Shown here: positions 1-64,000 of the stretch, one piece after another
Layout of the letters: each line of letters begins with the position of its first letter
Numbering within the stretch: the first letter of the stretch is position 1
Virus record (IMG/VR): IMGVR_UViG_3300047472_000102
Span: 1-64,000 of that record
Length of the DNA stretch: 64,000 bases
Direction: 5' to 3' (one strand)
From: a virus
Made by a program: the position numbers and the translations under genes
The notes under the pieces: generated by a model
Database searches by the model: none
Told to the model about the DNA's origin: nothing
The model's input: the letters and a program-made list of their open reading frames with translations, nothing else

Positions 1-3000
1 CAATCCTAGAAGACTCATCAATGTCAGTAGCAGGTAAGTTGATACCGTCGAACACCTTCAGGGTGCCCTTAGGAGCATTCCTAACAGTAGCAGCATCCTG
101 CATGATCATTCCATCGCCTGTCCCAATAACAAGGCTAGGAACACCCTTCACGCCTGCTACATCTGGTCCATAGACAAAGGCTGGAGATTGACCATTACCA
201 TCTATACCCCTTGCAAAGGTATCAGGCATGGCAATCTTGGTACCGTTCACGGTGACGGTATCCATGATGTCAGCCTTCTGATTACCAGCAATAAAGAAAT
301 TCTGGGTACCAGTATTTACAATAGGGCTGAGTGGCTTCAAATCTTTCATGATTTGATCCAGATCAGACTGACTCAAAAAGTCCCCTTCATGATAACCTTC
401 CTGAGATTTCAGAGCCAATAATTTATCAACAATTGCCTGCTGATAGGCACCAGTCAAAAAGATTGACTGGAGATTAGTAGCAAGCTGCAAAGCACTGGTA
501 GAGGGCTCTACGTGCTGGAGAATTTGATCATGTATTCCTTGATGCATTTGGTTGACAAAAAACACTCTCACGTGAGACTTGAAAGCATTGAATTGCGAAG
601 GGCTAAAAGTGAAGTCCTGTGGACTATTCGATTTTCCGCCCTTGTCCGATCCCTTGGCAGGAGAAAACTTAATCTCCTTCTCCTTGGTGAGTCGAACCTC
701 CTCACTGATGAGTTCCTTGAGATCGCCTACAAAACCGTCATACGTCTTACCATCAAGGGTGCCCCCGTTCTTGGTGAGATCGGACATGTGTTTGTAGATG
801 CCATCAAGCAGGCTGGAAGCAAGCTTGCCAGCAATACCATCAATACCAGAACCATAGATGGAAATGGTGAGCGGATTTTTCGTGACACCACGATCAAGTT
901 TGAGCGTAGGAACTCCGTTCTCGTCGTCCTCTCCAAGAGTGATATTGGCATCAATAGCAGCCATCACTCTGGATAGAGCAGCAAGCTTGTCCAGTGCCTT
1001 TGGATTATCACTAATACTCTGAGTAAAATCATCCTGAGCCTTACCAGTAGCCGTAGTCGTGGCTTGGTACAAATCCTCAGGATCACGATTTAGAATATGA
1101 TCATTCAGAGAGCGATTTTCTTCCCCAAGGAAGATACCACCCTTACGAAGAACCTTGATAATATCAGGAGTAATACGGCTCGCAAAAAGAGCCGTGGTCA
1201 TGATGGGTCCATTGGTCTTTCCGTCTGCTTCAAGATAGTTGTAATGCTCGAATTTGGAATCACTTCCATCTTTAAAAGCATTAAGATATTGAGCAACAGA
1301 AAGGAGACCATGCAAGCCGTGCATAGTGCTGCCAACAGGCATAGCATCAATGATGGTCTGTCCGAATCCATCTGGCAGTTCCCCTCCTTTTAGGAACGCC
1401 GCAATAGTATCAATAATCGGACGTACCTTTGCATCCCCAAGAGTCTTATCCTGTGCCTGCTGGATAGCATTAGCACGAGTAACCTTTTCGGTTTTGACTC
1501 CAACACCCTGTGCCACAGTCATCCAGAACTGTGCTTCTTGCTTTGGATCATTCAGGTCCAAAGTCACCTTGGTAGGCATAAAGATTTCACGAGCAAGCTT
1601 GTCAGATTGAGGGTTGTTATTACCCTGCATCTGCATACGACCTACCTTGGACATGTTGAAGTCATAGTAGGCAGGATACTCGGTAATAGGCTTCTCAGCC
1701 TTCTCTGCATGAGACCTGAGTTCTTCCACTTGGTTCATGACGTTCTGGTAGGAATACTCAAGAGTACGGTTTTTACCTTCCAGAGAGCGTTCATGGTTTA
1801 CGTTCAAATCACCTTCCTGGTAGATTTGACCACCCATGTAATTCAGGAAGAATTCAAAGCCCAAATTACTCATCAGACGATGCATAGGCTCGTTCAATAG
1901 GTAAGGCGTAGACCCTTCATGGGCCAATGCCTCACGCTGCTTAGGCGTGTTTTTGACACCCGGAGAACGTAACTGCTCGACAGGAATATTCCCGGATGGG
2001 GAACCATAGGAAATACCCAGTGTCTTGGACTTCTCAGTCAGGATCATATCATCCAGAAGCTTGGAAGCTGCACCAAGCTTACCAATCTCATCTATAAGGG
2101 CTTGTGGACGTTGATCAAAATAGACACGGTTCTGTGTAAAGTGCGTATCCCCATCGTGATACTCAAAGGAACCAGTAGAAAGAAGATCAGCTTTGGCAAG
2201 GCCGTGTATGACCTCGATTGCCACTGCTTCTGCAATACCCTGAGTCTGAGACAGAGATGCCTTATTATTCGTAGTAATCCCCCAATAATCGATAATATTA
2301 GAAGCAAGGTTACGGATGAAATCAGACTGAGTCTGTCCACGATTGAAATCGGCAACCATGGCAGGGGTAACACGATCAGGACTAATACCCATGATGTCAG
2401 CAACATCTGACGCTTCAAGATTGGGCTTAAGTCGGTCTCCATTGAGAGACTGATTGATACCAGCAAGAATAGCAGACTGAACCAGTTGCTTATTATAAAT
2501 AAAGCCATTGCCTTTACGCTCCATAATATTGAGCATACGGCCTTCCTTCCAGCGATTGGCTGGTTTACCAGCCGTAAAAGCTGCAAGAATTTTCTTGGCT
2601 GCTGGGAGAGTCATTCGTTCATTCATGGCTCTCATTACATTGGAACCAAGAGAAAGAATCTCATCTAGTGCATCTAGATTAGCACCACTAATATTATAAT
2701 TTACGTCCTTGCCATCCATAAACTCGACCATGAGCTTAGGGGTATCAAGAAGCTTACGGAGATCATTAATAGGACTAATAAGTTTAGCCAGACGAGACTT
2801 AGGCTTATCTGGAAGACGATAAGCAGCATGGAACTGGTTTGCACCAGTACCTTCATTGCTCATAAGACGAGGGTAAGCCGTTTCAACGGTTTCTTTCTGA
2901 ACAGGAGCTTCAGACTCACTGACTGGTTGTTTATCACCAGATGTCCGCTCACTTGGTTGTTCAATCTCATTGCGAATGCTCTTGGTGTTTTCTCCTGTCT

Positions 3001-5626
3001 CAGTAGTTGCCTTCGGTTCACTAGATAATGCTTCAGGAGCCTCACTGGTAGTCGTTTCCTTCTGTGGGGTAGATTCTTCCGTTGGCTCCGCCTTCGGCGT
3101 TTGCTGAGCCTCTGTGAGTTGTTCTGAAGGTGCACGGAGATTAAGCTTCGGAACATCCACCTGCTTCATATTAAGCTGGGGATATTGCTCTTTAATCGAG
3201 TTGGAAAGCTGAGCCAAAGCAGAAGCTTCTGCATAGACAGTACGAGCAAAATTCTCAGAATTTTCATTGCCAAGATGTACCGCGGCAGTAAACTGACGAG
3301 CTTCAGGAATCCATTCATTATTGGGACCAGCAGACTGGTACTTAACCTTCGCACCTTTACCATGTTCAATAGAGCGGTTCAGGGCACCAACCTTATTGCT
3401 CTGACCTTGAGCAAACATCTCAAGAGCCTGTGCTCTTTGTTGTGCCAATAAGTCATTACCAGCACTAATGGCTTCATTAATGCCTTGAACATGCTGAACC
3501 ATAGAAAGCTGATGAGATGCCTTCCCACCCTCAGTCGCAATTTGACGAGATACTATGTCTGATACAAAAGCCTTTCCTTCTGGCTTCGTATTCGTCATTT
3601 GGTCATAGGTTTGACCAGCACGAGTTACAGCGATGGAGGAACGGATTTGGTTCTTTTGGACTTCCGTTAATTGGGCATTCCCTTGATCAGCCTGATATAA
3701 GACCTTTTCTGCAAGATCAGGATTGACAGCTTGTGGAGCAAATTGAGCCTGTCCTGCTACTTGATTAGCAACAGTAACTGGATTGCTATTAGCAGGAATA
3801 AGATCAGGCTTTTCCAGAGTAAAAAGAGCTTCTTTTACATCTGGAATAGAACCAATAGATTGAGCAATCTTTCCATAGGTCTCAAACTTCTGATAATTTT
3901 CATCATCATGGCTTACATTCTGAAGGAATGCAGGTAGATCATTATTGAAAAGATCAGCATTGTCTTTCAGCTTTTGAGCCACAAAGAGAGCAGCAGATGC
4001 TCGATCTTCAGGACTATTTTGCTCATCTCTAGCTTCGGTAGCCATGAAAGCCATGGCTTCTACGAGGTCAGGTTTAGCACCTAAAGTCTGAACCATAGAC
4101 TCCAGATTACCACGAGGAATATTTAGCAAATCCTGGTTCGAAAGAGTCAGTGCATTTTGCACCTTACCAATGTAATCCTGTGCCTGTAGATCATCCTTGG
4201 GAGCCAAGGAAGACAGACCAGTCACAACATCATTAGTCTGAGTATTAGCATCATTAACCGCAGCAGAGACAGTATCTACACTATTAGGAGCAGCACTCTG
4301 CATATTGGCAATAATAGACTTGCCTTTATCATAGACAGCCTTTGGAGCACCTGCCAATGAAGCAGCAGCATGAGACAACACAGCAGGGCCTTCAATCGCG
4401 CCTGCCGAGAGACCACCAGCCAGCGCTCCCTGTACTACTTGAGACCCAAGATCGTCCGTCAAACGCTGAGTGGTATCAGCATGTTGCTGAATTGCAAGAT
4501 TTTGAGAGAGAGTACCACTGGCGTTTTGAAGCCCCTCTTCCAGAGTCTCTTTCCCCACATTCTGTAACGCTGGCACAAGTCCGGTACCATGTAGAGGATG
4601 CGCTTCGAACCCTTCTACCAACTTACCAGTGGCAGCAGCTAAGGGGCCTTGGATCGCAGCCGCTTCTAGACCTGCTGCGTCTGCTACTCGACTGCGTGCC
4701 TCCTCTGGAGAGTACCCCTGTTGAATATAATTTCGATACTCAGGGGATTTATTCGACAGGTCATCGAATGGCGTTGAGAGAACCTGTTGACTCACTTGTG
4801 CATAAGCACCACCTGCCTCCATCGTTCCGACAGATAGCGGTATGTTTCCTTCAGCAGTTTGAACCACGCGTGGAACGAGTCCCGTACCCTCCAATGAACC
4901 AATCTCTGACAGGGCAGTCTTCGCAACAGACCCCTCAACAGCAGTCTTTAATACATCTTTACCCACTTTCTGCATCACCGAGATTGCGCCGCCAGTAGGA
5001 GCAGCTGCAAGAACAGAGCCAATACCCTGTTCAGTCAGTTCAGCAGCAGAGGTAGGATTCTCAATAAGGCGAGCAGCAGCATCTACTGCTCCTCGTCCTA
5101 CAGAGTTCAATTCAGCACTAAAACGACCATTATCAGCAAGGTCTTTTTGATATTGAGCAGTGTTATCCTGCTTATCCAATTGTTCAGTAGTTCCTGCCAA
5201 GAAGCGGGAATTCTTCTGTTCCTGGCTTTGCTGGCCTTGAAAATAGGCAATGTCATTTGCAACGGTCCGACCCACAGACTGTGCAGCATCTCGACCAAAC
5301 AAACGGGAACCAAGAGTGACAGCACCACCAGCTGAATTGATGACACCAATGCCAATATTGGAAATAGCATCACCAAGGGTCTGACCTTGGCTATCCTGAA
5401 GGTTCTGGGTAGATGCACGATTGAGGTCTACATTATTGAGACTATTAACTACCTCTGGCCCATACTTCTGGGCAAAGGTAAAAGGGTCCATCTGTGCTCG
5501 ATCAACCAGTACCTGATTATTAGCAATATCATTGCCACGGTCGAGAGCAATATTGGTAGCAGTAGGGTTCTGAGCAGCAGCCAGAATAGAGGCAATATCA
5601 TTAGAATTAGGAAGATTATCTGCCAT
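1..5626 (-). CDS. Virion-encapsidated RNA polymerase (N4 gp50-like), N-terminal ~1875 aa; continues past the window's left edge
   Basis: Not in the ORF track. ATG at 5626-5624 follows GAGGATAGT. Spot-checked segments share one frame and carry N4 vRNAP motifs: A NYLEADGKTNGPI (~1200-1240), B DRGVTKNPLTISIYGSG (~845-895), C GVKGVPSLVIGTGDGMIMQ...TLKVFDGINL (~40-160). Confidence 0.95.
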   Translation of the reverse strand, partial: MADNLPNSNDIASILAAAQNPTATNIALDRGNDIANNQVLVDRAQMDPFTFAQKYGPEVVNSLNNVDLNRASTQNLQDSQGQTLGDAISNIGIGVINSAGGAVTLGSRLFGRDAAQSVGRTVANDIAYFQGQQSQEQKNSRFLAGTTEQLDKQDNTAQYQKDLADNGRFSAELNSVGRGAVDAAARLIENPTSAAELTEQGIGSVLAAAPTGGAISVMQKVGKDVLKTAVEGSVAKTALSEIGSLEGTGLVPRVVQTAEGNIPLSVGTMEAGGAYAQVSQQVLSTPFDDLSNKSPEYRNYIQQGYSPEEARSRVADAAGLEAAAIQGPLAAATGKLVEGFEAHPLHGTGLVPALQNVGKETLEEGLQNASGTLSQNLAIQQHADTTQRLTDDLGSQVVQGALAGGLSAGAIEGPAVLSHAAASLAGAPKAVYDKGKSIIANMQSAAPNSVDTVSAAVNDANTQTNDVVTGLSSLAPKDDLQAQDYIGKVQNALTLSNQDLLNIPRGNLESMVQTLGAKPDLVEAMAFMATEARDEQNSPEDRASAALFVAQKLKDNADLFNNDLPAFLQNVSHDDENYQKFETYGKIAQSIGSIPDVKEALFTLEKPDLIPANSNPVTVANQVAGQAQFAPQAVNPDLAEKVLYQADQGNAQLTEVQKNQIRSSIAVTRAGQTYDQMTNTKPEGKAFVSDIVSRQIATEGGKASHQLSMVQHVQGINEAISAGNDLLAQQRAQALEMFAQGQSNKVGALNRSIEHGKGAKVKYQSAGPNNEWIPEARQFTAAVHLGNENSENFARTVYAEASALAQLSNSIKEQYPQLNMKQVDVPKLNLRAPSEQLTEAQQTPKAEPTEESTPQKETTTSEAPEALSSEPKATTETGENTKSIRNEIEQPSERTSGDKQPVSESEAPVQKETVETAYPRLMSNEGTGANQFHAAYRLPDKPKSRLAKLISPINDLRKLLDTPKLMVEFMDGKDVNYNISGANLDALDEILSLGSNVMRAMNERMTLPAAKKILAAFTAGKPANRWKEGRMLNIMERKGNGFIYNKQLVQSAILAGINQSLNGDRLKPNLEASDVADIMGISPDRVTPAMVADFNRGQTQSDFIRNLASNIIDYWGITTNNKASLSQTQGIAEAVAIEVIHGLAKADLLSTGSFEYHDGDTHFTQNRVYFDQRPQALIDEIGKLGAASKLLDDMILTEKSKTLGISYGSPSGNIPVEQLRSPGVKNTPKQREALAHEGSTPYLLNEPMHRLMSNLGFEFFLNYMGGQIYQEGDLNVNHERSLEGKNRTLEYSYQNVMNQVEELRSHAEKAEKPITEYPAYYDFNMSKVGRMQMQGNNNPQSDKLAREIFMPTKVTLDLNDPKQEAQFWMTVAQGVGVKTEKVTRANAIQQAQDKTLGDAKVRPIIDTIAAFLKGGELPDGFGQTIIDAMPVGSTMHGLHGLLSVAQYLNAFKDGSDSKFEHYNYLEADGKTNGPIMTTALFASRITPDIIKVLRKGGIFLGEENRSLNDHILNRDPEDLYQATTTATGKAQDDFTQSISDNPKALDKLAALSRVMAAIDANITLGEDDENGVPTLKLDRGVTKNPLTISIYGSGIDGIAGKLASSLLDGIYKHMSDLTKNGGTLDGKTYDGFVGDLKELISEEVRLTKEKEIKFSPAKGSDKGGKSNSPQDFTFSPSQFNAFKSHVRVFFVNQMHQGIHDQILQHVEPSTSALQLATNLQSIFLTGAYQQAIVDKLLALKSQEGYHEGDFLSQSDLDQIMKDLKPLSPIVNTGTQNFFIAGNQKADIMDTVTVNGTKIAMPDTFARGIDGNGQSPAFVYGPDVAGVKGVPSLVIGTGDGMIMQDAATVRNAPKGTLKVFDGINLPATDIDESSRI

Positions 5627-5677
5627 ACTATCCTCAGTAATGAAATGGTTTTCATTACGTATAGTAGGCTACTCCTG

Positions 5678-5708
5678 AAAAAGAAAGCCCCTCATTGCTG
5701 AGGGGCTG
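5678..5708 (-). terminator. Rho-independent terminator at the end of the gp51-like gene
   Basis: Minus strand AGCCCCTCA-GCAA-TGAGGGGCT followed by TTCTTTTT. Confidence 0.7.
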
Positions 5709-8298
5709 GAGTAGTTGTAGCAGGTACAGGAGCCTGTGCTTTAGTATATGGTGTAACACCACTGTTAGCTGCACTAATCAAAATACTATTGAGTAACTGC
5801 AATTGTGCTTGTGCTTGTTGAAGCTGTGCTTTCAGCGATTCATTCTGAGGATTAGCATTCAAAGCAGCAGCAAGTCTATTTATACGATCCTGTACAGCAG
5901 TAACCTGTTGTGCAGTCTGTTGTACCTGTTGCTGGACAATTTGCTGTCCTTGAGCCGTAGAGAGGCGAGCAGCACCCGGAGCAATAGAAGCACCATCCTG
6001 AGTCTTCTGAACATAGTTCTTGAAGAGATCAGATGCGTGATCAGTATCAATACGTTGGGTGGTAAGACCTTCTCCTGGATTTGCTCCACCATATTTGTCA
6101 TTAAGAAATCGAGTAGCATCTGGACCATAATTCCAATTCCATAGTGGGAAACCCCACCAAGAACCAGCAGTACCAGTTTTTGGAGACTGGGCAGCAAGGA
6201 TACCTGCTACATCAGCATCTACGTTATTATTCTTCATAATCTCAGTAACTGCATCATTGATTGCAGTCGTAGGAACACCAGCCAATGGTCCCTTCTTGAG
6301 ACGTGCTACTGTATCAGCAACACTTTCTCCTCTATTAGGCCGAGAGCTAAGCTGTTGATCCAAGGAACCCAGATTGTTATTCAACTGGTCAACAACACCA
6401 GTATTGGCAATCGTAGCTGCATTACTGATAATATTCGTAGCAGCCTGATCAGGTTGGGGTTGTGGACCTTGTGTAGGTGCAGGGGTATTAGCAGCAGTAA
6501 TAGCCTGAGGCTGATATGCAGCAGTACCACCAGTAGGAATACCAGTAGCATCTACTTGCGTAGCAGTACCATTGGCATCTACCGTGAAGGTATTACCATT
6601 AGTGTCTATATAAGCTTTCTGACCATTATCCATAGTAATAGTCTTAAGCTTGGATAGAGCTTCTTGGTTCTGTTGAGCAGACGTAGGCTGATCCTGGTTA
6701 GCCTGTGTATTCGTGACATTGGTTACCGATGGAGAATCATCCACTGAACCAACGGAAGCACGAATAATAGCAGATGGATCAGAGGCAGCAGATAACTGAC
6801 CACTGAGAACACCATTAGCAGCCCCAGCAGGCGTTACAATAGGAGCATTGGTGTTATAACCACCACCAGCTACAACGCTGTTCCTAATAATCTGTGAAGG
6901 CGATAGAGGGCTGCTAGGAACTGGTTCATTAGTTCCACCAAGCTCATTAACGATCTGTCCTACGACAGAATCAGGAGCATTCTTGAGACCTACCCACTGA
7001 CCGCGAAGAGCATCAATCTTACCAGCCATGGTTCGAGGACCAGAAATAGCCTGCTTACCTATATGGGTAGCAATGGCATCCTGAGTCTGTGCATCGAATG
7101 GGGTATTGGGATCAAGACCCATCTCACGAGCAGCTTGGGCAAGCGTAGAACCAACGATCTGATAACGACCCAAGGGAGTAGCAACTACACCTTTGTTATT
7201 GGCAGCTACGAACTGACCATAAGCACCCTTTGGATTAGCAAATTCAACAGCCTGTCCAATAGTTAACTTACTTGGATCAACACCAGCAAACTGGTTATTT
7301 TGGGCATTCTTAAAGAGGGTACTATAGGAACCACCGCCCTCATATTTATCCAGAGCAGCAGTAAAAGTAGGCGTAGCATTCATGGCTCCAGTAGGAGTAT
7401 TTGGGCCAGCAGTCTGGATAAGCTGAGTAGCTGTCTTACCTACATTTGGAAGGGTATCCAACGTATCAGGAGCACGCCAGAAAGACTGGGCACCCTTACT
7501 AATTTGATCCTGAGCAGCTGCATATTCTTCAGCAGTAAGCTGAGTCTTGTATTTATCCAGAGCCTTAAGAGCAGTGTTGCTATCAACGATATCTGGACTC
7601 TGAACGATCTTATCAATGACCGTACGAACATTATTAGCACTATTATTAGTCCTAGTAAAATTCTGATCTTTGATAATGTTTTCATTGCTAGTCAGACCAC
7701 TATTGATGGCATCCAAATTTCCATTCTGGAAATCAAGCTGTTGCTGTCCATTATAGCCAGCAGCCGTAAGGGTCTTGTTATTATCAACAATAAGCTGACG
7801 ACCCTGTGCGATCTGTGCAGGATCACCAGTCTGCATAAGATCACGAGCACGAGTGAGAACATCGTTAGCAGCAGGCTGATTAGTGATATAACCTTGCTTA
7901 CGAGCTTCATCAGACTTGGCCGTATCCAGATTAAACTGGGCAGCATTATTGGCAATACCTCGACCTTGATTGGCAAGGACACCACCTTGATTATTGATAA
8001 GTTGGCCCGGTTGGGTCTGAATGTAGTTTATAGCAGCAGAATTCAGATTAGCAGGATTAATAGCACCAGAGGCAATGCCACTAGCCAGAGCCTGACGAAA
8101 CGAATTCTGATCCCCAGCAGCTGCAAGAGAAGCAATTGCCTGTCCACTATTGGCATCGATAGCAGACTTATTGAAGTCAGCAATACGATCGCTCAAACCA
8201 TTAGAAGCTTGAGCCAAAAGAGAACCAGCAGTACGTAAAGCCTCAGCTGAACCAGAGAAATTAGGGGCGTCTACATTACGCCAAGTAAGAGCGGCCAT
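5692..8298 (-). CDS. Internal/ejection virion protein (N4 gp51-like) with central lysozyme-like domain
   Basis: Syntenic with vRNAP. N-terminal LTWRNVDAPNFS; E-GG-Y...ATPLGRYQIVGSTL...FDAQTQD lysozyme-type motifs; no Cys seen. Confidence 0.75.
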   Translation of the reverse strand: MAALTWRNVDAPNFSGSAEALRTAGSLLAQASNGLSDRIADFNKSAIDANSGQAIASLAAAGDQNSFRQALASGIASGAINPANLNSAAINYIQTQPGQLINNQGGVLANQGRGIANNAAQFNLDTAKSDEARKQGYITNQPAANDVLTRARDLMQTGDPAQIAQGRQLIVDNNKTLTAAGYNGQQQLDFQNGNLDAINSGLTSNENIIKDQNFTRTNNSANNVRTVIDKIVQSPDIVDSNTALKALDKYKTQLTAEEYAAAQDQISKGAQSFWRAPDTLDTLPNVGKTATQLIQTAGPNTPTGAMNATPTFTAALDKYEGGGSYSTLFKNAQNNQFAGVDPSKLTIGQAVEFANPKGAYGQFVAANNKGVVATPLGRYQIVGSTLAQAAREMGLDPNTPFDAQTQDAIATHIGKQAISGPRTMAGKIDALRGQWVGLKNAPDSVVGQIVNELGGTNEPVPSSPLSPSQIIRNSVVAGGGYNTNAPIVTPAGAANGVLSGQLSAASDPSAIIRASVGSVDDSPSVTNVTNTQANQDQPTSAQQNQEALSKLKTITMDNGQKAYIDTNGNTFTVDANGTATQVDATGIPTGGTAAYQPQAITAANTPAPTQGPQPQPDQAATNIISNAATIANTGVVDQLNNNLGSLDQQLSSRPNRGESVADTVARLKKGPLAGVPTTAINDAVTEIMKNNNVDADVAGILAAQSPKTGTAGSWWGFPLWNWNYGPDATRFLNDKYGGANPGEGLTTQRIDTDHASDLFKNYVQKTQDGASIAPGAARLSTAQGQQIVQQQVQQTAQQVTAVQDRINRLAAALNANPQNESLKAQLQQAQAQLQLLNSILISAANSGVTPYTKAQAPVPATTTPAPQQ

Positions 8299-8307
8299 GA
8301 TTACCCC

Positions 8308-8715
8308 TTAGAGCGAATTCTGATCAATATATTGATTGACTTGATCCTGCGTCTGTCCTTCAACGACACCACGAGAGCGAGCACGATCAGAGAGAGTCGT
8401 ATTATAGCTTTTAATCTGATTGGCCAAATTATCCTGAGCAAATTGCTTTTGGAAATTGAACTGGTCCTTGGCAAGCTTGTTAGCCTGAAAGGCCCCATAC
8501 AGATTACCAATAGTACTCAAGGCTCCAAGGCCAAAATTAAGAGTATTGGCATTGAAACCAAAACCAGAATTATTACCAAAGAATCCACCACCAGGATTTG
8601 CAGCAGCAATAGCTGGGGAGGAACTGGAACCAAAGAGATTAATACCACCACCTTGTTGGTAGTTTGGGTTATTCAAATAAGTATTAAGACTGGAGAAATC
8701 CATTAATGCCTCCAA
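8308..8715 (-). CDS. Structural/ejection protein (N4 gp52-like)
   Basis: Gly-rich N-terminus, then FQKQFAQDNLANQIKSYNTTLSDRARSR; syntenic position. Confidence 0.75.
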   Translation of the reverse strand: MEALMDFSSLNTYLNNPNYQQGGGINLFGSSSSPAIAAANPGGGFFGNNSGFGFNANTLNFGLGALSTIGNLYGAFQANKLAKDQFNFQKQFAQDNLANQIKSYNTTLSDRARSRGVVEGQTQDQVNQYIDQNSL

Positions 8716-11391
8716 CTACCCATATACAGAAGGTAGGGTCAAATTCAGCGTTGTGTAATCACTTACCATGTCATAGGACATTTGTGCAATGTCCGAGCCA
8801 GTCATAAGTGTACGTGTGAGGAATGAGCTACTTGGTTCAAACTGTTTGTAGCCAGTGCTCTGTGTCATCCAAGTAGGATTGAAGGCAACATTAGTATAGC
8901 CGATATTTTGGTCGTACAAAGACTTAATATTATCGGATTGGTTTTTAAAAGAAGTCTGTAAGTCCTCAATTTTACCTTGGTAAGACTGAGTGACAGAATT
9001 CATATAAGCACTAATACCATTACCTACAGCATCCGTCAGCTTCAGAAGGTTATCTGGTCTCATCAGATCACCCCAGTTAAACTGGAAGCTCTGAAGACCC
9101 TGAAAAGCCTGTGCTACCTGTCCTACGACAAAGCCAAGGATTAATCCTAGTACTTGGCCTAATACACCAAGGCGGCTAGTAACAGCACTAATCACCGAAC
9201 TAACCACAACAGCGGCAAGAGCATTAGCCACACTTCCGACGATAGCGGCGGTGATACCACTAAAGCCAAGGCTGGTGCCAACAGCAATATTAGAACCCAA
9301 AAGCCCAATGCCTGCACCTCCTGTGAAAGCCACGGATACAATGGCCACCACAACGATAAGCAGGATTTTGAAGATACCAGTCTGGTACCATTTCTGCTTC
9401 ACAATCTGATAGCAATTAAAGACCATAAAGCAGCAAGCAGTTGTCATCTGATTTGAGCTAAGAAGGCTCATAGCTCGCATAGTGTCATAGTGCATAGGAA
9501 CTATGAAACCAGACTCATCCGCATCTGCTAGGGCTTCTTTGGCTGTAATATCAACGCTCTTGCCATCATAGACATAGTTATGATGTACCATGCCATAGAT
9601 ATCCAGCACCTTGTAATTAGTGTCAGTAACCTGCCACCACAGCCTTATATGTTCAGTACTAACACTACCAGTTTGGATCAGAGATGGAGGACTTGGATGT
9701 TCTCCACCTGTACCAGACGAATAGGTATATTTGGGGAAGACCTCATCTGATTCAGTCGTGAACCATAGGTCTCCAGCAATGGCATCATCTTTGCCACGTC
9801 CGGTACCAGTACTCTCAGTAATAAAGTTCCAAGCAATACGGATATCATAAGGCACATTGCTAGTGCCTTCTGGATGAATTCGTACGAGGTTTTGAGGCAG
9901 ATCAGGCATGGATGGAAGGTTAGGTTTAGTACCTACCTGACCACCATCAAGCCAGTCCTGAAGAGCAGCTACAGCTGCCTGATAGTTGTCTTTGGCTGCT
10001 TGGAAATTAGCCCATTGATCAGCACCATTTTGCTGAGAGGTCATCAGCTTATAGAAGAAATCATAAACGTATTTCTTGCACTGGGTATCGATCACATTAA
10101 GAGATACCCCAAAAACTACGAATGCAAAATCAATGTCTGATAAGCTCTCATTATCAGAAATACTGTCCACAACAGTAGAGAATTTCTTACCCGTCATCTT
10201 CTTATAAGCTTGAGCAGACTGGGTATATAGATCTCCATCATGAGCTTCTGTCAGGAAGTCATTGGAAATACGAACCGGGATAGGTGGAAAGAATTCACCA
10301 GGAATAGTAACAGGGTGGGCTATATGCTCATCAATAACTGTATTACCACTATTAATCTTATAGAGCCAAATTGTTCTACCAGTGGAACCAGAGAGAATAG
10401 AATCCGTAGTATCCAGTCTCCAAGAGTGCTGGATTTCATCCAGAGTCTCTGTAGTCGTGGTAACCGTAGTGGTTATGGTGACTCCACCAATGACCTGTGT
10501 AGAGGTCTGAGTATCCACATTAGTATCAATAATGGGATTGGTCATATAGTACAGTTCATTGAACCGGGAGGTTAGCTCACCAGTTTCAGAATCAGATACA
10601 TATGCAGGATCAGTCTTGGTAAATCGAGCTTCACGATCACTATAGGTAAAATGGGCTACACTATTAGTATCAGTGGTACTGGTAGGAGTACCATCCGAAT
10701 AGGTTACTACCGTATGTATATTTGTATTCAAATCACCAGTAACAGAAGCATTGGTATCAAAATCAATTGTATAACCATCATGATCAGGAAATGCTTCAGC
10801 AGCATCCATTATATTCGTGGTTCCAGTTACTAAGGAACCAGTAGTAGCAGAAGTATAGTATGCATAATTTACATACAGATACTGAGCATTCTGGTCAAAG
10901 CCTACGGGTGTAAAAGTAACACTAGAGGCATCAGCAAATTGGATAAGTATTTGACCGTTATCCAGAAACAAGGACTCCCAGGCAGTATCATAATCAGCAG
11001 GACGATTAACCAGAATATACTGTTCAGCCCATGATGTATAATCTGCCTGTTCTTCAAAAGCAGCAATGACATATGGTGTTGCACCCACAACAATAGGAAG
11101 CTGGGTGACGATGATTGCAGGATCAATATTAGCATAACCGTTAATAGATGCTGTAGGCATCCCCACCGTTGTGTAGTTATCCTTGGCCCATCTATAGAAT
11201 TTACGGAAATCCATATTAGGGCCATGCAGTTCGCCATCGTTAATGGAGTCTGCAATGCTACTTTGAGTATCGCTAGTAATATTCTTAAGGATAAGGGTTT
11301 TTAAATAGTCCACACGACCATCAGCATCCCCCGCCATATTGTAAGCGACGGAGGATACATAGGTGATCTTTTTGCCTGAAAATAAGCCCAT
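8716..11391 (-). CDS. Conserved N4 gp53-like virion protein with C-terminal hydrophobic segments
   Basis: MGLFSGKKITYVSSVAYNMAGD start; VKQKWYQTGIFK followed by transmembrane-like stretches; synteny. Confidence 0.75.
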   Translation of the reverse strand: MGLFSGKKITYVSSVAYNMAGDADGRVDYLKTLILKNITSDTQSSIADSINDGELHGPNMDFRKFYRWAKDNYTTVGMPTASINGYANIDPAIIVTQLPIVVGATPYVIAAFEEQADYTSWAEQYILVNRPADYDTAWESLFLDNGQILIQFADASSVTFTPVGFDQNAQYLYVNYAYYTSATTGSLVTGTTNIMDAAEAFPDHDGYTIDFDTNASVTGDLNTNIHTVVTYSDGTPTSTTDTNSVAHFTYSDREARFTKTDPAYVSDSETGELTSRFNELYYMTNPIIDTNVDTQTSTQVIGGVTITTTVTTTTETLDEIQHSWRLDTTDSILSGSTGRTIWLYKINSGNTVIDEHIAHPVTIPGEFFPPIPVRISNDFLTEAHDGDLYTQSAQAYKKMTGKKFSTVVDSISDNESLSDIDFAFVVFGVSLNVIDTQCKKYVYDFFYKLMTSQQNGADQWANFQAAKDNYQAAVAALQDWLDGGQVGTKPNLPSMPDLPQNLVRIHPEGTSNVPYDIRIAWNFITESTGTGRGKDDAIAGDLWFTTESDEVFPKYTYSSGTGGEHPSPPSLIQTGSVSTEHIRLWWQVTDTNYKVLDIYGMVHHNYVYDGKSVDITAKEALADADESGFIVPMHYDTMRAMSLLSSNQMTTACCFMVFNCYQIVKQKWYQTGIFKILLIVVVAIVSVAFTGGAGIGLLGSNIAVGTSLGFSGITAAIVGSVANALAAVVVSSVISAVTSRLGVLGQVLGLILGFVVGQVAQAFQGLQSFQFNWGDLMRPDNLLKLTDAVGNGISAYMNSVTQSYQGKIEDLQTSFKNQSDNIKSLYDQNIGYTNVAFNPTWMTQSTGYKQFEPSSSFLTRTLMTGSDIAQMSYDMVSDYTTLNLTLPSVYG

Positions 11392-12224
11392 TAGCTGAGA
11401 TCGTTATTAGCCTGAATATGTCCGAGGACAATTTGCAGATTATCATTGGTAAAGCTAGTAGGTGGAACAAGACCTTCATCAATGGTCTTCATAACCGTCC
11501 AAGCATCCGTATAGAGCTTAGCAGCCTTTACTTCTGCATCACGCTGATAAGACGTGATCTGCTGGTCATATAGGTCTTTCTGCTTGCCTACAGAGCCTTC
11601 TACAGTCGAACCATCAGTACGAGTATCCAAGGTCTGTGCACGAGCAGCTTCACCCTGTTCGGAGATAAGAATACCCTGCTTCACAGCATTATCATAGGTA
11701 ACAGATTCCTCTGCCAGTTTGATCTTGCTAGTAGCGTATTCGACTTCTGCCTGCCAAGCTTGGCTCTTTGCCACAGCGAGGCCCGCCAGAGCGGTTTTGA
11801 GACCAACACGAGCAGTTACAAGGTCTACTGCTGCTTTCTGTGCTTGAGCCTGTACAAGGGCAGATTGCCAAAATGCCTGATCCCTTTGCAGAAGAAATTG
11901 AATACCACCAGACATAGCTGTCTGAGTCATGCCAATATAGGCAGTGGTATAGTCATTGCCTGTAATTCGACCCTTGTCGAATTGGTCTGCAAGATGAGCA
12001 TTTAGGGCAGTCATAATGACATCGAAAGTGCCATTACCATTAATAATCTTCTGAGTGAGATCAGCATTGGTCAACTTAACAAGTGGACCATAGAGATCAC
12101 CAGTATCATCTGGTAACTCAAAAGATGGATCATCTAAATCGATATCTGGAAATGAGAAATCCTTCCCCTCAGTCAAGAGAGGAAGGAGTTCGTTTGCCAG
12201 ATCAGCTGCTGGGCTGTCAGACAT
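11391..12224 (-). CDS. N4 gp54-like structural (tail) protein
   Basis: GTFDVIM...GRITG and GSVGKQKDLYDQQITSYQRDAEVKAAK motifs; synteny. Confidence 0.75.
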   Translation of the reverse strand: MSDSPAADLANELLPLLTEGKDFSFPDIDLDDPSFELPDDTGDLYGPLVKLTNADLTQKIINGNGTFDVIMTALNAHLADQFDKGRITGNDYTTAYIGMTQTAMSGGIQFLLQRDQAFWQSALVQAQAQKAAVDLVTARVGLKTALAGLAVAKSQAWQAEVEYATSKIKLAEESVTYDNAVKQGILISEQGEAARAQTLDTRTDGSTVEGSVGKQKDLYDQQITSYQRDAEVKAAKLYTDAWTVMKTIDEGLVPPTSFTNDNLQIVLGHIQANNDLS

Positions 12225-12235
12225 GATTACTCCTG

Positions 12236-12961
12236 TTAATCAATGGAGCCAGCTGCAAGCTGTGCAGTAGCTAACTTTCTAATTTCAGCAGGCGTCAGAG
12301 GATCGAGTACTTCAAGAGCAAACTTGCGGACCTCGTTCATTTCCACATGTTCCTTACCACCTTTCTTGGTGGTTCGAATCTGAAGAAACTTCTGACCCTT
12401 CATGAACTTATAGATACAATACGGAACATGATAGCCATTTTCCGTAGCTTCACCAAATGGGACATACTTGGAAACAGTACCAAGGAACTCATTAGCTACA
12501 GTAAAGATGCCACCAGGAAGGTCTTTATCCTTTGGATCCATATTGGTGATACGAAGCCGTACAAGCTTCATATGCTCTTCCTTGAGCCTATGACGAATAG
12601 ACTGAGCAGCAGAATGCTTCTTCGCTTGAACCATAGGAATAACAACCTTTTGCTCCGGTTCAGCTTCACCATCGAGCTTTGCCTTGATAGCTGCACGAAT
12701 CTCTGCAACATCCTTGTCTTCAGTATTAATACCCATAATCTTAGCACGGGCTTGAAGCATGGAGAGTTCCGTTACCTGTTCAGGTTCAGGAGCTTCTTCC
12801 TCTTCCTCTGGTTCCTGTGCAGCAAGCTTTTCAGCTTCAGTCAGCTCTTCAGAGTCATCTTCAATATTAACAGAGGTATCCGAAGGATTTTCTTCATCCT
12901 TGGTTCCAGTAGTTCCGAGAGAGGCAAATAGGTTGTTGGTAGATACAGGCGTCTTGGCCAT
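12236..12961 (-). CDS. N4 gp55-like conserved protein
   Basis: LVRLRITNMDPKDKDLPGGIFTVAN...KYVPFG...GYHVP; immediately downstream of the capsid gene. Confidence 0.75.
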   Translation of the reverse strand: MAKTPVSTNNLFASLGTTGTKDEENPSDTSVNIEDDSEELTEAEKLAAQEPEEEEEAPEPEQVTELSMLQARAKIMGINTEDKDVAEIRAAIKAKLDGEAEPEQKVVIPMVQAKKHSAAQSIRHRLKEEHMKLVRLRITNMDPKDKDLPGGIFTVANEFLGTVSKYVPFGEATENGYHVPYCIYKFMKGQKFLQIRTTKKGGKEHVEMNEVRKFALEVLDPLTPAEIRKLATAQLAAGSID

Positions 12962-12993
12962 TTTTATATAGTCCTTTGATTAATGCATATAAT

Positions 12994-13020
12994 GAAAGGG
13001 GGAGCTTGGTAGCTCCCCCA
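12994..13020 (-). terminator. Terminator after the major capsid gene
   Basis: GGGGAGCT-ACCA-AGCTCCCC hairpin followed by CTTTCATT on the minus strand. Confidence 0.6.
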
Positions 13021-13028
13021 GTTAATCA

Positions 13029-14237
13029 TCAGATTGGAGCAACAGTCTTGATAACTGCGAGACGCTCTGCTCGCTTGATCAGGATACCGTAGTACCACTT
13101 GATCGAGGAGAAGCCCGTTTCACCATAAGGATCATTACGGTCAGCAGTATCGTTACCCGGCATCTTGGTCAGAACCGAGAACTTCAAAGTCTTACCATCA
13201 GTCTGGAAGCCAATGGTAGAGAACGAATCAGCACCAACCACGAGGATTGGGAAGATATCGTAGTGGTCAGTACCACCTACTACCGTAGACTGATAACCAG
13301 GGTTATCGGTAACAGCAGCACCTGCACCTGCCCAATGCAGCATTTCCGGTACTTCGATGAAGCGGAACGGACCAACCGAACCAATTTCACCGTTAAGGAT
13401 CGTACCAGCATCAGCATAGTGCTGAATGGCGATAAAGGCAGGATTACCAAAGAGATCGGTCATGCCACGGATAACGATCGAGAGATCGGAACCAATGTAA
13501 GCAATACGACCACCCTGAACAACCTTGGTATCGATAAGACGAGAACCAGTGATAACACGGGTCTGCTTAGGGGTACGGTTGTCGTTCAGGATTTTATCCA
13601 GACGCATCAGGTTCTTGTAGGTGACGATAGAAGCAGGAACATCACCAGCTACTTCACCCGTAACATCGTCGTCTTCAACGGCAGCACCAGCATAAAGCAC
13701 AGTACCAGCAGAGTTGAGAAGATCGATCTGAAGGGCTGCTTCAGTCAGCTGTACAGCACCATTCATAAGTTCGGTGGACAGATGCTTCATCAGACCATCG
13801 TCAGAATCGAAGTCCAGAGACTCTTGCGTAAATTCTGTGAAGAAACCGAACTTGGCAATAGAGCCTTCACGCATCAGACGAGTGAAACCGACACGGTTAA
13901 CACGACCACCATTTTCCGTCAGAGCAGGAAGCTTGCCGGTAATAGTACCCACGTCACGGCTCGAACCATAGAGATTACCATTAGCAATGGTAACGCCATT
14001 AGCATCAATACCCTGATCGTTGATGTTACGATCATCCAAAAGTGGTACGTACTCATAGACCTTGATGGTCTTGCCATAGTGCTTAGGCATATTAACAGCC
14101 GTAGCAAGAGGCATGAAATACTGTTCCTTACGGGCAGTGATGATAGCTGCCTTCAGGTACAGGTAAGTATTCATTTGCGAAGAGCCATCACCGTCAATAG
14201 ACGAAGCAACAGCGTTCGGAGCATTATAGTTCAACAT
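13029..14237 (-). CDS. Major capsid protein (N4 gp56 family)
   Basis: 402 aa; [41 protein letters not shown] and [16 protein letters not shown] are diagnostic of the N4 MCP. Confidence 0.95.
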
Positions 14238-14269
14238 GGCTTAAATGGTCTCCATATTAGTGGGTATAA

Positions 14270-15499
14270 TTACCCAACAAAATTGCCATACTGTTTAGCG
14301 AAATCCTCGTCAGACATAGCCAGTGGATTAATCACTGGGGCAGTCTTCTTAGGCGTTGTTTTCGTTGCAGCAGCAGCTTTTGCTTTGTCGTTGTTGGAGA
14401 CAACTGGCTTAGGAGCAGCAACCTTAGTATCGATAATCTGGGGTTCCTGTTTAACAGGGACTTGCCGAGTTTTCTCAATAAGGTCTGCAAAGCCATTGGT
14501 GCTCTGAATATGATCACCGACTTGCTTATATGCCTGCAAAAATGGGGTGCTATGAGGAAGATTACCCAATGCCTTCTGACGGTCCATTTCGGAAACAATA
14601 CGGTCATAGACGCCCGATTGCTTCTGTTGATGGATGACGTCCAAAAGATTTGGATCATTCATCAAAGCACCATGACTAGGTGCATCCCAGTTATTGGCCA
14701 TTTCGTTAAGAAGTTCTGGACCACCATCACGATGTTTAAGGTTATCCAGAGCCTCCTGAAACACGACTTGTTGGTCAGTTACTGGAGTAATATTTGTGTG
14801 GTAATTTACTTGCTCTTCACTTTGAAAGTCAAGAGGGTCAATTCCACTGTCTTTTACAAGCTTCTTAATAGCATCTGGGTTTTTATTCTTAAGGTCTATA
14901 AGAAATGCTAGTTCTGCTTGATCTGCATTCAGCAGATTATTCTGTTCCATGAATCGGAGAGTCTTTAGATGAGGCTGAATATCCTGCATCTTGCGGCCAA
15001 AACCCGCACCCATTTGCATAAGACGAAGAACGTCTTCTGGTCCCTTGATTTCAATGGTTTTTCCATTGGCTTTCAGGGGAGCAGTGATTTGCTCGTAAAG
15101 TGCCTTATAATCTGGCTCCTTAGGAGTCTCTTCTGCATCGGTTTTCTCTTTACCGGATGCATCGTTATCAATGAGTGCATCCTTGGATTTATCTCCAGTA
15201 TCACCTTCTTTTTTCCCAGCTTCCTCAGCAGCCTTAATGACTTCATCATCAGGCTTTTCTTCGGATTTCTTGCTGGCTTCTGGATGGGAAGAATCTACGG
15301 ACTTTTCATCGATGACCTCAGATTTCGTATCGCCTTCATTAGGCGTTACAACCACCTCGGCTGGCGTTTCTTCCTGCTTAACCTGTGATTCTTCAACTAC
15401 TTGGGCTTCCTCTTTGGGAAGCCCTGTAGCTGCTTCAGGTAGAGCAAGAAACTCCTCATCGGACATTTCAAGGTAATTTTTCTTGTTCTCGCCTGTCAT
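14270..15499 (-). CDS. N4 gp57-like protein (scaffold; often annotated tape measure)
   Basis: Acidic N-terminus; APLKANGKTIE...LMQMGA; MSDEEF/MSDEDF at both ends; synteny. Confidence 0.75.
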   Translation of the reverse strand: MTGENKKNYLEMSDEEFLALPEAATGLPKEEAQVVEESQVKQEETPAEVVVTPNEGDTKSEVIDEKSVDSSHPEASKKSEEKPDDEVIKAAEEAGKKEGDTGDKSKDALIDNDASGKEKTDAEETPKEPDYKALYEQITAPLKANGKTIEIKGPEDVLRLMQMGAGFGRKMQDIQPHLKTLRFMEQNNLLNADQAELAFLIDLKNKNPDAIKKLVKDSGIDPLDFQSEEQVNYHTNITPVTDQQVVFQEALDNLKHRDGGPELLNEMANNWDAPSHGALMNDPNLLDVIHQQKQSGVYDRIVSEMDRQKALGNLPHSTPFLQAYKQVGDHIQSTNGFADLIEKTRQVPVKQEPQIIDTKVAAPKPVVSNNDKAKAAAATKTTPKKTAPVINPLAMSDEDFAKQYGNFVG

Positions 15500-15505
15500 G
15501 ATGGA

Positions 15506-15871
15506 TTAGTCCTCTTCACCAGTTTCGCCATTGGCAATAGCAATACGGAGTTCTTCCACAGTGCTATCCATTTCACCAAGACGATCCCGGAGCGTATCAG
15601 CAACCGTCTGAGTGACTTGTAGCCACTGCTTCAGGTGGCCTGTGGCCTGAGCCATAGAGAGAGAATCCTTACGCTGAGATTCATTCAGTGCAGGTGATAC
15701 TGACTGTTGAACCAAGCGAGCAGCTTCCTGAACGATATACTCTTCCATAATTACTGCACGGAAGTCTGGATTTTCCAGAAGACGAGTAACTCGTTCTGCA
15801 AATGCAATACGCTTCTTGGAAGCATCAATATCTCTTTCAAGTGCTTCCAGTTCTAATTCATATGGAGTCAT
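15506..15871 (-). CDS. N4 gp58-like small protein
   Basis: RLLENPDFRAVIMEEY; lies between portal and gp57. Confidence 0.7.
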   Translation of the reverse strand: MTPYELELEALERDIDASKKRIAFAERVTRLLENPDFRAVIMEEYIVQEAARLVQQSVSPALNESQRKDSLSMAQATGHLKQWLQVTQTVADTLRDRLGEMDSTVEELRIAIANGETGEED

Positions 15872-15940
15872 TAGGGGTTACTTCCTTTTGTTACTTTTAA
15901 TTATTGGCAATACTTAACTTTAGTAACCAAACCCGTCAAC

Positions 15941-18205
15941 CTAGAAATTTTGCTGACGGGTAAAGGCACTAGCTGGCAAAGGTGCAGCAGGACGATTATT
16001 AGCACTATTCAGTTGTTTACTGATTGCATTATATCCTACAGCACCTTCAACATCTGGCTTGGACTCTTGTCCATTGGCTTGCTTACGAGGTTTGAGAAGA
16101 GCCTTGGTAACTTCCAGATGCTGATTTGCTTCAGCCTGACCACCCATGAGTTCCATATCTCTGGCGTGCTTGGTTCCAGTCTCTTGTTCGACTGTATCCA
16201 GGTTATTCTGGTCAGCTTGTGTGCGGCTCTCAGCCGCCTTGGCAATATTAAGAGCTTGTTTGGTTTGAAGCTCTTTGATCTGTTCCTGAACCATCTGAAC
16301 CTGTAGCTGCTTAAGTGCTTGATCCAATGGATCAGGCTGAGGCTGGAAGTTCTTAAGGGTATGAGCCAAATCAGGCATACGCATAAGCTTAGCAATCTGA
16401 ACCAAGATTATCTGTACTAATTCCCAACCTGCATTAGGTCCAATAGTCTGAAGCATGAATGCAAGGTCTTGGCTCTTTTTGTTATCTACTTCAGCAGTAG
16501 AGATATCAACAATCAGGTCAAAATTACCTGCAAGATCTTCACGGTTAACTGTGACGAATTCTTCATTAGTGACTCTAACCACTTCCTGTTCAGACAGAAA
16601 TGCACCATTCATGGCGATGATCTTGTCACCGATTTTCTTCACACCATTAGCCAGACGACGAAGAATACCCATTTCACGCTTGCTAGTGGCATCGAGAACA
16701 CCTCGGATACCTGCTGCTACGTCACCATAGGCTTCACCAGAGACACCACCTGAGAAGGCTTTAACGCCTGAAAGGGACTCTGCATCATTGTTCATAGCCT
16801 GAACCATGAGCATAGAAGTCTGAGGAATTTCAGGGAATTTATGTTCCACTAATCCAATCTGAGGATTGGTTGTTGGATTGAATTCATAGTCCAATCCCTG
16901 GTCAAACTTCCTACGATTCACCGCATCAAGCATCCCCTTGGCAATGCCCTGTTGGGCATTTGCAGATCGACCAAGCAAGTCGATCATACCACGGGTAATA
17001 GCACCAATAACTTGTTGATTATCACTGATAATCGCTGCATCTGGTTCACCAAAGAGGTCTCTCTTCTCTGGCATATAGTTTTCGATTATAAATGGTAATT
17101 TACCGTCAGGGAATGGATTCTCTTCCATTCGAACAATAGTGTCATTAACCCATGTAGCAACAATGGGGACAAGCTCACCTGTGCCATGGATATCTGAGAA
17201 ACCCCAATACTCATAAGCAACTACACGCTTACGAAGGATATCAGAGAAATTGAAGTCATTGGGAGTCTTGGTGGCATGATCAGGATTGGTAATAGGAGCA
17301 GCTGCTTCCCAGTTAACATTATCCAAATTCTTGTATCTATCTGGCTCCTTCAACATGTCAGCTTTGCTGGTCTCAAATGAGATCACAACAAAGTTGGCCT
17401 TATCCAGATCACCTTCACAAGATGGGTCTGGATAGAAGTTATCAGGATGAATCATGGAAACCGTAGGACGGTTATCCAGTACCTTTTCAACAGGAACCTG
17501 TTGAGTACCAGTCTGAACTGCAATGACTACCTGCTGATTCTGTTCATAGTAATTAACAGATTCCTTTACATCATCAGGTACATTCTTTTCATAGTCAGCT
17601 GGAGACTGATGCTTAGCTTGTAAGGCATCCTGGATCATTTTAACCTGATCCGCATCCTGTGGAGCCATATAGGCCCATACAGGAGCATCCTGCATCTCGA
17701 TCTTAGTGTAACGACACCAGCCAAGACGAACGATTACAGAGCCTTCATCGACAGCTGTACGTATATAATCATCAATAAACTTGACTCGTGGAATCTTGGT
17801 ACGCCACTGCCAATTAAGGACTAATTCGTTTTGTTCAGCAGCATCACGATCTTCCCACGTAGCAGGAGATACCTGAAAGAGCTTATCCGAACCAAGGAAA
17901 GGCTCTGAGAGAGCCGCATAACGCCATTCAGCTTGTCTACGAACAAGTTTAGGAGTTACTTGAGAACGTCCTTTGACAGACTTAGCTTTATATTTTCCAC
18001 GTACATTACGAGCATCATTCCAGTCTTGTACTCGAATGGATCGTAAATCATGGGCAGGCTTGGCAGCTGCAAGGTCTTCCTTTAGAGACTGAACTGTAGG
18101 CTCATTCTCCCAATCTGTAAGCTTGCTGGTTCCATCAACCTGCTTAGCTCGCTGTTCGTCTAGGTCAAATTGATCATCAGCAACTTCAGCCATTATGGTC
18201 CTCAA
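15941..18205 (-). CDS. Portal protein (N4 gp59-like)
   Basis: LTDWENEP, GRSQVTPKLVRRQAEWRYAALSEPFL and VAYEYWG motifs; the true start may be the Met at 18193. Confidence 0.92.
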   Translation of the reverse strand: MRTIMAEVADDQFDLDEQRAKQVDGTSKLTDWENEPTVQSLKEDLAAAKPAHDLRSIRVQDWNDARNVRGKYKAKSVKGRSQVTPKLVRRQAEWRYAALSEPFLGSDKLFQVSPATWEDRDAAEQNELVLNWQWRTKIPRVKFIDDYIRTAVDEGSVIVRLGWCRYTKIEMQDAPVWAYMAPQDADQVKMIQDALQAKHQSPADYEKNVPDDVKESVNYYEQNQQVVIAVQTGTQQVPVEKVLDNRPTVSMIHPDNFYPDPSCEGDLDKANFVVISFETSKADMLKEPDRYKNLDNVNWEAAAPITNPDHATKTPNDFNFSDILRKRVVAYEYWGFSDIHGTGELVPIVATWVNDTIVRMEENPFPDGKLPFIIENYMPEKRDLFGEPDAAIISDNQQVIGAITRGMIDLLGRSANAQQGIAKGMLDAVNRRKFDQGLDYEFNPTTNPQIGLVEHKFPEIPQTSMLMVQAMNNDAESLSGVKAFSGGVSGEAYGDVAAGIRGVLDATSKREMGILRRLANGVKKIGDKIIAMNGAFLSEQEVVRVTNEEFVTVNREDLAGNFDLIVDISTAEVDNKKSQDLAFMLQTIGPNAGWELVQIILVQIAKLMRMPDLAHTLKNFQPQPDPLDQALKQLQVQMVQEQIKELQTKQALNIAKAAESRTQADQNNLDTVEQETGTKHARDMELMGGQAEANQHLEVTKALLKPRKQANGQESKPDVEGAVGYNAISKQLNSANNRPAAPLPASAFTRQQNF

Positions 18206-18246
18206 TAGGGTTTTTTGAGTAATTTACTCTCAATAAAGGAAATACA

Positions 18247-19086
18247 ATGAACCAGACAGATAAACAATACCTCGAAGTTCTGGAAGAGCTTCTTGGCTCA
18301 GAAGAACATGTAGAAGGCCGTAATGGTGGAGTTACTACACTCTTCGGCAAGCAACTTGTATTTGAGGATGTTGGAACTTCATTTCCACTTCTTACCACGA
18401 AGAAGGTTCACTTCAAATCTATCCTTGTTGAACTTCTATGGTTCATTAAAGGCATGACCAACATCGATTATCTTCATAAATATGATGTGACGATCTGGGA
18501 TGAATGGGCAGATGAGAATAGTGAGCTTGGTCCAGTCTACGGCAAACAGTGGCGCAAGTGGAAGACCTTCGCTGGGATTGAAATGGGCAATAAGCCTTAT
18601 TTTCAATACATCGACCAAATTCAGAATGTAATAAAATCACTTAAAGAACAGCCATATGGTCGCCGTCATATTGTCTCGGCATGGAACCCAGCTGAAGTAG
18701 ATCAGATGGCACTTCCTCCTTGCCATGTACTATTCCAATTTCATGTACGCAAAACAGGTGAACTGGATGTTCAACTTTATCAGAGGTCTGCTGATTGGTT
18801 CCTTGGTGTGCCTTTCAATATTGCTTCCTATGCTCTGCTACTCATATTGGTGGCTAGGGAGGTTGGAAGAGTCCCTGGTAAGCTGGTGCATACTTTTGGT
18901 AACTATCATCTATATGATAATCACCGGGAACAGGCTGTAGAGCAACTGGATCGCTATCCTTATGGATTACCAAGAGTAATCATTAATGCTGAACCAGAGA
19001 AGAGCATCTTCGATCTTGAACCTGAAGATATCGAATTGATTGGATACCGTTCTTGGGCTGGTATTAAGGCTCAAGTATCAAAATGA
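18247..19086 (+). CDS. thyA: Thymidylate synthase ThyA
   Basis: FPLLTTKK, ELLWFI, LGPVYGKQWR, MALPPCH, LYQRSADWFLGVPFN and HLYDNH motifs. Confidence 0.96.
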   Translation: MNQTDKQYLEVLEELLGSEEHVEGRNGGVTTLFGKQLVFEDVGTSFPLLTTKKVHFKSILVELLWFIKGMTNIDYLHKYDVTIWDEWADENSELGPVYGKQWRKWKTFAGIEMGNKPYFQYIDQIQNVIKSLKEQPYGRRHIVSAWNPAEVDQMALPPCHVLFQFHVRKTGELDVQLYQRSADWFLGVPFNIASYALLLILVAREVGRVPGKLVHTFGNYHLYDNHREQAVEQLDRYPYGLPRVIINAEPEKSIFDLEPEDIELIGYRSWAGIKAQVSK

Positions 19087-19087
19087 T

Positions 19088-19110
19088 TAGAGGGGCTATT
19101 AGCCCCTCTT
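19088..19110. terminator. Bidirectional terminator between convergent thyA and spanin genes
   Basis: AGAGGGGCT-ATT-AGCCCCTCT inverted repeat. Confidence 0.6.
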
Positions 19111-19312
19111 ACCAACACCCATAATTCTTACCGTCTGTCTGAACTTGTCCGAACCAAGTAAGAAAAGGCTTATCCTTGAAAATAGCAGTCTTTGTAGGAC
19201 TAGCCATTTCAGGAGGTTTACGGAGTACGTTACATGCACTCCCCTTTGTTTGACAGCTTGCCATGGAGAACATCACGGCAAAACTGAAGATCATTGAAGC
19301 TATTAACTTCAT
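19109..19312 (-). CDS. Outer-membrane spanin (Rz1-like lipoprotein)
   Basis: Hydrophobic signal with lipobox MASC; overlaps the i-spanin; downstream of the endolysin. Confidence 0.7.
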   Translation of the reverse strand: MKLIASMIFSFAVMFSMASCQTKGSACNVLRKPPEMASPTKTAIFKDKPFLTWFGQVQTDGKNYGCW

Positions 19313-19496
19313 TGGTAGTTTTCTCCTTCTGGATCAACTGTTTCTGATCTTGAGCATCCTGCTCGACATGAACAGTATGACGACCATAGAAGAAGGTACC
19401 CCCAAGAATGAGGGCACCAATGATTATACCTCCTAATGCTACCCAGAGAGTCTTATTCTCCGGGAGCAATGAGGTCAGTAGAGACAGCGGGAACAT
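19230..19496 (-). CDS. Inner-membrane spanin (Rz-like)
   Basis: N-terminal TM (WVALGGIIIGALILGGTFFY), then a polar helical tail with Cys; start moved to MFPLS. Confidence 0.65.
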   Translation of the reverse strand: MFPLSLLTSLLPENKTLWVALGGIIIGALILGGTFFYGRHTVHVEQDAQDQKQLIQKEKTTNEVNSFNDLQFCRDVLHGKLSNKGECM

Positions 19497-20601
19497 AGGT
19501 ATCCTCACTCTTGGTTCCGTAATGAGTCTTCTTCGACTTCCAGTAGCCATAACCAGCATAGGCTACACCACCGATAATACCCAGTAATGCCAAGGCACCT
19601 AAGCCATACTGGGCATAGGTAACGACATCACTGAACATCGAGTAAGGTCCAAGCTGGTCCACGACGCTCTGTAGAGGCTTCTTAACGGTCTCCAGAGCGA
19701 CAGGAACACTTACAGCAGTAGTCAGACCCTGCTTGACCTCAGAAACGTTCATAAGAGGCTGTATGGTTGTTTCTGTGGGGTTTACTTCACGTACACCCGC
19801 CAGTGCCTGCTGAGTCTCTGGACCAACCACGCCATCAACAGTAATGCCATTACGCTGCTGGAAGGCACGTACGGCCTGCTGAGTAGTCTTACCGAAGTCA
19901 CCATCCACATTAATGGTAAAGCCAGCAGTGTTCAGAAGCTTCTGGATATCCCTTACAGCTGCACCCTTTGAACCAATACGAAGAGAATTAGCTCTCGTTG
20001 GATCAATAGAGGTTGTACCACCATTTTCCACATAAGCCTTTGCAAGCTTATTGGCATAGTCGTTCTTGATGTAGTTAGGCCCATTATAGCCACGAGCAAA
20101 ACCAGACCAATCCAGGTTACGAAGCTCATCATCCAAGCCAAATAGCTTGATAAATTTGGTCATTAGTCGAACCTGACCAATAAGACCCATTCGAGCATCA
20201 TTAACGAGGTCCATTACTGAAGCATATCCAAGCTTCTTGTAATGAGCACCCATGACCTGTCCTACACCATAGGAACAAGCCTGATAGGCAGCATCCTTGT
20301 CGTACTGGGCAGCTTTGCGAACCAAAGCCCAAACATCTACTTGATCGCTAGGATTTTTAACTTTTCCGGCGATTGGACTAGATACACCAGCTTTACGGGC
20401 TGCGTCCCGTACGGATGGATTACACAACTTGTCAAAATAATGGCCTTCATAGCGAATCAGTGGCTCCAGCTTACCAGCAATAATCTTGCCGGGAACACCA
20501 TTAGATTCTGTTTCGATTACTGCAAGTAAAGTAGGAAGCTGTACTTGAATGGAATCAGATAGGGTTTGAATCTGTTGTTTATCTTGGTCAGAGAATTTCA
20601 T
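19453..20601 (-). CDS. Endolysin: N-acetylmuramidase (DUF3380-type) + peptidoglycan-binding domain + C-terminal TM
   Basis: AVIETESNG, IRYEGHYF, SYGVGQVMGAHY, FARGYNGP; PG_binding_1 motifs VDGDFGKTT..AVRAFQ..GITVDGVVGPET. Confidence 0.9.
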   Translation of the reverse strand: MKFSDQDKQQIQTLSDSIQVQLPTLLAVIETESNGVPGKIIAGKLEPLIRYEGHYFDKLCNPSVRDAARKAGVSSPIAGKVKNPSDQVDVWALVRKAAQYDKDAAYQACSYGVGQVMGAHYKKLGYASVMDLVNDARMGLIGQVRLMTKFIKLFGLDDELRNLDWSGFARGYNGPNYIKNDYANKLAKAYVENGGTTSIDPTRANSLRIGSKGAAVRDIQKLLNTAGFTINVDGDFGKTTQQAVRAFQQRNGITVDGVVGPETQQALAGVREVNPTETTIQPLMNVSEVKQGLTTAVSVPVALETVKKPLQSVVDQLGPYSMFSDVVTYAQYGLGALALLGIIGGVAYAGYGYWKSKKTHYGTKSEDTYVPAVSTDLIAPGE

Positions 20602-20617
20602 GAGTATTAATACTCCA

Positions 20618-20647
20618 AATAAAAATGGGGGCTAATTGCCCCCATTA
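20618..20647 (-). terminator. Terminator after tailspike 2
   Basis: AATGGGG...CCCCATT hairpin followed by a T-run on the minus strand. Confidence 0.55.
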
Positions 20648-20689
20648 CTTACCATACCCATATAGCTTAGCAAGACTAAGCTGCCTGGG

Positions 20690-22762
20690 CTAAACCGGAG
20701 TGATCGTATTTCCGGCCAGCATGTCTTTCCACGTCGCACCCGTAGCGCCACCATTCGCCCGCATCAACATGCCGGTGGTTGAGTTGAACACGAGTTTATT
20801 CAGGAATTTTCCAGTCGTGTTAATCGAACTGGTCAAGCTCGAAAGATTGGCCGTCGTATCTGAAGGTATCGACAGGCCGCCCTTGCTGCCAAACGTCATC
20901 ACACCGTCATGAGTAATCTGCACCGGGACATTGTTGCTTTCGTCGATAACACGCCAGCCTTGAGAAGAGCCGCGCAGTCGCGGACCAATCCATGAAGCGA
21001 AGCGTTGCTCACCATAATCGTCATCGAACGCCTGAGCAGGGCTGAAGACTCCAGCTGCAGTATATCGACCGGTTGCGAGGCCGATATCTCTGCCCTGGTA
21101 CGGGGTAAAATCAACCGCAAACTTTGCATGCTGCACCCACATGAGGGCCGCCGCACTAGAAGTTGCGATCATCCGCGAGCCCTGGCTATTCGCCAGCAAC
21201 GAGCCGCTGACTTTTATCATTTGCGCTTCGGCATATGCGCCAGTGAAAAACAGCTCGCTAGCCTTACCGAAAAAGATGCAAATATCGTCCGGCCCGATGA
21301 ACGTGCAATTGTACCATTTGAGCCCGCGCATGACGCCGCCGGAAATCTCCATGCACATCGACGGGGACGCGAATGGTGTATCCAGTTGATCCGACGTCGC
21401 AAGATGACCAGATTGATGACTAAGCGGTCGAATATCGCAATCGATGAAACTTGTTCCGGCAAAGCCCCAGTTGCTCCCAACGATAACCTCAGGGCTGCGA
21501 ACCGAGACGCCAGCGAACCCTTGGAAATGAGAGCCAATAGCTCGACCTTTTTCGCAGCTTGGGGTTTTCCCGTCGCCCAGATCATGAGACGAGACAAGCA
21601 AGGCGGTCTTGCGCCAGTGGCCGTAGACAATGCAATTGTCGATCTGCCACCAGTCGGCGTTCCTTGCCCAAACACCGACATCCCAATCATCCGACAGGCG
21701 GCCATCCGTCCCGACGTATCCATCCGTTCCGTCGAAAAAGGGATAGATACCGAGATTATGTAGACCACTATTCTTGCCGAGGATGATGCCAGCGCTGAAA
21801 TTGACTGAGAAGTCATTCGTCTTGTAAGTATCGCCACGCGTGCCGCTATCCGCTAGATAGGCCTCACCCACAGACAGGTTTGCGACACTCGTAGCGGTCG
21901 CGCCGTCGATCGAATATGACTTCGTACCCGTTCCGTTGAAGACGATTTTGGTATTGTGGCTGTAAAGATAGCCGCCGCCATCGCCTCGCACGTGGACGCC
22001 GTCGGGAACGACGAACGTAGAGGCTATGAGATAGGTTCCGGCAGGAACAAAGACGTCAGCTTTCGTGAGCTGTGCGTACGCGAATGTTGCTGTGAATGCT
22101 GGCGTATCATCGGCAGCGCCATCACCCGCAGCGCCGAGCATCCTCACATTAATCTGCTGTCCGCTTGCAATACCCCATCGTTTAATTCCATTATTGGAAA
22201 TAAGCTGACCGGGTTCATCTGCCTCAGCTTGAGCTTTTAAACGGTAGTATGCTCCACCACCATCGCCTGGATTATAATAACCATTAGTCCTAATAACATT
22301 CATATCATTAGGAACATTTTGATTACTAAGTACTACAGCACTATCATAAAGACTTTGGGTAGCTAAAGAAGCTGAACCAGAGAGAGTAATGAATTCTGCC
22401 CCTCTAGCATCTCCAGTATCGACGTAGATACCTCCTGTGTGACTTCCTACAGTGTGAGGAGTATATTTCACTTGAATAGCTGCATGGCTACCAGCATTGA
22501 TCTGTGTGGGCATTGTACCCACAAGAGCAAAATCACCTACAACTGAAATGGAATTAATAGTCAAATCCTGAAAACCAGAATTGACTAAAACCACAGTTTG
22601 GGGATCAGATTCTTCCCCTGCAACAATCTCTTGAAAGATTAATGAAGTAGGAAAAATGGAGAGGGCATAACGCCCCCTCCCATCTGGATAGGTACCTTGA
22701 TTAGGGTCATTAATAACGACCGGATCATTAAAATCAGTAACTGGATGATATACTTCAGTCAT
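20690..22762 (-). CDS. Tailspike/depolymerase 2 (N-terminal ASH/Ig-like domain + pectate-lyase-like beta-helix)
   Basis: PTSLIF..QTVVLVNSG..LTINSI Ig-like segment; GYYNPGDGGGAYY; INVRMLGAAGDGAADDTPAF (Pectate_lyase_3 start). Confidence 0.8.
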   Translation of the reverse strand: MTEVYHPVTDFNDPVVINDPNQGTYPDGRGRYALSIFPTSLIFQEIVAGEESDPQTVVLVNSGFQDLTINSISVVGDFALVGTMPTQINAGSHAAIQVKYTPHTVGSHTGGIYVDTGDARGAEFITLSGSASLATQSLYDSAVVLSNQNVPNDMNVIRTNGYYNPGDGGGAYYRLKAQAEADEPGQLISNNGIKRWGIASGQQINVRMLGAAGDGAADDTPAFTATFAYAQLTKADVFVPAGTYLIASTFVVPDGVHVRGDGGGYLYSHNTKIVFNGTGTKSYSIDGATATSVANLSVGEAYLADSGTRGDTYKTNDFSVNFSAGIILGKNSGLHNLGIYPFFDGTDGYVGTDGRLSDDWDVGVWARNADWWQIDNCIVYGHWRKTALLVSSHDLGDGKTPSCEKGRAIGSHFQGFAGVSVRSPEVIVGSNWGFAGTSFIDCDIRPLSHQSGHLATSDQLDTPFASPSMCMEISGGVMRGLKWYNCTFIGPDDICIFFGKASELFFTGAYAEAQMIKVSGSLLANSQGSRMIATSSAAALMWVQHAKFAVDFTPYQGRDIGLATGRYTAAGVFSPAQAFDDDYGEQRFASWIGPRLRGSSQGWRVIDESNNVPVQITHDGVMTFGSKGGLSIPSDTTANLSSLTSSINTTGKFLNKLVFNSTTGMLMRANGGATGATWKDMLAGNTITPV

Positions 22763-22771
22763 TTTACCCTC

Positions 22772-25276
22772 TTAATCCAAACGGCTAATCTGGACACTGC
22801 AATAACCAGCACCAGTAGTAAGCGGAACCACTGAACTATGTGCAGAAGTAGCTGCAATTTGAACAGTGTCTGAAGTACCTCCAATAACTGGAGTCAGATT
22901 AAAAATACCAGTAATTGCTAGCATACAGGTACCATCAGCAGCAGCCTTACCTTCCTGAATTTTGGCAGTTCCAGAAGGGAGAATAATACCTAGTGTTGCC
23001 CCTTCTCCAGAGGTCATAGAGCCAGAAATACGCATATTGGCTTGGATTTCGTAGACACCTGGAAATAAGGGAACAAAAGTATGAGCAGTATTATCCCATT
23101 CCCCAAGAGTATCGATACCAGTAGTATCCACAAGATTTAGAATAGTGGCAGCATTTGATGCAGCAACATTCTGGCCTACACCATTCAGGTTAGCTGTAAC
23201 ACGACTCTTAACCGATGGTTTCATGGTTAGACCAGCCCAACCCTGAGAGCAGTAACGCTGCTTAACATCCGTGGCACTACCAGCAGTCAGTTTACCTGTA
23301 ATAATATTGTTCGGGTTAGAGCCTACCTGAGCAGTGTTACGGCAAACCGTATTGCCACCAGATGGGTTATAAACACCATCCAAGAACTGGTTACCATAGA
23401 CAGAACCAGTACCAGAAGCTGATAGCTGAATGCAGCTATTATCTGGATAATCCACAATAGACATATTGTAGATGACATTATTAGAACCAGTATTGTCATG
23501 GCAATCAAAACCGGTAGAGCCTTGGCAGACGATACCAGCAGCACCAGCAGCAATAATGGTATTGGAATCAATGGTGTTATACGAAGCACCATAAATGAAC
23601 TTCAGGCCAAAGATATTGCAGCCAAAAAGATGGTTGTTATGGACCTTGCCATAACACTCAAAAATATCACAACCTTCAGCAACACTCTCGATGTAATTAT
23701 CATGAATATTGAAGTAGGTAAGTCCAGACATCTCAGCCAGATTAATACCATCAGACTGGTCAGTATGACGAGCTAATCCAGCACCAGTAAAGTGGATATT
23801 CTTAATATGGTTCTCATAGATATGAGTACCCTTGCTTACACCATGGTAGGCAGCAAAGTCATTCATTGAACCAATAGCAGTAACATTAGGTGCAGAGTCC
23901 GCAGCATCGCCAGCAGAGACAGCTGGGTAGATACCAGACTCAAGGCAGTCATGAATGTAGTTATGATGGATTTGCGTGTTCCAACAGCCATAGATACCAA
24001 TCATAATACCCATGCCAAAACCAGTAAACTCGCAATGATCGATCTCGCAATCAGACAGGTTACGCAGTTCAACAGGGTATTGAGCCAATCCAGAAGGATT
24101 GTTACCCAAAAACTTGATGCCCGACATACGAATATTCGCACGACGAACACCACCAGAACTCTGGTGACCAATAACGATACCAATGGCATTAGAGCCAAAT
24201 CGACCGGTAGAATTCAATGACCAGCCACCGGGACCAGCATTGACCTGAGCAATACGGGCATCACCTGCAATATAAGGATTATTGTTATTAAAATACTGCT
24301 TATCCATAAAGATAGTAGCAGTACCATCTGAAGTGAACTTCAGATTATCAACAGTAATAGACAAGTTGGAACGAGGATAATAAGTTTTACCTGGGGTAAG
24401 ACGAATATCCAACCAACCTGAATTTAAAGCAGCTTGCATAGCTGGTTGATCATCAAAAGCCGCAGAGCATTTAGCACCACATTGTTCTGGTGTTAGGGTA
24501 GCTCCCACAAACCCATACCATTGAACAGTCACTCCATCCTGAAGCGTAATAGAGAATTTAGGTCCATTAGCAGGTTGAGAAGCCACAGCCTTATAATAGG
24601 CACCGCCATCATCGAAAATCGTATTATAACCTAATACCTGGATAAACGTTGGTGCAGTAACAGGTGTCATAGCTTGAGCAGCTGTACGAGTAAGAGCAAT
24701 AGCAGTAGTACCATTAACTGAATCAGCAGCTGACTGTGCTGCCTCAGCAGCGGCCTCAGCCGCAGTCTGAGCAATTACTGCATTACCAGCAGCAGTAGTA
24801 GCAGTATCACGGCTATTAGCTGCATTAGTGGCACTACTGGAAGCAGCTGTAGCACTGGCAGCAGCAGCATTTTGAGCAGCTTGTGCACCTGCAATAGCAG
24901 TAGCTACATCACCAAACTCGTCAACTAGATTTTCAACAGTATCGATTTTAGCATTAACTTCAGTAATCTGACCCGGTAGAGCAGTGATAACATCAAGCTC
25001 ATTATAGACTGCATTAATCTGATTAATATTAGTCGATACAGTCGTAAGAGCAGTCACATAAGGGAAGATGTTCTGAATATCACTAATGTGAGTAGACACA
25101 TTAATAATGTTATCAATATCGTTAGAAACCTTCCAGATGTCTTCCATATAAAAGGAGACATGCTTTACAGTTGGAAGATTATCCGAAACATTCTTAACAG
25201 TCTCAAAGGCCGTACCGATCAAACGGGATACGACCTGAGCACCATCGTAAGGATTATTCGTAGGTGAAATGGACAT
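22772..25276 (-). CDS. Tailspike/tail fibre 1 with right-handed beta-helix
   Basis: N4-like fibre N-terminus, Ala-rich coil, TPEQCGAK..FDDQPAMQAAL, repeated IHHNYIHD/IYENHIKN/IHDNYIES rungs. Confidence 0.8.
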   Translation of the reverse strand: MSISPTNNPYDGAQVVSRLIGTAFETVKNVSDNLPTVKHVSFYMEDIWKVSNDIDNIINVSTHISDIQNIFPYVTALTTVSTNINQINAVYNELDVITALPGQITEVNAKIDTVENLVDEFGDVATAIAGAQAAQNAAAASATAASSSATNAANSRDTATTAAGNAVIAQTAAEAAAEAAQSAADSVNGTTAIALTRTAAQAMTPVTAPTFIQVLGYNTIFDDGGAYYKAVASQPANGPKFSITLQDGVTVQWYGFVGATLTPEQCGAKCSAAFDDQPAMQAALNSGWLDIRLTPGKTYYPRSNLSITVDNLKFTSDGTATIFMDKQYFNNNNPYIAGDARIAQVNAGPGGWSLNSTGRFGSNAIGIVIGHQSSGGVRRANIRMSGIKFLGNNPSGLAQYPVELRNLSDCEIDHCEFTGFGMGIMIGIYGCWNTQIHHNYIHDCLESGIYPAVSAGDAADSAPNVTAIGSMNDFAAYHGVSKGTHIYENHIKNIHFTGAGLARHTDQSDGINLAEMSGLTYFNIHDNYIESVAEGCDIFECYGKVHNNHLFGCNIFGLKFIYGASYNTIDSNTIIAAGAAGIVCQGSTGFDCHDNTGSNNVIYNMSIVDYPDNSCIQLSASGTGSVYGNQFLDGVYNPSGGNTVCRNTAQVGSNPNNIITGKLTAGSATDVKQRYCSQGWAGLTMKPSVKSRVTANLNGVGQNVAASNAATILNLVDTTGIDTLGEWDNTAHTFVPLFPGVYEIQANMRISGSMTSGEGATLGIILPSGTAKIQEGKAAADGTCMLAITGIFNLTPVIGGTSDTVQIAATSAHSSVVPLTTGAGYCSVQISRLD

Positions 25277-25992
25277 TAGACGAAACCTCGTTCTTCCAAT
25301 TTAGTGGTAGTATTCGATTGGGTCTGACTGACCAAATCCTTTTCTTCAATAAGAGTGCAGTCTGCTTCAAATAAAGCGAAGTAGTCCTGTGCCTTGGCAG
25401 AGTGATCCTGCCCATTCATATGGTTATATACCTTAAAAGCTACATGATTTGTAAGTGCCGATATTAGAAAATCTGGCAAAGGTATTTCCTGTGCAATCAG
25501 ATCATCTTGGCTCAATCCCAATGCCTTTAGTGGTTTTGCTTTAGCCTGATAAACCACGGACAGATATTGGCCGTTAATAGGATTAGGCACTTGCAGAACC
25601 AAAGGAGAAGGGGTGTAGACGCTATTATGTCTGCCTGGGTCATTCAGAGGAAGCTTGTGACGCAAAGCATCCCAGACCTCAACGACCTGAACTACATTCT
25701 CCATATAGGGATGTTCTGGAAGATCAAGGATGTACTTGTACTTCTGCTTGGAACCACTAGACATGGCAAATTCCTTCCTAAGATTATAGGAAGTAATCCA
25801 GTCGTGAAGCTCTAAAATAAGTTCATCAGTAGACAAGATGAATCGCTTATAGAGGAGGTCTAGTCCACTATTAATATAGGTAATAAGTTTACCTGTATCC
25901 TTCTCTCTAATGGTTCCAGAGCCTTCATTGCTAATAGCAAGATTAGAAAGTTCACCAACCGAGAGGATATAGAAGAGTTCGGAAACCTTCAT
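25276..25992 (-). CDS. Head-tail adaptor (N4 gp67-like)
   Basis: LSVGELSNL...INSGL..LYKRF; C-terminal KLEERGFV; next to terminase. Confidence 0.8.
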   Translation of the reverse strand: MKVSELFYILSVGELSNLAISNEGSGTIREKDTGKLITYINSGLDLLYKRFILSTDELILELHDWITSYNLRKEFAMSSGSKQKYKYILDLPEHPYMENVVQVVEVWDALRHKLPLNDPGRHNSVYTPSPLVLQVPNPINGQYLSVVYQAKAKPLKALGLSQDDLIAQEIPLPDFLISALTNHVAFKVYNHMNGQDHSAKAQDYFALFEADCTLIEEKDLVSQTQSNTTTKLEERGFV

Positions 25993-26005
25993 CTTGATTC
26001 CTCAA

Positions 26006-27607
26006 TTAGACAACATAAGACATCATAGGGGTAACAGCTTCTTCGGGAGCTTCATCCTCGAAAACGTTGTTGCCTTCCTCATCCTTTATGTTGCCGCTGG
26101 AATCAGTCGGTTTCCAAGGCTTGAGATAGCCTAGCATAGAGACAGTATCAACACAGTCATCTTTGCCTTTAATGCCATTTATTGTTACCAGCTTTATTTG
26201 ATTTAGGAAATGCCCCAAAACAACAGTGTCTCTCATTTCCATAGGCCAATAAATCTTACCTGCCTTGAACCAAGGAACTACAATATTAAATCTTGCCAGT
26301 TTATTAGCATCTGGCCAAATTCCTGGTTCTCCTGATTTGCGATTACTTGCAAAACTAAACCAGATATTACGATTGATCATCTCCTGTTCAAGCCATTTGA
26401 CGAATGTGTTCTGTTGGCCTGACACTTCAATGCCCACTTGCTGGGGACGATACTTGGAAACAAGCCTGAAGAGGTCATTGACTGACTTATCAGCTGTCTG
26501 ACGTGTACATACCCCATCGACCCAGAACCAGTCTCCATTGGCATTGTAGGCCCATACAGAGATAACCGAAAAGTCAGAGCGTTGCTTATCTGTAGTGGCA
26601 AAGTCCGTAGTGATGTAGAAGTTATACATCGACCTACGTTCCATCAGAGGAACACGATTATACCATCTAATATCAGCATCCTGAACAAGACGCTCTTCAT
26701 CACTCGAAATGCGAAGCATAAGCTCTTGAAAGAATGCAGCCGTATGTCCAGTGGCTACAGCCTTCTGGTACATGTCGTTTACGAACTTGTAAGTGAATCG
26801 ATCAGGCCATGCAGAGACGAATTCTTCTTCTGGGACAGGCCAAGACTCACATACGGGATAGACACTGGCATCCCAACCACCACTCTCAACGGCTTTTACA
26901 ATTGGATCGACTTGAGAAAATGGGGTTCCATTGAAGATCACCTTTCTACGGGTAGGATCAAGAGCAAAATCGACACCTTTATAGATCGTATCTTCAATAG
27001 AGGATATGGCCGTAGGCGACCGTGCATCGTCGTCAGAGAGCAAATCGTCAAGAACTGCTAGTGGAGGGCGTCTACCGAAGATTTTCGTTCCACGAAGTCC
27101 TGTCTGGGCACCAAAGAGCTTCACTCCAAACTGCTCACCATCCTTGTTGGCAAATTCCCAGTATTTTTCGGTGAAATGAGCTTCTGGGAGCCATTCTTGA
27201 AGGAACTCGGAATTGTCATAGCGATGCTGGGTATTCTTACGGGCACTGGCTACACCGTTATCCATACTATCAGAGACATAGATCATGCTTTCCACACTGC
27301 CGAAATTAGGCAAATAATGCATGGTACCCAAAAACAGGCTGAAATACTCCATAAACAGAGTAGTCTTAGCAGCACCACGGAAAATCAGATTAACGATATT
27401 AGTACTATCACTAATCGTTTTATCGAGCATTTTCAGATGGACTGCTGGGGTCTTGTGAGTTTCCCCTTCAGAGCCATTTACGAGCTTAATGAAATTCATG
27501 AAATAAAGGGCAAATTCAGAAGGTACATAAGAACCCTCTGAAAGGTCTGTATAATCGACTTGATTAAGCCATTCATCTAATGATTTTTTGATAATAATCT
27601 GTGTCAT
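26006..27607 (-). CDS. terL: Terminase large subunit (N4 gp68-like)
   Basis: Walker A-like FRGAAKTT, Walker B LAVLDDL, FNGTPF, nuclease YITTDFA and KDDCVD. Confidence 0.93.
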   Translation of the reverse strand: MTQIIIKKSLDEWLNQVDYTDLSEGSYVPSEFALYFMNFIKLVNGSEGETHKTPAVHLKMLDKTISDSTNIVNLIFRGAAKTTLFMEYFSLFLGTMHYLPNFGSVESMIYVSDSMDNGVASARKNTQHRYDNSEFLQEWLPEAHFTEKYWEFANKDGEQFGVKLFGAQTGLRGTKIFGRRPPLAVLDDLLSDDDARSPTAISSIEDTIYKGVDFALDPTRRKVIFNGTPFSQVDPIVKAVESGGWDASVYPVCESWPVPEEEFVSAWPDRFTYKFVNDMYQKAVATGHTAAFFQELMLRISSDEERLVQDADIRWYNRVPLMERRSMYNFYITTDFATTDKQRSDFSVISVWAYNANGDWFWVDGVCTRQTADKSVNDLFRLVSKYRPQQVGIEVSGQQNTFVKWLEQEMINRNIWFSFASNRKSGEPGIWPDANKLARFNIVVPWFKAGKIYWPMEMRDTVVLGHFLNQIKLVTINGIKGKDDCVDTVSMLGYLKPWKPTDSSGNIKDEEGNNVFEDEAPEEAVTPMMSYVV

Positions 27608-28347
27608 TCTTCATCCTCTGCCTTGTGCAGACGTGTGGCAGCTACTTCAATGGTTTTCATGGTTCCCATTTGAATGGCTTGCCTCTGGCCTTGAGCCAAG
27701 GAAGTAAGAGCATCCGTGAGTGCCCTCATGCCTTGCTGGTCAGACTCGCTCATATTAATTTGAAGCTGTCCCTTAATGGTCTCTGGCTTCTTTAAGTGGG
27801 TGAGAATACTGTTAGCTGCTTCTGTTCGAACCTTTTCACTATCAGCATTTTTCATGAGATCGAACTGCACATTAAGTGCTTCCTGATACATGTGCTGATT
27901 AAGTACCCATGAAGGTACGAGGCTCTGCTCAAGAATGAGGTTAACCAGTTTGCCCTTCTTGTAGATGGCAATGTAGCTAGCAATCTCTTTTTCGGGTTTC
28001 CCAGCTGCCACGAGCTTTGTGTAGCGATCTGGAAAGGTCTTTATCCAAGATTCCTTATCCGTATAGCCCATAAGCTTGAACGATACGAAGGACACTGCAT
28101 AGAGATAATCCTCTGTCTTGAACTTACCATCCTTAAGGACGGCAGTATAAGACATGAAGTTATCACGTATAATCTCCCTGATATTATCATCAGTACTAAT
28201 AGCATTAATCTTATCAACAAATGCTTGAGTAATAGATGATTTGAGGGTTGTAGGTACTGCTGCTTTGACTTGATCAATAGTAATAAGATTCTGTGGCAAA
28301 TCAGGTTTAGTACTAAAAGGTGCAGATAGTTCTGTCATTTCATTCAC
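27604..28347 (-). CDS. N4 gp69-like protein (candidate small terminase)
   Basis: NFMSYTAVLKDGKFK..DY..AV and SEKVRTEAANSILTHLKKPE; directly upstream of terL. Confidence 0.75.
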   Translation of the reverse strand: MNEMTELSAPFSTKPDLPQNLITIDQVKAAVPTTLKSSITQAFVDKINAISTDDNIREIIRDNFMSYTAVLKDGKFKTEDYLYAVSFVSFKLMGYTDKESWIKTFPDRYTKLVAAGKPEKEIASYIAIYKKGKLVNLILEQSLVPSWVLNQHMYQEALNVQFDLMKNADSEKVRTEAANSILTHLKKPETIKGQLQINMSESDQQGMRALTDALTSLAQGQRQAIQMGTMKTIEVAATRLHKAEDEE

Positions 28348-28380
28348 TTGATTTTTGTTAAATACTTATTGTACTAATCA

Positions 28381-28482
28381 GTTGGGTAGTCGAGTTTGTC
28401 TCCTACCCCCTGATTGGGTTTTGATGGGTTGACCCTTAATCAGGTGCTTGGGGAGGTAGGTTTTCCTACCTCCCTCTTTTTT
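28381..28482 (+). ncRNA. Candidate three-hairpin small RNA with its own terminator
   Basis: No ORF. Three hairpins, the last GGGAGGTAGG-TTTT-CCTACCTCCC plus a U-tract on the plus strand only; upstream TTGATT-N17-GTACTA. Confidence 0.5.
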
Positions 28483-28492
28483 CTTCGGTTCT

Positions 28493-28741
28493 TTACATGT
28501 GATCTTCAGGAAGAGTGATACGAGCAGGTTGGAAAACCGCTCTATTCATCCACATAAAAGCAGACTGAATTTCCGTCTTGGCAATAGAAAGCATACGCTT
28601 ATCATGATTATCAGAACTCATTAGTTCTTCTAAACGTCTCAATAATCTTTCTTCCATAATTTTATTGACGTTGACTGTCTGAACATTGTCATCAGACTGT
28701 TTCTTGTAACCTGCTACTGGAAGTCCTTTGTGTTCGGTCAT
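28493..28741 (-). CDS. Acb2/Tad1-family cyclic-nucleotide sponge (anti-CBASS)
   Basis: 82 aa, VAGYKKQS...N..K...DKRMLSIAKTEIQSAFMWMNRAVFQP; matches the recalled Acb2 pattern GY...N..K...R.LAI.KT.IQ...M...RA..QP. Confidence 0.75.
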   Translation of the reverse strand: MTEHKGLPVAGYKKQSDDNVQTVNVNKIMEERLLRRLEELMSSDNHDKRMLSIAKTEIQSAFMWMNRAVFQPARITLPEDHM

Positions 28742-28876
28742 TGAAAATACTAGCCTTTTATTGGGTTGGTTTACAGGTGTTATATAGGTCAGCAAATTAT
28801 GATTAAGTCAACTAATGATTATTGAGATAATCATGTTAGTCTTATTAATCAAAATGAATTTTAGTTTTGACCCCCC

Positions 28877-28905
28877 TTGCCTGAACCAAAAAGAAGAGCT
28901 AGACA
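28877..28905 (+). promoter_or_regulatory. Putative host sigma70 promoter for the ncRNA/tRNA cluster
   Basis: (C)TTGCCT-N17-TAGACA, close to the rhizobial CTTGAC-N17-CTATAT consensus; AT-rich upstream. Confidence 0.5.
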
Positions 28906-28999
28906 ACATTAACAATCAGAAATGCAAAATATCCCTTAAAATCTAGATAGGGATAAATGGGGAAGCTATGCCTATTCGGTGTAACTACCTTATAAGAGT

Positions 29000-29278
29000 T
29001 TAGAACCAGAGAGAAAAATTACTCATAAGACTAATCATATTATCAGGTTTAATCTGGTCAGATAGGATTCGTCATCTGCAAGACCGTGAGTAGGTCAATA
29101 TCGCCTCTGGTTCTAATGCCTTTGTAATACCGAATGCCGATAGGTCTACATTTTGGATATGAGATGACTTATCATTCCTTGTCGGTATTACATTAATTTG
29201 AGTAATAGGAATTTGGATTTATTCCGCCTATTATTCAAAGGTTAGGTATGTTCTCTGGGTACACCAGCTTACCTAACC
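29000..29278 (+). ncRNA. Four tandem closed-stem RNA domains 5' of tRNA-Pro
   Basis: Closing helices 29000-11/29105-16 (12 bp), 29123-33/29182-92 (11 bp), 29197-209/29227-39 (13 bp), 29240-48/29270-78 (9 bp). Confidence 0.6.
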
Positions 29279-29282
29279 ACTT

Positions 29283-29359
29283 CTGTGTGTAGCCCAGTCT
29301 GGTAGGGTATCTGATTTGGAGTCAGAGGGTCGCAGGTTCAAATCCTGCCACGCAGACCA
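29283..29359 (+). tRNA. tRNA-Pro(UGG)
   Basis: Cloverleaf; anticodon arm TCTGA-TTTGGAG-TCAGA; GGTTCAAATCC; ends in CCA. Confidence 0.93.
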
Positions 29360-29373
29360 ATTTGAAGAGTACT

Positions 29374-29458
29374 TTGGCGCGAGGTAGAAGCGCTAGGTGC
29401 CATCCAATTCGTCACCTAATGACATAGGACAGGATGGTTAAATGGGGGTATGCGCCAA
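29374..29458 (+). ncRNA. Structured RNA domain between tRNA-Pro and tRNA-Asn
   Basis: TTGGCGC/GCGCCAA closing stem; CCATCC/GGATGG and TAGGTG/CACCTA helices. Confidence 0.5.
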
Positions 29459-29467
29459 GCCTATTAT

Positions 29468-29543
29468 TGGAATATAGCTCAGTTGGTAGAGCAGGTGACT
29501 GTTAATCACCTTGTCCCTGGTTCGAGTCCAGGTATTCCAGCCA
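29468..29543 (+). tRNA. tRNA-Asn(GUU)
   Basis: Cloverleaf; GGTGA-CTGTTAA-TCACC; GGTTCGAGTCC; CCA end. Confidence 0.95.
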
Positions 29544-29550
29544 TTAAAAT

Positions 29551-30041
29551 CAAGAAGATGAACTGGCCCTTAGTAAGGATAATCCTGAAAAGAATAAGCA
29601 AGCTTCTTGTAGTCGTAGAGCAGGCTAGTATCCCTTTCTCTCCTGTGAGGGTACACTCCCTGATAAGGCTAGATAGCTCTACGAAGAATTCCTGATAGCC
29701 AGACACTATCGGGTTTAGTGCTGAAGGTACGCGTAAAACCGTGCTGCGAAAGAGCAGGAAGCTTGCTGTGGGGAGTTTACCCCTGTGTACTGCCTTGAGA
29801 TACGGAGCAAGAGCCTCTGCCTTCAGCCAACTAATTCGCATGGTGAGAAATGGGTGATAACCATTCAAAACCTTGCAATCACCTGCTTGGTGTAATCAGC
29901 CGTCTGTCTCTCTATGTCCCAGATACGTACCTCACAGACATAGTGGTTCAGGAATGCCACACATCCTAGAGTGCTTGAGCCGAGCAGTATTAGTCCAATC
30001 AGACAGGCCAAGGGGAGGGTAGAGTTGCAAATCTCCCTCCC
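29551..30041 (+). ncRNA. ~490-nt multi-domain structured RNA, or array of small RNAs
   Basis: Seven consecutive stem-closed domains with G-U pairs that favour the plus strand; no credible ORF. Confidence 0.55.
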
Positions 30042-30086
30042 TATTAATCTCAATTTACATTAGTCAAATCTTAATCTATGAGTATT

Positions 30087-30158
30087 CATAATCCGGTCTA
30101 TTCCTCCCAAGGCTCCCGGATTGTGCTAGGGGTAGGTTTAATACCTACCCCACTTTTT
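30087..30158 (+). ncRNA. Candidate sRNA with anti-Shine-Dalgarno loop
   Basis: Promoter TTTACA-N17-TATGAG (30054-30082); 10-bp stem with loop TCTATTCCTCCCAAGGCTC; terminator GGGGTAGG..CCTACCCC plus T-run. Confidence 0.6.
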
Positions 30159-30173
30159 CTATTAGAGGTTATA

Positions 30174-30368
30174 ATGTCCCAAGATGTACTTCTAAATGCA
30201 TGGGATAATCTGGAACCAATAGAAAGAGATTCCCTCAAGAAACTCTCTCCATTTAACCTCTCTGTTTATTTCAAGAATACAAATAAAGAGATCAATCTCT
30301 TTTCTCTTGACCAAATCATACCTGCTGTGGTTGATTTCATTCATTCGAATTATGGGAAGATTGGCTGA
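30174..30368 (+). CDS. Hypothetical protein
   Basis: ATG preceded by GAGG; 64 aa; its end overlaps the tRNA-like element. Confidence 0.5.
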   Translation: MSQDVLLNAWDNLEPIERDSLKKLSPFNLSVYFKNTNKEINLFSLDQIIPAVVDFIHSNYGKIG

Positions 30369-30459
30369 CGTGGTAAGGCCAAAGGTTCATACCCTTTGAG
30401 TACTAATGCTTCTGGGATGCGGTATTAGTCTATTGTTCGTTCAACTCGAACTCTTCTCT
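30354..30459 (+). tRNA. Atypical tRNA-like RNA, anticodon CAU, ~37-nt variable region, no encoded CCA
   Basis: Acceptor GGGAAGA/TCTTCTC; D arm GGCT..TGGTA..GGCC; AAAGG-TTCATAC-CCTTT; T arm GTTCG-TTCAACT-CGAAC. Confidence 0.65.
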
Positions 30460-30520
30460 TGTTGAGTCCCCTTGGTTGTTGTCGCGGGCCAAGGGGATTC
30501 CAACCCTCTCAAAAGTTACT

Positions 30521-30883
30521 ATGCAAAAATATAAAAACAGAGCACTACAAATTAGTGCAAATAATAACTGGCCATCAGAAGGTTTGTTTACACCAAAACG
30601 TGGTGACATTCTTGCCAAGGTAAGACGCCATCTGATACTAGCCATCAGTGAAGAATATCCTCATTTATCTACTACCCAACTTGGCAAGATATTTGAAAGA
30701 GATCATTCTTCCATCGTGGTTCAAAGACAACGTGCATTGAAGGAACGTGCAGATGGTGACCTACCGCATACGATACACGAAATTCAAACTGCACTACGAA
30801 GCAACAGCAGACTCGTTCTCCGAGTTGATAAAAAAGTTCGAAAAAGATACGAACCACGAAGAGAAAAGCATTACCTCGATTGA
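30521..30883 (+). CDS. DnaA C-terminal (domain IV)-like HTH DNA-binding protein
   Basis: R...AKVRRHLILAISE...LSTTQLGKIFERDHSSIV matches the Bac_DnaA_C signature SL..IG..F.RDHTTV. Confidence 0.75.
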   Translation: MQKYKNRALQISANNNWPSEGLFTPKRGDILAKVRRHLILAISEEYPHLSTTQLGKIFERDHSSIVVQRQRALKERADGDLPHTIHEIQTALRSNSRLVLRVDKKVRKRYEPRREKHYLD

Positions 30884-30941
30884 GGTTCTTTAATTATTAT
30901 CAATAATGATAATAATGCATGGTAAAAAGGAACTATAGAAA

Positions 30942-31217
30942 ATGAAAAACCTTACTGATATTGCTACAGGTATTGGCGAAGTTAATACCTATACCAAGAC
31001 CACCGCCAAGGGGGTACTGGAGCAAGCTCTGACAGTCATCTCTGCTCATCTGGCAGATGGTGAAGAGGTCAATCTTCCTGGATTTGGCAAGTTCGCTACC
31101 AGTCGTCGTGAAGCCCGTATGGGTCGCAATCCAAAGACTGGTGAGGCTACCGAGATTCCTGCTACCAACGTAGTCAAGTTCAAGCCTGCCAAGGCTCTGA
31201 AGGACTCCGTCAAGTAA
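30942..31217 (+). CDS. HU-family DNA-binding protein
   Basis: GEEVNLPGFGKF...REARMGRNPKTGE...VKFKPAKALKDSV. Confidence 0.95.
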   Translation: MKNLTDIATGIGEVNTYTKTTAKGVLEQALTVISAHLADGEEVNLPGFGKFATSRREARMGRNPKTGEATEIPATNVVKFKPAKALKDSVK

Positions 31218-31287
31218 CACAGAGGTTGCTCTCGCTTACCTCCTTTCTCCACTCTGGTCCCGTAGTGGGTGTAAAACGGGACATTCA

Positions 31288-31363
31288 GCTTCCTTAGTTC
31301 AGTGGATAGAACGTTGGATTTCTACTCCAAATGTCAGAGGTTCGAATCCTCTAGGAAGCTCCA
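31288..31363 (+). tRNA. tRNA-Arg(UCU)
   Basis: Cloverleaf; TTGGA-TTTCTAC-TCCAA; GGTTCGAATCC; CCA end. Confidence 0.93.
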
Positions 31364-31558
31364 AAGGATTCAAAATGGCAGGCAAAGAAATCTATCGTAA
31401 GTATCGTCAAGGATACACATTATTCATAGTAATAATTAACTTCATTAGAGGTCGCAATCGTACTGAAGAAAAATTCCAGTATGAAGACATGGAATTTACC
31501 ATGAAAAAAGACCCTAATATTAATGGTATTATTACTATTAATTATAAGGAAATTTAAG

Positions 31559-31780
31559 ATGTCACTAAGCCATAAAGAAATAGGTCTTTACAGTAAATTC
31601 TACATTGAACGTGTGGATGGCAGAGACCAACCGGGTGGAGATAGAGAGAATGCAATCTACTATGTCCTCGATCTGGTCCATGACGAGTTCGCTAAAGTAG
31701 CCATGGCAGCATATGCAGAAGCCTGCATTGCAAAGTACCCTCTCTTGGCTCAAGACATTCAGAAGTTGATCAATGAATGA
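31559..31780 (+). CDS. Small phage hypothetical protein
   Basis: AAGGA RBS; GLYSKFYIERVDGRDQPGG...YYVLDLVHDEFA...YPLLAQD. Confidence 0.65.
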   Translation: MSLSHKEIGLYSKFYIERVDGRDQPGGDRENAIYYVLDLVHDEFAKVAMAAYAEACIAKYPLLAQDIQKLINE

Positions 31781-31936
31781 GACGCAGAAGAACATCATTA
31801 TCTCTATTTTTAATAGCTATAATATGGATCGTTCTAAGCTAGAAAAAGTACTCATTATCATTGCAGTAAAACTCCAACAAAACAGGGTCACAGATACCCT
31901 CCACGATATGGCTCATGAAGCCTGTCTACATGTCGA

Positions 31937-32161
31937 GTGGGAATTATGAAAATCTACAAACACAAGATTAGAGGCGGATATTACATCCGCCTTTTTCATG
32001 CTCGGCTTCAGATAAATTGTTCATATGACATGGCTCATTGCGTAGTCTATATGTCCCTGAAGAAACCCTTCCTCTGGGTACGTCCAGCATCTGATTTCTA
32101 TGATGGACGATTCAAAAGAATCACATTATGGGGAGTAATAAATGATCGTTATAAAGGTTGA
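31937..32161 (+). CDS. DUF1653-like small protein
   Basis: YKHK.GG.Y...VVY.....WVRP...F.DGRF pattern. Confidence 0.55.
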   Translation: MGIMKIYKHKIRGGYYIRLFHARLQINCSYDMAHCVVYMSLKKPFLWVRPASDFYDGRFKRITLWGVINDRYKG

Positions 32162-32390
32162 ACTCCATTCAGCAGTTACAGGTCGAATTACTCAATTGGG
32201 TAAGATGATAATTGCAAACGATGGCAAGTCGTATGACCCCAACATTGGTTCCTATGATGGTGTTGTCCTACGCAAACCTGACTTCAAAATAGTCACCAGA
32301 ATGGGACGAATTGAATCTCATAAAAAACATGCTGAAACCATTTGGCACTTGATAGGAAAAATGCTTTCAAATATGGGTTATATAAAATAA
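32142..32390 (+). CDS. Hypothetical protein
   Basis: GGGAG RBS; 82 aa. Confidence 0.6.
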   Translation: MIVIKVELHSAVTGRITQLGKMIIANDGKSYDPNIGSYDGVVLRKPDFKIVTRMGRIESHKKHAETIWHLIGKMLSNMGYIK

Positions 32391-32393
32391 CTC

Positions 32394-32477
32394 GTGGGCT
32401 TGGTGAAACGGTAGACACAAGAGACTTAAAATCTCTCGCTTAAATGCATACCGGTTCAAGTCCGGTAGCCCACACCA
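32394..32477 (+). tRNA. tRNA-Leu(UAA)
   Basis: Type II cloverleaf; AGAGA-CTTAAAA-TCTCT; GGTTCAAGTCC; CCA end. Confidence 0.93.
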
Positions 32478-32478
32478 C

Positions 32479-32546
32479 TTCCCTGAAAAGACTGCCCTTT
32501 CTAGAGGGGTTGAGATACGGAGACACTCCAGTCGCAGTAAGGGAAT
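32479..32546 (+). ncRNA. Small multi-stem RNA domain after tRNA-Leu
   Basis: TTCCCT/AGGGAA, GACTG/CAGTC and inner hairpins; shares two motifs with the 29.5-30 kb domains. Confidence 0.5.
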
Positions 32547-32547
32547 A

Positions 32548-32623
32548 GGGATAGCTAGTAACTCAGTCTGGTAGAGTAGCTTCGCGAGCGTGTCGTTGGT
32601 TCAAATCCAACCTAGTGACTCCC
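32548..32623 (+). ncRNA. tRNA-like RNA with truncated anticodon arm
   Basis: Intact D arm ACTC-AGTCTGGTA-GAGT and T arm GTTGG-TTCAAAT-CCAAC; anticodon arm only GCT-TCGCG-AGC; bulged acceptor, no CCA. Confidence 0.6.
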
Positions 32624-32746
32624 TATTAATTCAAGTTGCCTCTCCATTAAACCATGGTCAAAGTGGGGTGGCATTTCCGAAGAGGGTTGCCCTTTGAACG
32701 TCGGGTAACTTAAATGATGAAGCTCAAATTCACGCCTCTTTCGTGG

Positions 32747-32821
32747 TCCCTCTTCGTTCAGTGGTAGGACGCCAGATTTTGAGTCTGGATGTGGGTGGTT
32801 CGAGTCCATCAGAGGGAACCA
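32747..32821 (+). tRNA. tRNA-Gln(UUG)
   Basis: TCCCTCT/AGAGGGA acceptor; CCAGA-TTTTGAG-TCTGG; CCA end. Confidence 0.92.
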
Positions 32822-32838
32822 TTATAAAGGATAATATA

Positions 32839-33027
32839 ATGATCACTGATCATGACTTATCACTACTAATCGCAGATGAAGGTAGATGGGAAGAATTCCA
32901 TCAAAAGAATGGTAATTTTTTTATGTATGATTACCATAAACGTATTCGTCTAAACCTAGAAAAAATGTACCGAGATCGTCAGAATCCTAAACCCAAATTT
33001 GATGATGGGTTTACTCCTGATAATTAG
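32839..33027 (+). CDS. Hypothetical protein
   Basis: AAGGA RBS before MITDHDL; 62 aa. Confidence 0.5.
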   Translation: MITDHDLSLLIADEGRWEEFHQKNGNFFMYDYHKRIRLNLEKMYRDRQNPKPKFDDGFTPDN

Positions 33028-33281
33028 TATCACTAATCCCATAGTGGAAAATACTCATATAATTTTTTGGAGTGAACTTTATGTTTAAAATCGTATGGTT
33101 CAAACTCAAACAATCATTTGGTTTCATTCCATATTATCATCCCTGTGATAATTGCTTTTGTTTAATGAAGTCCAATGGATTTGGACTTTGTGAAGAATGC
33201 TTAAATAAATATTAATAGTAATAATTATTATGAATAATCGCAGTACGTTAAAATTCATATAAATGTGCACCCCCAGTGTAC

Positions 33282-33350
33282 ACCCGGTACACCCTCCTTA
33301 CACCAACTATCCCCCCCCCTATGTGTACCGGGTATCCGTCGCTCCGCTCC
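33282..33350 (+). promoter_or_regulatory. Probable genome-end region and vRNAP early promoter core
   Basis: 11-bp inverted repeat around a C9 run; GCTCCGC at 33341-33347 (core of N4 hairpin promoters) just upstream of the first early gene. Confidence 0.45.
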
Positions 33351-33381
33351 TTATAGTGTCAACTCATTAGGAGTAATAATC

Positions 33382-33720
33382 ATGAGCAACATCACACAGA
33401 CCTTTGGTAAGCTACTCAACACTGTCAGCACTGTAGCTGACGCAGCTACCAAGATCGTAGATACATCCACATCTGGTGTGGATATGCTGGATACGTTCGT
33501 ACGTAGCCAGAAGCAGAAGCAGGATGCTCGTACAGCAGTAGATATGTCTACGTTCTACGAAGATCTTCAGAATGAAGCAGCATTGGAAAATGCATACAAA
33601 GCAGATGCTCTTGAAAAAGCACTTGCAAGTGATCCAACACTGAAAAAGCATTTCGAAAATCAACACAAAAACCTGAACGATATCATCAATACCGTTCGAA
33701 CCAAGTATCAACCTGAATAA
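33382..33720 (+). CDS. First early gene (N4 gp1-like)
   Basis: GGAGTAATAATC-ATG; helical 112-aa protein at the start of the early strand. Confidence 0.6.
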   Translation: MSNITQTFGKLLNTVSTVADAATKIVDTSTSGVDMLDTFVRSQKQKQDARTAVDMSTFYEDLQNEAALENAYKADALEKALASDPTLKKHFENQHKNLNDIINTVRTKYQPE

Positions 33721-33728
33721 CAAAAAAC

Positions 33729-33754
33729 GTAGCTCACTGTAAAAGGTGAGCTAC
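33729..33754 (+). terminator. Hairpin after the gp1-like gene
   Basis: GTAGCTCAC-N8-GTGAGCTAC. Confidence 0.55.
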
Positions 33755-33790
33755 TAAAAATTATGTCTGATAGTAAGTAGGATAATTACT

Positions 33791-35940
33791 ATGATAGAGA
33801 AAGACACACACAGCCTCACAGACGAGCGAGAGACCTATTGGTATATCGCAGGTCATCCAATTGACAGAAAGCGCTCAGCGAGACGCTGGATGGGAAAGCT
33901 CTATGGTCACGATCTCTGCAATGATCCAGTCATGAAGATATCGGTCCATGGAAGCAAAAACACACTGGTTCAATTTGAAGATAATGATGGATGGAAATCC
34001 ATGATCTTCACTTATTAGTGGGAGTAATAAACTATGTCTATAAAAAGAACACTAAGACCTGACATCAGGAGACACGATCTCCTTGGTGAAGACTACGGTC
34101 GAACCAAGAGACAGAATCGTAGATATCTTGGTCAGGCAATTGGTCCAATCCTATACCGGAAGATCAAGAACTATCGGACCTATGATGGTCTGATAACTGT
34201 CCATGAAAAACATATCAGCGGTAAAGAATATTACGAGCTGTATTACTAGGAGTAATCATCAGATGTATATCTACTATCATCTCTTCGAGAAAGAAGACGC
34301 AGAGTACTACAACATGCCTCAAAGCGTCATACAAGAAGGCACTGGAGATCCAATGCCATGGAACAGACCAAGCGATTGCTTGTGGATGGTTCCTGGTACA
34401 GTTGATCCAAACGACGATTAACAGGAGTAATCACATGGCAAGACGTAAGGAAGAGCATGACTACAACTTCGATCATCCAGACATGGATGAATTCGATGCG
34501 CATCATGTTGTGCATGGTGATCTATGGACAAAAGAGGATGATCAAGCTTATCGAGAATATATGAATAATAAGACTAATAAGTCTCATTTTCTCGGTAGAG
34601 AATTCATCTCAAACTAGAGGGTTAAATGAAATACCTCATACTTCCATTACTGGCAATAACCATGGTGGCTTGTGTATCTTACAAGCCACTTACTGTAGCT
34701 AATGCATCAATCAAACAATTGAGTGATGCTATTCAACAGGAGAACCAATGAAAAACCATACAATCAACGTCCAAGATTTCGATGATTGGGAAAGCATATC
34801 ACTTGCCAGTTCGTCATCTGCCAAGGGAACCAAGAGGCTAAGTCTACTGGTCCATCCACATAGTCAGGCTGTTCACTACAAGGTAAATACTAAGATTTAC
34901 CACAGCCTTGGCTCAGCAATAGAGGCATACAATGCAATACAACTATAACTCCAAGATTCTTGTCGAATACGACAAGGATCGCAAAGAGGTAATAACCTCA
35001 GTAATCGAATATCATTCAACCATTGATGTACCGAAGCTTGCTCGGTATTTCAGACAGAAAACAATAGGGATGTGAACCAATGGAGAAACCATTATTATGG
35101 GCTCTAATATTCATAGCAGTCCTTGCAGGATCGGTCTTGTTCAACCAGGATCAAAAGGTAGCAATGGACATCTGCCAACATACCCATTCGTATGGGGTGT
35201 GTCAGGATCAAATGAGGTGAACATCATGTTCCTGTTAGCCATCATAGCCATTGTGCTATTTGCTCTCTGCACCAGTACCAATATTGATGCGGAAGCAAAT
35301 CTCATTAACACTATTAATCGGTTCTTTCGAACCATGAAGGTAACTGCATTTGTCCTTATGGGTGCAATGGCAGGTCTCATTATGTGGGTTATCTGGATGG
35401 TTCTATGGATCGTCCAGATACCACTAGCCATGATCGGAATGGGTGCAGCCATTGGCTATGCAGCCACACGCAAAACCAAAAAGTAAACAACCTCTTTTTG
35501 TGAATAGAATATCCACACTGGAAAGGTGAACAGCTATGAAATTCAGGGTGCATTTTGAGAATAACGAGGGTGAACGCAAGGTCGAAGTAGTCGATGCAGA
35601 ACACCCAGAAAAAGCAGCCAACATCATTCGTAAGAAGCATGAAGGCTCATTCGTCATCAAAACCAAGATTGACCGTGAGGCAGCTTAAATGTCCAAGCTC
35701 AAAGGCATTTCACAACGTGAACTGGCTGAGATCGAAGATGAACATGAATATCTGACTAGCATCGATAAAATCTCCAAGCAGGATTTGGAGGAACAACAAC
35801 GTATTACTGATGAAGCAGATTACCAGCAATATCTTAAGGAAGTTGAATGGGAGATTGCTGAAGAAAATAGACGTATCCAAGACAACTATGAACATTCATG
35901 GGATGGCATGGATGATGATCCCTCATGGGATTGGGACTAA
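33791..35940 (+). other. Run of small early hypothetical ORFs (e.g. 33791-34018, 34034-34249, 34263-34421, 34435-34617, 34748-34948, 35226-35486 membrane, 35689-35940 acidic)
   Basis: Tightly packed, several preceded by a repeated GGAGTAAT RBS; no recognisable domains. Confidence 0.6.
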
Positions 35941-35941
35941 A

Positions 35942-36005
35942 GCATCACTGATGAGACTTGATTAGTTGAAATAATAGCTTCAGAAATGGAGCTATTATCT
36001 GATGC
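35942..36005 (+). ncRNA. Hammerhead ribozyme (type I)
   Basis: GCATCA-CTGATGA-[GACT TGATT AGTT]-GAAA-[TAATAGCTTC AGAAAT GGAGCTATTA]-TC-TGATGC; complete core, AUC cleavage after 35999. Confidence 0.85.
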
Positions 36006-36050
36006 AATGTGTAGCATCTTTATATTAACCCCATTAATAGGAGATTTATA

Positions 36051-36455
36051 ATGGGCCTTCTCGATAACCTCGCAGCAGAACGTAACCGTACTGCTAACAC
36101 TTCCAGCACCACTCGTCGTACCAATACCGATACTCGTGAGCAGGCCAAGGTCTGGCTCAATGTAGGCTTTGAAGTTGACGGCAAGTTCGTCAACCTGCCT
36201 TTGGGTCTGGCTATCGATACCATGGAGCCTGTACAGGTCCGTGGTCAGAACCAGGAATGGCTGGAACTCCAGACTGCACGTAATGAATTGCTTCAGGCAA
36301 TTCAGGAAGCAGGTGCTGAACTCGAACCCGGTCAGGAGCGTGAGCTTCCTCTCGTGGTTCGTATTCGTCATGTCAATGACGCTGTACAGATCGATGCCAA
36401 GAGCAATCCGCTCAGCATGGCAAAGGCTGGCATCAGCTTCAAGAAGGAAGCTTAG
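36051..36455 (+). CDS. ssDNA-binding RNAP II coactivator (N4 gp2 / Drc-like)
   Basis: AKVWLNVG...FVNLPLGLAIDTME...ARNELL...LEPGQ family pattern. Confidence 0.8.
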   Translation: MGLLDNLAAERNRTANTSSTTRRTNTDTREQAKVWLNVGFEVDGKFVNLPLGLAIDTMEPVQVRGQNQEWLELQTARNELLQAIQEAGAELEPGQERELPLVVRIRHVNDAVQIDAKSNPLSMAKAGISFKKEA

Positions 36456-36466
36456 TATCAATAATC

Positions 36467-36494
36467 GAGGAGAGCCAAAAGCTCTCCTCTTTTA
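36467..36494 (+). terminator. Rho-independent terminator
   Basis: GAGGAGAGC-CAAAA-GCTCTCCTC-TTTT. Confidence 0.75.
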
Positions 36495-36629
36495 AATTGA
36501 AATACGATAGTAAATATGGATGACTGATTCAGTCCACATTTATTATCCTATTAATCCTCGACTATAATCTAACACACCCAAAACAGGTCATTTTCAATGA
36601 GTGACACCTGTAACCTATCGAGGTCTAAA

Positions 36630-37058
36630 ATGATCGACTTATTTAGAGGAGAATATGCATTCCTAAGCAACTTCTATCCATGCATTATTGAGATTAATGG
36701 ATATAAGTTTAAAAGCTCAGAAGCAGCTTATCAGGCTGCTAAATCAGAAGACCCAATAGATTGGGCTAGATTTCAGCATTACGATGCATCCACATCCAAG
36801 AAGCAAGGAAGAGAGCTAAAGCTCCGTCCTGACTGGGAAGAGATCAAGCTAGACGTTATGCGTCAGATTCTTGCAGTCAAATTCATAGACAATCGAGAGC
36901 TACTCATGGCACTCCTAGCCACACGTCCACATGAACTCGTAGAGGGTAATTGGTGGGGTGATAGGTTCTGGGGTGTCTGTAGTGGTCAAGGACAGAACCA
37001 ATTAGGCAAGCTCCTCATGGAATTGAGAGAGCGTTTACAAGGAGACCTACCATGGTAA
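36630..37058 (+). CDS. NADAR (YbiA-like) family protein
   Basis: FLSNFYP, SSEAAYQAAK, RPDWE.IKLDVM, LVEGNWWGDRFWG, GQNQLGKLLMELR. Confidence 0.92.
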   Translation: MIDLFRGEYAFLSNFYPCIIEINGYKFKSSEAAYQAAKSEDPIDWARFQHYDASTSKKQGRELKLRPDWEEIKLDVMRQILAVKFIDNRELLMALLATRPHELVEGNWWGDRFWGVCSGQGQNQLGKLLMELRERLQGDLPW

Positions 37059-37393
37059 ATCGAATCAAAGAAATTCTCATTGGTGCACGTAATCTGATTG
37101 CTAATGCACCTGATATTGCTCGGTGTTCATTTGAAGATAAGGGGTGTTTCTGTACCCATGGTGCAATCATTAAAACGATGCACCCAAATGTGCAGATGTT
37201 CGATAGGAACCAAGACCTCACTACATTGAATTATGGTGACAAAATGAATGATGAATCCGATGAAGCCCTTAAGGCTATTATGGCAGTAATCGGTGTAGTC
37301 GAAGTTGAAGATGTCTACGATGCTAACTATAGTGCCACCAAGGAAGATGTGCTCGCTTGGTTCAATACTGCTATCGCGAACCAAGGGGAATAA
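37052..37393 (+). CDS. Hypothetical protein (DUF6197-like)
   Basis: GCFCTHGAI and C-terminal TKEDVLAWFNTAI. Confidence 0.5.
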   Translation: MVNRIKEILIGARNLIANAPDIARCSFEDKGCFCTHGAIIKTMHPNVQMFDRNQDLTTLNYGDKMNDESDEALKAIMAVIGVVEVEDVYDANYSATKEDVLAWFNTAIANQGE

Positions 37394-37396
37394 GCC

Positions 37397-37597
37397 ATGC
37401 CTCATTGGGTATTTTACAGCTGCATCTTCTTCTATAGCTTATGGACGCTATGGGCATTAGTATCAATAATACAAGTTATCATTCATTTGGATGATAAGTT
37501 TCCCATGCGACATACAGAAGAAGCAAAAATAGCTTTTCTTCTTTGGCTCGCTTCGCTCGTATTTATCATAAATTACATCATCACAGGTGGATCATGA
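37397..37597 (+). CDS. Small two-TM membrane protein
   Basis: Two hydrophobic helices; GGGG RBS. Confidence 0.55.
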   Translation: MPHWVFYSCIFFYSLWTLWALVSIIQVIIHLDDKFPMRHTEEAKIAFLLWLASLVFIINYIITGGS

Positions 37598-37911
37598 TCA
37601 GATATGCAATCAAGCATATACCTACTGGTTATTACATTCCTGAACCAGAAGGCAGAGCAGGACGTGGTGGCTCACACACAGAGCCTCATCCCAATTCAAA
37701 TGATGCACGTCTCTTCAAAACGGAACGCTCTGCAAAGCTATTCCTTGGCTCTTGGCTCAAAGGCAAATACGTAGCTGATAGAGGTTATTCAGCGGGGCAT
37801 CCTGGTAATGATTGGGAACAAGATTACTGGGAAGAAATACATATAGTTCCTCAACCTAATCGTAAGCGTGAGGATATGGAAATCATCAAGCTGGAAATCC
37901 TATTACCATAA
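37594..37911 (+). CDS. Hypothetical protein
   Basis: ATGA overlap with the previous ORF; 105 aa. Confidence 0.6.
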   Translation: MIRYAIKHIPTGYYIPEPEGRAGRGGSHTEPHPNSNDARLFKTERSAKLFLGSWLKGKYVADRGYSAGHPGNDWEQDYWEEIHIVPQPNRKREDMEIIKLEILLP

Positions 37912-37930
37912 ATAATCAAGGAAATTAAGA

Positions 37931-38452
37931 ATGGGTAAGTGTTATGCAGGCGTAGGGAGTCGAAAGACTCCTATCGATATACAGGGCATGATGACTGGCT
38001 TTGCAGAGCTTGCAGCATCCCTTCAATGGACACTTCGCAGTGGTCATGCTGAAGGTGCTGATCAGGCATTCGAAGATGGTGTTCCTAATAAGGAACCATA
38101 TAAGAAAGAAATCTACCTACCGTGGGGAGGCTTCAATGGTTCAGACAGCATATTCTCCCATCCAAGTGACTTGGCGATTGAGATGGCCCAGAAGCTCCTC
38201 GGAGAAGCCCATTGGGAAAACCTATCGGCTGGAGGACAGAAACTCCATGCACGGAATATACATCAGGTATTGGGTAAGACGCTCAATGATCCAGTCAAAT
38301 TTCTCATTTGTTGGACACCTGATGGCAAGGACCAAGGAGGTACGGCTACCGCTCTTAGAGTAGCTAGGATGTACCACGTGCCTGTTTTCAATATGGCTAC
38401 ACTCACCGAAGATGAAGAGAAGAAACTAGAGGATATTCTCTATGGACGATAA
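37931..38452 (+). CDS. SLOG-superfamily (DprA/Smf-like) nucleotide-binding protein
   Basis: YAGVGSRKTP, LRSGHAEGADQAFE, HARN, ICWTPDG..GGTATA. Confidence 0.8.
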   Translation: MGKCYAGVGSRKTPIDIQGMMTGFAELAASLQWTLRSGHAEGADQAFEDGVPNKEPYKKEIYLPWGGFNGSDSIFSHPSDLAIEMAQKLLGEAHWENLSAGGQKLHARNIHQVLGKTLNDPVKFLICWTPDGKDQGGTATALRVARMYHVPVFNMATLTEDEEKKLEDILYGR

Positions 38453-38828
38453 AGCGAAATTAGCTGAAATAATGAAAGTCATGAATCACTTTCTAGAAGG
38501 AGGTGAAGTGGAGTTTGCAGGCAAAACTACATATAATTCTGAATGGACTAAATGTTCAAATCCAGGATGGAATTGGGTAGATTTTGACTATCGTATAGTA
38601 CCCACACAACCATTGGATATTCCATGGGATATAATTAATCCTAAATGGAAATGGGTAGCTATGGATGAAGATAAAAACATTTATCTTTATACAACCGAAC
38701 CCACTAAAATGGATTATCAGTGGATTATAGTGCAGGGCGCTACATGTGATTTAAATAATTGTCTGGTTATTAAACCTACAAATATTCCATGGGATCAATC
38801 TCTGGTAAAACGCCCAGAATCAAAGTAA
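38442..38828 (+). CDS. Hypothetical protein (Trp-rich)
   Basis: PGWNW..DYRI and KWVAMDED...WDQSLVKRP. Confidence 0.6.
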   Translation: MDDKAKLAEIMKVMNHFLEGGEVEFAGKTTYNSEWTKCSNPGWNWVDFDYRIVPTQPLDIPWDIINPKWKWVAMDEDKNIYLYTTEPTKMDYQWIIVQGATCDLNNCLVIKPTNIPWDQSLVKRPESK

Positions 38829-38870
38829 TAATACTCCGTTCGAACAAAACACAAATGGAGTACTTCAATA

Positions 38871-39365
38871 ATGGCTATCAAGATTTGGTATAAGGCTGCT
38901 GAGAAGCGAGCAGTAATTGCTCCTTCTGCACAAGCAGTTCCTTCTGGTTGGACTGCCTCTGCTGCTATCGATAGTGTAGCATCAGGTGCTGAGGCCGATA
39001 ATACATTTGAGAAATACGAATTTGGTCAGAACCATGTGGTTTGGCACCATGTTCGTGATTACCTCTATAGCCTGCATCAGCTGGATATGCAGGAAGTAGT
39101 TATTACGAATTATGTAACTGCTGCTTCCGTTGATGTTCAACCTACTACTCAGAGCATTGTTCATGGTAACAAGGCCACTCTTACGGCTACAGTAAGCCCT
39201 GCAAACGCATCTGAGAAAGGTGTCACTTGGGCTAGCTCTGACGCTACCAAGGCTACTGTGGACGCTAATGGTGTCGTTACAGGCGTGGCTGCTGGTACTG
39301 CTACGATTACTGCTACGACCAAGGACGGTGTACACACCGACACCTGTGCGGTTACTGTGACGTAA
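38871..39365 (+). CDS. Ig-like (Big_2) domain virion decoration protein
   Basis: LTATVSPANASEKGVTWASSDATKATVDANGVVTGVAAGTATITATTKDG is a classic Big_2 domain; followed by a terminator at 39390-39415. Confidence 0.85.
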   Translation: MAIKIWYKAAEKRAVIAPSAQAVPSGWTASAAIDSVASGAEADNTFEKYEFGQNHVVWHHVRDYLYSLHQLDMQEVVITNYVTAASVDVQPTTQSIVHGNKATLTATVSPANASEKGVTWASSDATKATVDANGVVTGVAAGTATITATTKDGVHTDTCAVTVT

Positions 39366-39435
39366 TCAAAATACCATTTGGAACCAAGAAAGGAGAGCTA
39401 TATGCTCTCCTTTTTATTATCTGGATTAATGAGGA

Positions 39436-40258
39436 GTGAATGAAATGTGCGATAGATGTGTCAATCTATTGGCTAATCAACCATCTGGTCATATTGACCT
39501 ATTGAAGAAATATCGTGAGCGTTTGAGAACCCTAGCCAAGGAAATGGCTGAAGATTTCAATAATGAGATTTTCACTATTAATAAAGATTCTTTTGTAGCT
39601 GACACTCCAGAAGGTCAAAAGATTCTAGATGCTACTCATGAGTCTCATGCTCTCATGGTAGCACTTGCTCTTGGAACAGGATTTGTATGCCATGCAGAAA
39701 ATCATATTGGAATATATGCCCAAGAGATTGATCAGCTATTTCATCATGGTGCACATCTAGGATGGGCGTATAGTCATCTAGAAAACATACCAAAGAACAA
39801 CGTCAACTAAGGGCTCCTTCGGGAGCCTTTTCATTATGGAGAATAATCATGCTGAAGAAGTTCATTCGGTGGCTCCAGAGTGGAGATACCAAGTCCGATC
39901 GTTACCGTCAGGGCTACGACGAGATGCAGAGACTAATCAACACACTGCCAGAAAAGATAGCTGTAAACACGATGATGAAAGTCTCTCGTGATTACGCCAA
40001 TCCCTATGATGCAGGGATGCTCGATTGCTGGAATGAGCATGTAGCTCGTCAGAAGCCTCAGAGAAAATCCAAATGAAGATGTCACGCACCATTACACTCA
40101 ATGATGATGACATATTCAGAGCAGTTAAAAACTTTATCACCGATCATGTTGACGGAGTTAATGCCACTGAAGTCTGCAATTATCGCATTCGTTTTGAAGG
40201 CAATAATGATCAGAACAAACCAATCATCTACGTTGAACTTGAGGATAAGAGCATATGA
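39436..40258 (+). other. Three small hypothetical ORFs (39436-39810, 39849-40076, 40073-40258)
   Basis: RBS-preceded ORFs; UUCG terminator at 39810-39831. Confidence 0.55.
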
Positions 40259-40650
40259 AATTTGATTATCAAAATGCTATTTTCGTCTTTGGTTCCAACG
40301 AAGCTGGATACCATGGAGCAGGTGCAGCCAAGTTCGCACTCATGCATAAAGGTGCAATAATGCGTAAGGGAATTGGGCATCATGGACAATCATATGCCCT
40401 ACCGACAAAAGACCATCAGATCAGGACTTTGCCTATCGATAAGGTCAAAGCCTATATCCACAATTTTCGATGCTATGCAGAGATTTATCCTCATCTCCAA
40501 TTCCAGGTCACATGCGTAGGCTGTGGCCTTGCAGGCTTTGAGCATCAACAGATTGCTCCTCTTTTCTTTGGTTCGCCTGATAACTGCTGGTTCGATACAG
40601 CATGGCAACCATGGCTTGGTGAAACTCATCAATATTGGGGGCACAAATGA
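40255..40650 (+). CDS. A1S_2505-family phage protein (macrodomain-like)
   Basis: IFVFGSNEAGYHGAGAAKFA, GQSYALPTK, FQVTCVGCGLAG. Confidence 0.8.
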   Translation: MKFDYQNAIFVFGSNEAGYHGAGAAKFALMHKGAIMRKGIGHHGQSYALPTKDHQIRTLPIDKVKAYIHNFRCYAEIYPHLQFQVTCVGCGLAGFEHQQIAPLFFGSPDNCWFDTAWQPWLGETHQYWGHK

Positions 40651-40964
40651 AAGACTACGATTCAGCCAAATATGCAGACTTGGAAGAGTCTGCATTAAAA
40701 GCACTAACCGAAACCAAAACAGCAAAAGACCTTCAGGTCATGATGCTTGAGGAAGAACTCAACAAACCACTATCTGGAGGTGTCCATGTTACCACAGCTA
40801 ATGGATACTCTCTTGGTATTAGCTCGGATGATAGGCTTGTCTATTTTCCTTCTAATAAAAGAACAAAAGCAACCCAAGTTGACGTGGGACCAGCGACCAA
40901 GAAAAACATTTCCACGCTTATATACGCTCTTGAGAGACTACAAATTCACGCGTCAGATAATTGA
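40647..40964 (+). CDS. Hypothetical protein
   Basis: ATG overlaps the previous stop; 105 aa. Confidence 0.55.
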   Translation: MKDYDSAKYADLEESALKALTETKTAKDLQVMMLEEELNKPLSGGVHVTTANGYSLGISSDDRLVYFPSNKRTKATQVDVGPATKKNISTLIYALERLQIHASDN

Positions 40965-40995
40965 TGTAACCCCTGAACCAGTGGAGGAAAAGCCC

Positions 40996-41808
40996 GTGGA
41001 CCTTATGCCTATGCAAATCGAAATGGAAAAGCTTTTCCATAAGAATCAATTACATGATCGCATCCGTCGAGAGTTTACTGAGAGTAATATCAATTTCCGT
41101 GCAGCATTTGACGAAGCTAGTATTCCCCATGAGTTCGGCTATGACCTCATGGTTCAGATGGTTTTGCATAAGAGAGCAAACCTACCCACTTTAGTGGGTA
41201 TCCTGCGAAAGCATTTTGGAGGGGATCTCCAGAAGACAGCAGACATGATCCTGGAAGCAGCCAAGGCTGATGTCATGGATTGGAGTAACCCACTAGAGGT
41301 ATTCATCGTCCGCTTCGATATTACCGAAGATGTCAAGGACGAAATTGATACTTACCAATATCCACTGCCTTTAATCGTTGAACCAAAGGAAGTGAGGAAT
41401 AATATGGATAATGGTTATTACACCTCCAAAGGATCGGTTATTCTGCGTAATAATCACCATGAGGATGATGTCTGTCTGGACTACCTCAATCGAGCCAATA
41501 AGGTGAAGCTGAGGGTCAACTCAGACACAGTAGCATTCATCCATAACGAATGGGCCAATCTCGATAAGCCTAAGCCCGGTGAAGATCGACAAGACTTCCT
41601 GAAGCGTAAGAAGGCATTCGAGAAATATGATCGTACTGCCAAAGAGGTATTCCAGCATTTGGATACCACTGGCGGTGAATTCTATTTGACCCATAAATAT
41701 GACAAGCGTGGTCGTGTCTATTGCCAAGGTTATCATACCACTTACCAAGGCAATGACTGGAACAAGGCAACCATCGAGTTTGCTCATGGAGAGCCATTGG
41801 AGGATTAA
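40996..41808 (+). CDS. RNA polymerase II subunit 1 (N4 gp15-like)
   Basis: GTG after GGAGG; YQYPLPL, HHEDDVCLD and FYLTHKYDKRGRVYCQGY (T7-type DxRGR motif). Confidence 0.9.
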   Translation: MDLMPMQIEMEKLFHKNQLHDRIRREFTESNINFRAAFDEASIPHEFGYDLMVQMVLHKRANLPTLVGILRKHFGGDLQKTADMILEAAKADVMDWSNPLEVFIVRFDITEDVKDEIDTYQYPLPLIVEPKEVRNNMDNGYYTSKGSVILRNNHHEDDVCLDYLNRANKVKLRVNSDTVAFIHNEWANLDKPKPGEDRQDFLKRKKAFEKYDRTAKEVFQHLDTTGGEFYLTHKYDKRGRVYCQGYHTTYQGNDWNKATIEFAHGEPLED

Positions 41809-43693
41809 ATGGGATTACCAGCGACAGTATATAAAAGACCTCATGGTCAGCAAATTGAAATTACAATGAGTAATATCACTCCTGAAGATGAGGAATGGTA
41901 TAGGTTAAATAATATAAAGGTAGGCTTCGAGGAAATAACACCAGAACAGTTAGTAATCTATGCTGAATATGGTGAAACCGATGGGGAGCCAGATGAGATA
42001 AATTATCTGGTTCCCTCTGGTGAACAATGCATTATAAGCATGTCCAAAATCAGAACCAAAATAGAGGGAATTATTAATGCCAATAAGTAACTCTATTAAT
42101 AGCACCTCAAACGATAATGAGATGCATCCCCAAAAGACCCATATGCCTCATACCAAGGGTTCTTGGTTGAGGTACAACATCGAAGATGGTGAAGTAGAGT
42201 TCTGGTATGACGGAAAGCTTGAGTACGCTTTCCAAGGATCAATTACACAAGATAATCGAATCGATGGATCATTGGTAATAGCATTTATCAACGATGCTAT
42301 TGCCATTGGTAAACGTATTCGATCCAGAGAAATCAAGGATTTGCTCAATGGCTAAGTTTCAGAAAGGTGATGTAGTTACTTGCAATTATAGTGGATACCA
42401 GATGTATGGAATTGGTTCGAAAGCTATAGTATTAGATGTGGTAATAAGTTCAAATGGTAATGAACTTATTACTCTCAAAAATGATCTTACGGAATATGGT
42501 AGCACAGACTACCTTGCTCGTAATTTCTCACTTGTTCATCGCTCCAAAAAGAAGGAAGAACCTATGGCTAATTACAATCAGAAGACTTTCTACTTCGCTA
42601 TGCGTCGTACTGAATCAGATCAGTTGGAGTTCTTCCAATCTACTCGTACACCTCTACGTGAGCAGAAAAGTCAGGCTATCCAGGATGCTAAGCAGTCAAT
42701 GCAGGAAGGGGAGGAATGGATGGTCCTTCAAGCTGTAGCCATGCTAAAGCACGAAGAGCCTAAGCCTCCTATTATTATCACTGAATATAGGTGATAATAA
42801 TGGAAAAAGAACAAACCCTTATAGGAATGGATATTATCTTACGAGCTACAGCTGAAATGAAGAATGACTTCCTTGGTTCAGCCTACGGCATACAGAGGCA
42901 AGGAGACTATCGAGACACGCTAGCCTTGCCTTATCTGAACCAAGAGCAAAAACGCTCCAGTAAGCCTGTACGTGTCAAACCAAGCTCATCCAAACGAGAA
43001 CGTATCCTAGCTCGTAGAGCCAAGGATAAAATCAATCGAAAGCGAGGACGATAATGTACCTACGTCATATAAACGTTATTGGTGATAATGAAACTATTAC
43101 CAGTGGTACTGTGGAATTTATAAATGAGGAACATTTCAATAGTTGGTGGCATAGTCTGTCATCTGCTGTTTTCAATAACGATCCTATTCGCATCAATTAT
43201 ACTGATGACAGAACGATCTTTATTAGACCAGATCGATTCAGCGTTCTGAGATTTCATCATTATGTAGAGCTAAGCGAAGCTGACAAACCCAAGCAAAGGA
43301 GTTGATATATGGCTGAATATCGATCAGCAGATACACGCATTGGCACTGATTGCATCGACCATGATTTGGTCTATACGGTCTTCTACATTCATGACGATGA
43401 GGGAATGAAGAAGGTTGAAACCGTTGCCAACGATCACGAAGATGCCATGAGTCAATTTATGACCAAGGGCGATGTACGTATCGTCATTAAGGGACACGTC
43501 GATGAGCCACTCTGGATCGGATAAAATCTTCAAATCATCTGTACTCATGCGTCGAATAAAGAAATTCGAAGAAGCAGCAATTGAGCTTTCATGGAAAGGC
43601 TCTCGACATCCGGATGACCATAAAGACATCGAGAAGGAATATAACAGGGCCAGAAAGGCCCTGATTTCTTATGTGCTTGAACATATACTATGA
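41809..43693 (+). other. Seven small hypothetical ORFs between the RNAP II subunits
   Basis: 41809-42090, ~42077-42355, 42348-42794, 42791-43054, 43054-43305, 43309-43524, ~43548-43693; translationally coupled. Confidence 0.6.
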
Positions 43694-43711
43694 ACCAAAG
43701 AGGATGAACCT

Positions 43712-44917
43712 ATGCAAACATTCACCGCAAAGCAGTATCTCCAAATCGACATTGCAAACAATTTTGGCAATGACAAGGAAGACTGGGATGTGCGTCTTGC
43801 TTGGTTCGAAGAGAACGAGCGTAGATTAGAATCACTAATCAAAGAGGCAGCAGAACCTGCAATGTATGAAGCAGGTGTAAGGGCATATCGATCTGCAATG
43901 AAGGGTAATGTAAATCATTACCCTATTTCTTTGGATGCAACATCCTCAGGAATTCAGATTCTCTCCTGCCTCACTGGTGATCGCAAGGGTGCCGAACTCT
44001 GCAATGTAGTAGACGTAGGTAGGCGTATGGATGCTTACACAACGATGTATCAGCAGATGGCAGAGAAGATTGGTGAGTCCACCAAGATCGACCGTAAGGA
44101 CGTTAAAAAGGCAGTTATGACTTCCTTCTATGGTTCCGAGGCTGTACCGAAGCGTGTCTTTGGAGAAGGTGCCCTATTGGCTACCTTCGAAGAAACCATG
44201 GAAGAAGGTGCACCTGGAGCATGGGAACTTAACAAGGCCATGCTCGATATCTGGGACCCAAATGCAACAAAATACTCATGGGTTATGCCTGATAATTTTC
44301 ATGTACATATCAAGGTCATGACCTCTGAAACTGGCATTGTTCATTTCCTGAACAAGCCCTATGAAATCACATACACAATCAATGCTTCACTTGAGAAGGG
44401 ACGTTCTCTTGGAGCCAATTCAACCCATTCCATTGACGGCATGATTGTTAGAGAAATGGGTCTACGTTGTAACTATGATCCAGAGCAGATTAGTAAGATT
44501 AATGCTTTGCTTGATCCCAAGCTAAGATTTCTTCCTACGGCTCCTACTTCAAAGGAAGACGAACTTGTCAAAATTCTATGGGATCATTATCTGGATTCTG
44601 GCTTTCTTAGTGCCCGCATCCTCAGCTATCTCAGCCATACGAACATCGGATTGGTTGACCGAACCGTCATCTTCGATCTGGTCATGTCACTACCAAAGAA
44701 ACCTTTCCAGATTATATCTGTGCACGACTGCTTCAGGTGTCTTCCAAACTATGGAAACGATTTGCGTAGGCAATACAATCTATTACTGGCACATATCGCA
44801 AAGTCCAATCTGCTTTCGTTCCTACTCTCTCAAATCACTGGACGACTACTTACAATAGGTAAGTTGGACCCTGATTTGTGGAAGGATGTAATCCACGCGA
44901 ATTACGCGTTAAGCTAA
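43712..44917 (+). CDS. RNA polymerase II subunit 2 (N4 gp16-like)
   Basis: Motif A LDATSSGIQ, motif B RKDVKKAVMTSFYGS, HSIDG, motif C SVHDCF. Confidence 0.94.
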   Translation: MQTFTAKQYLQIDIANNFGNDKEDWDVRLAWFEENERRLESLIKEAAEPAMYEAGVRAYRSAMKGNVNHYPISLDATSSGIQILSCLTGDRKGAELCNVVDVGRRMDAYTTMYQQMAEKIGESTKIDRKDVKKAVMTSFYGSEAVPKRVFGEGALLATFEETMEEGAPGAWELNKAMLDIWDPNATKYSWVMPDNFHVHIKVMTSETGIVHFLNKPYEITYTINASLEKGRSLGANSTHSIDGMIVREMGLRCNYDPEQISKINALLDPKLRFLPTAPTSKEDELVKILWDHYLDSGFLSARILSYLSHTNIGLVDRTVIFDLVMSLPKKPFQIISVHDCFRCLPNYGNDLRRQYNLLLAHIAKSNLLSFLLSQITGRLLTIGKLDPDLWKDVIHANYALS

Positions 44918-45061
44918 TAAAATAACTCCCTGAGAAATCAGGGAGTTATAAAATTTACTACCGATAGTGCTAGATATATTATATTCTTAGACTAAGCTTT
45001 GTGATAGCTCGAATTCAATAGTAATCGGGCAAATTACATCACTAATAGCAGGATCAGTGAA

Positions 45062-45559
45062 ATGTCCATAGCAAGAGAGAACGGTCCCTTGAAGTGGAAT
45101 CTTAATAGTATCTTAGCAGTTAGCGGAGCATCCATTACGGTGGTAGCTCAGATAGTCACTTTTACTGTCCTGTGGACCAATAATAGTCGTGATGTACTAG
45201 ACCTTAATAATAAGGTTACTGATATTAATCACAGATTAGATAGTCAGGAAAATGATCGTAAAGATCGTCTAAAAGACTATACAAAAACCCTTACAGACAT
45301 GCAGGCTCAGATAGCCACCATAGTTCCAATGAGCTATAGAGTGGATCAAGCCCTTTCCCAAGCAGCAGAAAACAAAGCTGCTAATGCAGCCACTAATACT
45401 CGCATTGATAAAGTCGTTGAGTCAGTTGGAGCCAAGCTGGATAACGTACTTGATAGCGTGAACAAGCTATCAGCGAATGTAGCAGTCATAGGCTCAAAGC
45501 TTGAAGACACCGCGAAAGCTCAGAAATCCAATTTCCAGAATGTGCCGTTTCATCCATAA
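45062..45559 (+). CDS. Membrane-anchored coiled-coil protein
   Basis: N-terminal TM followed by a heptad-rich region; terminator at 45582-45608. Confidence 0.6.
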   Translation: MSIARENGPLKWNLNSILAVSGASITVVAQIVTFTVLWTNNSRDVLDLNNKVTDINHRLDSQENDRKDRLKDYTKTLTDMQAQIATIVPMSYRVDQALSQAAENKAANAATNTRIDKVVESVGAKLDNVLDSVNKLSANVAVIGSKLEDTAKAQKSNFQNVPFHP

Positions 45560-45628
45560 CTTCACGTAATACTTTTTAGATAAGCCCACCTATATGGTGG
45601 GCTTTTTTATTGAGTATAAGGATAGATC

Positions 45629-45979
45629 ATGCTTTACGAAAACCCTGATGATATCCTGTTAAGGATACAAGCTAAAATCCACATACGAGACTTGGGATTC
45701 ATTTTGAATGGTATCCCTAGCCCATGTCACATCTGGACTGGTGGAACGTCTGGAGAAGGCCGTGGAGGCGGATATGGACGTGTCTCTATCTTTGGTTCCA
45801 CGACAGCAGTGCATCTATTCATTTGGAAGCGATTCAAGGGAGCCATAAGGAAAGGCTACCAGATCGACCATATGTGCAATAATCGTCTATGCTGTAACCT
45901 ATTACATCTACAAATGGTTACACATCTCAAGAACCAGAGGCTTAGAGCCAAGAGAGCAAAGGAACTTATGTATGCCTGA
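45629..45979 (+). CDS. HNH endonuclease
   Basis: CHIWTG...GYG...IDHMCNNRLCCNLLHL...N. Confidence 0.85.
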   Translation: MLYENPDDILLRIQAKIHIRDLGFILNGIPSPCHIWTGGTSGEGRGGGYGRVSIFGSTTAVHLFIWKRFKGAIRKGYQIDHMCNNRLCCNLLHLQMVTHLKNQRLRAKRAKELMYA

Positions 45980-46295
45980 ACTAGATAAAAAAGCCTTGGC
46001 TTCCGCTGAGAAAGAACTCATCGATAGTTTGGCTGACTATGGTCAACTCCAAAATTTCAATGCTCATGCACCTGGGAGAATTGCTAGAGATATTATATCT
46101 AATTATCTCAGTGCCCTACCAGAGCAGGAGCCGGTGGCTGAAATCGTATCAGCACATGGCGACCCCGAAGCATTTGGGGAACGCGAACTTATCGCCCGAG
46201 CCGATATACAGAAATTTCCGTATGGTACAAAGCTCTTCGCCTCTTCCACCGCCCTCCAACCCGACCGTCCTGATACCGAGAAGGAGGGGAACTAA
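45972..46295 (+). CDS. Hypothetical protein
   Basis: 107 aa; C-terminal half is visibly more GC-rich. Confidence 0.55.
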   Translation: MPELDKKALASAEKELIDSLADYGQLQNFNAHAPGRIARDIISNYLSALPEQEPVAEIVSAHGDPEAFGERELIARADIQKFPYGTKLFASSTALQPDRPDTEKEGN

Positions 46296-46359
46296 ACCTA
46301 TACATAAAACGTATCAACGTTTAATATTGAATAGTCCCCACAATAGGAGAATACATATC

Positions 46360-46812
46360 ATGACCATGAAGACGTATAATATTACCTACAATAAGCAATC
46401 CAAGGAAACTCAAATTCTTGAAGCAGGTGTTGAAGTTGCTTCTGGTTTTGAGTCTCTTGGACAGGTAGAGCATGATGATTCGCTTACTGCACAGCAGATT
46501 TTCATTCAGGCTCGTCCTCTAATTCTTCAAGCCGATAGTACAGCAGATGCTTTCTCTGCAAAGATCGTTACTGCCAATAATGCAGAAACGGTTGTACTTC
46601 CTATTACTCAAGGAGAGACTCCAGTTGAAGAAACGTCTGTACCTGATCCAGAACCTGTACAAGATGCACAGACTGGAGAAGCTGCTCAAACGCAGGAACC
46701 AGCAGAACCAATGGCTACAAATGATGGTACTGCATCCACAAGTGATACGGGTACTGTAGCCTCTGAACCCTTTACACCAGCTGAAAATGTAGATACTAAT
46801 CAGCCTGCTTAA
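46360..46812 (+). CDS. Putative structural protein with acidic disordered tail
   Basis: AGGAG RBS; N-terminus resembles that of the Big_2 protein; terminator at 46843-46871. Confidence 0.55.
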   Translation: MTMKTYNITYNKQSKETQILEAGVEVASGFESLGQVEHDDSLTAQQIFIQARPLILQADSTADAFSAKIVTANNAETVVLPITQGETPVEETSVPDPEPVQDAQTGEAAQTQEPAEPMATNDGTASTSDTGTVASEPFTPAENVDTNQPA

Positions 46813-46907
46813 GGGGCTGGCGGACTTAGGTCTGCGGTCATAGAACCCTCGGAGAAATCCGAGGGTTTTTTATTGGGTATAATCATCCACAAAAGGAAAC
46901 CTATCTA

Positions 46908-47984
46908 ATGGATGCAAGTGATATCAACCTCTATCGTGGTACTCCACGACAGGTAAAATATTGGGCACTACGTTGCCTGCAAGCTGGGCTTATTCCTATG
47001 GTTCAAGGATCACCCGGTCTGGGTAAGTCCTCTATGATCCGAGGCACGGCAAAGGAAATGAACCTCAAGCTTATTGACGATCGTATCGCTACGAATGGTC
47101 CTGAGCACTATACAGGATTGCCTGACGTATCAGGCGATAAGGCTGTTTACAAGCCTTTCGACGTGTTTCCTCTGGAAGGTGATCCTCTCCCGAAGGATGA
47201 GAACGGCAACGATATGGAAGGCTGGCTCTTTTTCCTAGATGAGTTCAATTCCGGTCTGCCTACTACCATGGTAGGTGCTTATAAGTTCCTGATGGAACGT
47301 GAAATTGCTCAGCGTAAAATCCATCCAAAGGTCTGGATTTGTGCAGCAGGCAACCGTGATGAAGATCGGGCCATTACCCAGCAATTGGGTACTGCTATTC
47401 AGCGTCGTGTAGTCTGGCTGGAAATGTACCTTGATGGTACCCAAACTGACCAATTCGATGCATTTATGCAGGATGTGGCTTTGCCACAAAACTGGAATTC
47501 TCAGGTTATTTCCTTCCTTCATTTCAAGAAGGCATACCTGAATAATTTCGATCCAAGCCATCAGGAAAAGACCTTTGCATGTCCTGCTACTTGGGAAATG
47601 GCTTCTAAGCTGGCAGACCTTGCACCTGTTGAGGTCGAGGATGGTCCATTGTATTGTGGTACCCTCGGTGCTGGCGTAGGAACTGAGTTCGTCAATTACT
47701 GCCAGTTATCCAAGAACATCCCTACGATCAAACAGGTGCTGGATAACCCTGCTTACTGCAATATCCCACAGGATATGGGTGAGCAATTCTATCTCGTCTC
47801 CACTCTGGTAGAAGCTACTAATGCTTCTAATCTCCAGGATTTTGGAGACTATGTAGAACGTCTGGGTCTGGAATTTCGTATCCTTTACTGGAGGTCTATC
47901 CAGATGCGTCAGCCTGCATTGCGTCGTGAACCAGCATTTACCAGAGCACAAGTCACCTTGGCTCGTTACCTCTTTGGAGCTTAA
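46908..47984 (+). CDS. MoxR-like AAA+ ATPase (N4 gp24-like)
   Basis: GSPGLGKS, LFFLDEFN, AAGNR, ACPATWE. Confidence 0.88.
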   Translation: MDASDINLYRGTPRQVKYWALRCLQAGLIPMVQGSPGLGKSSMIRGTAKEMNLKLIDDRIATNGPEHYTGLPDVSGDKAVYKPFDVFPLEGDPLPKDENGNDMEGWLFFLDEFNSGLPTTMVGAYKFLMEREIAQRKIHPKVWICAAGNRDEDRAITQQLGTAIQRRVVWLEMYLDGTQTDQFDAFMQDVALPQNWNSQVISFLHFKKAYLNNFDPSHQEKTFACPATWEMASKLADLAPVEVEDGPLYCGTLGAGVGTEFVNYCQLSKNIPTIKQVLDNPAYCNIPQDMGEQFYLVSTLVEATNASNLQDFGDYVERLGLEFRILYWRSIQMRQPALRREPAFTRAQVTLARYLFGA

Positions 47985-47986
47985 AT

Positions 47987-49189
47987 ATGGACTGGACACC
48001 GGATCAGCTTCAGCGGGAATTAGACCGCATGAAGTCAGAAATCTTCCTTCGTAAAGGTGAGGCTGTTCTGGCACAACTCCTCTGCTCGATCCCTGTGATC
48101 TGGGCAGAGGATGCAGTCACAGCCTATACCAATAGTATGGTTGTAGCTATGAACCCTAAGTTCGTGCTCAACCTACCTATCAGGACTCGTCCTACTGTCT
48201 TGGCTCATGAGTTATGGCACATAGGACTGTTGGATATCCTACGAGGTCAAGGCAAGGAATGGGAAATCTGGAATTGGGCAACCGATTATCGACATAATGC
48301 ATATCTCCAATCGAAGGGCTATTCTTTCGATGGCACCAAACCATTTCTCGATATGAGATATTTTGGTTTGGCAGCAGAAGAAATCTACGATGATCTTCTG
48401 TTGAGAAGAGACAGTGGTACCCTTGATAATCTAGGTGCCATGTGGGGGATTACTGACGATAATGGTATGTTTGATGTCACCGATCTCAAACATCCTACAG
48501 CTGACGATGAACGCTATGAGACCATTCCTCCATTGGATGCGAACCAAGCAGCTAAGCTTGTAAACACCGTGGTTCAAGCAACTCAGTATGCTGCCCAAAG
48601 TCCAGCTGGTGGTGGAGGTGACTCAGCAGAAATTGATTTTATTAATCAGTTCTTGCAGCCAAAAATCAGATGGGAAAAGGAAATCCTACCTTTCATGACA
48701 GCAGCAGAAGGACTGGATTATGATTGGCGTATTCCTAATCGTCGTATTAGGTACACTTATCTTCCAAGCCTTCGAACCAATAGTGAAGGTGGATTGACCC
48801 ACATTGCATTCTTTGGTGATAGCTCTGGCTCAATTACCAAGAGTCAATTGGTGCGTATCAACTCCGAAGCTCGGTATGTATGGAAGCGTTTCAATCCTGC
48901 ACTTTTTACCATGATTAATTTCGATGATGAAATTGAAATGGTTAAGCAGATGAGACGTGGAGATTCCTTCGAAGAAATGGAAGTGGTTGGACGAGGTGGA
49001 ACTGATCTACGTCCAGTACGTCAGTGGATTATTGATAATAAACCAAAGGCAGTCGTAATCTTCTCTGATCTGGACTGCACTGCTATGGAACCACTGGTTC
49101 CAAAGGATATGGTTCCAATCCTATGGATCGTCTTCAATAATCCTAATGCTGCCATTCCACATGGTAGACGAGTCGATATCAACGAATGA
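47987..49189 (+). CDS. Metallopeptidase-like + vWA domain protein (N4 gp25-like, DUF2201)
   Basis: LAHELWH (HExxH), MIDAS DSSGS, GRGGTD, FSD. Confidence 0.88.
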   Translation: MDWTPDQLQRELDRMKSEIFLRKGEAVLAQLLCSIPVIWAEDAVTAYTNSMVVAMNPKFVLNLPIRTRPTVLAHELWHIGLLDILRGQGKEWEIWNWATDYRHNAYLQSKGYSFDGTKPFLDMRYFGLAAEEIYDDLLLRRDSGTLDNLGAMWGITDDNGMFDVTDLKHPTADDERYETIPPLDANQAAKLVNTVVQATQYAAQSPAGGGGDSAEIDFINQFLQPKIRWEKEILPFMTAAEGLDYDWRIPNRRIRYTYLPSLRTNSEGGLTHIAFFGDSSGSITKSQLVRINSEARYVWKRFNPALFTMINFDDEIEMVKQMRRGDSFEEMEVVGRGGTDLRPVRQWIIDNKPKAVVIFSDLDCTAMEPLVPKDMVPILWIVFNNPNAAIPHGRRVDINE

Positions 49190-49390
49190 ACCAAGAAGGA
49201 GAGGAGAAATCCTCTCCTTTATTATTGGAGATAATAATGTCAAATCTAATAGCTAAGCTACGACACCAACTTGAAGTGGCTCAAACCCTAGCTAAAGCTC
49301 ATATCAATTTTGTAGTAATACCTGCTGAAGATATCAAGGATGAGCTTCGCTTGGTTCAACTCCAAACAACTCGACTGGAGAAACTTGCAG

Positions 49391-49870
49391 ATGTATCTGA
49401 GCGACAGACAAAGGGTTGAGATAGGTCTACCCAGCCAGATGATGCTAGGTGCCTTTAAAGCAGGCGTAGAAGACCAAGGAAGCGAAGAATTCAAATCCGT
49501 GATCACTGACCTCCTAGAAGCCTCAATGGAGCCTGTGAGCGATCTTGTGTCAAAGAAGGCAGCTAAAATAATTCTTCGTATTAATTCGCTTCTCAAAGAC
49601 ATTACAGTAGAGTATGTCAAGCAAGATGCTGAAGTATCCAAGGTAGCCCTCATCACATTTCACTTCATGAGATTTATTATTGAAGATAATTATCTTCAGT
49701 ATGAGCAAGGAAGTGCATTTGACAGGTCCATACAAGCTTTCATGGAAGCATTGGAACACAAAGCCTCAGAACCAAGAGTGAATGAGTCTGCAATCAAGCA
49801 GGCCAAGAAAATGCTAAAAAGGCTTCAGGAATGGGGCTATTACCGAGGCGTACAAATCAATGATTGTTAA
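49391..49870 (+). CDS. Hypothetical protein
   Basis: 159-aa helical ORF coupled to the dCTP deaminase gene. Confidence 0.6.
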   Translation: MYLSDRQRVEIGLPSQMMLGAFKAGVEDQGSEEFKSVITDLLEASMEPVSDLVSKKAAKIILRINSLLKDITVEYVKQDAEVSKVALITFHFMRFIIEDNYLQYEQGSAFDRSIQAFMEALEHKASEPRVNESAIKQAKKMLKRLQEWGYYRGVQINDC

Positions 49871-50456
49871 TGGTCGTTTTCTTACATTGAAGGCTCCGAT
49901 CAAGAATATGATCGAGGAAAAGAAAGTCTTCAATGGTTATTCATATGGTCTCTCAGAAGCAGGGTATGATTTTAGAATCAAACAACGTGTTATCTTCAGA
50001 GCACCCAAGATCGATGCATTAATGGATATAATGAGGAATGTCTGGCATCATGGCAGCAACTACGAACTTACCAAAGAAGATAAAGCTATCCTCTATGGTT
50101 CAGTCACGGTCCACACCGAAGACGGACCCAAGACAACTATTGGCCGAACAGCTCTTGCAAGTTCAATTGAAGAATTTGAAATACCATCTGATCTTTGGTG
50201 CGAATTCAGAAACAAAAGCAGTCACGCAAGACGTTTTCTTGATGCATCTATTACAACAGATGGCGAGCCGGGGTGGACAGGCTTTCTCACAATTGAGTTG
50301 GTCTTCAATGGGATGGCCGATTATATCCTTGAACCTGGAACCCCTATCCTGAAGGCTGTATTTCATCAGCTAATGGAACCAAGAGAGTATGCAGGAAAAT
50401 ACTCTCATCAACCTGATAGACCAATAGAAGCTATAATGGAGAAGGGGAGCATTTAG
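49860..50456 (+). CDS. dcd: dCTP deaminase / dUTPase family protein
   Basis: SYGLSEAGYDFRI, KSSHAR, EPGWTGFLTIEL, YAGKYSHQ. Confidence 0.88.
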   Translation: MIVNGRFLTLKAPIKNMIEEKKVFNGYSYGLSEAGYDFRIKQRVIFRAPKIDALMDIMRNVWHHGSNYELTKEDKAILYGSVTVHTEDGPKTTIGRTALASSIEEFEIPSDLWCEFRNKSSHARRFLDASITTDGEPGWTGFLTIELVFNGMADYILEPGTPILKAVFHQLMEPREYAGKYSHQPDRPIEAIMEKGSI

Positions 50457-50470
50457 CTCCCCTTCTTTTA
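50439..50470. terminator. Bidirectional terminator
   Basis: AGAAGGGGAGC-ATTTA-GCTCCCCTTCT between convergent genes. Confidence 0.7.
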
Positions 50471-50516
50471 TTACTAATAATAATAATCCCAACCTTGGTT
50501 AGGGCGGGGGTGAGTG

Positions 50517-51809
50517 CTACGGACCAATGACAATGGGCTTAGTGCAAACACCATCACGGGCGTAAAGCTGATCCGGCCTAAGGATAGCAGCGAGTCCAGC
50601 TGCCCTTTTGGCGACAAGCCAATCCATCGCGTCAATGGCCACTTGCGTTTGGATACCAATAGCCGAAGGCGATACCTTCATGTCATGCCAGTGCGTGAAG
50701 GTAGTTGCGCCCAACAATAAGCCGCGTTCAAGCGTCGCAATAAGTTGAGCGGAAGTTAAGCTACTCGTAGACCCGTTAGACGGATGCTGACGGGCGTCTC
50801 CCTTAGCGATACCGTGTTTCGTGTAGAGATATCCGGCCTGTACCGTGCGAAGCGTCCGCATGCCGCTGTCATACAGCGCGGCAGACGATGCCAATGGGGC
50901 AACGCCGTTGGGGTAGCAGCCATGGCGGCTATTATCGGACGTCACCGCCAAACCATTTGCGGCGATGAAATCTCGAATTCCCTGGCAAGCCGCTACGGCA
51001 GTCGTCGGGTCAGTCGAGACGGATGTATCATCTGGCGTGAGATCGTTGCCAATACCCCATCCGGCATTATGCATTTCTTGCAATTGGGCGAGGGTCATAC
51101 GATTTGCCTGCCCAATAAAATTGGGTGGCAGCATTAACGTTCCTACAAGGCCCCTAGCCTGCGCTAACGGGTACCAAGTGTTGAAGTGTGTGTCAAAAAT
51201 ATCATCGCCGGTCATGGAGTAGGTTGGCATACCTCCAGCATTCTTAATGAGCGCATCAAAAGTGCCCATGGCACCATACGGACCAGTGGGGACTTGTGTC
51301 ATTCTTTCGCTATGCGCGAGTGTGCCTAGACCAGCGGTGACGGGGGCGGTGAAGTCAGATTGATGGAATAGCAGCCATTGACCGCCCGCCGCCGGTGAGA
51401 AAGCCTTCGTAACCGTAGTTGACGACGCCCCTCGCGTTAGTCCCAGCGATGCACCGGATAGAGAGAGCGCAGAGGTATCGTTCTTGCAATCGAAATAGAC
51501 CGCTATGCTGCCGAAAGTCCCAACATCTTGACTTCCGGCATTGGCCGTATTGACGCCGATCGTGGCGTTTGTAGGCGTCGTCTGATTGATATTGATGCCG
51601 GCAGCACCCTCGATATTGCTCGTCGTGTCCAGAGAGCCAACGCTTGACGCCGCGCCTTGGATTACTCTGGTGTTACCGCCAGCATCCGTCATGCTGTCAA
51701 GAGCATCGATCAACTGCGAGGCCGGAGGTACGTAAGGCCCACCCCCACCCTGTCCTATAGAAGGCTTTCCATTAAGACCGATAATATTTCTCTGCCTTCT
51801 AGAATACAT
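50517..51809 (-). CDS. Polysaccharide deacetylase-like (CE4/NodB) protein with beta-rich N-terminal domain
   Basis: MTGDD, MTLAQLQEMHNAGWGIGN, YPNG, THWH; GC-rich DNA. Confidence 0.75.
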   Translation of the reverse strand: MYSRRQRNIIGLNGKPSIGQGGGGPYVPPASQLIDALDSMTDAGGNTRVIQGAASSVGSLDTTSNIEGAAGININQTTPTNATIGVNTANAGSQDVGTFGSIAVYFDCKNDTSALSLSGASLGLTRGASSTTVTKAFSPAAGGQWLLFHQSDFTAPVTAGLGTLAHSERMTQVPTGPYGAMGTFDALIKNAGGMPTYSMTGDDIFDTHFNTWYPLAQARGLVGTLMLPPNFIGQANRMTLAQLQEMHNAGWGIGNDLTPDDTSVSTDPTTAVAACQGIRDFIAANGLAVTSDNSRHGCYPNGVAPLASSAALYDSGMRTLRTVQAGYLYTKHGIAKGDARQHPSNGSTSSLTSAQLIATLERGLLLGATTFTHWHDMKVSPSAIGIQTQVAIDAMDWLVAKRAAGLAAILRPDQLYARDGVCTKPIVIGP

Positions 51810-51869
51810 TTAATTATCTCCAGTAATATATAGATAATGGCTCCCTTTTGAGGAGCCATTCACTAAGTA

Positions 51870-52382
51870 TTAGTCTTGAAGGAATGCAAAATTAGCGATA
51901 ATGCCGTTGACGGTATATGTGGAAGTTCCCTTGGAAACGAGAGCCACATAAATATCTCGTCCAAGTCCTTCAACTACAAGACCGATATTAGTCTTGGTAG
52001 CTACACGAGATGCACCAACGTCATACCAATCACCAGTGGCAATAGAAACCACGCCAAGGAGATTGGCTGCTACGGCATCAGTCATAGCAAGGGCTGCATT
52101 TTCAGCACCAATAGAAGTTGGGGCTTTCAGAAAAAGCACATCGACAGCGCCACCAGTATCGTCCATATCCATGAAAACCATGGACTGAAGAACAGCATGA
52201 CCACCGCCCTCACGAACTGCACCAGCGATCTTCTGTGTGTCAGCAAGGAGATCACCAGATGCATATGCAGCAGTATCGAGAGTAAAGGTAACTTTACGGA
52301 CAGCAGTTACACCAGTTTCAGTAAGAGTTACTGTAGGTGCCTTTGGCATATCCGCATCACCAGAAAAATTTTGACCTGACAT
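51870..52382 (-). CDS. Putative virion (head fibre/decoration) protein
   Basis: AAYASGD start and beta-rich composition; late-strand orientation; GAGGAG RBS. Confidence 0.55.
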   Translation of the reverse strand: MSGQNFSGDADMPKAPTVTLTETGVTAVRKVTFTLDTAAYASGDLLADTQKIAGAVREGGGHAVLQSMVFMDMDDTGGAVDVLFLKAPTSIGAENAALAMTDAVAANLLGVVSIATGDWYDVGASRVATKTNIGLVVEGLGRDIYVALVSKGTSTYTVNGIIANFAFLQD

Positions 52383-52433
52383 GGGGTATGATACTCCTCG
52401 GTTAATTTAAGTAATAATTGTAGGAAAAGACTA

Positions 52434-53165
52434 ATGCCCAAGTATCAAACGAATGTCTTGCCGCCTAAAGGTAAGGGGTGGCCAAAGAAACTCTTCGTTT
52501 ATTCGAATGGTTCGAATTATCCGAAATATACATTTATTCGTGAGAATGTAAATTCCCCATGGATTGGCCATGGAATTACTGGACCATCCATCGATAGCAT
52601 TATGAAGATAGTGGAGAATTGGAAATGAAATATTTTGCTTGTTACGAGAAGAGCTACACAGGCTCTTGGACTCTAGTCGTTTATCATGATGGTAAACCAG
52701 GAAAATCCGTAAATGCCTCTGATCCAGAGAGAAGCAATTTCTTTGCAGTTCCTCCTGAAATGATAGATATCGATGGCTCCCCAAGGATGGGGGCTATCAA
52801 GAGTATATTCCCTCCACCGGAGTATTGAACCAATGAGAACAGAAACCACCATTTTTCAAAGATACTGGCCGTACCTACGAAAGTGGGGTTTCAGTCTTCA
52901 GTGGAAGGGCAAATATGGTCCTATCAATAATTTGGAAGATATTCGTCAGTATCAACAGATAGAAAAAGATAGGATCATTTATATACGCATTAGTTCAAAT
53001 AATGACCAATGCCATGTATCCTATGCCTGTATGAACCCAGATAATCCAGAACCAAATAGATGGAGGGAGAAGACTCCTCCCATTAGTTGGTATAATCTGG
53101 AAACCCTAGAACAAGCCTTAGTACTTGCTCGTGATGCAAGGAACTATTACCACGACAAGGATTAA
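52434..53165 (+). other. Three small hypothetical ORFs
   Basis: 52434-52628, 52625-52828, ~52833-53165. Confidence 0.5.
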
Positions 53166-53168
53166 ATT

Positions 53169-55676
53169 ATGGAAGTCACGCATCAGTCCGACTACGATAC
53201 CCATGCCATCATGGGTGGCTCAGCAGCCAAGGCATTTGGTATTATCAACTCAGCTGAATTCATCACCGTCCTATCCAGCACTCTTTATTCCGATGCATTT
53301 TTGGCAGTAATCCGCGAAGTTGTCTGCAATGCATGGGATGCTCACAAAATGGTGGGCAAGGAAGATATGCCTGTAGATATCACCATTGATGAGACCTCCC
53401 TGAAGATCAGGGATTATGGTCCAGGTATCGATCCAAAGAAGATGATTGATATCTATTGCACCTATGGTGGCTCAACCAAGAAGCAGCAGGAAAACCAGAC
53501 AGGTGGTTTTGGCCTTGGTTCTAAGAGTCCATTTGCCTATACGGACCACTTTACTGTTCATAATTGGTTTGGTGGTAAGAAGGCTATCTGGGCTATCTCT
53601 CGTGGTTCCAGCGAGACAGGTGGTATGCCTGATGCCCGTACCATTATTGACAATATTCCCACTGAAGAATCTGGTCTGATGGTAGATATTCCAATCCAGC
53701 AGATTGATGACGTAGCTAATTTCACTAAGGTCATTCGCCAGATCGTTATGTTTGGCGAGATGAATGTAAATCTCAATGGTGTAAAGGTTAGAACCAAGGA
53801 GATCAGCAAAGCTCACGAAGGTATTTTCTTCACCAGTAGTGAGCCTTATACCATAAATGGGTTGCTGTATGTTCGATACGGAAATGTGATTTATCCCATT
53901 ACAGAACATCGAGAATATGAACAGCTATATGCTGCTGCAACCAGTCTTATGAAACGTACTGGTCGTACTAAATCCCATGGATATGAACGTGAAAATAGAA
54001 GTCCTATTTATGCAATCTTTGAAGCAGAACCGAATTCAATTTCGATTACTCCTTCAAGAGAGTCACTTCATACTTCTGATAGGACCATTGCTACAGTCAC
54101 TAAGCTTTTGAATAAATTTCTGGACATTGCCAAAACACTTGGAGGCAATGACATGCTCTTGAAGCACGAGCAAAAAATCCTGGAAATTTATGCTGCTAAT
54201 AGCAAAGACCCTCGTGAACTAATTATGCATGATAATCTGATCAACGCTTATCATACAAACCAGAATGATAAATATGCCACATGCGTTGGGGATTTCTATT
54301 CGGTAGAGGAAATCGTTCTAGCCACAGCGTGTAATGGTTATTACTACGATGATGGTAATTTCGTAGCCAAAATGAAGGCTGCACGCCTTCGCCAGATTAT
54401 CAAGAATAAACCTACTGACTGGGATATGCTTAAAAAGGTTGAGAAAATCCTTAAGCGTGATCCAAAGAAGTGGAATGACTATCACGAGTCCAAGCATGAA
54501 AATCGTAACTTTGGTCATATCCTGTCTCGTGCATCAGCAGCTGGCCTAAATCCCAAAAATCTAATCATGTGGAATCGACATGGTTATGAAGGACGTAAAG
54601 CCTATGCTGGTCAGGAACTTTATCTGACTCAGCTTAGTCTCACTAATCTGATTAAGCTCTCTCGACGTGTTATCATGCTTGTAGAGCAGAAGAGTCAGAT
54701 TAAGACCTATGGCTTTTGGCAGGAACCAGAATGGAAACAAGTTTGGGAACACATGCCTGCTGAGGGTTGTCTTGTCTATCTGATGAGCAACAAAAAGTAC
54801 CTAAACTATGAGGATACCAAACGGTATTGGATTAAGCAGGGATATCTTGTCATTGACATGGTTGCCTACAACAGGGAACAAACCCCCCTCGTAAAGCTGC
54901 CACTCAAGACAGTTGCTGCACCTGAACCAAGGAAGCCAAAGGGAAGCTATGTCAGCTTTCTCAATGTCGTTCTAAATGGGGATGCCGGATATCGAAAGCA
55001 TCTGGAAAAACCAAAGAAGGATATGATTTATCTTACTAATCCAGAATGGATTCATCGTCCTCACAAGACTCGTGAAAGTGCTTGGGATTCCAAGATGTTC
55101 TATTGGGGTGATCATAAACTCAAAGAGATATCTGATCTCTTTGGTTCCAATGGTGCTATTGCCCTGTCTGATGATGAATACAAAAAAGGACTCAAAACAG
55201 GGTTGTTAGATGGTACTACCTATATCGTAAATAGGATTATTAATGAAATAATGAGTAATTCTAATTACAAAGCAGTAATGGAAACTGAAGGACAGTTTCG
55301 TAACCTGACTAAACATATAGGTTCTTACGTATATGATCGTCTACGTAAGACTAAAACAGGTACCCATCTTATCTCTGCTCCAGTACTTACAGAAATGGAA
55401 GAAAAATACTGGAATATGTTTTGTCATCTAGTTCAGCGTAAGAATTGGATGAGCAATGAAAACATCAAAAGTCTAGAATTGGCTTGGAATACAACTTCAT
55501 CTTGGAAAAAGGATACTAAAGATAATAGTATCCAGAAGCAGTTTTCCCGAGGTTTCGAAAGACGGCTTCCTCAAATACGCATTAACGAAATCCTAGATCA
55601 ACTAGAAAGCAAGAAGATTTCAGTGAAAGAACAGGTTTATTATGAATCTATTCTTACGATGACTCTCTTCTGCTAA
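53169..55676 (+). CDS. rIIA: rIIA-like protein (N-terminal GHKL ATPase)
   Basis: LYSD...IREVVCNAWDAH, IRDYGPGI, STK...TGGFGLGSKSPFAYTDHF. Confidence 0.9.
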   Translation: MEVTHQSDYDTHAIMGGSAAKAFGIINSAEFITVLSSTLYSDAFLAVIREVVCNAWDAHKMVGKEDMPVDITIDETSLKIRDYGPGIDPKKMIDIYCTYGGSTKKQQENQTGGFGLGSKSPFAYTDHFTVHNWFGGKKAIWAISRGSSETGGMPDARTIIDNIPTEESGLMVDIPIQQIDDVANFTKVIRQIVMFGEMNVNLNGVKVRTKEISKAHEGIFFTSSEPYTINGLLYVRYGNVIYPITEHREYEQLYAAATSLMKRTGRTKSHGYERENRSPIYAIFEAEPNSISITPSRESLHTSDRTIATVTKLLNKFLDIAKTLGGNDMLLKHEQKILEIYAANSKDPRELIMHDNLINAYHTNQNDKYATCVGDFYSVEEIVLATACNGYYYDDGNFVAKMKAARLRQIIKNKPTDWDMLKKVEKILKRDPKKWNDYHESKHENRNFGHILSRASAAGLNPKNLIMWNRHGYEGRKAYAGQELYLTQLSLTNLIKLSRRVIMLVEQKSQIKTYGFWQEPEWKQVWEHMPAEGCLVYLMSNKKYLNYEDTKRYWIKQGYLVIDMVAYNREQTPLVKLPLKTVAAPEPRKPKGSYVSFLNVVLNGDAGYRKHLEKPKKDMIYLTNPEWIHRPHKTRESAWDSKMFYWGDHKLKEISDLFGSNGAIALSDDEYKKGLKTGLLDGTTYIVNRIINEIMSNSNYKAVMETEGQFRNLTKHIGSYVYDRLRKTKTGTHLISAPVLTEMEEKYWNMFCHLVQRKNWMSNENIKSLELAWNTTSSWKKDTKDNSIQKQFSRGFERRLPQIRINEILDQLESKKISVKEQVYYESILTMTLFC

Positions 55677-55694
55677 GAAAAGGAAACCCATTAA

Positions 55695-57497
55695 ATGGCT
55701 AAGGTCATTACAGTGGTTGCCGCCACTGTCGATAAAGTGAAGGTAGTCTTCTATACCGATACTGGCTCAACCGAAGTTATCAAGCAGGGAGACCCTCGTC
55801 TTACCGAATTGCTTGCAACCCTCATGCCACGAATCAATCGTGGTGAACGTGTAACTATCGATCTCGGTAGTTACTCCCTCTATGGTCAGTTCGAGAAGAA
55901 GAGCAACATGCTTGTTCGATTCTTCAAGGCTGCGAAGTCTGCCGTTCAGGCTGTGGTAGAAACACTAGTTCAGTCAGATATACCCGTGGACAGTGATGTA
56001 CCACAGCAGACGGTCAATCCTGTAGTTCAATCTCAAACCCCTCCTACAGTGGCTCCTACGGCCCCTGTAGAGGAACCAAAGGTAGAAGCTACTATTCCTG
56101 CTCCTGCTCCTCAGAAGCCACGCTATGAGGATTTGAAGGACAAGCTTGAACCGGTAGCAGATGACAATCTTCAGCCTGATGAGACTCTGGTAGCCGTCAT
56201 TAATGGTGTGGCTATTCCAGGAATCGAAAAGCTGAAGCCTTATCTGGCTCATGCAGTCAAGCACAACTCTACCAAGGCTGTTGTTTCATTCCTCGAACGT
56301 ATTAGTCGAGTAATCGACCAGCGTGGTCATTCCATTCCAGATCTGCTTAGGTTCTTGGAACGTGGTGACCTTCCTTTGGCTGAGGATGGTAGCATTATTG
56401 CCTATAAGATTCTCAGGAAGTCAAAGGAACATCAGGGCTTCAAGTATGTAGATTGCCACTCTGGCAAGGTGCATCAACGAGTGGGTACCTATGTACGTGT
56501 CGAAGAGAAACTCGTAGACAAGAATCGTCATAACGAATGTTCCAATGGTCTCCATGTCGCTCGACGTGGCTACATTGGTCAATTCTCAGGTGACGTTTGC
56601 GTCATGATCAAGATGCCTCCAGAGGACGTGATTGCAGTTCCACATAACGATCCTAACAAGGTTCGTTGCATGGGCTACCACATCATCTTTGAGCTTCCAG
56701 ATCACGTCTACAACGTCCTTCGTGCCAATCGTCCAATGACCTCTGATAGTGAAGCAGCAGCAATGCTTGCCAAGGCAATCAGTGGGGATCACATTGGTGT
56801 CACCGAGGAAGTCTGGATTGGTGGTCAAAAGGGCTCAAACCTCTCCATCAAGAATGCCATCCATCCTGAAGACTTCGAAAAGGAAGTGAAGAAGGCTGTA
56901 GTTACAGAAACAGCAAATGTTCCTGAATCTGCAAAGGCATTCGATCATGATGGGGAAGATAAACCTGTAGACGCTGTCTACGTTGATCCTCGTGCCATGG
57001 CAAAAGAGATCAAGGAAGACAAGGCCAAGGCTGCTCTTGAAACGCCTCTGGATGATTACAATAGGATTATCCAGACTAATGACAGAGTTGGTGCTCAGGC
57101 TTGGATCGACAAGAAGAAACGGGCTAAGAAGCCCTATACTTCTTGGGGTCTTCCAGAAAATGCAGGTGAACGTCTGAAGGCTATCATTGATGGTTATAAA
57201 GCTGAAATCACTAATGCAGTAGCATCACATGTGACTTCTGATAAGGATGATCCTATCGTAAGTCATAATGCAAAAGCTGCACAAACTGAACCAAAGGATC
57301 AGAAAGCTGATGAGTTCTTTGGAACCAAAAAGGTAAAGCCCATGGGTAATGCTGAAAAGGCTCGGAAGATGTTCGAGCAGAAGGATTGGCGTAATCTGTG
57401 GATTCTCAAGAAGACTGCAAAGAAATCTTGGGAAGCCCTTGGATTCAACACCAAGGAAGAAGAACGGATTAAGACGAATAAACCGTCTGATTTGTAA
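55695..57497 (+). CDS. rIIB: rIIB-like protein
   Basis: LPLAEDGSIIAYK, DCHSG, CSNGLHVA, PEDVIAVP...KVR; follows rIIA. Confidence 0.88.
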   Translation: MAKVITVVAATVDKVKVVFYTDTGSTEVIKQGDPRLTELLATLMPRINRGERVTIDLGSYSLYGQFEKKSNMLVRFFKAAKSAVQAVVETLVQSDIPVDSDVPQQTVNPVVQSQTPPTVAPTAPVEEPKVEATIPAPAPQKPRYEDLKDKLEPVADDNLQPDETLVAVINGVAIPGIEKLKPYLAHAVKHNSTKAVVSFLERISRVIDQRGHSIPDLLRFLERGDLPLAEDGSIIAYKILRKSKEHQGFKYVDCHSGKVHQRVGTYVRVEEKLVDKNRHNECSNGLHVARRGYIGQFSGDVCVMIKMPPEDVIAVPHNDPNKVRCMGYHIIFELPDHVYNVLRANRPMTSDSEAAAMLAKAISGDHIGVTEEVWIGGQKGSNLSIKNAIHPEDFEKEVKKAVVTETANVPESAKAFDHDGEDKPVDAVYVDPRAMAKEIKEDKAKAALETPLDDYNRIIQTNDRVGAQAWIDKKKRAKKPYTSWGLPENAGERLKAIIDGYKAEITNAVASHVTSDKDDPIVSHNAKAAQTEPKDQKADEFFGTKKVKPMGNAEKARKMFEQKDWRNLWILKKTAKKSWEALGFNTKEEERIKTNKPSDL

Positions 57498-57551
57498 ACA
57501 TATAAGGGGAGGCTTCGGCCTCCCTTTTTCATTAGTAAGGATAATAATAAA

Positions 57552-57755
57552 ATGAACATTGAGCGTGTTAAAAATGCTCTCACACCTGATTTCAATTCTC
57601 AGGGTGCCTATACAGGTAGAATAATCCAGAGAGAAACATTTGTAATTCCTGATAGTGAAGGTAATCCTATCCAGGTAGAGCGTGATGTTGTAATCACTTG
57701 GGATACTATCAAGGAGATTCTCTCCTTGGTTCGAGAACGTGCTCAATTAGATTAG
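57552..57755 (+). CDS. Hypothetical protein
   Basis: AAGGA RBS; follows the terminator at 57505-57530. Confidence 0.55.
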   Translation: MNIERVKNALTPDFNSQGAYTGRIIQRETFVIPDSEGNPIQVERDVVITWDTIKEILSLVRERAQLD

Positions 57756-57763
57756 AGGCAATA

Positions 57764-58060
57764 ATGGCTACGGCCCGTGTGCAAACCGAAGTGCTCATGA
57801 AGCTGAATGACTTAGGTCTTTCATTAAAACGAATTGGCGAGCTTACCGGTTACCACTGGACAACTGTCAAAGAACGTCTTGAGGAAGCTGGAATACCTCG
57901 TACGGACACACGACGCTCTTTCATGGATGAAATCTATGGCAAGCTAACCCCTCAGCAGAGGGAATGGCTTTCCGAAGAGATTAATCTAGGCCAACCCATA
58001 GCATCCTTTCTGAGGATGCTTATCATTGAGAAATATAACTCAAGAAAGAGAGTCAAATAA
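57764..58060 (+). CDS. HTH DNA-binding protein
   Basis: GLSLKRIGELTGYHWTTVKERL helix-turn-helix; DTRRSFM. Confidence 0.75.
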   Translation: MATARVQTEVLMKLNDLGLSLKRIGELTGYHWTTVKERLEEAGIPRTDTRRSFMDEIYGKLTPQQREWLSEEINLGQPIASFLRMLIIEKYNSRKRVK

Positions 58061-58512
58061 TGTTGTGTTACAAAGGCATTGAAGATTCTGTTGCTTGGAT
58101 CGCAAAGGCAAAACCTGAACCAAGTGATAAGGATCGTAGTACTCAATTAGGAGTACATGTAGAAGAATTCGCAGAGATGCTTGTAGAAGTCGATACAAAT
58201 GACCCTTTGCTTAAAAAAGCATTGAATATTCTATATGTACAAGCTCACTTTGTTTCTAGATTATTGAAAGAAACAGAGTACAAACTTGAGATTCAAGGGC
58301 GTGTAGGCTTCCTTGATAGTCTGGCAGATCAAGCAGTTACTTTGGCTGCTGTGGCTCAACTTAATGGCATGGACATTGTTAATGCCCTTAATGAAGTTAA
58401 TCGCTCCAACTGGTCAAAGTTCGATGAGAACGATAATCCGATCCTTGACAATAATCGCAAGATCATTAAAGGTCCGTATTATTCAAAACCTAATCTCACT
58501 AATTTAGTGTGA
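58060..58512 (+). CDS. MazG-like NTP pyrophosphohydrolase
   Basis: EEFAEM, DSLAD, EVNRSNWSKF, KIIKGP.Y..P.L. Confidence 0.85.
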   Translation: MLCYKGIEDSVAWIAKAKPEPSDKDRSTQLGVHVEEFAEMLVEVDTNDPLLKKALNILYVQAHFVSRLLKETEYKLEIQGRVGFLDSLADQAVTLAAVAQLNGMDIVNALNEVNRSNWSKFDENDNPILDNNRKIIKGPYYSKPNLTNLV

Positions 58513-58541
58513 TTAATAAAAACCCAAAGGAATTAACTTCA

Positions 58542-59189
58542 ATGCAAATCGACAAGTCGATTGAGGGTGCTGACATTGCTCCTACAAAATCTCTTTTCGC
58601 CTCTGCTAACTCCACTGAAAGTCCTGATGCAATTGCAGAGGAAACTCCAGTCGAACCAGTCGAAGAATTGGAAGCAGACGAAGAACAAGCAGAAACGGAA
58701 ACCGTTCAGGCAGATAGTCCTGATACCATGGCCGTTGATGCTACTGGCACTGAATCCAGTGATGATAGCGAGCAAACCTTCGAAGAAGCGCAAGCTGAGC
58801 ACGAAGCAGAAGAAGCAGCACCAGTTGACGAACCTGCTGATAATGCAGCAGCAACAGCAACAGATACACCTACCACCAAAGAACCTACCGAGGAACCAAA
58901 AGAGGAATCGGTAGAGGCTTTGCAAGCTCAAAAAGCTGCGGTAGATAAGAAGCTTACCACCAAGCAGCTAGAGGAACGAAAATCCGTTATCTCCCAGATT
59001 GCAGCTGTGGTAAAAACCTATGATATCCCGATCAAAGACCTTGTTAAGGCTCTTGGTGGTATCCCTAGTCCTCGCAAGGGGATGAAGGCTCCCATTACCC
59101 ATCGGGATAAGAATGGCAACACTTGGTCAGGTAGGGGCAAGCTACCCAAGTGGTTGAAGGGCAAAAATCCAGACGATTACCGAGTATAA
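58542..59189 (+). CDS. H-NS-like protein with long acidic N-terminal extension
   Basis: C-terminal HRDKNGNTWSGRGKLPKWL (H-NS TWxGRGxxP motif), preceded by a coiled coil and a D/E/T/A-rich region. Confidence 0.85.
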   Translation: MQIDKSIEGADIAPTKSLFASANSTESPDAIAEETPVEPVEELEADEEQAETETVQADSPDTMAVDATGTESSDDSEQTFEEAQAEHEAEEAAPVDEPADNAAATATDTPTTKEPTEEPKEESVEALQAQKAAVDKKLTTKQLEERKSVISQIAAVVKTYDIPIKDLVKALGGIPSPRKGMKAPITHRDKNGNTWSGRGKLPKWLKGKNPDDYRV

Positions 59190-59268
59190 TCGCCTAAACA
59201 AAATAAACCCAACAATAATAAAAGGCTCTCAGATAACGAGAGCCTTTTCCAATTCCAGGAAGAAAAAC

Positions 59269-60567
59269 TTGACCCAACGTAATCCTGTAACCTTGAACCA
59301 AGGACAACAGAAAGCTTCTGATGCTTTCTTCGAGTTTCTTCTCACTCCAGATCAAAAGGAGTTTATCGTCAGTGGTCCTGCTGGCGTGGGTAAAACAACT
59401 TTGATGGGATATATGATCGATGAGATCATGCCCCAGTATGCCAAGTCGTGTGAACTACTTGGTATCAAACCGGAGTACGATTCCGTAGCTATGACTGCTA
59501 CTACCAATAAGGCTGCTGAAGTCCTTAGTAGCTCTACGGGACGTGAGACCTCGACTATCCATTCCTTCCTGAATATCCGTGTCAGTGAAGACTACCAGAC
59601 TGGCAAACAGATTCTGGCTCGAACTCGTGACTGGATCGTGCATAATCGAAAGATCATTTTCATTGACGAATGCTCGATGATCGATAGTGATCTCTATCAC
59701 ATCCTCCATGAGGGCACGGAGAAATGCAAAATTGTCTATGTGGGTGATCATAATCAGTTGGCTCCTGTATTCGAGCCTATTAGTCCAATCTATAAACAAG
59801 ATGCTCCATTTTTTGAACTCACGGAACAGATGCGTAATAATGGCAGTCCTGATCTTATGGGTATTTGCCAGCAGCTTCGTGATACTGTGGACAGCGGGAT
59901 ATTTAAGCCCATCAAGGTTGGTGGTGATATCCAACTGCTAGACGACGTTCAAGCCCAACAGATTATTGCCAATAATTTTATAGATAATCAAACCAATAGT
60001 CGTATCCTTGCCTATACCAATAAGCAGGTTCAGCTTTTCAACCAATTCATTCGTCAGGGACGAAATCTTCCCGAGTTATTTCAAGAGGGGGAACGACTGA
60101 TTAATAACTCTGCTTATCAAGTAAATAAGCAACGCATGTCTGTAGAACAGGAAGTAACTGTTCTAGAGAACCAAGGAGTTAAGAAGATAGAAGTGTCCAA
60201 GGATATTGAACTTGAAGTTCAAACTCTGACACTCCGCAATAACTTTGGAGAATATATCTATGGTGTTAATGTCCCTTTGGACCTGGAACACTATGATAAA
60301 TCTGTCAAATGGTTTGCAAGGCAAAAGAACTGGGAACGATATTTCTTCCTGAAACAGTCCTTTGCTGATCTTCGTCCTCGTGATGCTGCCACGGTTCACA
60401 AGAGCCAAGGAAGCACCTATGACTCCGTTTTCATCGACCTGGATAATATCTCCAAGGTCACTCAACCCGATGTAGCCGCTCGAATGCTCTACGTAGCATT
60501 TAGTCGTGCCAGAGAGAAAGTTTACCTCTATGGTTCACTCGCAGAACGTTTTGGGGGGCTACGCTAA
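59269..60567 (+). CDS. SF1B DNA helicase (Dda/RecD-like)
   Basis: GPAGVGKT, TTNKAA, TIHSFL, IDECSM, GDHNQL, TVHKSQGST, LYVAFSRA. Confidence 0.93.
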   Translation: MTQRNPVTLNQGQQKASDAFFEFLLTPDQKEFIVSGPAGVGKTTLMGYMIDEIMPQYAKSCELLGIKPEYDSVAMTATTNKAAEVLSSSTGRETSTIHSFLNIRVSEDYQTGKQILARTRDWIVHNRKIIFIDECSMIDSDLYHILHEGTEKCKIVYVGDHNQLAPVFEPISPIYKQDAPFFELTEQMRNNGSPDLMGICQQLRDTVDSGIFKPIKVGGDIQLLDDVQAQQIIANNFIDNQTNSRILAYTNKQVQLFNQFIRQGRNLPELFQEGERLINNSAYQVNKQRMSVEQEVTVLENQGVKKIEVSKDIELEVQTLTLRNNFGEYIYGVNVPLDLEHYDKSVKWFARQKNWERYFFLKQSFADLRPRDAATVHKSQGSTYDSVFIDLDNISKVTQPDVAARMLYVAFSRAREKVYLYGSLAERFGGLR

Positions 60568-60586
60568 GTACGATAGGTTTGCAAAC

Positions 60587-61123
60587 ATGAAAACCTTTCA
60601 ACAGGTGCAAAGTCGTCGTCATGACGATGAAGTTCGTAAAACCAAAATTGATGGTATGCTCAAACGCCTCATGGATTCAGATGTTAAACGCATCAATCGA
60701 ATGGTAGATGAGATCATAGTAGAGCATCGAAAGCTTACAGGTACAGATGGCTTTTATCATAAAGGTCAAATCTACGGTAATGTCATGGGTGTCAGCCAGT
60801 CATCTCCTGCCATGCAAAAGCAACCTATTCATGAGTCTCTCAGGGAACGGATGTTCGAGTATGACAGGCAGCTGGCTGAACTGGTCAAGGATAGGGACAT
60901 ACTGAGGCAGGGACTAGGCGTTCTAATTCGAAGGGCTAATACCCCTCAGGAGATCAGAAACGCTCTCCCTGACCTCCTATTGCCTGTTATGGATAGTCTT
61001 GAACATCTACTTGACCGGACTGAGCCAGAGATGCATACCCTCACCTCTCAGATACATCGTATTCAGTACGAAAGAACCTTGGACAAGATATATTTCTATC
61101 TTGGCTCCCGGTTACTGGGGTAA
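60587..61123 (+). CDS. Conserved N4-like protein between helicase and polymerase
   Basis: DGFYHKG, QEIRNALPD; synteny. Confidence 0.65.
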   Translation: MKTFQQVQSRRHDDEVRKTKIDGMLKRLMDSDVKRINRMVDEIIVEHRKLTGTDGFYHKGQIYGNVMGVSQSSPAMQKQPIHESLRERMFEYDRQLAELVKDRDILRQGLGVLIRRANTPQEIRNALPDLLLPVMDSLEHLLDRTEPEMHTLTSQIHRIQYERTLDKIYFYLGSRLLG

Positions 61124-61126
61124 TCA

Positions 61127-63745
61127 ATGCAATATCATGCATGGGTACAAGAGGACCAGTACTCTGTCGTAGTACTGGTCCCAAAAATTCGAGTAGACCT
61201 CATTGAAAAGGAGTATTTGGAACCAATAGGATTAGAACCTTCTTCAGTATTGGTAATGGATTTACATCAGAGCCAAGGGAAAAAGAAAACCCCTGTGTCT
61301 GAAATGAAGGATTATATTAATACTGAACTCCAGCCAGAGCTTAATGCTTTTGGAGCACAGTATCTAATCATTGGTGATGCAGAGTACTTTAAGGTTATTA
61401 CAGGTAATCCTCAAGCTGATAAGCTTATAGGTTACGTAGTACCTAGTAAGTATGGACCGCAAAGCTGCATCTATATTCCAAATATATTCCAGGTCTTCTA
61501 TAACCCTGATATTAATAGAGGTAAAATCCTCAGAGGACTTCAAGCTCTGGAAGCTCATGCTTCTGGTTGCTATACCGATCCGGGCTTTAATATTGTTCAG
61601 TTTGAGGAGTATCCCTCGTCCCCTACTGAAATTAAAGCTTGGCTAGACAAGCTAAAGGCTATGAAAAAGCCTCTGACTGTCGATATCGAGGGATGGGGCC
61701 TTAAGCCCTATAGCGCGGGAATTGCTACCATTACCTTCTGCTGGTCAGATAGTGAGGGGATCGCTTTTCCTGTTGATTACTCAGATAATCCAGCACTGGT
61801 CAGATGCCTGCTCAGAGACTTCTTTGAAACCTTTGAGCAGACACTGATTTATCATCACATAGCGTTCGACGTTATGGTGCTGATCTACCAGTTATATATG
61901 AAGCATATTAGAGACACTAAGGGGTTGCTCCGAGGTCTCAACGTGCTCCTGAGAAACTGGCATGATACCAAACTGATTGCTTATCTGGCGACAAATTCCT
62001 GTGCAGGAAACAAGCTAGGTCTGAAAGACCAAGCTCAAGAGTTCGCTGGGAATTGGGCGATGACCGATATCGTGGACATCACCAAAATCCCATTGGAAGA
62101 CTTATTGAGATACAATCTGGTGGATGGTCTATCCACTTGGTTCGTCTTCAATAAGCACTGGCAGACGATTATTGATGATAATCAATTGAAAATCTATAAC
62201 ACGATTTTCAAACCTGCCATTCGAGATATCATCCAGATGCAGCTTACCGGACTCCCGATCAATATGAATCGGGTGAAGGAAGTAAAAGCTATCCTGCAAA
62301 AGGATAACGATAATGCCATCAATAAGATGATGGGTACTGAACTCATGAAAGAGTTCAATTACTATCGAGTTGAAGAATACGTTCAGATCAAGAACAATGA
62401 ATGGAAGAAGAAACGTACCTCAGTGGAGGAAGTTCTTTCCATTATTGAGAGTAATACTAAGCAAGGAACCAAACTAAAGGAAGACATTTATTTTAATCCT
62501 AATAGTGGTCCTCAGCTTATTTATCTCTTGTATGATCAACTCAAGTTACCTGTTCTCGATAAGACAGATAGTGATCTACCTGCTACTGGTGGAGCTACTT
62601 TAAAGAAGCTCAAGAACCATACAAAAGACCAAAAAATTCTAGATTTCCTAGATGCATTGATCGCCTATAAGGCAGTCGATAAAATCCTGACATCCTTCAT
62701 TCCTGCATTCGAGAAAGCTCGACAAGGCCCAGATGGATGGCATTACTTGCTCGGTAACTTCAATCTTGGAGGAACCGTATCAGGTCGCTTGAGTTCCTCT
62801 GAACCAAATTTACAGAATCTCCCTGCAACTGGATCAAAGTATGCCAAGCTGATTAAGAGTTGCTTCCAAGCTCCTCCTGGTTGGCTCTTCTGTGGTATTG
62901 ATTTTGCCTCACTAGAAGACCGTATTAGTGCGTTAACCACTCGTGATCCAGAAAAGCTAAAGGTATATACCGATGGTTATGATGGCCACAGCCTACGTGC
63001 GTATGCTTATTTTGGTGACCAGATGCCGGACATTGATCCGAATTCTGTGGACTCGATTAATTCGATCCAGACAAAATACAAAGACCTGAGACAAGACAGT
63101 AAGGTTCCAACCTTCTCACTGACTTATGCAGGTACCTATATCACCATTATGAATTCTCAGGGATGGTCAGAAGAGAAAGCCAAGAAGGTAGAAGCCTCCT
63201 ATCACAACCTCTATAAAGTTTCAGATGAATGGGTAGCCAAGCATCTGGACAAGGCTTGTGACGTGGGCTACGTAGAAGCAGCCTTCGGTCTAAGAGTCAG
63301 AACTCCTCTATTAAAACAAGTAATTAGAAGAACCAGAAAGACTCCATTTGAGGCTGAAGCTGAAGGCAGAACTGCTGGTAATGCTCTAGGACAATCTTGG
63401 TGCTTGCTCAATTCAAGAGCAGGCTCCGAGTTTATGGGTAAGGTACGTAATAGCCGGTATGCAACCAGCATCCTGCCATGTGCCCAAATCCATGACGCAC
63501 AGTATTATCTCGTCAGAGATAATGTACGGGTGCTCAAATATGCCAACGATAATGTAGTTCAGGCTTGTGAATGGAATGATGATCCCATGATCTATCATCC
63601 TGATGTAGGTCTTGGAGGAGAATTCTCCATTTTCTATCCTGACTGGTCATCTGAATGTGGTTTAAAAAATCGCATTTCAGAGGAAGAAATAAGCATTACT
63701 GTTGGTAATTTCCTTCATAAACTAGAAGAGAAGAAAGCAGCTTAA
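61127..63745 (+). CDS. DNA polymerase family A with 3'-5' exonuclease
   Basis: Exo motifs TVDIEG, HHIAFD, YNLVD; GTVSGRLSSSEPNLQN, DFASLE, RQDSK..F..TY, QIHDA. Confidence 0.95.
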   Translation: MQYHAWVQEDQYSVVVLVPKIRVDLIEKEYLEPIGLEPSSVLVMDLHQSQGKKKTPVSEMKDYINTELQPELNAFGAQYLIIGDAEYFKVITGNPQADKLIGYVVPSKYGPQSCIYIPNIFQVFYNPDINRGKILRGLQALEAHASGCYTDPGFNIVQFEEYPSSPTEIKAWLDKLKAMKKPLTVDIEGWGLKPYSAGIATITFCWSDSEGIAFPVDYSDNPALVRCLLRDFFETFEQTLIYHHIAFDVMVLIYQLYMKHIRDTKGLLRGLNVLLRNWHDTKLIAYLATNSCAGNKLGLKDQAQEFAGNWAMTDIVDITKIPLEDLLRYNLVDGLSTWFVFNKHWQTIIDDNQLKIYNTIFKPAIRDIIQMQLTGLPINMNRVKEVKAILQKDNDNAINKMMGTELMKEFNYYRVEEYVQIKNNEWKKKRTSVEEVLSIIESNTKQGTKLKEDIYFNPNSGPQLIYLLYDQLKLPVLDKTDSDLPATGGATLKKLKNHTKDQKILDFLDALIAYKAVDKILTSFIPAFEKARQGPDGWHYLLGNFNLGGTVSGRLSSSEPNLQNLPATGSKYAKLIKSCFQAPPGWLFCGIDFASLEDRISALTTRDPEKLKVYTDGYDGHSLRAYAYFGDQMPDIDPNSVDSINSIQTKYKDLRQDSKVPTFSLTYAGTYITIMNSQGWSEEKAKKVEASYHNLYKVSDEWVAKHLDKACDVGYVEAAFGLRVRTPLLKQVIRRTRKTPFEAEAEGRTAGNALGQSWCLLNSRAGSEFMGKVRNSRYATSILPCAQIHDAQYYLVRDNVRVLKYANDNVVQACEWNDDPMIYHPDVGLGGEFSIFYPDWSSECGLKNRISEEEISITVGNFLHKLEEKKAA

Positions 63746-64000
63746 ATGCAAGAACCAACGAACCCAACACCAACTGATGAAGAGCTTGCAGCCATGGCTG
63801 ATGAGCTAAAGCAGCTTCAGGATGGTCACAGCATTTACTGGTTGGCTACGTGCACGGTCTATTATCGTGTTAATACCGATCTGAAGAACCGTAAGGTAAA
63901 CGTGCTAATCAGCACGATTACTCCTAATATTACCGAGAGTGTTATCGGTAATATTCAAGTTGCTGCCCAAAAGCAGGTGGTTGATTTCAACAAGATGCCC
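63746..64000 (+). CDS. Hypothetical protein, partial (runs off the window)
   Basis: ATG immediately after the polymerase stop; open to the window end (MQEPTNPT...HYWL). Confidence 0.55.
   Translation, partial: MQEPTNPTPTDEELAAMADELKQLQDGHSIYWLATCTVYYRVNTDLKNRKVNVLISTITPNITESVIGNIQVAAQKQVVDFNKMP

Follow-up and report, generated by a model that had tools for sequence, protein, structure and literature searches.

A Mosaic Non-Coding Block in an N4-like Rhizosphere Phage Contains a Predicted Minimal Y RNA Hairpin

Introduction

Does a stretch of about 1 kb of phage DNA, in which stem-closed hairpins and tRNAs follow one another, encode a single large RNA, or is it put together from smaller elements? 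The stretch lies in a sequence of 64,000 nucleotides from the IMG/VR virus record IMGVR_UViG_3300047472_000102, which as a whole is called the window here. An earlier note, made from the letters alone, had described positions 29000-30041 as consecutive structured domains with embedded tRNAs, and had proposed either one large ornate RNA or a cassette of tRNA-sized RNAs that could act as decoys against the host.

Here, we examine these proposals by means of folding statistics, covariance models and comparison with other phages and with plasmids. The outcome is that the idea of a new giant RNA is replaced by a more modest and checkable picture, at the centre of which stands one hairpin, called H2.

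Setting and Layout of the Block

The virus record is 75,370 bp long and has terminal repeats. Compared with Agrobacterium phage OLIVR1, its large terminase has 75% identity; the values for Rhizobium, Sinorhizobium and Ochrobactrum N4-like phages are 64-68%. Judged by this protein, the phage is an N4-like member of the Schitoviridae that probably infects a rhizosphere alphaproteobacterium. Two public sequencing runs hold the phage, both of them rhizosphere metagenomes, and none of the runs listed for it is an RNA run. A second strain (run X2), diverged by ca 1.3%, covers the region and has indels at 28871 and 30153.

The non-coding span extends from 28800 to 30160, between late genes on the minus strand and early-side genes on the plus strand (Table 1). 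Its divergent neighbour is a sponge gene of the Acb2/Tad1 type, which fits a counter-defence setting and proves nothing. As the earlier note had stated, there is no credible reading frame: on either strand, the list of open reading frames holds none of at least 25 aa at 28947-29337, and 3′ of tRNA-Asn there are just short frames (at most 49 aa on the plus strand) or frames that overlap the tRNAs.

Table 1. Features of the non-coding block and its surroundings, in window positions.
Feature	Position	Strand	Remarks
Terminase	26006-27607	−	late block
247-aa gene		−	late block
Acb2/Tad1-type cyclic-nucleotide sponge, 100 aa	28493-28795	−	Pfam PF24729, 59.3 bits, E 4e-16
Leader common to OLIVR1	28859-28976	+	colinear with OLIVR1 75518-75544 and 19-60
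H1, 117 nt	29000-29116	+	12-bp perfect closing stem; z −3.96 (+), −4.47 (−)
H2, minimal Y RNA (predicted Rsr/Ro60-binding handle)	29124-29191	+	covariance models R1, R2
H2 closing stem	29123-29133/29182-29192	+	11 bp in MFE fold
H2 CGAAUGCC	29131-29138	+	
H2 7-bp helix	29139-29145/29167-29173	+	one G-U
H2 CUACA bulge	29146-29150	+	
H2 apical loop		+	16 nt
H2 3′ internal loop	29174-29181	+	AUUCCUUG
H3	29197-29239	+	13-bp stem, one G-U; z −5.56 (+), −3.52 (−)
H4	29240-29278	+	9-bp closing stem; z −3.71 (+); ends 4 nt before tRNA-Pro
tRNA-Pro (UGG)	29283-29359	+	ARAGORN and Rfam, 64.7 bits
Spacer hairpin between tRNAs	29374-29458	+	z −1.97 (+); weakly supported
tRNA-Asn (GUU)	29468-29543	+	ARAGORN and Rfam, 70.3 bits
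Non-coding stretch	29544-30012	+	z −2.84; folding not above genome background
GC-rich hairpin	30013-30041	+	loop RUUGCAAR then UAUU; z −3.5
Intrinsic terminator closing the block	30129-30158	+	9-bp GC-rich stem and T run

From 5′ to 3′, the layout is thus four abutting hairpins, tRNA-Pro, a spacer, tRNA-Asn, some 470 unremarkable nucleotides, a GC-rich hairpin and a terminator. Both embedded tRNAs that had been reported are recovered on the plus strand by ARAGORN and Rfam. Decayed tRNAs were considered for the other domains and rejected, as ARAGORN and the tRNA model give just the two annotated tRNAs in 29000-30041. Further downstream, at 32544-32627, there is an anticodon-less tRNA mimic resembling tRNA-Pro.

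When the Rfam covariance models were run over 28300-33300, with either the gathering scores or E ≤ 10 as the threshold, the tRNA models alone gave matches. The statement that no GOLLD or ROOL motifs are recognisable is thus confirmed, even at the permissive threshold.

The sigma70-like promoter that had been placed at 28877-28905 could not be substantiated, as it is absent from the listing of a consensus scan, which shows no enrichment of promoter-like sites (10 observed vs 13.3 expected). The leader shared with OLIVR1 probably holds the promoter for the RNA and tRNA block. The terminator at the other end is the nearest downstream one on the strand and lies beyond the range of the earlier note; windows at 30041-30240 have z of about −5. 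AT-rich hairpins with 3-nt loops, which look like N4-type early promoters (PMC9163698), are found downstream of the block at 30891, 33021 and 33222.

The GC-rich hairpin before the terminator has one copy in the genome of RHph_X2_28B and one in that of ort11, and its inner stem covaries. These phages represent two other genera, in which the hairpin recurs on its own. It is not listed as an intrinsic terminator by the scan and has no T run, being followed by TATTAATC. It probably acts in transcription, as a terminator or attenuator, or else is bound by a protein.

Folding of the Two Halves

The closing stems described earlier are present as perfect inverted repeats, of 12 bp (29000/29116), 11 bp (29123/29192), 9 bp (29240/29278), 9 bp (29613/29684) and 8 bp (29720/29827). 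The further claim, that almost all of the stretch folds, is correct for the first 280 nt (z −5.9), but not for 29544-30045, which is at background level.

In the 5′ block (28990-29282), the comparison with shuffled sequences gives z −5.92 on the plus strand and −5.28 on the minus strand, with minimum free energies of −94.6 vs −82.3 kcal/mol. The plus-strand bias in G-U pairs that had been pointed out is found here, with 12 such pairs vs 5 on the minus strand. Windows of 120 nt in this block have z values of −4.95 (29001-29120, at H1), −6.87 and −5.67, the background value for the genome being −1.07 ± 1.06.

The stretch at 29544-30045, on the other hand, shows no G-U asymmetry between the strands. 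Taken whole, it has z −2.84 on the plus strand and −1.63 on the minus strand; for comparison, the mean of eight 502-nt pieces from ordinary parts of this genome is −3.25 (sd 2.0). In sliding windows, z ranges from +0.6 to −2.0. The domains proposed for this stretch are post-hoc boundaries drawn around short inverted repeats. No homologs of 29544-30012 were found in phages, plasmids or viral loci. A 13-mer common to this stretch and to 32510-32522 is a weak sign of relatedness.

For H1, H3 and H4, likewise, no homologs were found. They are real structures, strongly folded and with the plus strand favoured, and may be additional hairpins that bind proteins or take part in processing. It is important to point out that the Y RNA reading developed below leaves these three hairpins and 29544-30012 unexplained.

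Identity of H2

We now turn our attention to H2. BLAST of the 5′ block gives one significant match outside the tRNAs, which is 45 nt long with 87% identity to Rhizobium phage RHph_N3_13. The record of this 68-kb phage has no family assignment, and immediately downstream of the match there is a tRNA-like gene that lacks an anticodon. Between the two sequences, the inner helix shows a compensatory swap from U-A to A-U, and the G-U pair is conserved. Searches with both halves of the block against GenBank phages return just tRNAs, the OLIVR1 leader and this match; those against plasmids return nothing, and three exact-pattern scans give only chance matches or ort11 itself.

The link to a known RNA family comes from a 19-mer, GAATGCCGATAGGNCTACA, that H2 and RHph_N3_13 have in common. 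An exact scan of prokaryote genomes led to a Bdellovibrionota MAG, where the 19-mer is located in the gap between rsr (TROVE and vWA_Ro60 domains) and rtcB/rtcA, within four tandem Y modules. The Rfam YrlA model gives 33.8 bits (E 1.4e-5) for one of these modules, which remains below the cut-off because the tRNA-like part is missing. In this alignment, the conserved letters of H2 coincide with the unpaired letters of the YrlA handle, namely CGAAUGC, CUA, AUG and ..CUUGUCG.

Two covariance models were built from which the window was excluded. The first, R1, is based on just three MAG modules, i.e. Y RNAs between rsr and rtcB, and it gives 42.2 bits (E 8.8e-10) for H2 and 38.7 bits for the RHph_N3_13 counterpart. 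H2 is matched on the plus strand only, and R1 has no other match in the 64 kb. The second, R2, is based on 31 viral modules and gives 62.8 bits (E 7e-17) for H2. The same model detects the YrlA RNAs beside rsr on plasmids of R. phaseoli and R. rhizogenes, with 34-43 bits. Through both models, H2 is thus homologous to RNAs encoded beside rsr.

The structure agrees with this assignment. In the minimum free energy fold, H2 has the long stem of a Y RNA, made of a closing stem of 11 bp and a helix of 7-8 bp, with internal loops. The handle consists of the closing stem, the CGAAUGCC loop, a covarying 7-bp helix, the CUACA bulge and a loop ending in CCUUGUCG. The Rsr motif GNCGAAN0-1G, located near the 5′ end of bacterial Y RNAs (PMC4201824), is present in H2 as ACCGAAUG, with A replacing the first G; its core CGAAUG is at 29131-29136, and the RHph_N3_13 counterpart reads GCCGAAUG.

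The Rfam YrlA model itself (RF02553, gathering score 69 bits) has no match to H2 at E ≤ 10 in a search of 121 nt, while the R. phaseoli YrlA, used as a control, scores 96.5 bits. Weak matches of this model at 29304-29520 are the T arm and D arm of the adjacent tRNAs. YrlA's tRNA-like domain (T arm, acceptor-like stem and D arm) is absent from H2, whose apical part is the 16-nt loop. H2 thus belongs to the Y RNA handle family but, because the tRNA-like domain is missing, is not YrlA proper.

Related Hairpins in Other Viruses

A pattern scan of IMG/VR, followed by R1, collected 31 modules in 27 viral records. In their alignment, which was fitted to the model so that pairing counts are inflated, 96.9% of the cells are paired and double changes occur in 14 of the 16 pairs. 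The covariation score is 0.763, where shuffles give 0.157 and slid partners 0.06-0.15, and both helices covary. All 23 distinct viral copies keep CGAAUGCC, an 8-mer that was itself part of the collecting pattern. The distance between hairpin and tRNA is 1 nt at one locus (L110), 6 nt at another (L109), and at most 400 nt at seven.

Most of the near-complete records appear to lack the protein partner. A TROVE-like gene is found in 5 of the 27 records and, among the 11 with a completeness of 90% or more, in a single one, a 195-kb phage; vWA_Ro60 is likewise found in one of the 11. Ro60 thus goes undetected in ten near-complete viral records with the hairpin. In the 75-kb record of the present phage, Pfam gives no match to TROVE, vWA_Ro60 or RtcB, although strongly diverged Ro60-like proteins can escape Pfam; there is accordingly no detectable Ro60 ortholog within about 4 kb of H2. 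TROVE has no match in RHph_N3_13 and four other rhizobial phages either.

Mosaic History of the Stretch

Comparison with relatives shows that the pieces of the stretch have separate histories. In OLIVR1, the nearest relative, the leader runs directly into tRNA-Asn, followed by tRNA-Gln. The conserved leader piece (28935-28976) continues straight into the tRNA, the whole block 28978-29466 is lacking, and the ca 3 kb that follow tRNA-Asn have another arrangement. The pair of tRNA-Pro and tRNA-Asn is retained in RHph_X2_28B and ort11, with spacers of unrelated sequence in which the spacer hairpin is not conserved; the GC-rich hairpin at 30013-30041 is all that they share with the stretch. A protein scan of viral contigs for close relatives gave OLIVR1 only, and a scan of metagenomes gave one distant contig, without tRNAs.

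H2 is absent from the nearest Schitoviridae and is therefore dispensable for the family, and it recurs in unrelated phages. It is not constant among sisters either, as the cassette is missing in RHph_N3_19, the sister of RHph_N3_13. The stretch is thus a patchwork, and this pattern argues against one large conserved RNA.

Proposed Role of H2

The host side provides a candidate target. Among plasmid records with an Rsr homolog, 44 of 63 are from Rhizobium. The Rhizobium plasmid loci read rtcR-rsr-YrlA array-rtcB, and in R. phaseoli the order is rtcR-rsr-YrlA-rtcB, the YrlA being the one used as control above. YrlA in Rhizobium etli was previously reported by Chen et al. (PMC4201824). Their survey of Y RNAs was restricted to TROVE-bearing genomes (PMC4201824), and phages without Ro60 therefore fell outside it. 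Likely hosts of the Rhizobium/Agrobacterium type, as judged from these sequences, carry rtcR-rsr-yrlA-rtcB on plasmids, with the same handle as H2. In Salmonella, the Rsr/RtcB operon is induced by cleaved tRNAs (PMC7790460).

The mechanism that we consider the most probable, with a confidence somewhat above even, is the following. H2, a hairpin of the Y RNA family within a mosaic block, would be co-transcribed with the tRNAs and released by tRNA processing and processing of the RNase E type, and the freed RNA would then bind the host Rsr. As a handle without an effector-tethering domain, it would occupy the Y RNA site of Rsr without coupling to PNPase. The absence of this tRNA-like domain makes competition with the host YrlA the likeliest role, with H2 as a decoy. 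The consequence would be that the RNA quality-control and repair response of Rsr, Y RNA and exonuclease, and of RtcB, is blocked or redirected, the response in question being one that tRNA damage would switch on during infection. A close second would be hijacking, in which H2 recruits Rsr to phage RNA. Of the decoy cassette suggested earlier, one domain would thus remain, namely H2 as a hairpin of Y RNA type with viral kin located 1-6 nt from a tRNA.

A broader version can be put forward more tentatively: it is possible, though we would not count on it, that many unrelated phages without Ro60 carry a minimal Y RNA handle, often in tRNA clusters, as a decoy for the host Rsr or as an adaptor for hijacking it. 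The function of bacterial Ro60 (Rsr) and Y RNA is largely open beyond Deinococcus, and a Y RNA that consists of the handle only, and that is conserved and covarying in phages lacking Ro60, points to the host protein as the target. If true, the Ro60/Y RNA/RtcB module would have a part in the conflict between phage and host (the response to anticodon-nuclease damage is one example), and RNA mimicry would be the phages' way of countering it. A tractable pair is available in RHph_N3_13, with the hairpin and culturable on R. phaseoli N3_13, and its sister RHph_N3_19, without it, together with R. phaseoli hosts in which rtcR-rsr-yrlA-rtcB is plasmid-borne.

Alternative Explanations

The alternative that survives best, and which we regard as unlikely, is that the hairpins, H2 included, are a leader or spacer that processes or stabilises the tRNA precursor, H2 being a passive and functionless relic of a host plasmid. 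Phage tRNA clusters commonly hold structured spacers, as in the tRNA region of phage T4, and the absence of the block from OLIVR1 and other relatives, as well as of the cassette from RHph_N3_19, also speaks for this. The relic, however, would have to have kept all unpaired handle letters in 23 distinct viral copies while both helices covary, which implies selection within phages and not decay. BLAST, moreover, reveals no Rhizobium plasmid sequence of which H2 is a copy.

We have also considered that the 5′ block works as DNA, with cruciform-type signals near a genome end, which might be an origin, a site for packaging or the hairpin promoters that the virion RNA polymerase uses. The strong z on both strands is consistent with this, and the block does sit between late and early genes, which in N4-like phages is the place of the genome ends and of the hairpin promoters (PMC4496689, PMC9163698). 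The plus strand, on the other hand, is more stable by 12 kcal/mol and has the excess of G-U pairs, and H2 matches an RNA family on that strand only. In addition, N4-type promoter hairpins have 3-nt loops, the hairpins at 30891, 33021 and 33222 are better candidates, and OLIVR1 does without the block. These points leave the DNA-level explanation with a low probability.

A single large ornate RNA of the GOLLD/ROOL kind that takes up the whole 1 kb, with the tRNAs embedded, we now consider very improbable. The stretch is indeed non-coding and linked to tRNAs, and a weak, imperfect inverted repeat of 11 nt (28873/30003) could bracket it, but there is no Rfam match, the folding of the 3′ half is that of the background, and parts of the stretch are found separately in other phages. 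The long-range bracket helix 28873/30003 was rejected as a candidate, since it is not conserved in relatives.

Finally, a 20-aa peptide gene (MPIGLH...) in place of an RNA element is hardly credible for H2: a frame starting with ATG is open in both the phage and RHph_N3_13, but beyond a 1-nt indel the two frames part although TTGTCGG is conserved at the nucleotide level, a Shine-Dalgarno sequence is lacking, and the covariance models together with the bacterial Y RNA loci account for every conserved letter.

Comparison with Known Systems

Species 1 and 2 of the phage T4 tRNA cluster are stable, structured non-tRNA RNAs that are co-transcribed and processed with the tRNAs. The hairpins of the window can be likened to them as structured non-tRNA RNAs beside phage tRNAs. 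GOLLD and ROOL are likewise non-coding and often near phage tRNAs, but their Rfam models have no match here, and there is no sign of one large conserved fold.

Phage-encoded Y RNAs that accompany a phage Ro60, in mycobacteriophages (PMC4201824) and in the Thermus phage phiLo (Yrl1 and Yrl2, PMC12135203), have the CGAA motif like H2. While these phages bring their own Ro60, none is detectable in the present phage and in 10 of the 11 near-complete records with the hairpin. For phiLo, it has been proposed that phiRo60 and the Yrl RNAs hijack the host PNPase (PMC12135203).

YrlA (RF02553), including that of the Rhizobium plasmid loci, has the same handle as H2, with CGAAUGC(C/A), a covarying 7-bp helix, CUAC and ..CUYGUCG. 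The apical part is different: in YrlA it is a tRNA-like domain in permuted form, made up of T arm, acceptor-like stem and D arm, and in H2 it is a 16-nt loop. H2 is also below the Rfam score.

The short bacterial Y RNAs (YrlB of Salmonella and of M. smegmatis, Yrn2 of D. radiodurans; PMC4201824) lie no more than 2-4 kb from rsr and have been shown to bind its product, whereas H2 lies among tRNAs in a phage lacking Ro60 and has a handle predicted from sequence. In their architecture they are like H2, with 5′ and 3′ ends that pair into a long hairpin, an Rsr motif of the CGAA type at the junction of stem and internal loop, and a small apical loop in place of a full tRNA-like domain (PMC4201824).

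The block comprising hairpins H1-H4, tRNA-Pro and the spacer is absent from the nearest relative, Agrobacterium phage OLIVR1, and in the window it lies between two copies of the 7-mer GCCTATT (28970-28976 and 29459-29465, +), a pair that may be a recombination scar or may be due to chance. The entire RNA block is bracketed by an imperfect 11-nt inverted repeat, CCCCTTGCCTG / CAGGCCAAGGGG (28873-28883 and 30003-30015, +). Conservation of this repeat was looked for in the related phages RHph_X2_28B and ort11 and was not found there, while in OLIVR1 the left copy folds into a local hairpin instead. The 13-mer TTGAGATACGGAG also occurs twice (29795-29807 and 32510-32522, +), each time preceded by ACTGCC. 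This pair may mark a small duplication, its significance being borderline when taken alone.

A second strain, from another rhizosphere sequencing run, is ca 1.3% diverged. It lacks 117 nt (window 32630-32746) in the stretch from the tRNA mimic to tRNA-Gln, and 14 nt replace 136 nt (33071-33206) between two of the candidate promoter hairpins; further indels are found at 28871, 30153, 32382 and 33310. The design of these hairpins, which are present in three copies, fits that of the early promoters of N4/LUZ7-type virion RNA polymerases. The features of the window and of the compared loci are collected in the table.

Features in the window and in the compared loci
Feature	Location	Strand	Details
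Intrinsic terminator, strong	28450-28475	+	11-bp stem and T run; between two - strand late genes
100-aa gene with Acb2/Tad1 hairpin domain	28493-28795	-	domain match, 59 bits
Small unit closed by strong intrinsic terminator	30054-30158	+	folding windows z ~ -5
64-aa ORF	start 30174	+	Shine-Dalgarno sequence
AT-rich hairpin TAATTAKTATSAMTAAT	30891-30907, 33021-33037, 33222-33238	+	6-bp stem, 3-nt loop
tRNA-like element	32544-32627	+	similar to tRNA-Pro; anticodon arm shrunken
Anticodon-less tRNA-like gene	L055 (RHph_N3_13) 3564-3639		Rfam tRNA, 35.9 bits
Four tandem short Y RNA modules	L059 (Bdellovibrionota MAG JAXLVP010000002.1) 2693-3209		between rsr and rtcB
Five Y RNA modules	L066 (R. rhizogenes plasmid pC5.7c) 5607-6410		between rsr and rtcB
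At least three Y RNA modules	L065 (R. phaseoli plasmid) 5607-6005		between rsr and rtcB

On the late-gene side, the Acb2/Tad1 gene is oriented divergently relative to the RNA block, and with this domain its product is likely a cyclic-nucleotide sponge directed against CBASS or Thoeris. In OLIVR1 the matching position is occupied by gp108c, a gene annotated as coding for a structural protein.

We now turn to the Y RNA arrays of bacteria, which lie next to rsr, the gene for bacterial Ro60. In the Bdellovibrionota array, the YrlA model of Rfam detects just one of the four modules, with a score under its cut-off, and short Y RNAs are thus under-represented in Rfam. The final module of the pC5.7c array is likewise of the short form, with no obvious tRNA-like domain.

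In Rhizobium phage RHph_N3_13, the Y handle (module 3500-3558) is followed, after a gap of 5 nt, by the anticodon-less tRNA-like gene, which is similar to the tRNA-like element of the window. The two modules of YrlA therefore appear to occur as distinct genes in both phages.

Follow-up and report, generated by a model that had tools for sequence, protein, structure and literature searches.

A compact phage hammerhead motif with a natural G.U wobble directly upstream of the gp2-like gene of an N4-like phage

Introduction

Hammerhead ribozymes have been known in phages since 2011, where they flank single genes in the intergenic regions of phages and prophages (PMC3088659). In the haloviruses HF1 and HF2, a hammerhead is located 13 nt before an early gene, and a transcript 5' end has been mapped to within 3 nt of its cut (PMC3088659). 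In the RF03152 family (structure 8YDC), a 6-bp pseudoknot, formed with the loop of a hairpin further upstream, takes the place of helix II, and the G10.1-C11.1 pair is kept (PMC11300833). In the literature searched, we found nothing relevant on hammerheads of N4-like phages or the Schitoviridae.

Here, we describe a hammerhead motif in an uncultured N4-like (Schitoviridae) phage from rhizosphere metagenomes, which is represented by an IMG/VR record with terminal repeats. The window is the whole stretch of this record that was analysed, 64,000 nt in length, and all positions refer to it. A preliminary description of the window had reported a complete hammerhead ribozyme in the leader of a gene for a gp2-like transcription coactivator. 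We have compared this element, referred to below by its first position as the 35942 element, with other phage hammerheads and with the same locus in related phages.

Results

Anatomy and position of the element

The element and its two flanking genes are arranged as follows.

35689-35940, plus strand: upstream small ORF of 83 aa, with its stop codon TAA at 35938-35940 (ORF list)
35942-36005, plus strand: type I hammerhead, directly 5' of the gp2 gene and on the sense strand relative to both flanking genes
35942-35947, plus strand: stem I, 5' strand, GCAUCA (read from the sequence; descriptor and covariance models)
35948-35954, plus strand: catalytic core C3-A9, CUGAUGA (agrees with the invariant columns of the class alignments)
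35955-35967, plus strand: stem-loop II, GACU, loop UGAUU, AGUU (sequence reading)
35968-35970, plus strand: core G12-A13-A14, GAA (sequence reading)
35971-35998, plus strand: stem-loop III, with a GAAA tetraloop at 35983-35986 (sequence reading; pair probability 0.8-1.0)
35999-36000, plus strand: predicted cleavage site, after C17 (35999) and before U1.1 (36000), triplet AUC (from motif position)
36000-36005, plus strand: stem I, 3' strand, UGAUGC (read from the sequence; descriptor)
36051-36455, plus strand: N4 gp2-like gene, 134 aa (hhalign, PHROG 4099, tblastn)

Stem I reads as an open-ended helix of six Watson-Crick pairs, GCAUCA/UGAUGC. Stem II consists of four pairs between GACU (35955-35958) and AGUU (35964-35967), and the pair next to the core is a wobble, G35955.U35967. 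Stem III has 12 pairs, of which the first is A15.1-U16.1 (A35971-U35998) and one is U.G; it had previously been given as a 10-bp stem. The element has the core C3 U4 G5 A6 N7 G8 A9, G12 A13 A14, A15.1-U16.1, H17 and the three helices of a type I hammerhead, and departs from this type at 10.1-11.1, where the G.U wobble takes the place of G-C. None of the 13 strictly conserved core bases is changed, and 6/6 pairs of stem I and 12/12 pairs of stem III are intact.

Our reading thus agrees with the preliminary description in the core and the three helices with their coordinates, in the AUC triplet with its predicted cut after C35999, 51 nt 5' of the gp2 ATG (36051), and in the position between an early ORF and the gp2 gene on the sense strand. 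The word "complete" is appropriate for the core and the helices; it is too strong for stem II, where G10.1.U11.1 replaces a pair that is G-C throughout the class and where the helix hardly forms in the predicted ensemble.

The window was searched on both strands with a type I descriptor (core, GAAA, A15.1-U16.1, H17 and three helices), and the 35942 site was the only match. It is also the single hammerhead site found by the descriptor in the whole 75,370-bp genome. In 400 dinucleotide-preserving shuffles, there were three matches at stem thresholds of I>=4, II>=3 and III>=4, and none at I>=5, II>=4 and III>=6.

A class of compact phage hammerheads

We scanned IMG/VR with a pattern that contains the core and stem II as in the 35942 element, with C or U at 11.1, and obtained at least 94 loci. 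More than 60 of the loci listed hold unambiguous type I hammerheads that are built in the same way. Thirty of them were aligned (alignment A2), giving the model R1; A2 is 98% paired and has a covariation score of 0.65 versus 0.12 in shuffles, with strong covariation in stems I and III. R1 finds one match in the window, at 35942-36005 with 48.9 bits, from a set that had been selected partly with the element's own sequence. For this reason, R1 was used to find further hammerheads in the same contigs, and this gave 120 matches, 100 of them distinct. The model R2 was built from 25 R1-found hammerheads whose stem II is unlike the search pattern (alignment A5, 99% paired, covariation score 0.90 versus 0.19 in shuffles, with all three helices covarying). 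The 35942 element is the sole match to R2 in 64 kb (41.5 bits, E about 6e-11). Because this match does not depend on selection by stem II, membership in the compact phage class is well supported, and the 35942 element is a genuine class member by sequence and fold.

In members of this class, stem I is 6 bp long, stem II is 4 bp long and capped by a loop of 5 nt, stem III varies, and the cut site is GUC or AUC. The ribozyme starts 0-3 nt past an upstream stop codon, and a ribosome binding site (RBS) and the next start codon follow 15-45 nt beyond stem I. The layout of the 35942 element is the same, in that it starts 1 nt after the TAA and is followed by AGGAG at 36039-36043 and by the ATG 45 nt beyond stem I. 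Such a layout also agrees with the published phage hammerheads that flank single genes and with the HF1/HF2 hammerhead (PMC3088659). The stem II loop UGAUU is common to several class members, for example L026:1845-1907 and L077. The exact 24-nt core pattern of the 35942 element is absent from IMG/VR.

The preliminary description had proposed a check against the Rfam hammerhead models. At gathering thresholds, the window contains five tRNAs and no hammerhead. In E-value mode over 271 bases, RF03152 is the sole hammerhead match, a weak one at 32.6 bits (gathering score 56.3), and its E of 6.7e-4 covers these 271 bases only and becomes about 0.16 when scaled to the whole window. RF00163 and the rest of the hammerhead clan have no match at E<=10 in the same bases. 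Other class members behave similarly. The copy in the phage OLIVR1 scores 31.4 bits against RF00163, whose threshold is 34, the copy in L076 scores 29.8 bits, and many class copies in three other loci have no Rfam match at E<=0.01. The class is poorly captured by Rfam, and thus phage annotation pipelines miss it; the OLIVR1 copy, for instance, is unannotated. The 35942 element is then a further member of an already known and abundant kind of phage ribozyme, possibly an attenuated or decaying one.

The scans also gave several observations on the class as a whole. Some IMG/VR contigs carry arrays of hammerheads, with 8 copies in about 5.3 kb at L078:6752-12067, 5 copies in 1.7 kb at L055:1258-2955 and 4 copies in 1.9 kb at L049:8477-10409. 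There is a subclass with a G-rich loop II (GGGG, UGGC), which is complementary to the first bases past stem I (ACCC, GCCA). This pseudoknot between loop II and the 3' flank is clear in L031, L032, L050, L062, L095, L058 and L096, and there is no signal for it in the subclass with an AU loop. The best complementary run between loop II and the flank of the 35942 element is 3 bp, below the shuffle mean. A recurring false positive is a conserved 26-nt coding stretch in a prophage gene family, which mimics the core and GAAA and was seen in L028, L030, L037 and about 40 other IMG/VR loci. A BLAST match of the stem III region to rV5-like phages was rejected as chance; the matching site is in the gap that separates an NrdD-like gene fragment from an HNH endonuclease gene, and a hammerhead core is absent there.

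The wobble pair and predicted folding

The 10.1-11.1 pair is G-C in 25/25 independently found members (A5) and in 95/95 parsable distinct class members, and it is G.U in the 35942 element. Each of the remaining three stem II pairs occurs as four pair types among the 25 members of A5. In a complete IMG/VR scan for the GACU...AGUU form, there were 45 matches and no hammerheads, the matches being coding sequence of the prophage family or otherwise non-hammerhead. The member at L026:1845-1907 has an identical stem-loop II save for a C at 11.1. A further difference is found at 15.2-16.2, which is U-A in the 35942 element, giving the AUC triplet, and C-G in 25/25 (A5) and 27/30 (A2) members; L105 also has U-A here.

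In the RNAfold ensemble, stem II has a probability of 0.03, compared with 0.52 when C is placed at 11.1 and a class median of 0.96. The active secondary structure is predicted to lie 2.2-3.1 kcal/mol above the minimum free energy (MFE) structure, in which ACUGAU pairs with AUUAGU and the core is sequestered. The probability of stem I is 0.13-0.45 when the downstream sequence is included, because 36001-36005 pairs with 36014-36018.

The A9/G10.1 position is a metal site of the hammerhead. Our literature search found no citable published activity data on the C11.1U change. From the conservation of the pair in the class and general knowledge of this metal site, we suggest that U11.1 probably lowers activity. 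The G.U wobble and the competing pairings (CUGAU with AUUAG, and stem I versus the downstream hairpin) would probably make cleavage slower or less complete than in typical members. The natural G.U at a pair that is otherwise invariant offers a direct way to assess how much 10.1-11.1 matters in the compact class.

The gp2-like gene and its leader

The downstream gene had been proposed to be a homologue of N4 gp2, and profile comparison confirms this: hhalign to N4 gp2 gives a probability of 99.1% and an E of 5e-19 over 99 aligned columns. The protein also matches PHROG 4099, and tblastn hits were obtained in 198 N4-like phage records. A PDB profile search with gp2 gave no match. N4 gp2 is an essential cofactor of middle transcription. 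In GenBank, gp2 homologues (L002, L003 and others) are labelled "RNA polymerase RNAP1 subunit A", "single-strand DNA-binding protein" or hypothetical. The first of these labels seems to be a misannotation of the gp2 cofactor that has been propagated between records. The upstream 83-aa ORF, an accessory early ORF, has no Pfam or PHROG match and no homology to the gene in the same place in OLIVR1. Three hairpins are predicted or recognized around the gp2 gene.

36001-36018, plus strand: alternative hairpin GAUGC, 8-nt loop, GCAUC (predicted fold), competing with stem I
36030-36055, plus strand: leader hairpin (predicted fold), with the Shine-Dalgarno sequence AGGAG (36039-36043) in the loop region and AUG (36051-36053) in the 3' strand
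36467-36497, plus strand: intrinsic-terminator-like hairpin of 9 pairs, 6 of them G-C, followed by a T run, directly 3' of gp2

The alternative hairpin pairs GAUGC (36001-36005) with GCAUC (36014-36018). The preliminary description had pointed it out, and it is indeed favoured in the predicted fold of the longer context. In the predicted 3' product it has a probability of about 1.0 (-5.0 kcal/mol) and leaves one 5' nucleotide unpaired. Downstream repeats of stem I show no enrichment among class members (8/45 versus 5.1 expected, with 7 found upstream), and this count speaks against the downstream copy as a class-wide switch.

The leader hairpin is predicted to pair the start codon (CCCAUUA with UAAUGGG). 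In OLIVR1, RHEph16, ort11, L007 and L013, the AUG is likewise predicted to pair with a CCAU segment upstream of it, and AUG-pairing hairpins are located at L002:1087-1121, L003:1111-1145, L005:1096-1130, L007:1474-1508 and L013:1174-1208. Their flanking pairs differ among relatives (UA/UA, GA/UC, CA/UG, GAU/AUC). This predicted hairpin may be a conserved translational control of gp2. The next gene beyond the gp2 terminator, at 36597-37058, encodes a NADAR-domain protein (PF08719, E 9e-24).

Distribution and conservation among N4-like phages

A survey of gp2 leaders in related phages had been suggested at the outset, and it speaks against conservation of the element at this position. The gp2 loci of 24 relatives (OLIVR1, RHEph16, ZX86, ort11 and 20 metagenomic relatives) contain no hammerhead (0/24), and neither does that of N4. 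When whole records were searched with R1, the class was present in 3/34 other N4-like records, namely OLIVR1, G003/L076 and G004/L086. It is absent from RHEph16, ZX86, ort11, N4 and four other records, and from 23 further N4-like records. The class is thus sporadic in the N4-like phage family.

The OLIVR1 hammerhead (R1, 46.5 bits) is located at 3960-4009 of MT234338.1 (= L153:1501-1550), between gp12 and gp13. This copy is a sense-strand element of the early region, with the gp13 start 20 nt downstream of it and gp2 3 kb downstream. The G003/L076 hammerhead is also in the early region, and that of G004/L086 adjoins the end of the virion RNA polymerase gene. L076 is an N4-like contig with a terminase 67% identical to that of the rhizosphere phage. 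Its copy (L076:1821-1868, minus strand) has stem I GUGUAU/AUACAC and a 3' flank as in OLIVR1, with stem II GACU/AGUC versus GUCC/GGAC; it looks homologous to the OLIVR1 copy, with putative compensatory changes in stem II.

OLIVR1 is the closest cultured relative (terminase 75%, gp2 about 55-62% identity), and the closest gp2 homologues are in Logan contigs (65-71% identity). Searches of IMG/VR and JGI metagenomes for gp2 loci, and a terminase-based search, gave no relative closer than OLIVR1. Among the genomes reached, a hammerhead at gp2 is unique to this lineage. The gp2 leader of OLIVR1 resembles that of the rhizosphere phage in the last ~30 nt only and the genes upstream are unrelated, which suggests that the ribozyme is at a mosaic junction.

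A variant genome from a second rhizosphere study differs at 26/1201 positions (97.8% identity over 1.2 kb). It has no substitutions in a 311-nt tract at 35779-36088 (P about 0.01), which runs from the 3' end of the upstream ORF through the 64-nt ribozyme and the leader and takes in the first 38 nt of gp2. At third codon positions nearby, the difference is ~5.7% (17/299), and ~3.6 changes are expected in 64 neutral bases. This tract is weak evidence of constraint; it gives no covariation, and a recent exchange would explain it equally well.

Discussion

On balance, we favour the view that the 35942 element is a real hammerhead. It would cut the early transcript shortly before gp2, probably with lower efficiency than its relatives. 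From the motif, its class, its context and its deviation, as observed here, we infer that gp2 would be co-transcribed with the upstream ORF, that the transcript would be cleaved, and that the stability of the gp2 mRNA may be affected. When the plus-strand early transcript is made, the ribozyme would cleave itself after C35999 and separate the gp2 message from the upstream ORFs. The released RNA would have a 5'-OH and a small 5' hairpin (36001-36018), followed by the RBS and gp2, and would end at the terminator (36467-36497). Given the position of this terminator 3' of gp2, a cut at 36000 would leave an RNA of ~0.5 kb that carries gp2 only.

Could the resemblance to a hammerhead be accidental? 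Rfam gathering thresholds are not reached and the RF03152 match is insignificant at the scale of the whole window, as might be expected of an ordinary intergenic hairpin flanked by hammerhead-like bases. We consider such an accident very improbable. This is because 0/400 shuffles attain the motif, R1 and R2 each find the element as their sole match in the window, and its layout and stem II loop agree with the class; the shuffles and the R1/R2 scores effectively refute it. Loss of function deserves more weight. The G-C at 10.1-11.1 is invariant in the class with no other G.U case in the IMG/VR scan, stem II is seldom formed in the predicted ensemble, and U-A stands at 15.2-16.2 where nearly all members have C-G. 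These features would suit a once-active hammerhead that has been switched off by a C-to-U change at 11.1 and competing folds, and that now serves as a spacer or hairpin in the gp2 leader; the sporadic occurrence in the family also fits gain and loss. However, the sole deviant position adjacent to the core still pairs, the conserved core bases and all pairs of stems I and III are intact, and there are no substitutions in the 2.2%-diverged variant where several would be expected in neutral sequence. An inactive or decaying relic is therefore a serious reading, though in our judgement a rather unlikely one.

The preliminary description had gone further and proposed that self-cleavage separates and stabilises the coactivator mRNA, timing the early-to-middle switch. 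In such a regulated switch, cleavage would be gated by the hairpin or by the weakness of stem II, and a hairpin-capped gp2 mRNA with a 5'-OH would be stabilised. Ends that carry a 5'-monophosphate stimulate RNase E, and mRNAs are protected by stem-loops at the 5' end. In the predicted product, the alternative hairpin takes up the 5' end save for one unpaired nucleotide, the active fold is predicted to be metastable, and the downstream gene is truly homologous to that of the N4 middle-transcription cofactor, all of which would be in line with such a switch. On the other hand, the downstream stem I repeat occurs at chance frequency in the class, no ligand- or protein-binding feature is evident, and no relative has a hammerhead before gp2, so that the N4-type programme does not need one. 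The timing-switch model is thus possible, without specific support, and we regard it as improbable. Slightly more doubtful still is the idea that the wobble, the core-sequestering pairing and the hairpin opposing stem I are no sign of decay and together make a deliberately slow or condition-dependent hammerhead (responding, for example, to Mg2+, temperature or transcription speed). Such a hammerhead would meter the amount of gp2 mRNA set free and protected, and in this way adjust when middle transcription begins in this phage lineage.

If the 35942 element is an active hammerhead, as we favour, it would be a clear example of a hammerhead whose task can be stated: in an N4-type phage, it would release the mRNA of a known transcription cofactor that is essential.

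The closest known system is the set of type I phage hammerheads of Perreault et al. 2011 (RF00163, clan CL00010). These have the core, the topology, the open stem I and the sense-strand intergenic placement in common with the 35942 element, and the same role has been proposed for them, that is, the cutting of long phage transcripts into gene-length mRNAs (PMC3088659). Unlike that set, the 35942 element has G10.1.U11.1, U-A at 15.2-16.2 and an unusually long stem III of 12 bp. It also has no detectable loop II pseudoknot and a sub-threshold Rfam score, and it is a single copy, whereas theirs occur in a cluster. The HHphage hammerhead of HF1/HF2 is likewise located in an early-gene leader, a few tens of nt before the start codon. 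However, it is a different structural variant from an archaeal virus and needs high salt. With the pseudoknot (RAGATH-1) hammerhead RF03152, the 35942 element shares CUGAUGAGACUUG, GAAA, a long stem III and a short stem I. It differs in having a normal 4-bp stem II and scores 32.6 bits against the gathering score of 56.3; by reading, the upstream hairpin at 35918-35937 has no loop complementary for an RF03152-type pseudoknot. The OLIVR1 hammerhead belongs to the same compact class, but it is at another locus, its triplet is GUC, its stem III is short and its 10.1-11.1 pair is the canonical G-C.
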